A stretch of 64,000 nt of DNA from Nitrosopumilaceae archaeon (GTDB lineage Archaea > Thermoproteota > Nitrososphaeria > Nitrososphaerales > Nitrosopumilaceae): assembly GCA_965207375.1 (NCBI GenBank), contig CBDBMG010000003.1:608001-672000 (forward strand), read 5' to 3'. Of this stretch, positions 1 to 64,000 are shown piece by piece. Numbering within the stretch: the stretch's first letter is position 1; each line of letters begins with the position of its first letter. The notes under the pieces were generated by a model that did no database searches, had not been told where the DNA came from, and saw nothing but the letters and a program-made list of their open reading frames with translations. Both the position numbers and the translations under genes were made by a program.

Positions 1-2164
1 AGCACAAATACGTATATAGGTAATATATATGTGGCTAAGGGTCTATAGGTGCATTATAACCTATAGCCCTAGTAGCTATATAATATATTAATTACAATTG
101 TCTAAATGAGTAAAGTTAACATGCAGATTTGGATTTTTTACTGTGTAAGACAGCCATATGGCTGATATAACACAGGGGGTGCAACTGCACAACCCCAAAT
201 AATTCAAAACATACATTCTAAATTATATGATTATTTAATTATCTAAGTGTTCGGTCCAGCTGCCAGTCATACATAATCACAAAGATTTTAGGTGATATGA
301 GAATTCATCTAGAGTAGCTAGTACATTCAATTAATTCATTCGGTAAGTTATTCCAATCAGTAATGGTATGAGGGAAAAAGCAGCCATAGTAGATTGCTTC
401 ATAAAAAGCAGATAGTAGCTAGATAAAAGCAGATAGTAGCTAGATTGCTTTTCTGATAGTAGTTGGATGATGTTATAGGTGGTATTAATCGCTGATAGTG
501 AGATAAACGTGTAAAGTGAGACATAGAATGAGGTAAGTAATGTTCTGGGATATTCATTGATATCTGGTGGGTCTTGATGTAAAAATTTATAAAAAGTAAT
601 TAGCTAATTATTTGCAATACTTTCTGCATTCATATAAGGTGGACCACTGAAGATCATTCATCATAATTATGGCAGGGGCGTATCTACACCCGGGCCTACG
701 CCCTGGTTAATTTGACTTGTGCCCTGGTAAATTAAATTCATGATTTAATATAAATTCATGATTTAATATAAATGCGCATAAATAAGCGACCGATTATAAA
801 AATACTGCAACATATTACAATTATACAATAATATTTGTTTCTTCAAGTAGAAAACTACCAAAGAAACTATCAAACTACAACATATAACTGAATACAGAGG
901 CAATTGACAAAATCGGTTTTGTATTCTAACGCATTTTGTATTGCCGCCTCACTGAATGCAGCACTGATGTGTTTTAATGGCTATGGAGATTAACAGCAGA
1001 TGGTGATTTTTACTATCTCTTCTTGTGCAGGTGGTGAAATTGCCCTTCCTGATTTTCCAGATTATTTACAAATACTGTGTGACCACTGATAGATAATCAG
1101 TACACACTATCTATGGTATGACCTTAGATTATACTGTACACTGTGACAGATAACTAGCTAAGCCTCATCACCTTACAGGGTTTAGTCTTGGTTCAGTTTT
1201 CCTAGGCAATCCATTGAGTAGACAAAACCACTGAGTAGCTATAGTGTAGAGTAAACTATCAATTATCAGACAATGTGCATACTAATATGGTATGAAAATT
1301 TAGCATCAAATGTAGTTTATTTATACCCATATCATCTTATAGCTACATATCTTAGATGTTTGCAATAGAAAGTAGCTAGTTTGCATTAAAAAATCTCTGG
1401 TACAATTTTGTGTACCCTTACTTAGCTAACGTGCACTCGAGTTTTGTGTTGCCAGACCCTTTCATGCAGGGCATTTATTGCTTGCTGTATAATTATAAGT
1501 GGCTATGCAAAAGAGTTTGGAACAGTTCACAGAAACACCGATTTCTGATGAATGATGATCACTTACGTAGTTGAATATGCATGTGGATTGAACCATAAAC
1601 TCACTAAAGTAGCATCATCTTCATCATGCTGGTCAGCGTTACTTCTTTTGCCCCGCACTGAGTTCTCAGCCATTACTATCATTAACAAAAAAATTAAAAA
1701 TCCTCATCAAAAATTGATAGTTATACTTGTACAAGTTAGCTACCTGCTTGTAAGTTAAAAAATTATATGGTAAAACAAATTTCACAGATAAATTCCATCA
1801 GGCTATAGCTAGTGATGAGCTGGATATCCATCTCAATACCATAAAATATCATGAAAACACCAAACAGAATTGTAGCTAAACTGGCAGGGGTTTTAAAACC
1901 TTTGCTTAGTTTTAAGTTAGGTTATAGTTTAATATGTAGCTACGTACCTGTCAAAAGCAGGAATCAGAATCCACTCTCAAACTATGCATAGCTTCTTTTA
2001 CTGGTATTTAAATCTGTATCTGTGCTGTCCTTGTATTTCTACATCATAAATACACAACATATATGACGGTAGATATCCCTGTGATATGCTATGGTATATA
2101 TTCTGTGTATTTTATGTGAAGCAGGTGATATCCCAGATATTATATGCAAAGTGGGCGCACCCAC

Positions 2165-2353
2165 AGTAGGTCGGCACGTGAGATGAACATTGCTGTTTCC
2201 GTTTGATTAAGAACCATGGAACCACATTCCATTAATGCAGCTGGGTGGACTGGAGCAATGTGAGCAAAGTTCTTTACTCAAGAAAACAACAATAACAGCT
2301 GGGCATTAAACTGGGGACCTCTTGGTCAGCAATCCAACAGTGCTCTAACTAGG
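2165..2353 (-). mobile_element. tRNA-derived SINE remnant (second copy ~25420-25615)
   Basis: The reverse strand has a tRNA-like head (TAGTTAGAGCAC...GGTCCCCAGTTTAATGCCC) followed by a SINE core-like motif, TCACATTGCTCCAGTCCACCCAGCTG. Confidence 0.6.
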
Positions 2354-2473
<120 letters not shown>

Positions 2474-2479
2474 TACAAT

Positions 2480-2710
2480 ATGCGCCATCGTTAAGTTACA
2501 TGAGGTGAAGGGGATATTACCTTAAGATACTACTTATTCATGGGGTTATTGGACAGCACATTTCCTACCACTATAGGGGCCACCAATATAGGGTTTTCAA
2601 GCATCAGGTTTGCTACAAAACCAGAATCAATTTTTTCATGCACAATTTGATACTGTTGAGGCTAATACAATTAAGAAACATTGAGATGAGTACTGGACTA
2701 ATATTATGTA
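2480..2710 (+). mobile_element. CR1/L2-type LINE 3' fragment (paralog ~25740-25970)
   Basis: The paralog translates as TTRGHQYRVFK...KTRINFF...VEA...KHLDEYW, matching the C-terminus of CR1 ORF2. Confidence 0.65.
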
Positions 2711-3295
2711 TCTCTTGTATTTCTCCAGGTAACAGGCCTGGTTGTTGTCACCCTTATAATAATAATGTGTTGTTAAGGCGAAATATGTTACCCTAGGGGG
2801 CCACACATTACTGTGACTTTTAGTGATATTTGTTGGGGAAACATGCATGCATTCCTAGTGGTTCCTGAGAAGCATATATTATAATATTATTATTTATTAG
2901 GTCATTCTTTAGGCTCCTCTGGCTTTGGGTACAGGCTCTGCCTTTGTATACACCCTCCAGTCAGCGGTGCCTAACTGGTAAATTACTAGCTAAGCTGGCA
3001 AGGATTTTCGTATATCTAATCTTCTGGCTTTAAGCCTGATAAGGTTATAAAACCATCAACCAACTATAATATATGTAGCTAGCTAGGTACCTGTTGAAAA
3101 CAATTCCTCCGGGCTGGTGGAGTGGAACTACCGCGCACCTTCTTTCAAAGTATTTATATCAAGGATTAAATATGTATCTGTGCTGTCCTTGTATTTCTAA
3201 ATCATAAATACACATCATATATGACGGTAGATATCCCTGTCATATGGTATCATAAACTACGGTATATATCCCGTATATTTTATGCGAAGCGGGTG

Positions 3296-5484
<2,189 letters not shown>

Positions 5485-6110
5485 GTTAAGCCAAAGGCTG
5501 GTGAGGTGTATCTTTACCTCAATGACGATGAATCCAAAAATGGTACGTCACGGCATGTACGTATACGCATATTCGTAGTATATACTGAGCATATATATCG
5601 CTATAGTAAATAGCATAATTTTTCTAGATGATTGGCGCAGTGATCAGTACAGGTGGAGCAACCAAGGAGTTCACCTCCTTCCTAAGAAGAACCCGAAAGT
5701 GAAAAAATCATATTTTCAAATTGATACTCCTGCATGAGGGACCTTTATCAAGCATGCATAGCTATCAGCTAGTTAATTCACAGATTTCTCAAAAAACGCA
5801 GTGTTGATTCATTACCTCGGAGATGATAACTATGCAGTCAATTTTCCCCATGAGAATTCCAGTGAGGAATCACAAAGACCTTATAGCAGAACCTGTTTGT
5901 CAGTAATGAAAAGTTTGAAAGATGGATGTAAGTATATAGCTAGTACAGCAACAAATGTTTATCGAAAACATGTTACTGAGGTTCCTCCAGAAACACACTT
6001 GGCTGTTTTGCAGCCAAGAAATACCAGACAAGTTAAGAACATCAGATCAATGGTGCAAAGACAACAGGGGCTTTCACATGATGGTCTATACAATCTTCAT
6101 GAATTCCTTG
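5485..6110 (+). pseudogene. MULE/Mutator-type transposase N-terminal region (CG-1/WRKY-GCM1-like), disrupted and truncated
   Basis: VKPKAGEVYLY..|intron ~5543-5627|DDWRSDQYRWSNQG..LPKKNPKVKKSYF..LIHYLGD..FPH..RPYSRT..PRNTRQVKN..LSHDGLYNLHE, with frameshifts near 5735-5790. Confidence 0.7.
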
Positions 6111-8399
6111 GAGAACCACTTGGATGATGTAGATTTTTTACTACCATCTGCAACAGAAAAAAGCAGTAGTAAGTTAAAGCAATCATCTGTAGCTAGATTA
6201 TATTTTCTCTGTGATTTAACACATTTGTACGTACCATATACATACCTATGTTAAGAGGGATAGTTACTAGCTAATACTATTCAAAGATTTATATTTTTGA
6301 CTTGATGACAGCCCTCAAAATATATATTTGAAGTTATAGATTGTCAATGACTCCTAACTGAAAATGTACAGAAACTTTGTTCTACTAAATTGGACTTTGT
6401 TCAGCAGCCTTTTGCTGAAATGGGTTAGAAAATCCCTATTACTGATTTAGAGCTACGTATGCAATGTTAGTTAGCCTATATACTTACAACTAGGTTGTAA
6501 TGAAATCTCAAATCAGGAAATGATATATCTATGGAGGATATCTTCACCTTCTCACACAGTGAATACCACAGATGACTCATACATGTACATAGAGGTTGGC
6601 AACCATTTCAAAGTGCTAATGTTTTATTTATCAATTTATTTGCTATGTAGAGAAAAAGCAATGAAATTCTGATGTATTTTACCATTGATGTGTACTTGTG
6701 GATGCTATACAGAAAATTTCATAACATGCCTGTTCTAAGGAGAGAAGAATATTACGTAGATAAGAAGTACTTTTCACGAGACATCGAATGGAGCTGCGTC
6801 TGCCCCAAATGCCTCCCTTTGTAATATGATATACATTTTATTGTAATAATAAATTAATGGTGTTGGTTGACACTGATTAACGTTAATGTAGAAATGTATA
6901 GCTATAGCCATACTTTCAAGCAAAATAATAATTGATTTTATAGCAACACTCGGATAGCAACACGAATTGTGACATAGAAATGGGACACACTCTATGCGTA
7001 CCGCTGGACACCGGGATGTACCCAGTCTGCATGAGATATTTAAGCGCCGAAGGCGTGGGTATACGCCTCTATTAGCTGCATACATCTGAAGGGTGTACAA
7101 CTCTGATATTTGGACCAAATATCTTACTATGTATAGTTTGCTTAGACATGTACAGTTGTTGTACAAGGCTCCAGGTAATCAAGGTGTCAGTCCTGGTTTT
7201 ACGGATTGGCTTATGTAGCTAACTGTATAGCTAACTAGAGCTGTAAAACTTAACCAGTTAACTGAATAATCGACCAGTTATTTTTGAAATTTCAGTTACC
7301 AGTTATTTTTTCTATAACCTGGTAACTGGTTTTTTAATATTTTCATGCAAAAATGAATGGCACATTCTTGTGTGGTAGGATGATTGTAGATAAACTAACA
7401 TGTCTAATATTGTCTGACATGCACACTTTCAAGCTATGGGTCCAGTTATTTACCATTTTTTGTAACTTTGGAGCAACAGGTGTTTTTGTTGTTTTCCACA
7501 TATACAATAAATAGAGATCTCTAGAAAATCAAGATAGACGAGGAGCATCAGACACACACAAGAAGTTTAATAGAAGGGCCGGTTTTACTGGTAGATATGG
7601 ATAGGAGGTGAAGAATCACCGCCAAACCAGAGTATAGTATAGTCAGCTTGTGAACTGAGTGTAGAAACTATACTAAAAGTAGCTAGTTAGCTAGCTACAT
7701 ATAATCATTTTTGATGAGCATACAAACAACGTGCAGTTTTTAGTTCTTAATATATGGTCAATGGTCATGTTTTTGCTATGGGCCTTTAGCTAGCTACTAT
7801 AAATCTTGTTTAAAAATTGCTGTAGAGCATGTATATATAAGCAGTCTATGTAGAAAACTTTGTAGCTAATCATTGTTGCTGCAAAGACACTAACACCAAT
7901 AAGCTAGCTATTGTATGTAGTTATTTACTTGCATTGCACCAAACCTTTGATGGTACTATGAACACCTTGGGACCAAGGTGTCCTAGCTGAATTACCAGAT
8001 GGGCTTGTGTAGTAAAAGGCTATTTCGGGATCTCAACTAAGAGTGTGGATTACGCGGGTGCCCTCATTTTCAAGTATCCACATTTAACATGTTAACATAA
8101 TTCCACTGTAAGTACATTATATAATTATATTGGTTAAATGCACTCTTACACACTTATGTATGATTACAAGGTTCTGTAATCTAATATAGCAACTATATTA
8201 GCTATATCTTTTAGGTATAGCTATATAGCTACCTATACAGTGATATAGTGTTATAACTTAGCTATACAGTAGCTATAGCCACACTGGCATTATATGCATG
8301 CACTTTGAGAAACACCTTGTAGCTAGCTACAAGCTCTGCCCTTTTTGTGGATACCCCCAGCGCCTAACTAGCTGAAGTCTGAGGTAATTATACTCACAA

Positions 8400-8990
8400 T
8401 ACATTTTGTTACCATGGTAATGGTGCTATCCATATGAGTAGAGGGAAATGTATTTTCAAAGTGACCATTTAACCTTTACAAATTATATCCATACTAGAAT
8501 TACTGGTAAACATGCACATGGACTGTCCTGCAGTGCTACTGCAGCTCCCATTAGCATAGCAGATATATCCTCATAATACCCTTTCAGATTGGACGTTCCT
8601 CACGATAATCCACACTTCACAAAATTTGTAGATAGCTATGTAAAATTTAACTCTTCAGAAATTCTGTCTAGAGTATATTTTGAGTCTTTTGTTTCTTAGA
8701 GAATTTCATGGATATAAGGTTGAATACTGCACTTAGTCAGTCTGCAACAGCAGGAGGTGCAGTGCCACAGTCAGGTAATTAACGCTGCAATTTGTGTGCT
8801 GCTATTAGTTCACTACCTACCTCTACAGATCATTCAATGGTGTTATCTTAACAAGCCTGATGTAGCTACGTACCCCATGGATGTATATGTGAGTCAGGTA
8901 TACATTTACTATAACCGTTTGATACTACAGACCATGACTACATACATACATACAAGCAGAAAAGCTGAAAGGAACTGCAGAGAGTGCAAA
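8400..8990 (+). repeat. Diverged inverted duplicate of ~10030-10655, including small exons
   Basis: For example ACATTTTGTTACCATGGTAATGGTGCTATCCA (8401) is the reverse complement of ~10630-10662. The exons QQQEVQCHSQ and IIQWCY.NK occur in both copies. Confidence 0.85.
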
Positions 8991-11334
8991 CTTAACTTCT
9001 AAATTCTAAAGGACATCCTTACTGTATGTTCGTTAAACAGATAATTATGCAGTGTACGTAGAGATGTAGAAGTCAACTGCAGTTTCATGCATAGCAAAAG
9101 AGAGAGAGACCTAGCTATAGAGTATAGTCTAGATTTGATATTGGTAGCTTGACTACATCGACTGCATAATTGTATATATTTACATTGTAGTAGATATAGA
9201 AGCTCGATAGCTATGTGACATATAGTTATAGGGTCTTGTGAATGGTACAAGCTATAGCTGGATCCTGTGAATGGTACAAAGTTTGTGGACTAGTGCTTTT
9301 TAAAATCATGCACAATTGCAATTTTTGACCTGTATATGTAGCTATCCTTATACGGGGATATATTTTGCTTCTACGCATGCATGTTTCATAAGATATCACT
9401 GTTATAGTAATTACACTGGCTCTATGAATACAAATCTTAAAGCAGTTAATGCCAGTTATTAAAATATCTTCTAAATTAAAGAAGTTATAAATCGGTAGCT
9501 TCAGGTACACACTGATGACTCTTTGACTAGTGCTTTTTCATCTCTATATGCCCTATGTTATACGTATTCTCTTGTCTTTGTAGTAAAATATTTCTCTGAG
9601 TACTTTGTTATAGAGTTCAGGTGATAGTTCATGTGCCATGTGGAGGTTTATGGTGTCCAGCTGCAGCACCATATATATCCAGGTGCTAAAGCTCAAATAT
9701 GCATGAGATCATGAGAGATAGAAAGGTAATGCCTCTCTATCACTATCCAAAAATTCAAAGAACAAAAGTAAATTTGTCCCTCCTCTTCCTACATATCCCT
9801 CGAATAATGTAGTTGCAACTTAGTGGATACATAGATATACAATAGCCAATAAAAACCAAGATTGATAGAGTTATATGTTACAACCTTATAGTCATGTATC
9901 GCTAGTAATTCACTACATGGTTTGTTATGTGTTAGTATAATGCAATACTCATAATAATATTATATAATTTATCATGTGAAATAATCAAGCACATCACATG
10001 AAGAAAATAGTATGTCACACATCTTCGTGTCCATCTCTGCAGCTTTTCTGCTTGTATGTACATAGTCATGGCCTGTAGTATCAATGATACAAGTAACAGT
10101 TATTGTAAATGCATACCTCACTCACATATACATCCACGGGGTGCATACATCACACTTGTTAACATAACACCATTGAATAATCTGTAGAGGTAGGTTGTGA
10201 ACTAATGGCAGCACACAAATTACAGCATTATTTACCTGACTGTGGCACTGCACCTCCTGCTGTTGAAGATTGAGCGAGTGAAGTATTCGACCTGCATAAA
10301 TGGTATGTAAATATCCAAGCTGTTACACAGTGACTTAATAACTATTACAATACTGCATAGTTATATAGCAGAAAATTCTCTAAGGTGAAAATTCCAATAC
10401 AACAAAGTGTGGATTATAGTGAGGACCGTCCAATCTAAAAGGTATTATGAGGACGTATCTGCTACGCTAATGGGAGCTGCAGTAGCAGGACAGTCCATGT
10501 GCATGTTTACCAGTAATTCTAGTATGGGTATATTGGAATATAATTTGTAAAGTTTAAATGGTCACTTTGAAAAGAAATTTCCCCCTATACAGTACTGTGG
10601 TATATACATGTGTTCCAGAATACAATTCATGTGGATAGCACCATTACCATGGTAACAAAATGTACTGACCAACAAATATGTATGCTAAATACTTATACTC
10701 CTACAGTATATCTAAATAGAAAATTTATCATGAGCAACAAATTATTATCACAGCAACAAATATAACTATCAGTATCTCACCATGCACAAGTTAAGTCTCT
10801 CCTTTCTATATTTAGCTTAAAAAATTAAGATAATATATATAGGACCATATGGGTGTACAACTGCTGCCAGATATGTCCTTTGCTCTTTAGTGTCTGATAC
10901 ATGTGTACCTGCTTTTCTGGCATGTGCCGTCATATAGTAGAGACCCAGCGGTCTTTTAGCCAACCTTACTCCTTCCACCCCACTATGCCCACTCACTACC
11001 TCAACATGCAAATCCTCATCTTTAATGGCACTACTAAATTACAAAACCAGCAAATCCAAATAATAATGTGACATCCTGTAGTTTTATAGACCCAATCACA
11101 AAATTAATGTGCATGCACAATGCACAAGAGGGCACAGCGTCAACCTCCTAACTTACTGTTTGTCTGCCTACTACAAAGTACATATATTATAACTAACATG
11201 AAACACCCTCAGATAGAGACGTATTGTTTAGTTGTCCCCTATCATCTAGTCTTAGATCCACCCATGCACAGATGTGTATGCAACACACATGCATACACTC
11301 ATGCATACCTATATACTGTATACAGCGTATATCT

Positions 11335-11490
<156 letters not shown>

Positions 11491-11547
11491 AACTGGAAAG
11501 GAGCAACTTCAGAAGTAATATTTACTACCGAAGCCTTGTGAAAGTGG

Positions 11548-12030
11548 ACTAAAAAATAGTACCTTCAATGTATGAAGAATCGTTGACCTGAAGTCGTTTG
11601 ATATCCATGACACGAGTTTTCCGTACGCGCCTTATAAACTCCTTCCTGTAATCAAAAATATTTTAGGCGCCCGTCGTTTTTTTTTCTTTCTTTCTTCTTC
11701 TTTCTTTCATTTTCATCGCACACTTTTTGTGCGCTTGCGCGTGAATTCCAGAATTTCTATTTGAAACACTCACACTTATTTGTCTAATAACTCACTCATT
11801 TCTGCATGGATTTCAACCAAATTTGTATCAACACTTTTCCTATGTATGCTCTACCAGACAAACAACTTTCAGCATAAAGCAAATACCTAACTGTATTTGA
11901 GAGATACTTTTACACTGCATGTTGATAGTTTCCATAACTCGGACCCCCTCTAAATCATTTGAATAAAATTTAAGATACACAAACTATATTGATATATGAA
12001 TCTTCAGGATAAGTTTAAAGAAATTGTGAC
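11548..12030 (+). mobile_element. Interspersed non-autonomous repeat, possibly Helitron/Helentron-like (inverted copy ~24200-24737)
   Basis: ACTAAAAAATAGTACCTTCAATGTATGAAGAATCGTTGACCTGAAG matches the reverse complement of ~24690-24737. Internal simple-repeat tract. Family assignment is tentative. Confidence 0.6.
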
Positions 12031-12475
12031 ACTTCAGTTTGTCAAAATTAGCCTTTAATGATCATTCATGCTTATGTGCCATGCAAGATAATTATACCAA
12101 ACAACACGAGGTGAACAGTGGCCACACATTATAAATAGGAGACCACTGTCCTGTTAGCATGCACAAAATTTATTTATAGCATTATAATATATCTTCTCCT
12201 GTAGATCAATCAACAGTACAGGACATGATGGCAATGATGTAGTCTTCATTGAGGTTCTTCACTGTTCTCCACCTATATACATAGCTAACAATTATAGTAA
12301 TACGTACTTTATATGTTCATTAGCTACTTGGGGGAAATACAAGCTGGGGAAACACCTAAAGTATTAACTTCCAGCTCCTCTCCCCTTTAAATTTTTATTA
12401 CTCTGCATACTTCATATAAGGTTTCTTGTCAGGACTTGTTTATAATTGTAATCTATATTTACAAAAAGCAGTGAT

Positions 12476-12773
12476 ATGCTAAACAAAAACAGCCTGGCTG
12501 TAAAAAAAGTGCGAGGCCAATCAGAAGCCACAATGGCTATAAGCGACCAAAATCTCTGATATCAAGTAAGGCCAAGAAGTTGAACATTTTATTAAGAATC
12601 CTTTTACTTGAATGACATACAATAGTTTACAGGGCATTTTCACAACTATGATTGGCTTTGTCACTTGGCCTTCTTGGCCTTACTTGATATCAGAGATTTT
12701 GGTCGCTTATAGCCATTGTGGCTTCTGATTGGCCTCGCACTTTTTTTACAGCCAGGCTGTTTTTGTTTAGCAT
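12476..12773. repeat. Foldback with ~103-bp arms (12476-12578 / 12671-12773), same family as 23481-23907
   Basis: The arms read as exact reverse complements by eye. Confidence 0.9.
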
Positions 12774-12979
12774 GAGATATACGCACTGATATCAGTGCGT
12801 ATATCTCATTAACCCTGGGGTATCATGCATTATGGTAAATATAATATATATGTACATGATGATATATATGTAACACTTTCACACCTCAGATCAAAGGAAA
12901 TTCCAGTGTATATATATGATATTGCACTGGCTGTGGAATGTTAACGAGATATACGCACTGATATGAGGTGTGAAAGTGT

Positions 12980-13038
<59 letters not shown>

Positions 13039-13089
13039 TTATGTACTCTTGGTTATCATCATGTACATATATTATATTTACCATAATGC

Positions 13090-13335
13090 ATGATGGTCAC
13101 TCCAGCTGTAGGCAGCCGAGTAAGATTAATAAAAGGCAATGAGTGTGCTGGAATTGCAACATTAATCGATGGAGATACACTACATGGATACACGTTTCCT
13201 AGAACCTTTCAAAAAGTGATTCTGGAAGCTGTAAAGCCAGGAGTACCTCCTGAGTTGAAGGGACCATTTGAAGATGATTGTCTTTGTAATGGACAAATTA
13301 CAGCATGGCCCTTTAATCAAATGGAGTGTATGTGA
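13090..13335 (+). CDS. Orphan exon/ORF resembling the small domain at the C-terminus of CACTA/En-Spm accessory proteins (DUF8039/Tnp1-like)
   Basis: Motif LHG.tfP..fqKV.le.v.P..p..l.gPf.dd....g.itAWP, recognised from memory and not searched. Confidence 0.45.
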   Translation: MMVTPAVGSRVRLIKGNECAGIATLIDGDTLHGYTFPRTFQKVILEAVKPGVPPELKGPFEDDCLCNGQITAWPFNQMECM

Positions 13336-14299
13336 AATATGCAATGTACATATACGTACATATTACTCTGTTGATATGGATATTTAATCTAAACTCCAAC
13401 ATATCTTTTACCACCTATGCTAAGAATAATTAAGGCACACAAAATAATTGTATGACAACACTTAACAAGTATGTATAGCTAACTATTAATTGTTTATTTT
13501 ATATTACAGTTGGTAGTAATACAGTATCCATGGCAACAGTAGCCACTAGCAACAGTGGTTCAGGTACATATGATCACTTGTAGTACACACGTATGTATTA
13601 ATAATTGTTTATTTTTTACATTACAGTTCATTGTACGTAGCTAGTACGTATTTTTATACATGATAACATCAAGAAACGTAATGTTTCCCAGTTACTTTGA
13701 TTCTCAACATGGTGCTGTAGTTTGTTTGTAATAACAATGGAGCAACTTTGGCTGGCAGAAATTTTATCAGGATTACAGAAACAAATCTTTCCTTTAGGAT
13801 TAGCATTTTTAAGTATCTTGTATTTACCTGCATTGATCTGACGACAGTCATAATAATGTCCAAGCAAAAACCAGCCTAGTTCACACTTCCGATTGTAATT
13901 TGTTAGGAAAGACATGTATATACACAGCTCAAATTTACAGGGTGAGTAGATATAACATCACTTTATCATCATTGAGCTGTGTTTTGACATTCCCAAAATT
14001 TTCATGGGCAATTAATCAGAGGTGTACGTGATTTGGTTTTTGCTCATACAGCTGCAGTCACATATGCATAGGCATCAGTCACAAGATACGTAGATGTATT
14101 ATACATAAATATTATATGCATGTGTGTACTGATGTATTATTATTATACATTCATTTGTACATACATCTTATGGAACAAATCAACTCCTTCCTCAATATGT
14201 AACACCCTTTACACTGACTTTACCCTCAACACTGGAGGTGTGTAGCTGCACTGCGAGGCTACCGATTCATTATTAACCACTTTAAACTACAAAAAACTA

Positions 14300-14417
14300 C
14301 TATGTACTACTACTACTACTACTACTACCACCACTACCACTACCACTACCACTACCACTACCACTACCACCACCACCACCACTACTACTACTACCACTAC
14401 TACTACTACTACTACTA
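14300..14417. repeat. (ACT)n/(ACC)n microsatellite at the 3' side of the R4-like element
   Basis: Direct inspection. Confidence 0.95.
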
Positions 14418-15785
14418 AATTTTCATAAATGATTCGCATGTACAACAGTACAGTAAAATAAGAACTATGACATGTACAATTACATAAGAAATAGTTCATT
14501 GGTGAATGGGTATTGTTCTCAATACTTGTGAGGTCCCAATCAGCACAGCTTTCTGTAAGTGGCCAAACAGTTTCAGTGTGAACCCTGGGATTTTCTTTAA
14601 AAACTGTAAGCAATGAGAGGAAACCACGCCCGTACATCCCAGAACAACTGGGATAATGGTAACTGGCATATTATACATTTGGTGGAAATCTGCTGCCAGG
14701 GAGCAATACTTATTAATCTTTTCATCCTCTTTAGTTGAAACATTAATATTTGCTGGGCAAGAAATCTCAATAAAGAATATCTCTTGCTGGTGAAAATCAT
14801 AAAGCACAATGTCAGGGCGATTACTTGGATGGTTATGACTTGTAACCAATCCGAAATCCCATAATATCTTGGCAATGGAAGATTCAATCACTGGCGGAGG
14901 CTTATGACTATACCATGATCTGCCACACGACTGAATAGAGTAAAACTTCATCAAGTGCCAATGAATCACAGCAGCAACCAAATTGTGGCGGTGCAAATAT
15001 GCTGTAGTGGCAAGTATGGGGCAGGCTGCCAAAAGGTGCACTATTGTCTCCTCAGATGTACCACATATTCTACACATCAATGAGGGAATAGATTTGTGCA
15101 TCACCTTGGCCTCAATTACTCTAGTTGCAAGGACTTGATCCTGCACGGCCAATATAGTAGATTCTGTCTCAGAGTGAAGATGCAGTTTAAGCCAGTTAAA
15201 ACTACTTCGTTTATCCACCACATCCGAGTTAACAAAAGAGAAATACCGGCCATGCAAAGGCTTAGCCAGTAAAGCTGACATCAACAAACTTTTCTGTTTC
15301 TTACAAATCTCACTCTTCAAAGAAAACATATCACACTGCCGCAAATCACACGGCACTGACAAAGATGCACAATAAGACACAGCCCTAGAAATCAAAGAGG
15401 AACGTGGTGGTAACAGTTCATCTAATTTAAAACACATGCCCACCAAGCTATCAGTAGATGTAGAGAGGTGGCATGCAAATGAGACCATTCTTCTATAGAA
15501 AAGATTCTCCACATTAATCAGGCCCAAACCACCAGCACTTCGAGGCAAATAGAGACGTTCCACAGCACTCCGTGGATGGTGACTGTAAGCTGCTGTCAAC
15601 ACTTTCCTGGTTTTCACATCAAATTGAGCAATCTCTGTTTTAGTCCAAGGAATAATTCCAAAACCATACGACAATAGTGGGACACAAAATGAGTTAGTTG
15701 CTCTAACCTTACGAGGGCCACTCAAGAAAGATTTCCATATCAAAGATAATCGCTTTAAATATACCTCCAGTATCGTCTTCTTGCT
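14418..15785 (-). mobile_element. 5'-truncated R4/Dong-like non-LTR retrotransposon (RT C-terminal region, CCHC knuckle, restriction-like endonuclease)
   Basis: Open frame to the stop at 14496: ERLYLPRSAGGLGL, CRICG..EETIVHLLAAC, RHN, ILWDF..NRPDIV, IEISCP, K..KY, PVVLGCTG. Confidence 0.9.
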
Positions 15786-15910
<125 letters not shown>

Positions 15911-16860
15911 AGTACAACCTTAATTTTAATAAAACATACACACACACAAAAACTGCATGAACCTGAGGGTGGGGGCCTGCACAGTGCAATATTCTAAGCA
16001 CACTGTGCCCAAGTGAGCTTAAGGGAAAAAAACCTGATAGACTCTTCTCTTTTTTTGTCTGCCTGGAAAAAACCTGTGTGCACAACCACCCTCAAAATTG
16101 TTAGCGTAAATTACTGTATGTGTGAAAAAGTCTACAGCAGCATCGGCAATCAGGAGCTGGACAGTTGTCAAGGAATTAAACACAATACATTCATCAGGGT
16201 GGGTGGGTGGGAGGTAGCCTATGCTAGGGGTATTGCAGCATAGAATTGAACACGTGTTCATACATTAATTAGCTTATATACCCAAACTTACCCTGATACC
16301 ACACGTGCCAATCACGTGCATACCTTATTCCGGAAGGAGGTTATATGCTGTCTAATTCACTATGTTCAACCGACAGAAAATACACAAGGCATAATTGATT
16401 CACAATTATTGTACATGTCCTCTAGATCTGTCCTGTATGTATCTCTTCAAACACTAAAGTACTACTGCCCCATGATCAACTTTTTACCAATTTAATTTTT
16501 GTTAAAATATTTGGACAAGGAATAATGGAAATGACACAAAGTGTGAATCAACTTTTCCTGGCCTAAAGTTTTTGATCATTTCCTCATGCATATGCCGTCA
16601 AATATAATAAATATACTGACAAAAATCCATGCAATTGCAACACAGTATTCTAGTGTCAATGTTAATGTATAATCTTTCATTGGATCAGTTATTGGTCTAT
16701 TTGCATTGGTCTTGCATATAAACATGACTTCTTCAATATTCTTTAATTTGTTTTAGATAACTCCCAGGAGTGTGGTCATACGGTACATCTACAAAAGTAT
16801 ACATTAAACGATGTGCATGTGAATATACATTATAATTATATACATACATAATGCATAATT

Positions 16861-17244
16861 TAGGCTTGCGCCTAATATGCCGGCATAATTTGAGGAATAA
16901 TAGGTACCATTTTATACGAGAATTATTCTGGAATAATAGGTCATTAGTGAGCATAAAATTTATTAAACGATCATCCGCCCACGCAATTAATTATAGCGCA
17001 TATTGAAAATATTTTGTCTCCAACTCGGCAATCACTTTGTGGACTTTCTCAATGTTATATGGTACTTTCTGTGTAAGGTCTTAATTCTAATCAATAGTTA
17101 GTTGCTATAGCTATTATTTTCTTACTGTCAGAACGGAATAATTTGGGAATAATAGGTGGTATTTTAAAGAATAATAGGGAAAGATTTTGAGAAGTTCTGG
17201 AAGGAATAATAGGTAAATTTTTGAGCATATTAGGCGCATCCCTA
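16861..17244. mobile_element. hAT-like MITE in a KDZ intron
   Basis: TIRs TAGGCTTGCGCCTAATATGC / GCATATTAGGCGCATCCCTA. Decayed 8-bp TSD GCATAATT/GCAAAACT. Related ends near 44955-45460 and 60770. Confidence 0.7.
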
Positions 17245-18919
17245 GCAAAACTACCTTTTCCTTGTTTGATCAACTTCAGTATCTCTTTATCCTTTTCAGT
17301 TAGAAAGTCATCTTCACTAATAGTAGCCTTTTAATAATACATACCATCATAAAAGACATGCTGTAGCTATGCAAGAATATACCTGATCTCTTAATGCTTG
17401 TAAATAACATTCCTTGTTAAATCTATCTATTCTCCAAGTTTGTTCTTCCATTTCTTCATCACTCTCAGACTCATCAGCTGTGGGTGATTCTACTCTGTAT
17501 GCTACGTACATCACACAGACGTACACACAACAATATTACTATACTAGCATACCTGATAAATGGTTTTCACTACTGTAGCTAGTGGTTGCTGTAATATAAA
17601 ATAATTGTATTAATATGTATGTGTGTACTATAAGTGATCATATGTACCTGAATCACTGTTGCTAGTGACTACTGTTGCTACGGATAAAGACATATTACTA
17701 CCAACTATAATGTATTAATAGCATGCAACTATAAAAATGGCATTTCTGTTACTACCACTTTAACATAAAATAAATTATATACTAAGTAGAATAATTATAT
17801 TACGTATGTGCATACTTGTTACCTGATGAGATAAAATCACTGCTTTTAAATTGATAATCATCATTTTCAAGTAATAAATAACTATTTGAACCTATAAAAG
17901 ATTATAGCTATACCATTATATGCATTTACTTACTTGTGTATTATACGTATCTATATGACATACCAGTATGCACAGCTTCATCTTCATCTTCACTACACTC
18001 ATCACTTGAACATTGTATTGACTCAGGAACACGCAAGTAAACATCATAATCATTTGTATCCTCTAAGCTGTGACTCTCACTATCCAAACAATTCTCTAAT
18101 TCAATTTCTTGTTTTCAAGCTCAGATAAAGATGTATACTGCAAAAAACAAGTCAATGAGTTTAATTTAGAGTAACATTTCCTTGTACTAAATTTCAGCAA
18201 GGAAATACATGCTGCAGTATGCAAGTTATCATTTTGTTCACTATGCTCCAAGGCTTTAATTTGGTCACAAAGTAATTGATATTTAGAGATATAATGTTGA
18301 GCACAACAGTTCATCTCTTCCTTTAACCTTAAAATTTCTTCTTGAGCTCTATTAGTTTGGTGATACAACTGGACTGCTTTTGCCTTAAGGGATATGGGTA
18401 CTTCAGTAGTAGTAAATATGCATCCATTATATATACTGTTGGTTAAATCAGTAACTTCTTCCCATGTTAGTTGAGACATCTGGTTTAAATCAGAATTGTA
18501 CTTAGAAAGTGAAATTTTCAGCTGTTTGCTGACAATATTTATTCTCCGTGACAACCGAACTGCTATTTTCTGACCATCTACACAATTATATGTAATTGCA
18601 TACACATGTACGACAACATACTCTACTGTATATTAGAGTACATTAATTTATAAGAAATATTAACATATAGCATTAACATACGTACATAAAACATACCAGC
18701 ATATTTTGATTTTAGTCTAAGAAGAAACCATCTTTCTCTTGCTTCCTTTTGCATTTTTATTCTTAGTTTCTGCTTCTTTTTAGATTTACCAGTAGCAATT
18801 GTATCTTTATACTCTTGTGATGTGGTCAACCAACGATACTCAACATTATAATTACTTTCAGTTAACTGTAGTTTTTGTTCTATCCTGATGGTATAATATA
18901 TACATGCATACATGGATAC

Positions 18920-19230
18920 TAAGACTCAAACAAATATTCAGATTAATTAATATTCATCTTACTTTATTCCATTCAAAAGTAGCCAACAAATTATTTGTTT
19001 ACTGAGTTTTTGGACACTGGGTTAAAAGCAATAGCATATACTGTACGAAATTTCAAGTACGTAACAATCAATGTTTAATTTAAGTGAATCATAAATGAGA
19101 CAGTAGTCATAAATTGACTAAAAGTAGTGTCATTTTACCACTTTCATATGCAAAAGAATATTTGGACTATATCTGTTTGAAATTTGAATATTCGAATATC
19201 AAAATAATTATACTATTCATTTGAGCCCTA
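18920..19230. mobile_element. hAT-type MITE in a KDZ intron
   Basis: TIR ~TAGGGCTCAAA. Perfect 8-bp TSD ATGGATAC (18912-18919 and 19231-19238). Second copy at 33593-33893. Confidence 0.85.
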
Positions 19231-19503
19231 ATGGATACATAAACAGAGACATGCAATATGTAATCAAAATAAATGTACAGTAATGATCGATGCTTATTGA
19301 CAATTTAACAGCTACAAAATATGCATGTGTACACATGTAAGCTATATTTTCCTGCATTCATGCAAACACTCATTAAAAATAGTACTATATACACTGGTAC
19401 TAGTTTCTCTTCTCTGATCTTATCATATCGGTCATTCAAAGTTTCTCATAACTCACTGTACAATGTACTTTTCTTGATCATTATTATGTACATATGTACG
19501 TAG

Positions 19504-19594
<91 letters not shown>

Positions 19595-22496
19595 CGCACC
19601 CAAACAGTTTACATTTACTAATTATAGATTAAGTGCTTATTCTTAGTAATCAGCTTTCAAGTATACATGCATACAGTATCCCAACGATTAATGCAAATAC
19701 CCATCTGTAGCAAAATTGTGAATCAGTATAAAGCTTATAGGTCCTTCCCACCCTTGGCTATACCACTGTGTACACATATACTTACTTAATCAAATGAGAT
19801 AACAGCAAACGAACATTATTAGACAAAACATCCGTGCAATCCATTAGTGCATTTCTACATAATAACACGTATTTATGTATACTGTATACTGTATTATTGT
19901 TATAAACAGAACAAGCAATTATTACAGAGTTACCTAATAATGTTAGCTGCATCAATAAGACAAACATAATCTTCTTGCCAAGTTGCAGGTAAATCTTGAG
20001 GTGCTACATAAATAGTATGAAACATCAAGGAATGCAATATTTAACATTTTACATACAAGAATGGTGAAAAGTACACTCCTTAGCTTCCAAAACCCATTGT
20101 TCAACATCAACATCAGTTATAGAATCTGTGTAAATAAACATATTGTGTAATTATTAGCTAATAATATAGGTCCAAATATAAATCATGCATAATGTAGTTA
20201 CATATACAAACTGATATACATAGCTATGTAGCATATATACTTGAGGGATCATCCTTTAGCACTGTTAAACCTTTTAGAGCATCTGAGTGGAATTTCTTTG
20301 CATGATCCATACGTTTGCACAGTAAATGACCTGATAAAATTTACATAAATTATAAACATAACTAATTGATCATACCAATCTTCCCTGAGGTCTTTTGTCT
20401 ATGATGCAGCAAAGCATCAGTCAGTATGTCTATGCGATGTGATGGCCGCATCTCTTTTGTCATGGCAGAAAAATTTCGGAGATAAGCCCAAAGACGTTCA
20501 ACTCCTTCGCCATCACTTAATCCAAATCCAGTCATGTTCCTTGGATTTCTTTCATTCTGCAAAGTTAATGCTTATATGGTTACAAGTAAGAATTAATATA
20601 TACTATATACGTATATTAGCACACACTACTAGTTTATTGATATAGGCATTGATTGTATATAAAAACAAATTGAGTGGAAACACATATGGTTACCATGACA
20701 TCAAGAGTTCAATATTATCACACTTAGCTATTATAAATTACATGAGTTAAGTACACACCTGGCATTGTAAAATGTGCCCATATGCATGAAACACAGGAAC
20801 TGCAAATGTTACGTTCTTCAGAAGATCATTACGTTTATTTGCCTGGAAATGATCATACATACCAATAATCAAAAGTGTGACAGATAATTATACAGAATCA
20901 AATATATAGTTGATATACAATTTAATATAGCCAGACTTATCATTATAAAAATTAAATGTCCTAAATATATATGAATAAACTAATGCCTAACAGGTTGCAT
21001 GTGCAGTTCTACTAATAGCTTTGTCACAGTTAACTTATGTATTTTGCAAAGTAATTAATGAATTATAATACATGTGGTACTTAAGGCACACATGACAATT
21101 CTAACAAAACAATTATGTAAGTACCTTAAGATGCTTGACTAGCACACAAGCTATATCATACATGAGTTGTATGGTATGGTTTGGGTACATTTGTTTCAGC
21201 TTTTCAAGCAGGTAGACACTGTAAGATATCCTAGCATATAATTATTTGATCAAGTAAACATATAATTATTGTAACCACATGTAACCTTTCCCCATGGCAT
21301 AAATTAACAAAACACAGTGGAAACTCGTGTTGACAAACTGCACCCATTATTCCTGTCTCTTTAAGTGCTGAGAAGAGATTGTTGGCATTACCTGCTACAA
21401 AATTACTACACTCCTACAAATAATAGTAATAAAACTTAGGAAATTGTTAAACTTTAATTACTTGATTATTGTAATTTGTACCAGCTTGAGAATCATACTG
21501 CGTTACATAATGGTCAACTTCATCTTGATCAAAAAATAATTTAGTAGCAGCAATTGGTGGATGTACACTGCTTCCAGCAGATTTTCTCCGACAGAGACCA
21601 AAATTTAAAATTTGCATCAATTGAAATGGTAATAACACACCTGTCTGAAGAGAAAAAGTATATGCATACACAATTAAGTAGCTACGTATGTGTAACTCTG
21701 CACAAGACTTGTATATACATGCACTCTAACCTTTGGGCATGCTGGACATTTAGTACTGCTTACATCAAAACTAATATCCTTCAAATCCCGCAATTTTCCT
21801 TTACATAACCTAATAATGTGTTCACATGCATATTCATATATAAATGCAAGGATTAACCTAACCGATACTCTTCAAAACAGTCAATCAAAACTGGATATAT
21901 CTTGCAAGGGAGCTGAAGAAAAAATAAAAAATGCAAAGAATTATACAACTTAGTAGGTAGCTAATGAGCTTTTAATTTGACAATTAGAATGAGTGTGGCA
22001 TACCTAATATATTAGTGCTAATAATGTTTATACTTATATTTTGACATACACTTTTCATTTTATCTTTCAAAAGAAATTCTACAGCATCACAGTAGTCATT
22101 CACTGCTATCTGACATTCTAAAAGCAATGCCTCAAGCCAATCCAAAAATGAAAATGAAAATGCCAATACTGGTCGACTTGGTGAGGCAGGCCAGTAACCA
22201 AGCTCCATGATTCTTAATGAATCATTTTTGCACTTACAAAATGAGATATTAAGCTGACGAGGAACTCCTATATACACATACATTGAAAGATTTTTGCAAT
22301 TTATTCCATGTACCAACCCTCAATGTGAGAAAACACGTGACAAGCCGATTGTGTACTGTTTCACAAGTAAGTGTGGTTATTGGAAAATCCATTGGTGGCA
22401 ATTCCAAAGGAACAAAACAGTTATCCTGCATTGAAAACAGCCTGCATGCATGCAAAACACACATGCGTATATACATGGACACGTGCATATATATAT

Positions 22497-22556
<60 letters not shown>

Positions 22557-23480
22557 ACTGTATGTATGTTAACAAACCTTCCATACTTCAGGACAATGGT
22601 GGAAGTTATGCATGTTATGAGTAATATAACAACATTCCAAGCACATTAAATATGGTCCACATAGAGTGCATCTTGTAGTTGCAATGCTTGAACAGGCAAA
22701 ACACTCTACTTCCTTTTGCAGAGCATGCCTGTTAATCATTACTGTATATGCATTCTCCCTGATTTCCATCCACTTCTCAGCCAATCTAAGTTTACGTTTT
22801 GTATGTGCAGTTGTAGTCATATCTAGTACTTCATCATTAATACTAAAGTTATCTTCATCTAAATAGTTGTCAGGTATATCGTTTGGTGTCTTTGCTGAAT
22901 GTCGTGAATAAATTACTTCTTTCAAAATTTTATATTTCTTTTTTCTTCCAGTAGGGTTCGGAGATAAAAATTTAAACTAAACCTGTTCTCCTTTTCATCC
23001 TTTAAAATGTACAAGTTAATTTGACTTATAATCAAAATATCAATGTATACACAATGTATCATACATAGCCATATACAGATGCATGGTAAAGCTTTTTGCC
23101 AATGGTAGCTACGTATTACTGAAAGAAATTTTTATAGCTAAGATTAAAATTTTGTTGACTTCTTGACTACCAATGCTTTCCACTCAGTGTTTTGTGAAGA
23201 TTTACGTACAATACCATACATGTTATGTCATACCCTCAGATTGAGGTCATGCCCTCAGATTAACCATACTATCCGCTTTATATCTTCAGAATCTGTGTTA
23301 TATAACCTCACTATAGGTGATTTGGTTTTATCGATATCAACAGACTATGCTCATACTGAGTGCACAGAAAGCTATCAGTTAAACTAAGAGGGTCTTAACA
23401 CTGATTTGTAAAGCAGGCTAGGGCATGGCTTTTGTGCTAAAAAGCAGTTATGCCCAATTATAAAACAACCTATGTAATTT

Positions 23481-23907
23481 ATATGCTAAACAAAAACACC
23501 TTGGGCGTAAAAAAGTGCGAGGCCAATCAGAAGCCACAATGGTTATATAAGCGACCAAAAACTCTGATATCAAGTAAGGCCAAGAAGTTGAACATTTTAT
23601 TAAGAATTCTTTCACTTGAATGACATACAATAGTTTACAGGGCACTTTCACAACTATGATTGGCTTTGTCACTTGGCCACCTTTTTGTACTATCATCTTT
23701 TATATTTAAGGTGGCCAAGTGACAAAGCCAATCATAGTTGTGAAAATGCCCTGTAAACTATTGTATGTCATTCAAGTAAAAGGATTCATAAAATGTTCAA
23801 CTTCTTGGCCTTACTTGATATCAGAGTTTTTGGTCGCTTATATAACCATTGTGGCTTCTGATTGGCCTCGCACTTTTTTACACCCAAGGTGTTTTTGTTT
23901 AGCATAT
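23481..23907. repeat. Foldback with ~205-bp inverted arms and a short AT spacer
   Basis: 23481-23685 matches the reverse complement of 23708-23907 with few mismatches. Confidence 0.9.
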
Positions 23908-24199
23908 CACTACTTTTTGTTAGAGAAGAAAATATTATGAAGAAGTTGTTGGAGAAGTTGCTAAAAATTAGCATTCTTACTACAACGTGATAGTACTCAG
24001 CTTCGCTTCATCCTTATGCTGTTGCTGCTGCTGCTACTTGCCAGTTCACTTTCACCATAGATCATTTAGAAAATGGCATATGTCATTCAAATAGTTAGAA
24101 AATAAAGCTTTCGGTACCTCAGCTGATTCACACATACCTATTTACAATTCTGCACACAATCAGTATTGTAAATTTAACTTTGAAGCTTAATTTTGATAA

Positions 24200-24737
24200 A
24201 CTCACGCCTACAATATTTTTTTAACTTTTACTACAGAGTGGTACATCAATATAGATTGTGTATCTGAAAGTTTATGCAAATCATTTCAAGGGGTCCAAGT
24301 TATGACAACTTTCAACCTGCAGTGTAATAGCCTTTCTCAAATATATTCAAGTGTTTACTTCAGGCTGAAAGTAGTATGACAGGTAGAGCATACATTGGAG
24401 AAATGCTGATGCAAATTTGGCTGAAATCCATGAAGAAATGAGTGAGTTAGTAGACAAACAAGTGAATGTACAAAAAGAGAGTTTGAAAAAACTTCCGGGA
24501 TTCACACAAACCTCCCGCAAGCCCACGCAAAACTCCCGCAAGCCCACGAAAAAGTGTGCGATGAAAATGAAAGAAACAAACAAACAAACAAACAAAGAAA
24601 AAAAAAACGACGGGCGCCTAAAATATTTTTTGATGGAGGAAGGAGTTTATAAGGCGCGTGCGGAAAACTCGTGCCATGGATATCAAACAACTTCAGGTCA
24701 ACGATTCTTCATACATTGAAGGTACTATTTGTTTAGT
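24200..24737 (-). mobile_element. Interspersed repeat, inverted copy of 11548-12030
   Basis: Reverse-complement similarity and an internal (AAAC)n tract. Confidence 0.6.
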
Positions 24738-25171
24738 AAACGAGTGAATAGGTGCCAAGGGGATGGTTTTTCGAGCGTGGGCGCACGAACGGACGCCATA
24801 AAACTCACAATGGCTGCTACTTAGGATTGGTTGGGCCGATTTCCTCCATTGTCGGTTTACTGATTCTATATAGTTAGAACGTGCTGAGTCCTTGATAACT
24901 AAGCGATAGCTTTCATGGCGGCTTATTTAGAGCGTTTACAAATTTCAGAGCGGTGCTACGTGTAAATAACTCACTTGTTCGTCGCGCGTACGGCCTGCTT
25001 CTTCTTGGCCTCGCGACTCACTATCGTGAGTCTTGATAATTGAATGGTGGAAAGTACAACATACTGATGTAACTGATATATGCTATTCAGTATGCAACAC
25101 TAATTTGTAGCTACTCACCTAATGGTTCTTCAATCAAATAGCAGTACTCACGAGTCACAAGGATGGAACCA

Positions 25172-26581
<1,410 letters not shown>

Positions 26582-26600
26582 GTCTGGTTAAATATCTATG

Positions 26601-26870
26601 GCTTAACTGGCGGTAATCTGGTTGTATTCTCCTTAGGAATATTTTCCAAGGTACTAGCAGCTTCGGAGGTCTTCAAAGCCTTCACACGCACACAGTACAT
26701 GCACGGCTTCATTCATTTTCAAACTCCTGGCGCACACGTGTTACACAAACCAGTAAAACTTGATCCACAGCGCCACACGTGATTACCATTCCGTTCCGTA
26801 ATTTATGCCTTGAAATTCCGTGAATATTATTCCGTACCGTACCGTTCCGTTCCGTGAAATATACCCAGCC
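26601..26870 (-). mobile_element. 5' end of the MULE element: TIR plus first codons of the transposase that continues at 5485
   Basis: The reverse strand starts GGCTGGGTATATTTCACGGAACGGAACGGTACGG (G-start with GGAAC subrepeats). It encodes ..ALKTSEAASTLENIPKENTTRLPPVK, which joins in frame to PKAGEVYL at 5491. Confidence 0.8.
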
Positions 26871-27079
26871 TCTTTGGTTACATTGTACCTCATAGATTTA
26901 AACATAGATCCTTAATCTATGATTTAAATGACACGTTTGCAAAAACACGAGACACGAGAATATCGGGAACTTTCGCGCGCCCCAGAAAATCTCGTTTTGC
27001 GGTATAGCCATCTCGAGATCCAGCTGTTTGTGCTGTTCCTCAGTGTCAATCCAGCACATAGGTTGGTTTAATCATAGAA

Positions 27080-28864
27080 GGGCCTAGCTAGTTGTTCACG
27101 TTCACCGTGCGGTCGCCTTTTCTTTAATAACTTCCGATAGAAACACGCCAAAATAAAAATTTATATATCATCATGAAGCCCGGAGACGATGCAACGAAAT
27201 AAGAAGTGCTTCGGCTGGAGTTATGTAGATTCAGAGATTGTAGTTTTCCTATGGAGAAGCCATTTAGCTATAATCCTTTAGCTTATTCAATTCTAAATGG
27301 AAGATAATGCTACATATGAGAATGGCGGTCTGTGGGTAAAGAGGTACCTTGAGTACTGCCTGGATCTCTACCTCTGGAAAATCAGAGATGTCCATCGAGA
27401 GGTGGGTAAATATAATTTCTATCAGTGCCAAACAGATGAAGATTAGAGCCAAAGGATGCATACAGCTGACCCAGCAGAAATAAGATATCCACGATCCAAC
27501 GGGATGAGATGGATGAAAGATCTTACTATGGGGACTATGGCCCAACAACTCAGATACAAAGGAGAGTACACACAATAAATCTGGAAGATCCCCATGAGCA
27601 GCAGTGAGGATGACCTCTTTTAGGGGCAACCTTTCTTCAGAAACACCTTTGTCCTTAGCAAGAGTCTGCAGTTCAAGCCAATGGCCATGCAAGGTTCTTC
27701 AAAATGGGCCCAACAAAAGGTTGGGCAAAATGTCCCTGATCTGAGAATATATTTCTCACAACACAAGCTCCGTCAAGTAGCCAATGAAAGCCGGCCATGT
27801 ACAAGGCATGCAGGTTAGGTTCAATACCAGCTCTCCTTACTAAATACTGAGCGGGCCATCCAAGGTAAGTAGGCATGGCCAACAGACTCACAAAATTCAT
27901 TACCCATAGTAGACAGAGATAGAGGAGACAAACTGTTGAGGATGAAATGCACAAGATCAGCCATTCATTGGGTGAGACCAAATATTTCTGTCCATCCAAG
28001 TCCAAGCACTGTGCTTCAGCCCAACCCTTATTATGGCCATGCTTTGTATGCGATGAGTGGGTGATCATATGCCCACCAGTTGTCACACTCCCTTCGGAGT
28101 AGTGTGTCCCTTAGTTCCAACCTGCCTTTTCTCCACTACATGTACTGTTGCCACCTGGCCAGCGGAACTGGGATTACCCCAGTCCTCAGAGCTTACAGAT
28201 TTCTTAGATTTTGTAGCCTTCATAATCAGTACACATTGTCAACCAAGTTTGGTGGGAAAGTCTTCAACACTTGACTCCTCTGCGGAGGTAGTCTCTACAG
28301 TTAGTAAAGAAAACTGATTATATACATCAACAGTGTAGCACAGGTTATCCACATCACCATCCGCCACTGACTCTCTGGAAGTGGGCGGGATGGCAAGGTG
28401 GCACCTTCGGGAAGATTCCGCATCTGCACAATCACCATCCCTCTGACCTAAAGTGTCAAGGACATCAATAGTATCCACCATAGACTCCCTAGAACTGGGC
28501 AGCATAGCAGGATGGCGTCCCAGAGAAGGTAGTTCATCAGCCTCATCACTAGGGGTATTAAGAGTGTCATCATTGCCATGGGGATCTATCAGGCAGTCAG
28601 CATCCCAATCAGCACAAGCCTACAGTCTTTTGAAGTTACCAAGCTAATAAATGTTCATGATGCATTTGTGGTAAAGCCGCACCGGTGTGTAATTAGTGGA
28701 TCATCTGTCCGTCAGTACCCATTTTTGCAAACGTGAGCATTGTGTGCGCATATTACGCATAATAAAAATAGTGACGTAGGAAACATGTCTACAATGCTTC
28801 GATCTTAAATGGCTTCATCTCAGCTAGTTTGACTGCACGGTGAACACGAACCAACTATAGTCCC
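27080..28864 (-). mobile_element. ~1.8-kb TIR element carrying decayed, unidentified coding sequence
   Basis: Imperfect ~34-bp TIRs (27080-27114 and 28831-28864; core GTTCACCGTGC/GCACGGTGAAC). Interrupted minus-strand frames at 28640-27264. Confidence 0.55.
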
Positions 28865-29117
28865 CCCAGTACCAGTATTTAGCCCTTGCAGCTTCAGAGT
28901 GTCTTAATTAACTCCCTAGCTTACTTGCTGCTATATATTAGTACTTCAAGTTACCGAGGCTCCCTGGCACTTTACATACTTCCATTATACCCTGGTCCCC
29001 CTTTGCTGGCTTCAGGGTCCCCAAGTTAAACTTCGTTATGCATGTACGTAGCTAGTTGTTTGCATTTGGGTCATTATAAGCTAACCACCATTTGCGTATA
29101 TACTATAGCTACCTCCA

Positions 29118-29257
29118 CTATAAAACTGATCAGAAATAGATGGATGACAAAGCACACCGAAGGCTATCATCAAAAATCATTAACCGGGTTAATCAGTGCA
29201 TTTTGATGATAACCTTTGGTGTGCTTTGTTATCCATCTATTTCTGATCAATCTTATA
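29118..29257. repeat. Hairpin MITE with ~55-bp arms
   Basis: TGATCAGAAATAGATGGATGACAAAGCACACC... mirrors ...GGTGTGCTTTGTTATCCATCTATTTCTGATCA. Confidence 0.8.
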
Positions 29258-29477
29258 CAGCGTCAGGCTACTTTGCATGACCTTATTCTTTAGGGGCCCC
29301 GAGGATTTTGGTGCTTCTCCAGCTGCTTGCATGGCCATGGATTGTTCTCCTTCTATATTCTTGCATGCATGATGGTAGCTACTGAAGGATCTTGTATAGT
29401 TCCCTGTTTGTTATGGAGATTTGCTTTCTGGAAATACTATAGCCTACCTGATGTATTGACTTCTTGAGGCTAAGCCA

Positions 29478-29682
29478 AGGGGTTCAACACTTGCTGAAAT
29501 CTTGTACGAGATTTCGAAATCAGCTTGATTTCCAACTGATTTCTGTGATTTCAAAGCTCCAGAAATCAATTAATTGCATGGGAAACCCTTTGCGTGATAC
29601 TAGATAATAGTGCTTGATTTCTGATTTCTAGCCAGTGATTTCTGGCAAGAACGTACGAGATTTCAGCTAATGTCGGATCCCC
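29478..29682. mobile_element. MITE with ~30-bp TIRs and GATTTC subrepeats
   Basis: GGGGTTCAACACTTGCTGAAATCTTGTACG mirrors CGTACGAGATTTCAGCTAATGTCGGATCCCC. Confidence 0.65.
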
Positions 29683-30379
29683 GGGATAAGCAGTTGTTTC
29701 AATCTTGTCTTGACTAAGTCAGTTTTCTGAGCTCTTGTCCTTTACATGCATGATCAGGCCAGAATTCATGCCAACTCTTTACATAATATACCTCTATATG
29801 CCAGTGTGTGGCTTCAGGCCATTCCTTCTTATCCCTCAGCTACAATAACTGGCTTAGTGTTCCAATGTTTTCATCTGATTCTGTTCGTTGCATGTATGCG
29901 AATTCACCGGCATGATGCCTCGTAAAATGTTATTTTCATGATCTTCAAGATGACAGTGGCTGTAGAAGGAAACAACAGTACAGTTCTCATTTGGATGTTT
30001 ACAGTAAATCTAATTTGATGTCACCGCCATGCGCAATCTTTTATAGAATTCCCTTTTGAGTTAATCAGCTGTGTCAACTGCATGGTGTTGCTGCTGCGGC
30101 TATAAGGGTGAGATGGAGAATGATGTTCACCGTATAAGGCTGAGGTGCAGGCTGAAGTGCATGACAGGAATTTTTATTACCTTGGCTGTAGAGACACTGC
30201 ATGCACTCCTAGGCCTAATCCAGTTTGAAGACTTTGAGAGATATTGCTGTACAGACAATTGTAACAAACAAGAGTGGTGTGTCCCTGAGCCCTCTCCAAT
30301 CAAGAAGTACCATGCATGGATATCTCTGGAGATCTCACTAAATACCATATAGCTAATATCTGTAGCTATAGCTACGTAT

Positions 30380-30650
<271 letters not shown>

Positions 30651-32329
30651 TAGTTAATTATGTCCAGGTGCATGGACGGATCATAGAGAAACCACAGGGG
30701 TGGATAACTTAGTGCACAGGGGGAATAACTAATTGTCCACTCATCATGATTACATAATGAAACTGTAAAATACAAAAATTTTACAGCTTGAAACTAATAC
30801 GCAGTGATTTTACAGGCTATTTTTCACTATTGCAGTTCAAAGAAAATAAGATAGAAATCGCCAAGTTCAAGAAACAAGCTCTGACATATTCACTGGGCCA
30901 GTTACGTATATCACAGTACACTCATGAGTTAATATCTTAATTATTAACCCTCGTACTCAGCTTCACCTCGGACTTAAGTTAATTTAGCTACTAAGATAAC
31001 CCTCATTCTGGGATATACGTAACTGCTACTTAGTCCCATTCCCATTTCCCTAGAATTCATTATTGGTTCCTTTCTCCAAAATTGTTTTAATATACAACCA
31101 ATAGTTTCGTAACACATAGCTCCATATTGCTTAAATTGACTACATTTTATGTACGCAATATAAACTCTACATTTCTTATGCATTATGGATGCACTGCTGT
31201 TTGGCAACTATTAACAATTACGTTACAGATAATCAGCAGCCCATATATACGTACCTCACAGCAATACAATAATACTTTATGTATACAAGGCGGGTTAGCT
31301 CACAGAGTTTCATAAAATATATTGAAGAAGAATCAAAGGCTAGATGAATTGTTTGGAACAAATGTGACCAGGCCTACAAAAATCAACCATCTAGTCGCAT
31401 AAAAATTGCTTTATTTTTTCAACGTTGTCTTTTAATAACAACACAGATTTTCTACTACACATGGCGAATTTAATGCACTTAGGGGTCATTCACAATTTTA
31501 AACTTGTACAAGATTTAGAATACTCTTTTCCTAACCTCTCCCCATACCACACTGTGCACTCTGAAAATGTTGATGTCACATCTTTTTCTATGTATATCAA
31601 TGTTTTCAAGCATAGCTACGTATATAAAATATTACCTCCTCCCCCTAGTATACTATTTGTACACTTGCATAAAGGCTGAAAAAATTGTGCCTTAAATGTG
31701 TATGTGTCCCTCGATGTGTCCCTTGATGTGTCCCTACGTGTTTCTTAGTGATAAGTAGCTAACTTTTCATTTAACTATAGAGTAACACATGGTCTAACAA
31801 TTTCCAAAGGTCAGTACGTACATGCAATGCCTTGTGAAGTACTCAATAAAGAATCCTTTACGAGTTAGTAATTCTATCTCATTACGTATATATCAACTTT
31901 TGAAAGTGACAATCACACACAACTATTAGGTCTATAGTTACTTACGTATAAATACAACATCTGCGTAATAATTATGATCAACCTTTGATCTCAACAACCA
32001 CACACGTAGCTAGCTATTAAATTACCAGCCATACTAACAAATTACAAAATATAACAACTAATATGGATATATTTTTAGCTAGCTAAATACTGTGTGGTTA
32101 AACTTACGTCTTAAATCTGAAATATTTTTTGTTAGGACAAGCGATGCTTCTGAATTCTCTGAACTATGTATATAAAAATTGTTAATATGTATATACGTAG
32201 TTGCACATGCATACATAATAATACGTATGTGTGCGTAATGATAAACATAAGACACATATACAGCTACATACATATATATGTATATACATACATACATACA
32301 AACACACATACATACAACATAAAAAATTA

Positions 32330-33062
<733 letters not shown>

Positions 33063-33592
33063 TATATCATATAAATTATGGATATATAGCTACGTATGTG
33101 TGTACCATTTATTTATGCAGTAGCTATATGAAAGGTAAATAAATTTGACGGTTAGCTAGATTTTTAGGAAAATTTCCTTGGCTTTTTGGCTTTATTTTTG
33201 GTAGCTCCTTGATATTAATTGCAGCTGCACTTGCACGAGCACATGGCCACTCTCATTGTAAAGATTGCTCAACTCACAACTACATAGCTATAACTACATC
33301 GTACAATTATTCAGTACTTCTCCCACTGATGCATTTCATATGCTTTTGTACTTATGATAGTCTGATAGCCTCAAATGCAGCTGTCAACAAAACTTTGACA
33401 CGGCATATTTTATGCTAAAACTGTTCTTGTGACTTAGCTAACATCTGTTTTATGACATTATTAATACATCCAAACAAAGTAGCTAAGTAGTTATATTATA
33501 GTGTTGTCTTCTAGTGATAATATAGGAACATGATGTCCAAAGAATATAGAATATAGAATCTTCATAAAGTGAAACTATTCTTTTGTCATGGT

Positions 33593-33893
33593 TAAGGCTC
33601 AAACAAATATTTAAATATTCAGATTAATATTCGTTTTACCATTATTCGTATTCAAAATAGTCCAAATATCTATTTGGGTACTGTGGTTTAATGGATAGCA
33701 TACTGTACATAATAATCAATGTTTAATGTCAAAATTTCAGAGTAATTTCCCTTCATTATATGCGCTATGAGTGAGATAGGAGTCATAAATTGACTGAAAG
33801 TAGTCACTTTTATATGTAAAAGAATAGTCGGACTATTTGTTTGAAAATTAAAGAATATTCGATTATCAAAATATACTATTCGTTTGAGCCCTA
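33593..33893. mobile_element. hAT-type MITE, same family as 18920-19230
   Basis: TIR ...GTTTGAGCCCTA. 8-bp TSD GTCATGGT/GTTATGGT. Confidence 0.8.
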
Positions 33894-34869
33894 GTTATGG
33901 TAGCTGTTAGCATAAGCAAATTAGCTATTGGAGGACTTGTATATATCAATCACTATGAATTCCAACTATTGTCATAGACAGGTATTAATTTTGTTAATAG
34001 TCACCTTGCCTATACAATTTGTCAGGACATATAGCTACGTAGTTAGCTAACTATTGTCACTGACATAATAAAATTAAAAGATGAATAGTAGTTGGTCAGT
34101 GATGATACATTGGCATAAACTGATGCAGTGTTTATTCCAGGATTTCAGATTTGGTGGGAATTAGCTAAAGATTTTGAGGGTGAAGACTGGTGGTGAACTG
34201 ATGACCAAAAAAGCAAGGAACTATATACGTACGTATATAGCTATGTAGCTACGTATAGCTATAGTTATTTCACTGAAATTATAGGTTTGCTTTATCACCA
34301 CCTAGAAAGCAAGTGATTCCAAACTACATTCATATTCACATTTGTTTCCCTGAGTCACTCATCCAGGAAGCCTCACACCGGCCATATAGCTACTGACCAC
34401 AGGACGTGGGCAATCAATTTAGCTATGAGGTAAATTTCCCTGAAATATACGCGTAGGCAAAATTAAGGAAATCAGTTATAATTATACGCTGGCCAAGTTG
34501 GTATATGACGAGCCAATAGCCGGAAACCCATCAGTCACGAATACCAGTAATCCGGAAAACCGGCGAGTCTGAACGAAATTTCTTATTCATATAATCATAC
34601 TGCCGAGTGATTCTAGAACTACAATATAGCTAGGTCCCTTATCTGCATGCTCGCTTATCTGATGACCAAAAAAGGAACAAGGGAGGAAAGAACTAGGGCC
34701 TGGGCTATATAGCTATAGCAGCTCTGAAATAAACATGCACTGCTCAGTTTGCTCCATAAAGGCATGCTATATATTCTGCTAAAATGCTAAACTAACATAG
34801 CTATCTACGTATGTATACTGCAACTATGATGTTCCATTAAGATTCTTAAAATCGCGAACCTATGATAGC

Positions 34870-36600
34870 TAATCATTAATCACCTTGATTCTTCAGAACA
34901 AACGGCATAGGCTTCAGGTTTAAGCCACTTCAGTAATACTACATCTTCATAGCAGAAGGGTGATCGAGAACTACACTGATTCATTTCTTGGCAGTCGGAT
35001 TCGGCCCCGAACAACTCAGTACTCGTTTAAGTTCGGCGGTTTAGGGACTTTTGAACAGTTAATACAGGGACATAAGATTGAGAAGCTACATGTGATGGCT
35101 GGGTTGAAGTTATTCAAGAAGTACTTCCTTATATATTTTGACAGTTTGTTCTTAATCCTTGTTGGGTGTTCATTAAGATCTATAGTAGGTAGTGCGTTCC
35201 AGATTCTTGGTAAACGGTTTAAGTAGAAGTTATTGTTGGTGTTATTGGTAGATCTAGCCTGGTGGAGTTTGTTACTTGAAGCAGAACGTGTGTTGCCGGT
35301 TACAAATTTAATATAGTTATTAATGATGAAACCGTCATGATGGTTTCGAAGACTTTTAATAAAGAACATTACATCGTTTAGATCTAGTATATAGGTAAGT
35401 GGCAGCAGTTGGGTTTGGATTAGTCGAGATTTGTAATCACTGGTAAAGTCATTTAGGATATATTTGGTGGCTCGCCGTTGTACTCGTTCGAGTTGCTGGA
35501 TATGTTTGATAAAGTATGGTTTCCATAGAATTGAGCAGTATAGTAATTGGGATCGAACAAGAGATATATATATAGTTGTTTTTTGCTCTTAGTGAGGTTC
35601 TGAGGTGAGAAAGTCCTTTTTAACAGTCCCAAAATACTGTAGGCTTTTGCAATGATATGGTTGTAATGAGCATCCCAAGTTAGATTTGATGATAGTATAA
35701 TACCTAAGTCCTTATGACTTTCTACTTTGGTTATTAAAGATGTTCCAATTGTGTATGATGTCTGTAAATTGAGTTTGAAACTGATTTGGACAATCTTAGT
35801 GGGGTTGAATAGCAGACTCCATTGTTCACTCCAGTAGTTTAAAGAGTTGATGTCATCCTGTAATAGGATAGCGTCTGCTGGATCAGATATGATTTTGAGA
35901 CATTTTGTATCGTCAGCGAATAGATATAATAATGAATTATTTATATGGTCAGGAATGTCATTAACATAGATGAGAAACAGGAGTGGACCAAGAATACTGC
36001 CCTGTGGGATTCCCGATAGAACAGGTAGTAGATGAGAGTACTTGTTATTTATTTTCACGCACTGCTGACGGTTATACAGGTAGGATTTGAACCATAGCCA
36101 CAGACCACCAGAGATGCCCATGGATTTCAATTTAAACAAGAGTTCATTGTGTGGAACACTGTCGAATGCCTTTTTAAAGTCAAAATATATCACATCAGTC
36201 TGGTGATCAGTATTCATGATGACATCGAATAATACCAGCAGTTGTTGAACAGTAGATCTGTGTTTTAAGAATCCAAATTGTTGAGGTGTAAGGAAACTAG
36301 AGATATGATGGATGACCTTATTGTAGATTAACTGTTCTAGTATTTTTGAGGTGTTACTAAGTAATGATATGGGACGGTAGTTGTTCACTTGGGATTTGTC
36401 ACCTGACTTGTGTACGGGAGTGATAACATGGATACGCCAATCGTATGGTATAGTGTGTTTGCAGAGGCTAGTTGAAAATAGATGATGCAATGGTCCACAT
36501 AGGGGGTAAGCACATTTATTTAAGACTCTAGGACCGATAAAGTCAATGCCTGAGGATTTGTCAGGATCCAGGGAGTTAAGAGCCTCAAGTACGTTTACCG
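34870..36600 (-). mobile_element. 5'-truncated CR1/L2-clade LINE (RT domain), frameshifted near 35560
   Basis: NYRPISLLS, QFGF, YFDFKKAFDSVPH, GIPQGSILGPLLF, LFADD, KDLGI, RIWNALP. Confidence 0.92.
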
Positions 36601-36745
36601 ATAAATCGCTCAAGCTCGGCCGTGCACTTTGTCGGAATGATTCGATTTGTCGATATTCGTTTGATATATACATAAATCTGTAGCTATGGGTGGGGCAATT
36701 AAGACGTCATATTGGGGCGGTTGTATGTGGTCAAATTGATGCAGC

Positions 36746-36783
36746 CATAGATACTATATACACTTACCCATATAGTATCTATG
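36746..36783. mobile_element. 38-bp P-like relic or excision footprint
   Basis: CATAGATACTATA...TATAGTATCTATG between perfect 7-bp repeats ATGCAGC (36739-36745 and 36784-36790). Confidence 0.7.
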
Positions 36784-37726
36784 ATGCAGCAAATCAGTGT
36801 AACGTATAGCTAAACGTCACACTATATTGCTCTATAATTAGTATACGTACTAGTGATACATTTAGCTAGTTAACTACTCTTCACTCTTATGCTGATGCTA
36901 AATCGCAGCTTGTAGGCGATTTTTCCTTCCTCCGGACCCCTCGGGCTACCCATATGCACAGGGGAATCAGTGTCGGAGGAAAACACCATTGGCTTACAGT
37001 CGGCGGCGGCCGCCTCACCAATAATCATCCGTTATTTAAAAACTGTTAATCGCAAGCAGCCAGTGATGCATGCCAGACAGTAGCTACGTATAGCTGTCAA
37101 TTTGCTTTGACTAACAAAACAATACTTAGCTTTTGTATTTTTATCAAAGATAAACTTCTACTTTCATTGGACATTTCATTTTAGTTCCAATTAATTTGTG
37201 GTTAGCTATAGCAGTAACCACAATGTTATCATATGATATCATATGATAACATCACCCATTGAATAATTATAGTTATAAGCAAAGGCATCGATTGTAATGC
37301 CATGCAGCATATAATTTAGCTATATACAGTATAGCTATCTAGCTATAACAGGCAAACTTGCACCCAGTGTATAGCTAGCTAGCTAACTATTGACATTTTA
37401 AGCTAAGCTAGATCAAATAGCTATATCATACTAATTAGCTAGCTATACACTGAGGCAATTTAAGGTAAGAGACACACAGCTAGCTACACACTTGAAACTA
37501 TATATATTATGTGGAATCTGCAAAACACATCTTATCTGCACATCTAGCTAAATATATACATACCATAACTTCCCTTGTGAATAAGCTAACAATCCAAAAT
37601 TTGCATCGTTGATATATAGCTAGCTAGTTCTGTGTTTGGCCTTTCTTGTGTCAAATTTGTATACCTATTATAATATTATAGCAAAATGCAAAGAATGAAG
37701 TTCATACAAAATTACCACAATGAGTA

Positions 37727-38001
37727 TGTAGCAGCATATACTGAAGCCATACAGTGAATAACACTAACTGAACTCATTGCACACACCTGACCTTATAGTT
37801 AGTTATCTCATTTAGTTTTGTAATCATGCTGTTGTAATTACTTATGATCATATTTCTTTTTATCATTTTTTTGTTCTCTTGTACTTTATTCTTTTGTATT
37901 TGCTCTGTATATAGCTAAGTGCTACATTTCACTATCATAACAGTGGTGTTTTTTGTCACTATAACCGTTGCGTGAATCTCGGCCGACTTGACGTTCTTAC
38001 A
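37727..38001 (+). repeat. 5' LTR
   Basis: Direct repeat of 40807-41069. Confidence 0.95.
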
Positions 38002-40806
38002 ATTGGTAACCCTGACGCTAGAACCAGAACGCGATGGATCCTGAAGTACCCGTCAACGCCGAAGATCCTCCTCCTCTCGCCGCATGCACCCGCTGGCAGA
38101 GTCGCAGCAATCCAGATCAAGCTACCTCTCTTTTGGCCAAAGGATCCTGCACTGTGGTTCGCCCAGATCGAAGCGCAGTTTACCACCCATGGCATGATCT
38201 GGCATCACCGGCGCTTCCAGGACGAAGTTCGAGTACGTCGTCTCATCGTTTTCTCCCGAGTATGCGACGGAAGTCCGGGACCTACTACTTACTCCACCTG
38301 CAGAGCATCCTTACGAGCAACTAAAGAAAGAGCTAACCAACCGAACCTCGCTGTCCGAGCAACGCCGTCTCCAACAGCTACTTACTTCCGAAGAGCTTGG
38401 AGATCGTAACGACAACTCACGCCTGCAGACAGCACCACCGAAGCCGAACAGCTTTGCGGGTACCATAGAACATTCGGAGATGCTGCCAAGAAATGTCAAC
38501 TTCCTTGTCAGAAGTCGGGAAACGCCCAGGCCAGTCGCTAGGGGCGACGAGCGATCCCGGCCTACCAACAAGTCGCCTGCATGCTATTTTTAACCGATGC
38601 TAACTCTGGCCGCCGATTCCTCATTAACACTGGTGCTGAAGTGAGCATCGTACCTCCCTCCGATACTGACCAGAAGAACAAGCAGGACTTTTCAGGCCTC
38701 CAAGCAGTCAATGGCTCATCCATTGCGACTTTTGGCACCCGGTCCATCTCTCTGGATTTGGGCCTCAGACGTGTATTCCGCTGGATTTTTGTTATTGCTG
38801 ACCTCGTTGTTGACACTTCCACACCAATCATTGGAGCAGACTTCCTCAGACAACATGGACTATTAGTCAATATGAGACATGGTCAGCTGGTGGATATAAC
38901 GACACAACTAACACAAGGTATTATTTCTCATGTTGTATCACCCAGCCCGTCTTTCTCTCCGCAGCATTTGGACACAGATTATGATGCCTTGCTGGCTGAA
39001 TTCTCCTCTGTTACCAAACCTTGTCTGCCACCACAATCAGCGAAACACACGGTCACTCACCACATCCACAACAAGGGGCCACCTGTCCATGCCAGACCTC
39101 GATGTCTACCACCTGACCGTCTCCGCATCGCCCGGAATGAATTCGAGCACATGCTGGAACAAGGGATCATCCAATCATCTGACAGTCAATGGTCATCACC
39201 CCTTCACATGGTCCCGAAGAAGACTCCTGGAGACTGGAGACCCTGTGGTGACTATCGAGCTCTCAATAATGTGACTATCCCAGACCGCTACCCAATCCCT
39301 CACATACAGGACTTCACAGCAACTCTCCATGGTTGCACAGTGTTCTCTAAGCTGGACCTGGTACGTGCCTACCACCAGATTCCTGTGGAGCCATCAGATA
39401 TTCCTAAGACTGCCATTACAACACCATTTGGACTGTTCGAGTTCCGACGAATGCCCTTTGGACTCGGTACGGAATGCTGCACAGACTTTTCAACGTTTCA
39501 TGGATCAAATGCTACGTGGACTCGACTTCTGCTACGTCTACATAGATGATGTACTCATCGCCAGCAGAACAACAGAGGAACACAAGGTACACATCCGTCT
39601 TGTGCAACGTTTTGTGCAATATGGCATGCATACTGATCAATCCTATCAAGTGTGTCTTAGGTGTCACCGAACTACGCTTCTTGGGTCATCATGTCAACAA
39701 AGATGGTGTATCTCCATTTCCAGACCAGGTGCAAGTTATCCAGAACTTTCCTCAACCCACCACACTCCACAAACTATGGGAGTTCCTAGGTCTGGTAAAC
39801 TTCTACCACCAATGTATACCCAGGAAGCGATACCAATCCCTGACAGCACTGCAGACACTGTGGCTCAAGCTACCATCACCACAGACAGAGGTCAACAATT
39901 TGAGTCAGCCCTCTGGACACAGCTGACAAGTTACCACCCCATCGCCAATGGACTGGTAGAACGATTGCACCGACAACTGAAGAGTGCAGTGAAATACCTA
40001 CCAGATCCAACATATTGGACAAAAGCTCTCCCTCTGGTACTCCTGGGTATCCGTACAACTATTAAGCAAGACCTTAAGTGCACTGCTGCAGAACTGGTGT
40101 ATGGTACCACACTTCGTTTACCAGGAGAGTTTTTCACCAGCACCACAAATCATCTGGACCCCATTTCCTATGCAACTCAGCTAAAGACATTTATGCAGCA
40201 GCTAAAACCACCTTCAGTTTGCCGACAACAGAGACATTTCTACACAACTCCTGATCTGTCCACCTGTACCTTTGTTTTTGTAAGGCATGATGCAGTCAAA
40301 CGATCATTACAGAAGCCTTACGATGGTCCATTCCATGTACTCCACTGCAGTGATAAACATTTTACCCTTGACATCTCAGGCAAGAAGAAAGTTGTTTCAA
40401 TAGACCGTCTCAAGCTTGCACACATCGAAGAGGCCTTTGCAGTCACTAACCTCTCAGTTACTGTACCACAACCATCTCAGTCAGACACTTCGCCACCACT
40501 TAATTCTCCCCCTTCCAAGTCATCACCGACCTCACGTGTCACTTTTACCCTTGACATCTCAGGCAAGAAGAAGTTGTTTCAATAGGCCGTCTCAAGCCTG
40601 CACACATCGAAGAGGCCTTTGCAGTCACTAACCTCTCAGTTACTGTACCACAACCATCTCAGTCAGACACTTCGCCACCACTTGATTCTCCCACTTCCAA
40701 GTCATCACCGACCTCACGTGTCACTGGGTCAGGCCGTCATGTCCACTGGCCCAAGAGATTTGCAGAGTATCGCACGTTCACCAACTAGCTCACTGGGGGG
40801 GAGTAT

Positions 40807-41069
40807 TGTAGCAGCATACACTGAAGCCATACAGTGAATAACACTAACTGAACTCATTGCACACACCTGACCTTATAGTTAGTTATCTCATTTAGTTTTG
40901 TAATCATGCTGTTATAATTGCTTATGATCATATTTCTTTTTATCATTTTTTTGTACTTTGTTCTTTTGTATTTGCTCTGTACATAAGTGCTACATTTCAC
41001 TATCATAACAGTGGTGTTTTCTGTCAGTATAACCGTTGCGTGAATCTCGGCCGACTTGACGTACTTACA
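40807..41069 (+). repeat. 3' LTR
   Basis: Direct repeat of 37727-38001, preceded by the polypurine tract. Confidence 0.95.
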
Positions 41070-43144
41070 AGTATACCAAAATTGAATTTAATTTGGTATG
41101 CACATTGTGGTAATTTTGTATGAATTTCATACTTTTGTATTTTGCAGTGTAGCTATCCAAAAAGTGAGTTATGTGCCTTCAAAGCCATAAAATTGGACAT
41201 GCAGATCTAGACCTACTTGGTTACATAAAAATTATTGGAATTGTAGCTAGCTAGCTAGCTAAATGGTGAGAAATTGTAGGAAATATGAGTCACATACTAG
41301 TATGATATAGCTAGTGTACAATATTTAGAAAGACACGTACAATGTATTGGATTCATTGTAGCCATACAATTATGTTTCTGTGGTTTGATACAATTCATAG
41401 CTATAGTACGTACATATAATTATAATTTGTAGTTACGAGTATCTTGAAGTTATAAACAATAAATTAAATGGAGATTACCTGGATCAGCTAAGAAGGGTCA
41501 GTTTCACTGTTAACTATATAGCTAGAAGTCATAATAATGTAGCTAGATCTAGTTAGGCCACACAAAGTTAAATGTCTGTTTCTGACTTTCAAAATTTGAC
41601 CAGGCAACCAGGCTTTTTATTTTTATTTTTAACTTAAATTATGTCAAAATCCAAACTAACTTGCTTGTATTTTTTGTTCACTTCGTGATAATACATAAAA
41701 TTTCTTTATTCAGTGTAGAACTTGATAAATGTGTTTATACTACATAATCTACACATTATTTAAACAGTGTAACTATAACAACATGCTGTGAATAAAAAGT
41801 TACCATCACTACCTCACAAAAATGACCAGGCACTGAGGAGGACCAGAAACATATTTTTAACTTTGTTTGGCCTTATCTTTTATGAAACTTTAAATTTTGA
41901 AAAATTGGATGCGTGAACTATGCACATTTTCGCAAATCTGGTCATATATGTATATAAAATAATTATAGTTATTTCAATTGAGTATACACATAGGTAGCTG
42001 GCTACGTATCATATTATAATAGTGAGTGCCTGAGTAAAAACTAGCCACTTCCAAATTTACCATGTCCACTGTAATAATTTAATAATTCTTTTAGGCAATA
42101 TACCTAACTACAGGGTGAACAATTATAAGGTGGGTTATCATTATTAATAGTTGGAATCCTGGTGGTGGAGGGATAGCTTAGTTATACACCTAATTATATA
42201 TAAGTATCAATTTTATCCATACTATATTCTGTAACAGGGAAAGTTGGAATTATGGGGGAAGTGACTCTAATAATTAGCTATGATACTAAAATTCCGGCTA
42301 TGATTCCGTTCACTAGTGGCCAGCATCTCAGCATCTGTTTGTTAATTAGTAGGCAGAATTTGACTTCTATGGCTATGTTTGAACAAACTCTTACATAGCT
42401 AGCTACTAGGCATCACTCATAGATCTACTATAGGGATTATGAAAAAATATCCCAGAAGTGTGGAGTTTGACTGTCATATCCCCTGTAATCATCACCTATA
42501 CTGGTGTATTACATATACCTGTGTAGGGTATACGCTGCCATAGCCATAATTGTCTGGCTGTTAATCGACATAATAAAGTAACAACAAAAGAAAATTTATA
42601 TCAATAGTGGTAACAACACTTATTAGCTATTCAGTCTGTATCTAAATTTATAAACACTCCATCCTCAGGCATTATATTATTATGTAGTTATAAATACACA
42701 GACCTCAAGATATGTTATAATTTCATTAGTAAAGTAATATGATTAGTGCGTTCTATGTACGTATGTTAGTAGCTATAGTTATACGTAGCTATACAGTATA
42801 GCTAGCTATGTAATAGCAAAACTTTATACAATTGTGATCCGGAAAACAGGTCTTAGGTGTACATAAAATTTGACCACATTTAAACATTGTGGATTTAAAA
42901 ATTAAATTAAACTTGGCTTCTAACAGTTTTCAGTATTTATGCAGCTTTTAAGATGGAATCTGATGTTTCTTAACAAATTTTTAAATCTTTTACAGTGAAA
43001 GAGATACCTAAGTACTGCTATATAGCAAGTTTTGTCTGCAACGGGTCCTAAATTTGCAAGGTATCATAAGATACTATAAGTACAAACAACAATACACTTT
43101 GTATGCAGCTGTATGCAGTTTGCAAATTTAATAATAGCAAATAT

Positions 43145-43770
43145 GTAACTGTCTCTGCAAAAACCAGCCTAGTTCGCACTAAAATTTAAATTCATTTTTT
43201 TGGCTAAGCTTATAGCTATACTCAATAGCTAGCCAAATATCACATCTCCTATGGCCAGACTCAAGTGGTCTGCTTTTCTGAGGGAAGGATTTGAGGTCTT
43301 GTAAAAGCATGACCGACACATTGGCACCTGTGGAGCACACCAATTGGGTGTTATCGGCCTGGAATTCTATCCTTGACCGGAATGATGTTCCTTCGGCCTG
43401 GTTGTATGGTCAGGACCATCGGTGGGCAACTAGTCACCTTGTGTCTTCACCTGGGGAGGTTTTTCCTCCTCCCTCCCCACCCCCCACCTCACTCTCCCCT
43501 CCCCTCCTCCTTCCCACCCACCCACTCGTAACACTTCGCTAAAATTGATGCACACCTTCGAAAAAATCGTCTGAAAAGGCCTAAAATCAAGCAAGGAACA
43601 ACTTCAAAGGTAAACTGTATTTTATTCAATAGATTACTAAGTCCAGTTCTGTTAAACAAAAGCGGCCTAGTACGAGCAAAAGCTGGTAATTTTTAATTAA
43701 AATCTTTAAACAAGTGTTTCTCTAATTACTACCAGGTGCGAACAAGGCCGGTTTTTGCAGAGACGGTCAC
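43145..43770. mobile_element. Non-autonomous TIR element, Sola-like
   Basis: TIRs GTAACTGTCTCTGCAAAAACC / GGTTTTTGCAGAGACGGTCAC. 4-bp TSD ATAT. Confidence 0.75.
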
Positions 43771-44424
43771 ATATTGCTGCTAGACCAGAAATCAAAGGTT
43801 TAAAGCCTGCTATACAGTAGTTACGCATAGTGGGGTATAAAAATTAATATATTTGCATGTAGAGTATCTACATACGTATATAAGACTCACAATGACATAA
43901 ATATTAATTTTATTGATTCAAAGTGAAAAGTACGTAATGGAATCTTGGAATTTTCTTTTTAAGTGATCTGGAGGTTTGTCTTTATCAAGCACAAACTTAC
44001 ACATAGCTACATAATTATTTAGAAACATAGCTAGCTACATGCATCCATTAGCTAATTATATATAATCACATACAACTTTATTAGGTGAAAGTTGTAGGGT
44101 AGCTACTTTGTTTAGATGAGGGAGTTTAACTAAGCTTAAGTCTTTTATTTTACATACCCAACCTTAAACTTAAATCTATAGATGCAAATTTACTTTATAA
44201 ATAATAATTATAATATTCTACCTAGTTAACACAAGACATAGCTAACATTTGTTACCTTGAATATGCAAGAAAAGACCCTCTGCAACAAAATCGATCTTGT
44301 CATGGACACACAAAATATTTGATTGTGGGTTTAAATTTGGAATTTACATTATTAAAAGACTTTGTAGCAGTATTTGTAATATCACAGGGTACTAGAGGGG
44401 GTTTAAAGGTAAGATTTTACATTT

Positions 44425-44671
44425 GTGACCCGGCATGAGAAAACCGGGCTTATGTACACAAAATATACCTATTCATATTTATGTATCTCCTTTATTGCTT
44501 AAGGTTTTAATAATCTGTAAGGTGCATGAGGTTCCCTATGAAAAGCTGCATAAATGGTAAAAATTCCATTAGACTCCGATGATTTCGTATAAAGTTATTT
44601 AAGTTTGAAATCCAAAAATGTGATCAAATTTCATGTGCACATATAAGCCCTATTTTCTCATGCCGGGTCAC
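44425..44671. mobile_element. Sola-like MITE
   Basis: TIRs GTGACCCGGCATGAGAAAA / TTTTCTCATGCCGGGTCAC. TSD ATTT. Confidence 0.8.
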
Positions 44672-44874
44672 ATTTATAACTTTAAAGGCCACTCCAAATG
44701 AGAGCGTAGTTTCCTGTCCTCCGCCCCCATCATGTCTGGAGTATCCGATCCGCATTGAATGGTCATTATTGTCATGATGTGCGAAAATTTGTAACTATTT
44801 CCTGTGCTGCCAGTCTATATGATACTGAGGGACCCGCCGATTATGCCAACATAATAGATAGCTAAAAACATCCA

Positions 44875-44919
<45 letters not shown>

Positions 44920-47155
44920 GCCAGCATAAGAGGAAGTGTTTGGCTAGGTATTTATAGGGCTGCGTCTATTATGCTCTGAAAATTGCCTATTATACTTTTT
45001 GGAATTACCCCAATTTTGCACCTATCATGCTAGATTTTATGCTACTCCACAATCAATTATGCTACTAATAATACACAATATAATATATATTTCAATAAAG
45101 CTCACTTGTTTATGAACCTCCAGTTACCTCTACATACAGCTTTAATTCTGCTCTGCCACATGCCAGTGGTATAAAAGCTTTTATTATAATTAATTTTAGA
45201 GGTGCCTAACACACAGCGACTATTAAGGAGTTGTAGAAGCTATGCCTTGTGAATTTCTGCTGTTGTAAAATGTTGAATGGCAGTGGGGTTGAGTGTATTT
45301 TATAGCTTTTAGGCCGCCGGTATAAATGGCACGAGTAGGTTTTAATTATGCAGTTTGTGCCCTGCGCCATAAATTTTACCCATTATGCTGGCATCATGCT
45401 TGATGCTTTAGTACACCTATTATGCTAAAAATTATGCTAGCACATAATCGACGCAGGCCTATTCATACCAAAAGATCGATATACTCTAATAGAACAATCA
45501 CCATAATTAACATTGCAAGTATAAAATACATCGAATAATAATAATAATAAGCCTCCCTCCCACATCAAATTTTCTAAACATCTGGACAGGAAATTAGTTC
45601 AAATTACACTCTCATTTGGGGTGGCCTTAAATTAGCCCTATTATATTCATTATTCTCAATTCTTTTTTAGCTATCCTCTTTTAATTAATTAAGTACACCT
45701 TGGTGGTTCCATTCATTCAATTCTATCTTACTTTATCAGATTTACTTCTGATGTTAAACTTATAATTAGGCATGCGTCTATTAAGCTAGAATAATTCCAA
45801 TGGATGATCGGTGAAGTCACGACAGATGGAATGAGTGTTTCATTCACACATGTAGCTGCAATCTTCTGGTGTAAATATGCTGTTATTGACACTGCTGTCA
45901 GTTTCTACACAATATCTGCTTCATTGACAGTTGACACTGCATCTGATGAATCGTAAGCATATTCCCTGTATTTTATGTATTTAAACTCGTTTCATTATTT
46001 TACTCTCATTGGTTAAACTCATGGACGTCATGGTTTCATGTCAACACTTTCCCAAGCTACTATTAACAATATGTTCATCTCCACTGCACAAAATGTAACG
46101 AAATAGTTTAGCGACTCACTATCACAGAAACACTTGCATACATATGCACCAATAACATTTTAGCACTCACGAAAAGGCAACGAAACTTGTGCGGTGAAAT
46201 GGGTAGTATTGATGTTGAAAAATACCCTGTAGCTATGAATGTATATACATACGTACACTGATGTTAAAGGAATACATGTACACATTTTGCAAGCTTACTG
46301 AATGCACTGTTTTTGATTGACTCCATTCCAAGTAAAATTTCCGTCTGTATTTTGGTACTGCACAATTAACCGCATACTTTACAATACATTCCTCTTTATT
46401 TGAAATAATGAGTGAAATATTTCTGGCTTATTAACTCTTATATAGCTTCTTTCTGAAATAGCATCTCCTCCGTATATATATTGATCTATTAATTTTTATT
46501 ATAGCTACACATACGTAACTGGTAGCTATTAATAATGCTCAGGATGTCATACATGAAATTAGCTGTATCAGCAATATGATAAAATTAATTATACATGAAC
46601 GAATTTTGCTACACTATTATATCCTATATAGCATCTATTATATAGCTTGTAGTAGAGAAGCTGTGTGGCTTCTTAATATAAACTCATCCATTATTTATCA
46701 ATGTCCATGCATCTAGGCTGATCTAGCTGGGCACTAGAAATTTTGCCTATTACGCCAGCATCAAATATCCTCAATCCTTTTTAATGCCTAAAATTATGCT
46801 GGCATAATTGGTGCAAGCCTACTGCAGAGCATGATACTAATCGGAAAACAGCTACTGTAGCTAGCCATAATAGCTACGTAAGTATTTTGAGCATATGAAT
46901 CCCTGCATGTAGCTAAGAGCACATATTATTTATTATGTTCTCTTATTAATATGTGACTGTCTCAGAAAGTAGCTACTAGCCTAGTTCACACTTCCAAATT
47001 TGCCACTTCAATTTTTGTTGGGAATGACATAGCTACATACTCCATATTTACAAGGTCAGTAGCTCTTTCTTTATCATTGCAAAAAAATTAAGCATTTTGT
47101 AACATATTCAAAAAAACTTATGGTCTATTAACTTGGCAAAACCACAGGTATGCAT

Positions 47156-48735
47156 TAGGGCTGAGCGAGTGTGGAATTTTGTTACCTTCACAATTATTGG
47201 ATCAATAAATGCAGCTACATTGAGTAACATTAACATGTAACTTCTGTATCTACGTAACTATGTGAAAGGTTTATGTGCATGGAGTTCTTCATTAATTTTT
47301 CTAATCCTGTAATCTTGTTATTTTTCTCAGGCTTAAAGTAAACTCGCACAACTGAAATGGTCACCCATCTTTCTGTACCGATTGCTTCAGTTACGTTATG
47401 TCAACTAGAGGTTTCATATAACCTTGACAAACAATTCTAGTGTGGTAAATTCTGCATCAGATGCCATCATATCACCTTTCTAGTAGTGTAGCACACAGCG
47501 GCTGTTGCTGGGATAACAAATGTTCTGCCATATACGTATATAATAGGCTAAATTCCAATGGTTACTGACATCTTGTACCAAAGCCAGTGTTTTGTGAAGA
47601 AGGTCAATCTGTTTTTGTTTCAATAAATAAGTTGATTTGGCAGAACGGTTGAAATGTGCTACAAGATGCCTACACTTAGCTAAAGGACTTGAAACCTCTG
47701 TAAGCTTAAGTACCACTTCCACTGCAAGTTGTAAAGTGTGACTAAACCATGACATTTGTTTCCATTGTGTTATTCCAAGAGCAGCTACAATATACGTAAT
47801 GTTGGTCCCATTGTCTGTTGTAATGGTTGATAATTTCTCTTGTGATAACCAATTCTCAAGTATTTCTTGTAGTTTTTCAGCAATAGTAGGACCAGTGTGA
47901 GCCTCTGGAAACCCTACTGTTTCTAGAAGGTAAGCCATTAATTGTAAGTAGCATCCACAAAATGAATTGTAACATCAGTATAGGCTTCATTGTGACATGA
48001 GGTCCAAAATTTAATATCAGTGCTCAGAGCATACGTAGCTGTCTACATCAGATAGTTCACTACAGATTTGCTCCTTTTCTCTTCATAAAGCTTTGGAATG
48101 TAATTAACAGCAAGGGTTTCCGATCCATGGGATAATATTGAGGATCAAAAAATGTACTCAACATGGCTCAGAATCCACAGTTTAATAAGGCTGCATATCT
48201 TTTGATATAAATAACAAACCAACTCATTTAGAGCCTTTAACCTCCGAATTTCATGGATAAGGCTGCTTTTATGACAACACTTGGTTGATTCGCAAACACC
48301 TCCTCTAGCTACCATTTGATGATTCAGATTCATTAGCAGCTTCCTTCGCTTCTTTTTTGGCTTGACGAAATTCTTGTATATGACTTTCCTCCAAGTGCTG
48401 CTACAAATTTGTTGTATTTCCAATGTACGTAGGAATAATCGTGTTTATACAGTTTACAAAATACACGTTTTTGCTTCTTATCAATCACTTTCTACCATCC
48501 TTTCATCACAACTGGGAAATCCAAAATACTTCCATACAGGACTAACAGAATTCTCTAGTGGTAACAATTCCAATGAATTTTCATCGGTAGCAAGAAGATT
48601 GGATCCCATTTGTGATCTACTAGTACGCATGTGTATGACATACGAAATAATATTCATAATAGGTCTGCAAATAAACATCAACATCATGATTGTATGATTA
48701 CAATTGTGCAAAATCGATTTAATCGCTCAGCCCTA
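47156..48735 (-). mobile_element. Decayed hAT (Ac/ZBED1-like) DNA transposon
   Basis: TIR TAGGGCTGAGCGA. 8-bp TSD GTATGCAT/GTATGCAG. BED-finger SPVWKYFGF. Transposase motifs HTG.TIAE, TTDNG.N, HTLQL, LVQDVS.HWN. Many indels and a C-terminal deletion. Confidence 0.9.
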
Positions 48736-49043
48736 GTATGCAGCCATATGATGCAGGCTAGCTAGCTATTAGAGCAGTGGTTGTGATCAAACACATAATG
48801 AATGGTTATAATGCAAATTGTATAAAAGTATGTAGCTATACATACGTACATTGTAATACTTAGCTATTAGTTGACTACATAAAACAAACTACACCATATT
48901 TATATACGTAGCTACTTATTTACAAGAAAATTATATACATGAAGTATGTAGCTAACAGACAAAATGAAATTAATTCTACAAAGCAAATATAAGATGTACG
49001 TATACAAGTACACAGCTAGCTATATAGCTACGTAGCTAACTGG

Positions 49044-50925
49044 TTATTTCTTGAACATTGCTAATGAACTTGATAAAACAATAGGTGCAATTTCTTTTAG
49101 CTTACTCGAGTAACTGGAGGACACTGAATCCAAAGTTTTGTTAAAATCACCAGACGTTGTGTAAGTATACTTCTTGTAGAGTTCCACTGATCCTGTGCTT
49201 AAGGAACTGACAATATCTCTATGCAAACCAATATATAATTTTATTATAGGCAATTTTTCCAAAGTAATAAAATGATATTGAGGTGTTATTGTTTCTAGCA
49301 TTTGCTGAACAAAGTTAAAACTTTTTAATATGGAATCTTCACACATTGGAATGATCTGGTTTATCAGTTCAATACAGTTTTGAGCAATTTTGCCATTGGA
49401 AGAGACTGTACAATGTTCTTCAAGAGATTTTTCCAGCTTATCGTAGTCCCTTATAAAAAGAAAATGCTGTACTTCTGAGTTGATGATTCTGTTCAATACT
49501 TGTGCACCTTTTAATGCTTTTTTACACTTGCTATCTAATGCAACAATTTGCTCGCTAACCTGAGTTATAATCTGTATATGATTAACGGATGCACATATTG
49601 TATTGTGTATTCTCTGTAGTATTAACAGAATAACGTGTGGATCGTGTAATATGTGTGCAGTGATCCTTTTTAGCTGAAACGGTATGACAACATGTTCAAT
49701 TTTGAGCATTGTATATGTCAGATATTCCCTGGGGGTTAGTTGAGATAAGTCCTGCTGTAAGTAAGAACTTCTGAACAGTGATTCCAGCTTGTCACCAACG
49801 GAATTATTAGTATGCAGCAACCCAAATGGTGAAAGGGTAGCCACTTGATCACTTCTGACATGGTCAAACATGTACTGGCTGATAACACTGTGAGTGTGTA
49901 CCACCACCTGATTTTTCAAGTACTGTGACATAAAAATATTCTTAAATGACACTAGGCCATAATCTGACAGAATTGTAACAACTTTTTTGGCTTCTAGATC
50001 AGAGATATCCCATAAACTTGGCAGTGCTGCTTCAGAAAAAATTCCTCCAATTCCAGTAAATAAAATCAGTGTGATGAACCCTGTTTAAGGCAACTTCAGG
50101 TAACAATTCTAAAGTTGATTCAATATAGATTCTGACAGACTTATGAATCTTGCTTGCTGATTCGACGTCACTCTTATCAAATGCTGTCAATCCCCTATCA
50201 CGTAACTTGTGTTGGACATTTCTGATAGTTTTGTTTACGTGGATGTTCAGTTTGAGATAATGATTTAATTGTCCCCTAACAAGGCATAACAGTATTGGCC
50301 ACATGTGAGCGTCTTGTGTTAATTCTTTCAGCAGCTGTTTATCGTCACTTGAAATTTTGTCGAGATTAAACAGCCCATCGGACAATAAAGTTACGGCTTC
50401 ATCTATTTTCATTGGACCTACCTTGACAATATTTTCAGCAATTGTTAATTTTTGAGCAATGTCATTTCGTCTTGCAGTGAACACCACATGACAATTACTA
50501 AAAGCTTTTATTAGTGGTGCTGCATCTTTAGCATCCCAAATGTCATCGATAATGACAAGAAAATTGTCCTTTAAAATATTTCCGATTTCAGTTTCCAGAT
50601 TGTTAAGGTTGTCAAGGCTTTCACCAACTATACTGCAATATATTTCAATCAATTTAACTTTTGGATCAGTGGCCTGTGGTCCAAGCTCTATAAACAACAC
50701 ACCACCTGTAAATTGCCTTTGAACTCTTGGGTCATAGCATAGTCCAACGACGATAGTAGTTTTACCAAATCCTCCAACTCCAGTGACTGCAATTACTTTA
50801 CTGTGTGCATTTAGATTACTAGTAGCATTACACAATTTACTAACAATGACATTTAAGTGCTCTTGACGCTGTAAAAAATTCGTGGGTAACTTTGGGGGTT
50901 GCAAAACATGTGGATTCTTAAACAC
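49044..50925 (-). pseudogene. APAF-1-like NB-ARC (STAND) ATPase, large exon with one +1 frameshift at ~50080
   Basis: Walker A GVGGFGKT, Walker B LVIIDDIW, winged-helix LPSLW..GLV. Removing one C from CCC at 50079-50081 joins ORFs 50032-50925 and 49044-49952. Splice acceptor at ~50925; upstream exon not resolved. Confidence 0.85.
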
Positions 50926-52852
50926 TGTAATAAAAATGACAAAATGTTGTAATTACACCAGACATAGCTAATGCATTATATAGTATAAAATATGATTAGC
51001 TACTCCTAGTATTTTTTGAATGACTATTAACATAATGTTTAATTTTCATGTTTTGAAATTACTAAACAAGACATGGTAACACAATTAAACAATGTATGGA
51101 AGTGTATTCTAATATTTCTGAATAGTACCAAACAATTAAATGAGCAGTAGAGTTGAATAGATTATTGTCTTAGGTGTAGGTAGTAGCCACATAGCTACGT
51201 CCCAACATACGTACATGTAAAGGAAATATATAACGTTGCAAGGTTACTGTTTACCCTTGTGTATAGCTAGCTAGCTGGCTACTTGTCTACTTAAATCTAT
51301 CACTAAAGTTCACCAGAAAGCTTGTAAGTGTCTGTCACATAATTAGTATAGGTAATCAAACACATTTGAGTACAATTCAAGAATAATTATATCAGTAACA
51401 GTCAAGAAATTGCACAAGGCAAAGCCAAGCGCAATTTTGACTATTACGTGTACAATTACTCTTGAATTGCACAAAATTTATGTGATTGTCTACTAATTGC
51501 ATAGCATGACCTACGATGCCCACTCTAAACTGAGGCACACTGATTATTCCAATCTGAGACACAGTCACAAATCTTGTTCCTTCCACATTACTTGTTTTAG
51601 CAGTTTCACATTCATTGAACATATCAAAAATACGCAATGTATATAGAATCTAATGCAAATTTACTAATTAACGGATATCTTCCGCATACTACAGACTTAA
51701 TGGTTTAAAAACTAAACAATAACTTCAATTACCAGTCTTCCATTGTTATCAACAACTATAACCTGCCTATCGGCCGCCTTTGTGGCAAGTTATGAATCAA
51801 AACTCCAGAAAAAATTTGGCGCGCCATACCCGCCGACTACTTATAACCATAGATAACCATCCTTATATGTTTACAATAAGTTAAAAAGCCATAAACTTAC
51901 TTACTCCATAAGTTTAAACAGTCTTGTCTTCTTCTAACACATAGTACTTCCACTTCATATTATTTAAACGCAAAAAGCGGAACCATCCATAAAGATTTTC
52001 AAAGTTCTGTAAATACCAAATTACAGAGAAAAGTATAGAGAATTCAATTCCGACCGTATTAATGCTACTATTCTCTTATATATTTATCTAAGAGAACTTT
52101 TTTCAAACCTTACCCAAAATTACGCAAAACCACAATACATTTTGTATTGAAATTGCGCATGCATGGCCGACTTTGAAGTGAAAAGGCGGAGGGTTCCTTC
52201 TTCTTAATTAGCCGATATTGTTGACAAGGTATGTATTAAAGGTAGTATTATTTAATTCCGACCGTATTAGTTGATAAAATAAATCGTGTGGCTAGTTTTC
52301 TAAGATTTTGATTAAAAATCCATGGTTTTCCAATACAAATACACACAAAAACTTATTTTTGAGGGCGTGGCACTTATTCCCGTAATGTATTACAAAGTTT
52401 CAATATTTTTTGATATGATCCACTTTTATTAAAAGTTAGCATCGAGAAATTCTTCTATACTAACTATAGTATTCATTCCACCTGTAATCGTTACTTTGTT
52501 ACCATGTAAGTTGGTTACTATAAATCTTCAGTGCTACGTGATTTCATTTGCTGTTTATTGCATCATTGTTTCTTGCACTTAAATGGGTTAATTTCTGCAT
52601 TGTGAATTTTAATAGTGTGTAATTACTAAATATTGCTATATGCTCTAGCCCCTAGGCTATTAAAACTGCAATTTGAGAATAATTTCACTGCTACTAACAG
52701 CACAATATATAGCTACATACAACCTATGCGATTATAGACAAAACTGTGCACTAAAGTTAATTCAAGTACTCACTACTCATACAACATTGAATCACTGATG
52801 GACACATCAGTACATGAAAATACTGTTTATTACTTGTTAAACAAGTTGACGT

Positions 52853-53500
52853 ATTACCATCTAAAAACCAGGCCCTCTGTGTAAGTTAAACCACTGTTAA
52901 TCTAATGTATTATAATAGTCCTTAATGACGTCACCAGTAAGTCACGTGAGCAGAGACTCATCACTAAGGAACACATAGCAACGCATGCGAATTTAATTCT
53001 TCTGTTTAAACCCGCTTTGTACTCCAGTACTTTAGTGATAAAACTTTTTGAAAGTAGTATAAATTTGTTTTATGCCCAAATTCTTACTATAACACTATAG
53101 GCCAGTCTTCTTTTATAAGCTCCGCAACCCGCACGGCACGCCCACTTATAAAACTAAAGCGCTCCGTCTTGTTAGTAATGTACAACTGGTTAAACGGCTT
53201 TTACCGTGTAATGGACGGCAAATACAACACTACCTTTTCTTTGGTAGTAACACACGACGCGCTTCGTTACTAAGGCCCCGCCCATCAACAGTATCGATAG
53301 CAAGTGCCGTACAGAGAAACTGAAAGGCAGTAGGACTTGTTTGATTGGTTATTCAGACTTCGTTTCACGTGAATAGTTATTCATAGCCTGGGGGGCGGAC
53401 ACACACACATCCACACACACACACACACACACATACATCCGCACAGAAGTGATTTTAAGAAACCAGGCGTGCGCCGGCGGCCGGCGCGCGCCTGGTTTAA
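52853..53500 (-). mobile_element. Interspersed repeat with a GC hairpin head and (TG)n tract, Helentron-associated (HINE/DINE)-like; further copies ~53800-54375, 57144-57497, 62880-63430
   Basis: Hairpin AAACCAGGCG...CGCCTGGTTT at 53460-53498. Shared blocks such as CAATCAAACAAGTCCTACTGCCTTTCAG and TCATCACTAAGGAACACATAGCA. Confidence 0.65.
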
Positions 53501-54278
53501 AAATTAGATATTGCCTTTGAGTGGTATGGTACGTATGTACGTAGATACTGAGCACTGATCATAGATGAACTGATCTAGCTACTCCCTACTTTGGCCACTC
53601 CTTTTCAAATTCATAATTCTTTACTATTCTAGTATGTATGTTAAAATTTTCATTGTGAAGCTATATTTGTAGATACCTAGCACATAGCTGTTAGCTACTA
53701 TCAATTTCGAGACACTTATAACCCAATCCATAAGTGCCCTACGTGTTGAGAAACCACCAAAACCATGCAGCTTCATAATTACGAAATGAAGTTGATGTTT
53801 TACCATCTAAAAACAGGCACTGTGTAAGTTATTATCTGTGGTTAAATCACTGTTAATTGTTATTGTAATATCGTCACAAGTACATCACATGAACAAAGAC
53901 TCATCACTAAGGAACACATAGCAATGCATACAAATATTTTAGTGATAAAACTTTTAAAAGTAGTTTTGAGCCAAAATTCTCACTGTAACACTATACAGGC
54001 CAGTCTTCTTTTATAAGCTTAGCTACCTGCATGGCATGCCCACTTTAAAACTGTCATCTTGTTAGTTATGTACAGCTGGTTAAATGCATTGCACTGAGAA
54101 GCAAATACTCTTCTTTGGCAGGAATTCACGATGCACTTCATTACTAAGCCCACGTCCATCAGTTATATCGACAGCAAGTGTCATATAAAGAAACTAAAAA
54201 GCAGTTGGACTTGTTTATTTGGTGATATTCAGACTTCATTTCACGTGAATGGTTTTTATAGCCTGGGGGCAGACACAC

Positions 54279-54314
<36 letters not shown>

Positions 54315-56123
54315 ACACACACAGACACACACACACTTACAAACACGCATACCGACTTCCCGGCCAAAAGCAATTTCATCAATTATAAAAGTGGGCATCC
54401 TGTTTGGGTAACAAAACATTTAAAAAAAGAATGGCCTGCTTATAGCCAACAATCAGCTAGACATCTTATGGCCTATTTCATGCAAAAAATGTGTTTGAAT
54501 ACTTGTTCCGTAGATAATTGATTGCACATGCCGATAGTAACAAGATAAAGGACTAGAAACCAGGCACACGCAAGTCAATAAGGCAATATAAACATATGTA
54601 TTAGCCAATAATAGACGTATTAGCAATAATATTGTCTATTAGCAATATGTATATAGACCTATTAACAGTAGATATAGACCTATTGGCAATATAGATATAG
54701 ACCTGCCTAGTAGCTAATGACATTGACAGCAGGCAAAGCACAATGTATCAATCACCTCAATAAGAATTTTACAGAAGAAACCTGACTACAGTGAGATGAG
54801 TGAAAACTTCACAGCATCAAGATGGGTTTGTGCAGACTGAAATAATGTTAAGAATAGAGGAATAGAGACTATAAACACAGTAATTTAGGCAATATGTAAG
54901 TAAATTCTTGTGGTCAATCTGGCTTTCAGATAAGTAATTGATGATTTCCTGTCACCTCTAAGCTATCAAAAATTATGGCTTCCTGGCCACCTCTAAGCTG
55001 GCACAAATGTAATTAAGCTACCAAAAATGCAATTAAAACAGTGGACATTTTAATTATTTCAAGTGCTTTAGTGATTAAACATGAAGTTGAAATTTTTACT
55101 GTGACACTCTAATGTGAATCCCTATCACGATGTTTTAGAAGGCATTTTATAACACAGGCAAGGTTATTTTACTGATTAATTGCTGACGATGCCATATGGC
55201 ATCCTGGTGGCATAACTCACCTGGATATAGCTACGGTACAGCTCATAGGTAACTTGATGCACAAGCAGAGGTTACTGGTTGGTAAACTGTGGGTAAACTC
55301 ACAAAATCTGCCCAAATGGGTGCAGGTACCCGTAAAATGGATCACTATGACAGGCAATATTTGTTGGGTATCTGCAACCGAGATACCGTTTGTTCACCAT
55401 TTAATTATCATATGATATTTAATCAACATACGTATTTTACTGAATTTCATTAAGTACGTAATAAAATTTCATAAAAATAATTTTTCAACTTCCCTCTTAT
55501 ACGTATACAAAAATATTTTCACCACGAAAAAAATCACAATCTATGGTACGTACGTATAACTAAGTTTGGTACAGGTACGTAGCTAACTGTACATTTGCTG
55601 ATCATACCATAGCTAGCTACGTACATTGGTAACAAATTCTGAATGTATCAGATACTTACACATCAAAATAGACAGTGGATAGCTACGTACGTACATATAT
55701 AAACTATATACGTAGCTAAATGGGTATTGCTATCAGATATGTAGCTAAGGACCTCAATAAGCATTGTAAAAACCTGATTTTATGTCTTCTCATACGTACA
55801 TACGTATGTACATGTAAGTACAGTGCAGGGGTGTATGAAGATGAAAAATTGTAGGGGGTCACAATTTTAGTTCAGGGCTTAAATTGTACCATACATAAAA
55901 TTTGTACTCAACTAACAGGTTGTAAGACTTACTAACCCACTACCTGTTGCAAACTAGGGTGAACCCTGACCTTTGTGGCCCCTATTCCTACACCCTTGCA
56001 TTAAGAATACTAATAAATCTTAAACGGCAAAAAATCAAATTAAAAAGAGTAGCTTGGGACCTTCGCTACAAAATGCTTTGCTACAAAATGCAGGGAAACA
56101 AAGATTTTCTTTTGTTACAATTT

Positions 56124-56375
56124 GTGACTCGGTCTGACAAAACCAGTCTTATTGCCCGAAAATATACCCATGTGTATAATGGTATCTATCTCTTGTTTTC
56201 TGCGTGCTATTCAAATTCTATAAGTTTTATTGAATTACTTAGGATTTTTGCTAGCTACATGGTGAAGTTTGTGCTAAAATATTGTGTTCAGAAAAAGAGT
56301 TATTTAACTTGAAAGACTCAAAATTAACTCAAAATGTTTATGGCAATAAGACTGGTTTTGTTCGGACTGGGTCAC
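56124..56375. mobile_element. Sola-like MITE
   Basis: TIRs GTGACTCGGTCTGACAAAACCAGTCTTATTGCC / GGCAATAAGACTGGTTTTGTTCGGACTGGGTCAC. TSD ATTT. Confidence 0.8.
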
Positions 56376-57497
56376 ATTTTGTGGTTACTAGCTATGTATC
56401 ATTTGGTTAACTTGTACCAGAACAATCAAGATCAATCTTAGCAAAGATCCCTAACTACATAGCTAGCCACTCTTTTTAGTTTATAATTATTATTGTTATG
56501 TTATAAGCTAAAGTTTTAATTCTCACTTTACATTATCAATCAACTTTATCTTCGTTTAATAAACACTAGTAGTTGTGCAGGGTTGTGAATTCACGCATAT
56601 TACCTGCACCAATTTATTGGAAGCATGAATTATTATTTCAACACAAAATGAGACAGGTATTTGCCCTCAATTTTTCAAAGTTACTAATATCTAGAGCTAG
56701 CTACATAGTTCACATACGTAGTTAATGTACATACATATGTATGTGGCTACTTGACATGTGTTTATGAAATGAAATTGTTTACATATTGTAGCTAATTCAG
56801 GGTGAAACCATTTTTTCAAAATAGCCAGTCAAATGTTATGATTGATCTGACTTGCCAACCACCCAATGGAGCTACGTACGTAATTGCTAAACACAAATGA
56901 TTTTTGTTACCAGGAGATAAACAAGGTACGTATAGCAGGGAATACCATATACGTACCATAGTGTAAACATCCCTCCTACGTAGCTTGTTTATCTCCTATG
57001 TAGCATTAGGTATTAAACATAAACTACCATCTACCATCTATCCATGCTTGATCTGAAATGTATCAGACAGATAAGAAGCCCTTGTGCTAATTTGTCTTAC
57101 AAATGGCCAGTGATTCATCTTGATCATTTTTATTATTTTAATTAAACCATGCATGCATGCACCTGGTTTCTTGAAATTGCTTTTGTCCTGGAAGTCGGTA
57201 TGTATGTTTGTGTATTTGTGTGTGTACACCCCTGGGCTATTAAAAACTATTCACATGAAATAAAGTCTGAATAGCCAATCAAACAAGTCCTACTGCCTTT
57301 CAGTTTCTCTGTACGGCACTTGCTATCGATACTATTGATGAGCAGGACTTATAATGAAACGTGTCGTAAGTAACTGCCAAAGAAGAGCATGGTAACATTG
57401 TTATTGCTGTTAATATCACAGTAAAAGCCATTTAAATTTGTATGCTTTGGTGTTCCTTAGTGTTGAGTGTTTGCTCATTTGACTTACTAGTTACATC

Positions 57498-57830
57498 ACT
57501 AGAATGATAAAAAATTAAAAATTTAAAAAGTAAGTAGGGATTGAACTTTGGATTCAATAGTGCTACAAAAAGTAAGGGAACAAGGAATAAGATTTTGGGA
57601 CGAGAGAACATTCTGGCATGAGATAATTTATAAAAGTTTAATCCCTACTTTTGGCAAACCTACTGAATGAAGTGAGCCAAAAGTAGGGATTAAACTTTTA
57701 TAAATTATCTCATGCCAGAATGTTCTCTCGTCCCAAAATCTTATTCCTTGTTTCCTTACTTTTGTAGCACTATTGAATCCAAAGTTCAATCCCTACTTAC
57801 TTTTTAATTTTAAATTTTTTATCATTCTAG
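57498..57830. repeat. Foldback with ~155-bp near-perfect arms and a 20-bp loop
   Basis: ACTAGAATGATAAAAAATT...CTACTTTTGGC mirrors GCCAAAAGTAG...ATCATTCTAGT. Degenerate single arm at ~61895-62005. Confidence 0.9.
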
Positions 57831-59633
57831 TTTGTTTACTTTTTATACATGCTAAGCATTCAATAATCTTTTAGCAGGCGCACAAATGTTACAGGCGCTT
57901 ACATAATAATTATGCTTGTTTACAGGCGCTTGTTAACAACGCGCTGACATGGCAAAGCAGCTGTGTGATAGCAAATAACGCTCTCGAAAAAGAGCAAAAG
58001 CTATTTGTCCAAGGCTATAATCTCGAAGTTCACGATGTAATAAAGTACACGCGAAAACATCGTGCCACTGTAACTAATTATATCACGTGCAAGCCAGGTT
58101 TTTGTGTGATGCAATAAGCAGAAGCCGTTACAGGCTATCGTCACCTTTGGTGAAATTCGCACCTTGCTAAGGAATTAAAGAAGAACAAGGAAAGGAATGA
58201 AGGATAAAGGGAATCGCCATGGCGCAGTGGGTAAATCGTCTTCGGAATAAGATTTTCGTAAATGCACCGCCATTACCTTTATTGTGTGAAATTTCTGGAG
58301 CCCTACACCTAGCGCAACCCGGTCTTACGGCAGGCAGGCTGGCAGGCTGGCTGGCAGGCTGGCAGACGAAATACAGATGAATTTCGAAATTTTCAAAGTT
58401 GGCTGTAGGTCGAAATATTCGACTTGTCGTTTCGTTTAACCAAGGTACAGCATCATTACAGCCTTACCAATGCATTCCAGCTGGTTTTTTCGGGTAAAGC
58501 CTATTGCAAGGTTGATTTTTAAAGCGCGAAATTTTCCCGAAGCCGTACAATTTCTTACCAAACCCTACTATTAAGTACTACCGTACTTAATGATAGTCAT
58601 AGCTATATTCAACACATGTTGACTGTTTTATGTCCTTCTTGGAACCCTGCAATTATATCATATATTTAATTAGCTAGCTAGCTAGCTAGCTAGCTACACT
58701 AGTTTTGCCAGTGCATGACAACTCTAGAACTGGAATACAGGGGGCCTTAGGTCCCTGATGTATATAGGGGACCAAGGGACTACTCTCAAAATTATGAAGT
58801 TTGTGAAGTTAGGCGGCGGAAGCTGTAGCCAAGTAGGGGGCCTAACCCAAGCCAAGATTAACTATGCATGCAAGTATAGCAACAATGATCACACATTATA
58901 AATAGGGTGACCACTGCTACTGTTTATATAACAACATACACAAATTGTTTTATTAAAAACATTACAATGCAATGTCAAAACTCACTAAAGGGAATGTCAA
59001 CTGAAGCCATTTAAGTGCAAACCGTATTATCTTCTGCATACTATGCATTATTTTTGTATTTTAATTAAAGATGAACGCCTATCAAAGTTATTATTATTAT
59101 TATTATTATTACTAGCAACGATGACCCTAAACCAAGTACAGTCATTTCGGATCAATCACCAAGCGGGTAATCATTATATCAACATATAATCATAGGACAA
59201 CAATAGTCCTAAAATATCAAGTAGCCTACATCTAAAGTATAATCAGTGAATATACAAGGCCTAATCATTTGACACGTATATACAGCATTAATGAACATTA
59301 ATACATACCCTATTACTATATACGTCAGTATTACATACATACAGTAGCTGCAACAACAAATACACTGTAGCTAGCTGTACAATCAGTACCCAGCTATACA
59401 ATCAGTAGCCATTCTATCACAATGAAGCCATAGATCAAAGGACAGTACTATATGATAACTACAATACCACTGTGTGATAACTACTTCCTGGTAGTTATCA
59501 TATAGTCTGGGTAGTTATCATATAGTGAGAAAAAGTTTAAAGAGAGTTGCACCTGTCTGTTGTACTAAACACGTGTTTGTAAATTACTGCAACAAAGGAT
59601 CACAAGCCTCACAGGTGGAATTGTAATAGAAGC

Positions 59634-59744
59634 CAGTTATATCACAGTACACTCGTATGATATCTTAGTTATTAACACTCGTCCTCGGCTCCGCCTCGGA
59701 CTCGTGTAATAACTAAGATATCATACTCGCACTGTGATATAACT
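59634..59744. repeat. Hairpin element with a central CTCGGCTCCGCCTCG (partial copy ~30898-30990)
   Basis: AGTTATATCACAGT...ACTGTGATATAACT inverted arms. Confidence 0.7.
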
Positions 59745-60145
59745 ATAACATACACACCACAGATAATTTAATAATTATTATAATAAACTTAACACAAGCT
59801 TAGGCGACATGGCTTCTATGGTTAATTGCCCATTAGCCAGCCACTTTACAATCGACGTCACATGGCAATCCTCTCCATTAATAAAATACACGGAGAATTC
59901 CGTTCCTCGTGTACTTGTTTACAGCTTTTGTATGGCTTGCATACCACACCGCCCATCTCGACTCCCGTGTACACGCTGGGCGGGGTTGACTGGTAGGCAT
60001 TTATTAGAGTTTAAATAGCACTTTTTAAGTACAGGGAGTTAAATGAAACCCTACATATTAATGAATCGCTACTAAATGGTGATTTATTTAAAGGTTAGTT
60101 TGTGTGTCTAGAGTGCGTAGTTTAGCCAATAATTAATTATCTAAT

Positions 60146-60240
60146 ACTTAATTACCTAAGACTTAATTACCTAAGACTTAATTACCTAAGACTTAATTAC
60201 CTAAGACTTAATTACCTAAGACATAATTACCTAAGACTTA
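60146..60240. repeat. 15-bp tandem repeat (ACTTAATTACCTAAG) x6
   Basis: Direct inspection. No spacers. Confidence 0.95.
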
Positions 60241-62158
60241 TATACGCCCAGTTTTGACATCACTTTTAACCGCAATTTGTATTATTCTTAGTACTTGGTT
60301 TATAATTAAAACTTTACAGCAATAGCTACAAGTACGTAGTTAAACAGAATTATAAGGTAAGAATACAAAACAAATATTGCTGAGGGAGTAGGATGGTAAA
60401 AGCATCAAATATAATGCCAGCATAATAGGTAAACTTTTTGTGCAAGGCATGCCACAAAGGCATGAATTTGAAAGTGACTATTTTTTAGTGAATCTACAGT
60501 AATTTTTTTATCAAATTAGGTATGTGATGAATGCAATGATTAAAAGTGATGAATTCAACAAAATAGATTGTAGGAGTTATAATGTAAATGTATATCTGAT
60601 GATAATGAGTGCAAAAAAACCAACATGAATCTTAAAAATATTAATTTGACCTATTAAATTTCACATTATCACTGAGAATTTCCGAGCATAATTTTAAGCA
60701 TAATAGGCTTGTTTTGGGAATTATGCTCAAAAGCATAATAGGTAATTCTAAAACATAATTGGCTCAGGCCTAGCTGGCATCCATAGGTAATTATATTTAG
60801 CTAACTAGTCAATTATAAAATGTATGTACAGAGGTGGATAAACATTTGTTACATGGACAATAATAATGGTAAGTACAAGGACAGTCAAAATCAAAATAAT
60901 TAAGAAAATGTATCCAGAAATGTGATTTAAGGGTAGATTTAATTGTACTTGCTGAATGATTAATGTTTATTGAAGGAAGATTATTCCAAATTCATGGAAG
61001 CCTATTAAAGTAGTGAGAGTTGAAGCCGTGAGCTATGGTTAAAGTAAGCAACCAACAGTGGATATGACATCTCATCGTCCTCGCTCAATAATACAAATGC
61101 CTGAGTGGGTGTCACATGTTTATTATCTCGTGTAACAGTAGCAGTGGAAAAAAGAACTTTTAAGTTTGTTGTAAAGCATGCCAAGACTGTATGCATTGAC
61201 TAGTCCCAACCCAAACATTAATCCCAACGAGCTCAGCATGGTGAACATTTACTGCTAGCTGGTTTATTTCAGCAGGTGCATAGCGTAATATTAAATACAG
61301 CCATAATATTTATCTAATATGTAATAGCTACAAGGGCTTTTAACAAGAAAACAAGTTGTACAACAACGTAAATACAACTTCTCTTCACACTATAGCTTTT
61401 AGCTTATTAATATGCACATAATATCTGAAAAATCAACTTCGCAGCATTAAGGCACTTCATGGTAACGATTAGCCTAGGAAGACACTACTTTGACTGCTTT
61501 TGTCAGTTCACTGACCATATAATTGATTTTACCTCGATTTTACCATACAATGGCTAACATTGTGGCCCCATTTAAAATGGCGGAACGAATGTTACTATGA
61601 CAATTACGTATTTTTAGAAAGAGTCTATTATATGGAACTTGTACACCATCCAAAATGCACACAACCATAGAACACATATGTACACTCTATCAAGTTATTG
61701 ACCTTGTTTGCTTCTTCGTATCAGGCAGAACACCCATGTCCATGTTATAACTATTAAATGTAGCATATACATTTAAAACAAAATGTCCATGCTATATACA
61801 TTTATACAGTGACATAAAATTATACGTACCACATGTACATACATTGTTATGCATAATCCATTTTTAAACTGTAGCTAACCATGCAGCTTTTGTGATTAAA
61901 AATTAAAAAAATATAAAGTGAGTAGGGATAGATCCCTCAGTGCTACAAAGTGAACAAGGAATGAAATTTTGGCTTATAGCATGAGATAATTTATAAAAGT
62001 TTAAAGCATACAAGGCATGGAAACTTATGTATTTAATGTAAATATTATATAATGATTACTACGTATAAGTAAATGTCCTATCAACATGCAACAATAAAAT
62101 TATTTGCATACATACTCAATAGCTGCTAAAATATCTTATTATTTTTATAGCTACTCAC

Positions 62159-62534
62159 TACTGATTGAAGATCAGTGTAAAATAATCACTACTATAAACT
62201 GGTTGACTTGCATTAATCATTACTGTATACTGATACTCTCTTCCATTGTCAATTGCAGATAGTGATGATATTTCAAATTAATGAGTATAAATTGCAGAAT
62301 TATTTTTTGTATTAGTCATAATGTCATCTACTCTCCTTATCTCTACACCTCCAGTGGTCCATATAATATCAACTGAAGTAGAGATACCTCTAACAGCAGT
62401 AACAGCACAGTCTAGTGTTAGTGGATCACTAATTGTCAGATTTCTCAGTGTTTCATTTCCAGATTGTTCAAAGGCATCAGAATCATCAAATGTCTCATTC
62501 TCAGATATGGTGATTTGCACATCAGGATTAGGTA
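62159..62534 (-). pseudogene. Immunoglobulin-like domain exon with a premature stop
   Basis: AG..GT-bounded. PLTLDCAVTAVRGIST.VDIIWTT...IYTH*FEISSLSAIDNGREYQYTV. TAA at 62278-62280, and the second Ig Cys is replaced by Tyr. Confidence 0.7.
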
Positions 62535-64000
62535 CTACATAAACACAATAAAAATTGAATGTTACTGTGATTACGTACATGCATGAATATTCTATACCAC
62601 ACAAATTAGATTTTAATATTTTTATTTCATGTAAAAGCTTAAAATGTCAAATAAAGTGAGGCTGAGGCATTCTGCATTGTAACAAATACCTGCAAATTTA
62701 CACCTTCTGTGTAAATTTGTCATTTTTATTTCATGTAAAGCTTAAAAATTTCAAACAAAGCGAGGCTGAAGAGAAGTCAATAGTAACATTTTATCATTCA
62801 AAGTAATATTATATGTACCCAAGTAGCCTCTACAGTTTCTTTTCTGCTGTAAGGCTCTACATTATATCAATGCTGTGAAATTTGCGTGTGTGCGTGTGTG
62901 TGTGTGTGTGTGTCCTCCGGGGCCATGTATAGCTAGTGGTGTGATATGCACCCTGTGTGATTGGTTAAACAAGTTCTACTGCTTTTCAGTTTCTGTATAA
63001 TGGCACTTGCTAACAATGGGCTTGGCCACTAAACGAAGCACATCGTGAGTTACTGCCAAAAGAAGAGCAAGGTAATACTGTATTTGCCGTTCCTTTCACA
63101 ATAAAAGGTACATATTTAACTAGCTGTATTTTCCCAACAAGATGAAGTGCTTCAGCTTTAAAATTGGGCATGCTGTGTGGGTTGTGAAGCTTATAAAAGA
63201 AGACTGGTGTACAGTGTTACAGTAAGAATTTTGGCTTAAGACAAGTTTACACTACTTTTGAAAAGTTTTATCACTAAATACTGGAGTACAAAGCTGGTTT
63301 AAACAAAAGAATTAAATTTGCTATGGGTCCCTTAGTGACGAGTCTTTGCTCATGTGATTTACTCATGACATCATTAAAATACATTGAATAACAGTTGATT
63401 TATAGTGGTTTAACTAGATTGTAAAACATCAACTTCTTGAAGTATACAATTGCTCTATTGTTTGAGTGCAAGCATAGGTGGCAAGAGTGGGGGCTGGAGG
63501 GGCTAGAACACCCCCAACATTCAAAGAAAAAAACCTACAACATTAATGAATTGTGATGTCATAAATAATTACAAATTACTCTAAACAGTCATTTATCTTA
63601 TGTAATTGTAAAAGATACCTGCAAATTTACACCTTCTGTGTAAGCAAGTTTAGATCTTATACTTCTTAAATTACGTATGGCTTCCTGGCCACTATAAATC
63701 ACACACACACACTAACAAATGCTTTTTGGGAAAGTAATCTCTATAAATCAGGTGCACGACGCATCTTGTTTAAAAATTCAGAGTCATCACTAAGGAACAC
63801 ATAGCATGGCATCCACATTTAAATTTACGTCTAAACCGGACTCCAGTGGCTTAGTTAGTTTTCAGCCAAAATTATATCTGTAGCATTTTACACCAGTGTT
63901 CTTTTAAAACCTTCACTACTGCTTGGTAGCTAAGTCCACTTTTAAACTGAATCAGTGATTTGCTCATAGCAATTAATGTAAACAGCTAATACAATATTTC

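Follow-up and report, generated by a model that had tools for sequence, protein, structure and literature searches.

Accessory modules of KDZ elements

Zisupton elements carry SAP, SWIM and Ulp1 domains. Fungal KDZ elements carry accessory TET/JBP genes (PMC12730594). The KDZ gene considered here, which lies in a stretch of 64,000 nucleotides (the window), has the transposase superfamily as the sole feature in common with these elements and, unlike them, no fused accessory domain; no TET/JBP or other Pfam family was found in three pieces of its tail region (17094-18114). The order of a Cys cluster followed by the KDZ core is shared with the KDZ family as described in Pfam, and a long helical region after the core is common to the gene and its homologues, whereas the presence of introns in large number, with more than 15 exons, sets the gene apart from the family. 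The DNA of the window is eukaryote-like and probably originates from a sponge; it was deposited as part of a prokaryotic genome.

The initial annotation of this locus had proposed that the transposase is fused, via acidic and Ser-rich mini-exons, to an unassigned C-terminal domain of about 270 residues encoded by a long decayed exon at 16788-15960. The analysis reported here leads with high confidence to another reading, that is, the ordinary end of an expressed KDZ gene in which the helical exon is followed by five mini-exons (30-119 nt), 18 codons and a stop, and then by non-coding DNA. The features of the locus are collected in Table 1.

Table 1. Features of the KDZ locus and its surroundings (positions in the window; a dot marks features given no strand; in the upstream exon set, boundaries without stated coordinates are approximate, and the N-terminal start is provisional)
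Feature	Position	Strand	Basis
Upstream coding exons of the KDZ gene	18697..22976	-	Pfam, tblastn, contig joints of X8/X9/X11, splice sites
Cys-rich N-terminal exon	22578-22976	-	
Upstream exon	~22426-22318	-	
CxC1 exon	22267-22050	-	
Exons of the KDZ core, including	21644-21462, from 21413, 20556-20374	-	
Exon before the large helical exon	18883-18697	-	
Large helical exon running into acidic stretch	17964..18577	-	joints 18577>18697, 17889>17962
Mini-exon 1, 69 nt (SNSYLLLENDD exon)	17823..17891	-	GT-AG joints in X8/X9/X11, open frame
Mini-exon 2, 30 nt, Ser/Thr-rich	17648..17677	-	GT-AG joints
Mini-exon 3, 36 nt, Ser/Thr-rich	17553..17588	-	GT-AG joints
Mini-exon 4, 119 nt	17383..17501	-	GT-AG joints
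Mini-exon 5, 73 nt	17255..17327	-	joint 17326>17382, canonical donor 17254-17253
386-bp non-autonomous repeat with terminal inverted repeats	16861..17246	.	copies, termini read
Last exon, coding end: 18 residues and stop 16733-16735	16733..16788	-	acceptor AG 16790-16789, translation
3' UTR as far as contig cover reaches	16600..16732	-	X11 contig piece 16600-16789
Non-coding DNA beyond contig-covered UTR	16219..16599	.	no Pfam match, stops in all frames
58-bp dispersed repeat	16330-16387	.	copies at 88-90% on C2 and C3
1948-bp segment	14271..16218	.	joint 14270>16219 in X1 and X8
Dispersed repeat	15936-16075	.	copy on C2
Two microsatellites	14287-14430, 15755-15923	.	within the 1948-bp segment
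5'-truncated LINE fragment	14296-15752	-	LINE copies on C3; ORF 14496-16091
Last coding exon of convergent neighbour, separate from the KDZ gene	13087..13335	+	C4 similarity, X8 joint

The KDZ transposase gene and its relatives

The minus strand of the locus carries an intron-rich transposase gene of the KDZ (Kyakuja-Dileera-Zisupton) superfamily, the 3' end of which very probably lies within 15960-17970. The KDZ model (PF18758) scored 43.3 bits in the exon ORF at 20365-20571 and 29.7 bits in that at 21234-21413, against a Pfam gathering cut-off of 26.6, while CxC1 (PF18802) reached 47 bits (cut-off 26.9) and CxC2 33.7 bits (cut-off 27), and with CxC1 and KDZ above their cut-offs the transposase identity assigned by the initial annotation is upheld. 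The assembly also contains paralogues at two independent loci, one locus occurring in two identical copies, and these are only 32-70% identical to the window gene; no second copy above approximately 70% protein identity was found in 2.1 Mb of eukaryote-like contigs. The helical exon (18577-17964) is 44% identical to the paralogue on C3. As a query, it found no related locus among genome contigs and metagenome contigs and no match in a word-based protein search that covered longer proteins only. A search of flanking inverted repeats found no element termini for the gene. The inverted repeats at 12476-12773 and 23481-23907 were considered as element ends and rejected as members of a high-copy foldback repeat family, with 127 and 194 matching pieces in the assembly for the two queries.

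Three proteins, all of them automatic gene models, gave collinear tblastn matches in the window. In the case of the uncharacterized Dysidea avara protein P0002 (793 aa), residues 5-664 are collinear with the window gene at 36-83% identity per segment, and the N-terminal exon of the window gene is lacking; Geodia barretti P0003 is truncated behind the KDZ core. Both P0002 and Dendronephthya gigantea P0011 continue directly after the same helical region into acidic, Ser-rich tails, with no further domain.

Splicing at the 3' end

Twelve sequencing runs were found, none of which is recorded as RNA, and expression rests only on intron-less contigs, which carry no strand information. From their lack of introns, the contigs of X8, X9 and X11 are likely RNA-derived, the library types being not on record. 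These contigs omit 18578-18696, 17892-17963, 17678-17822, 17589-17647, 17502-17552 and 17328-17382, each of which reads GT..AG on the minus strand, and the six splice joints are absent from run X1. That the gene runs on through small acidic and Ser-rich exons, as previously claimed, is therefore borne out by canonical joints in X8, X9 and X11. The peptides then quoted do occur in the window sequence, and the acidic and Ser-rich mini-exons are real, but the exons at 17588-17553 and 17327-17255 had been missed, and 'VGSNMSLSV', which had been taken as exonic, is intronic; the true 30-nt exon (17677-17648) starts at the following 'AT'.

The exon start proposed at ~16788 also proved correct, because a single contig of 2686 nt (X11) links the KDZ exon 22050-22268 to 16600-16789. 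The junction 17255>16788 itself lies outside the listed joints and is deduced from contig coordinates and canonical sites; the contig counts 323 nt versus 324 in the model. The last intron (16789-17254) houses the 386-bp repeat, of which four near-full copies at 89-94% and further partial copies were found, and X1 shows its empty site (joint 16860>17247, side 30). Mini-exon 2 and its intron have an inverted copy at 13525-13603, the inverted repeat around this mini-exon measuring 79 nt at 90% or 126 nt at 83%, and mini-exon 3 weakly resembles mini-exon 2, with 20 of 24 nt matching the copy of the latter. Neither the 3' end of the KDZ transcript nor its poly(A) site was found; the signal AATAAA is absent, and ATTAAA occurs at 16747 and 16496.

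Reading frame and stop codon

The window sequence carries an in-frame stop at 18096-18098, which results from 7 nt missing behind 18111. One could accordingly place the end of the gene there, with the mini-exons belonging to the 3' UTR, or else trace the intron-less contigs to a retrocopy or another locus; the paralogue frames also stop 9-14 codons past the end of homology, and the lack of recorded library types leaves room for such a source. This is nevertheless very unlikely. The 7 extra nt are present in all four runs compared and remove the stop, whereupon 180 further codons are open; with this insertion, taken from the runs into a model that covers the 3' part only, 334 codons can be read from 18577 onwards, over six junctions, before the stop 16733-16735 is reached. 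When these 7 nt are restored, the alignment with P0002 likewise continues past the indel site. The exon 17501-17383 is conserved as protein in the paralogue with 44% identity in the helical exon, and the joints are missing from X1.

In favour of the ordinary gene end, all three frames meet a stop within 18 codons after 16788. Over 16600-16789 the X11 contig shows 0 differences from the window, and the stop at 16733-16735 is therefore part of the expressed form. Between 18577 and 16789 the same contig is 9 nt shorter than the model, a difference of 3 whole codons, and it therefore enters the last exon with the frame unchanged. In exon 18577-17964 there are 23 gap letters in the contigs of X9 and X11, whose frame inside the tail is judged from coordinates only.

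When compared to the spliced contigs, the haplotype of the window looks disabled. Besides the stop at 18096, because of which the tail would be untranslated in this haplotype, there are 2 surplus nt in the exon at ~22426-22318, and 2 + 7 surplus nt in exon 21644-21462 scramble the conserved I-S-I-D-A-N-F stretch, with the window reading a different 12-residue stretch in place of the I-S-I-D-[AG]-N-F of P0002 and P0003. The Asp of this stretch is presumably catalytic in KDZ transposases. Judging from gap counts, the spliced contigs appear free of the window's lesions.

The acidic tail

The true C-terminus of the protein is a tail of 183 residues, acidic and rich in Ser and Thr, which is probably disordered. 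In particular, mini-exon 4 encodes an acidic Ser cluster and then a conserved motif around W-R-I...Y-L, which shares 17 of 33 residues with an ORF situated downstream of the C3 paralogue at a distance of 2.1 kb (E 1.2e-7); with composition correction, the match comprises 9 of 20 residues (E 4e-5). The similarity of the tail to P0002 is at the level of composition only, being reached by 32 of 300 shuffles, and the tail exon ORF 17350-17535 gave no match in the word-based protein search of longer proteins. In terms of function, DNA binding and cutting would be the task of the Cys-rich N-terminal part together with the KDZ core, while the acidic, phosphorylatable tail may work as a regulatory or partner-binding appendage, like the ends of the sponge and coral homologues.

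The region beyond the stop codon

From 16732 down to 15960, the sequence is in all likelihood 3' UTR and then intergenic DNA, which lies between the KDZ gene and its convergent neighbour and is interrupted by a dispersed repeat of small size and by the margin of the indel-polymorphic, LINE-bearing segment. The competing reading, in which 16788-15960 is the decayed exon of a domain of about 270 residues fused to the transposase, possibly an ADP-ribosyltransferase, can draw on the exon start at 16788, which is real, on an ORF of 81 aa at 16022-16264, and on the accessory genes known in other KDZ elements, such as fungal TET/JBP (PMC12730594). The proposal is, however, extremely improbable. The spliced contig contains the stop 16733-16735, at which the frame of the supposed long exon ends, 18 codons in. 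Over 15960-16732, the three minus frames contain 13, 16 and 18 stops (47 in total), and the 81-aa ORF, which is the longest, has a length reached in 41% of 1000 Markov simulations and in 55% of 430 genomic windows of equal length; reading through the region needs at least 8 frame switches, as compared to a simulation mean of 8.1 and a genomic median of 8, so that both measures equal chance. The downstream peptides that had been assigned to one exon are drawn from all three frames with stops between them, and the motifs that had been likened to NEURL4-type ADP-ribosyltransferases also lie in different frames, with WHVWYQG in one and TPSIGY and YQVF in another, separated by stops; Pfam, used for this question in place of a dedicated model of that domain, gave no match.

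Database searches add to this picture. Among the 28 pieces of at least 20 aa in 15960-16732, 15 were scanned against Pfam and none matched, and Rfam gave 0 matches on 13000-18200. A phmmer search of 1.84 billion representatives found no protein family for 15960-16732: the sole clear match is an ORF of 90 aa, mechanically called on DNA that represents another copy or allele of this stretch, and of six further weak matches the three inspected were all tandem-repeat proteins. Homologues linked to KDZ genes, which the fusion proposal had implied, did not emerge, as 0 of 6 ORF pieces of the claimed domain match elsewhere in the assembly, the paralogue loci included, and P0002, P0003 and P0011 hold no counterpart.

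Moreover, 259 bp at the far end of the claimed domain (15960-16218) fall inside the 1948-bp segment skipped by X1 and X8 contigs, and this segment is therefore absent or replaced in another allele. Parts of 15808-16158 have no cover in X8, X9 and X11 and were left out of the evidence.

The convergent neighbour

The exon at 13087-13335 is 27% identical over 81 aa to an exon in the equivalent convergent place at the C4 paralogue locus (E 9e-7), and the corresponding transcript is spliced in X8 at 13561-13623, with GT..AG on the plus strand. A convergent gene also adjoins the KDZ paralogues, and homeodomain and GTF2I-like exons occur at the paralogue loci. In the window, no such exon was found upstream of 13087, and Pfam recognized 0 families in 63 plus-strand ORFs of 1-13139. 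The best score of the convergent exon in the Protein Atlas was 0.80, below the useful range, and none of the papers listed in a literature search combines a KDZ transposase with GTF2I.

The convergent arrangement raises the question of a function for 15960-16732 as non-coding DNA. In the allele free of the LINE segment, the two genes could overlap in their 3' UTRs, and the resulting antisense or dsRNA could regulate the transposase. The convergent exon and the plus-strand splice in X8, the X8 contig that crosses 14270>16219 and whose shorter side measures 87 nt, and the presence of a convergent gene beside the paralogues too are in keeping with this idea, but the contigs are strandless, no transcript end is mapped, and 15960-16732 is not conserved in sequence, which makes it unlikely. 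Such an overlap is compatible with the ordinary gene end set out above and would add to it rather than replace it. As a broader and still doubtful view, the KDZ loci described here might be two-gene units made up of a transposase, whose motif-bearing tail serves as a partner-binding or regulatory module, and a convergent accessory gene, with the 3' ends of both meeting in 15960-16732.

Implications

All in all, a false lead is removed, as this KDZ transposase has no new accessory domain or ADP-ribosyltransferase, and a well-supported 3' gene model of an animal KDZ gene, with its mini-exons, acidic tail and stop codon, takes its place. In parallel, one transposase locus is seen in two haplotypes, one of which looks disabled while the other is apparently intact and expressed.

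The KDZ gene and the origin of its DNA

The gene on the minus strand is an animal KDZ transposase gene with an acidic tail that is also present in annotated relatives. Indeed, its ORF pieces from 22976 to 18096 match the Pfam families CxC1 (47 bits) and KDZ (43.3 and 29.7 bits), all exceeding the cut-offs, and the gene is collinear with residues 5-664 of P0002, a 793-aa protein of the sponge Dysidea avara, in 11 segments at 36-83% identity. Among named proteins, the closest relatives come from two sponges, Dysidea avara and Geodia barretti, and from an octocoral. The assembly itself combines one bacterium-like contig with three eukaryote-like contigs: in C1 (2.16 Mb), stop-to-stop ORFs of at least 150 aa fill 80% of the first 400 kb, while in C2-C4 (C4 carrying the window at 608001-672000) they fill 10-18%, and microsatellites, LINE fragments and intron-split genes are present. 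Since C2-C4 are eukaryote-like and the nearest named relatives come from sponges and an octocoral, the window most likely comes from a sponge and was filed under a bacterial genome.

Two more independent KDZ loci are present in the assembly, and in every paralogue the likeness to the window gene ends where the helical exon ends (window 18099-18632). A search for an orthologous locus found none. One KDZ locus is present twice together with its neighbours, as 100% identical inverted copies (C4:15000-29500 and C3:224000-235000), explained either by a haplotig or by recent duplication.

Coordinates of lesions, paralogues, neighbouring exons and repeats (window positions unless a contig is named; L011 and L012 are the stretches around the C4 and C3 paralogues)
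Feature	Position	Description
Lesion	22327-22328	2 surplus nt; frame shift ahead of CxC1 exon
Lesion	exon 21644-21462	2 + 7 surplus nt; position of the 7 nt inferred from gap count
Lesion	18111	7 nt missing
KDZ paralogue	C3:92736-99195	44-70% identical to window gene
KDZ paralogue	C4:24890-28417	32-63% identical to window gene
Second copy of C4 paralogue	C3:224130-227657	inverted, 100% identical to C4:24890-28417
GTF2I-like/homeodomain exons at C4 paralogue	L011:4454-4735, 6036-6299 (C4:19453-19734, 21035-21298)	
GTF2I-like exon at C3 paralogue	L012 about 4023-4196 (C3:86022-86195)	
Skipped segment	14271-16218	5'-truncated LINE reverse-transcriptase fragment and distal 259 bp of the claimed domain
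Like microsatellites in skipped segment	14287-14430, 15755-15923	
Repeat with inverted termini	16861-17246	386 bp, last KDZ intron
Foldback repeat copies flanking the locus	12476-12773, 23481-23907	~430-bp family

Splicing and the end of the protein

Contigs of four public sequencing runs (X1, X8, X9 and X11), none recorded as RNA, were aligned to 13000-23500. Those of X8, X9 and X11, from two studies, omit 18578-18696, 17892-17963, 17678-17822, 17589-17647, 17502-17552 and 17328-17382, and all six omitted parts run from GT to AG on the minus strand after small shifts permitted by the alignment tool; none of the six joints occurs in X1, whose contigs read through the introns. In particular, a 2686-nt contig of X11 holds in order 22050-22268, 21461-21638, 20374-20556, 18697-18883, 17962-18577 and 16600-16789, with 323 nt between the last two pieces against 324 nt for the sum of the five mini-exons in the window; 17254-17253 is a canonical donor and 16790-16789 the acceptor AG. 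The mini-exons and the acceptor at about 16788, both proposed in the initial annotation, are therefore real. Its list of mini-exons holds in part: VGSNMSLSV, read as an exon, is intron, the true 30-nt exon beginning directly after it, and 17588-17553 and 17327-17255 had been overlooked.

Three lesions set the window apart from the spliced contigs (table). The indels (22327-22328; 21610-21640; 18111) all lie in short tandem contexts. In exon 21644-21462 the overall frame is kept and the stretch reading I-S-I-D-A-N-F in homologues is replaced. The 2-nt difference at 21635 is a real polymorphism, because X1 contigs hold forms both with and without it. The window probably represents a disabled allele; the other differences may be assembly errors.

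The window's own frame meets a stop at 18096-18098. The 7 additional nt behind 18111 are found in all four runs, X1 included, and with them the frame shifts to the acidic reading, 334 codons staying open from 18577 through six junctions; this corrected frame terminates at the stop 16733-16735, 18 residues into the last exon. The end point is independent of phase, a stop lying within 18 codons of 16788 in all three frames. By arithmetic, the X11 contig falls 9 nt (3 codons) short of the window-plus-7 model between 18577 and 16789, which leaves its frame unchanged on entry into the last exon. Since this contig has no difference from the window over 16600-16789, the stop belongs to the expressed form, as represented by intron-less contigs from runs not recorded as RNA. 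Positions 16600-16732 would then be 3' UTR.

The stretch beyond the stop

A fused C-terminal domain of ~270 aa, placed by the initial annotation at 15960-16788, is not real: the reading stops after 18 residues, and beyond it stops, ORF length and frame switches are at chance level. The three minus frames of 15960-16732 hold 13, 16 and 18 stops, and the longest ORF on either strand (81 aa) is equalled in length in 41% of 1000 order-1 Markov simulations and in 55% of 430 C2-C4 windows of 773 bp. Read-through needs at least 8 frame switches (simulation mean 8.1, genomic median 8), compared with one, at the 7-nt gap, in the real exon 18577-17964. Pfam gave no match for the 15 scanned of 28 ORF pieces of at least 20 aa, and Rfam gave none for the stretch. 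Against 1.84 billion representatives, phmmer returned seven matches to the 81-aa ORF: one, 85% identical, is a 90-aa mechanical ORF following the same DNA into the adjacent microsatellite with a frame slip, and the other six are weak (E 2.6e-6 to 5e-4, 3-10 matched stretches each), the three inspected among these, all but P0016, P0018 and P0019, being tandem-repeat proteins. Dispersed repeats make up parts of the stretch (15936-16075, 16330-16387).

The suggested echo of ADP-ribosyltransferase motifs dissolves, as the quoted residues come from different frames, and homologues expected beside other KDZ genes were not found: none of 14 downstream ORF pieces (at least 30 aa, wholly below 18115, dispersed repeat excluded, low-complexity filter on) matches the paralogue loci. 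A novel accessory domain is not supported, with no open frame beyond chance and no Pfam family among the 15 pieces scanned. The remainder of the stretch would be intergenic debris between two convergent genes.

Neighbouring exons and repeats

The last coding exon of the gene convergent to the KDZ gene lies at 13087-13335 (+). It resembles C4:22919-23227 (L011:7920-8228; 27% identity over 81 aa, E 9e-7), an exon in the corresponding convergent position 1.7 kb beyond the KDZ paralogue on C4. No Pfam family was assigned to the exon at 13087-13335, and Atlas returned nothing useful. Both independent paralogue loci carry a convergent-strand GTF2I-like repeat exon (41% identity between loci; 34.1 bits at C4 against a cut-off of 27), found in the assembly only there, with none found in the window. 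At the C4 locus there are, in addition, a homeodomain exon (24.6 bits, cut-off 22.9) and a long tandem repeat rich in Ser and Thr. An inverted copy of 17608-17686, covering mini-exon 17677-17648 and downstream intron, lies 4 kb away at 13525-13603 (+) (79 nt at 90%; 126 nt at 83%), and an X8 contig is spliced there (13561-13623, GT..AG, plus strand).

Because X1 and X8 contigs join 14270 straight to 16219 (shorter side 87 nt in X8), the 1948 bp between are missing or replaced in another allele. The repeat in the last intron has four near-full copies elsewhere at 89-94% and an empty site in one X1 contig. The foldback repeats, for which the two queries found 127 and 194 pieces across the assembly, many of them 88-96% identical, were rejected as KDZ element ends, being a high-copy family.

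The acidic tail

Past the helical region, the modelled tail comprises 183 residues, with 46 Asp+Glu, 37 Ser+Thr and 15 Lys+Arg. Similarly, P0002 aligns over the 7-nt site and continues into its own acidic, Ser-rich tail of ~130 residues, and P0011, from the octocoral Dendronephthya gigantea, has a similar tail at its C-terminus, both without further domain. The score between the window and P0002 tails was reached by 32 of 300 shuffles, the likeness being compositional only. One piece, exon 17501-17383, is conserved in the C3 paralogue as judged by alignment: it matches an ORF 2.1 kb downstream, the first two residues being shared, with 17/33 identical (E 1.2e-7) when 10 kb were searched uncorrected for composition and 9/20 (E 4e-5) when corrected. 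A word-based search with this exon among longer proteins gave no match.

From what is known of the family (PMC12730594; Pfam descriptions), the Cys clusters and KDZ core of the window gene would bind and cut DNA. The acidic Ser-rich tail would be disordered and either regulatory or partner-binding.
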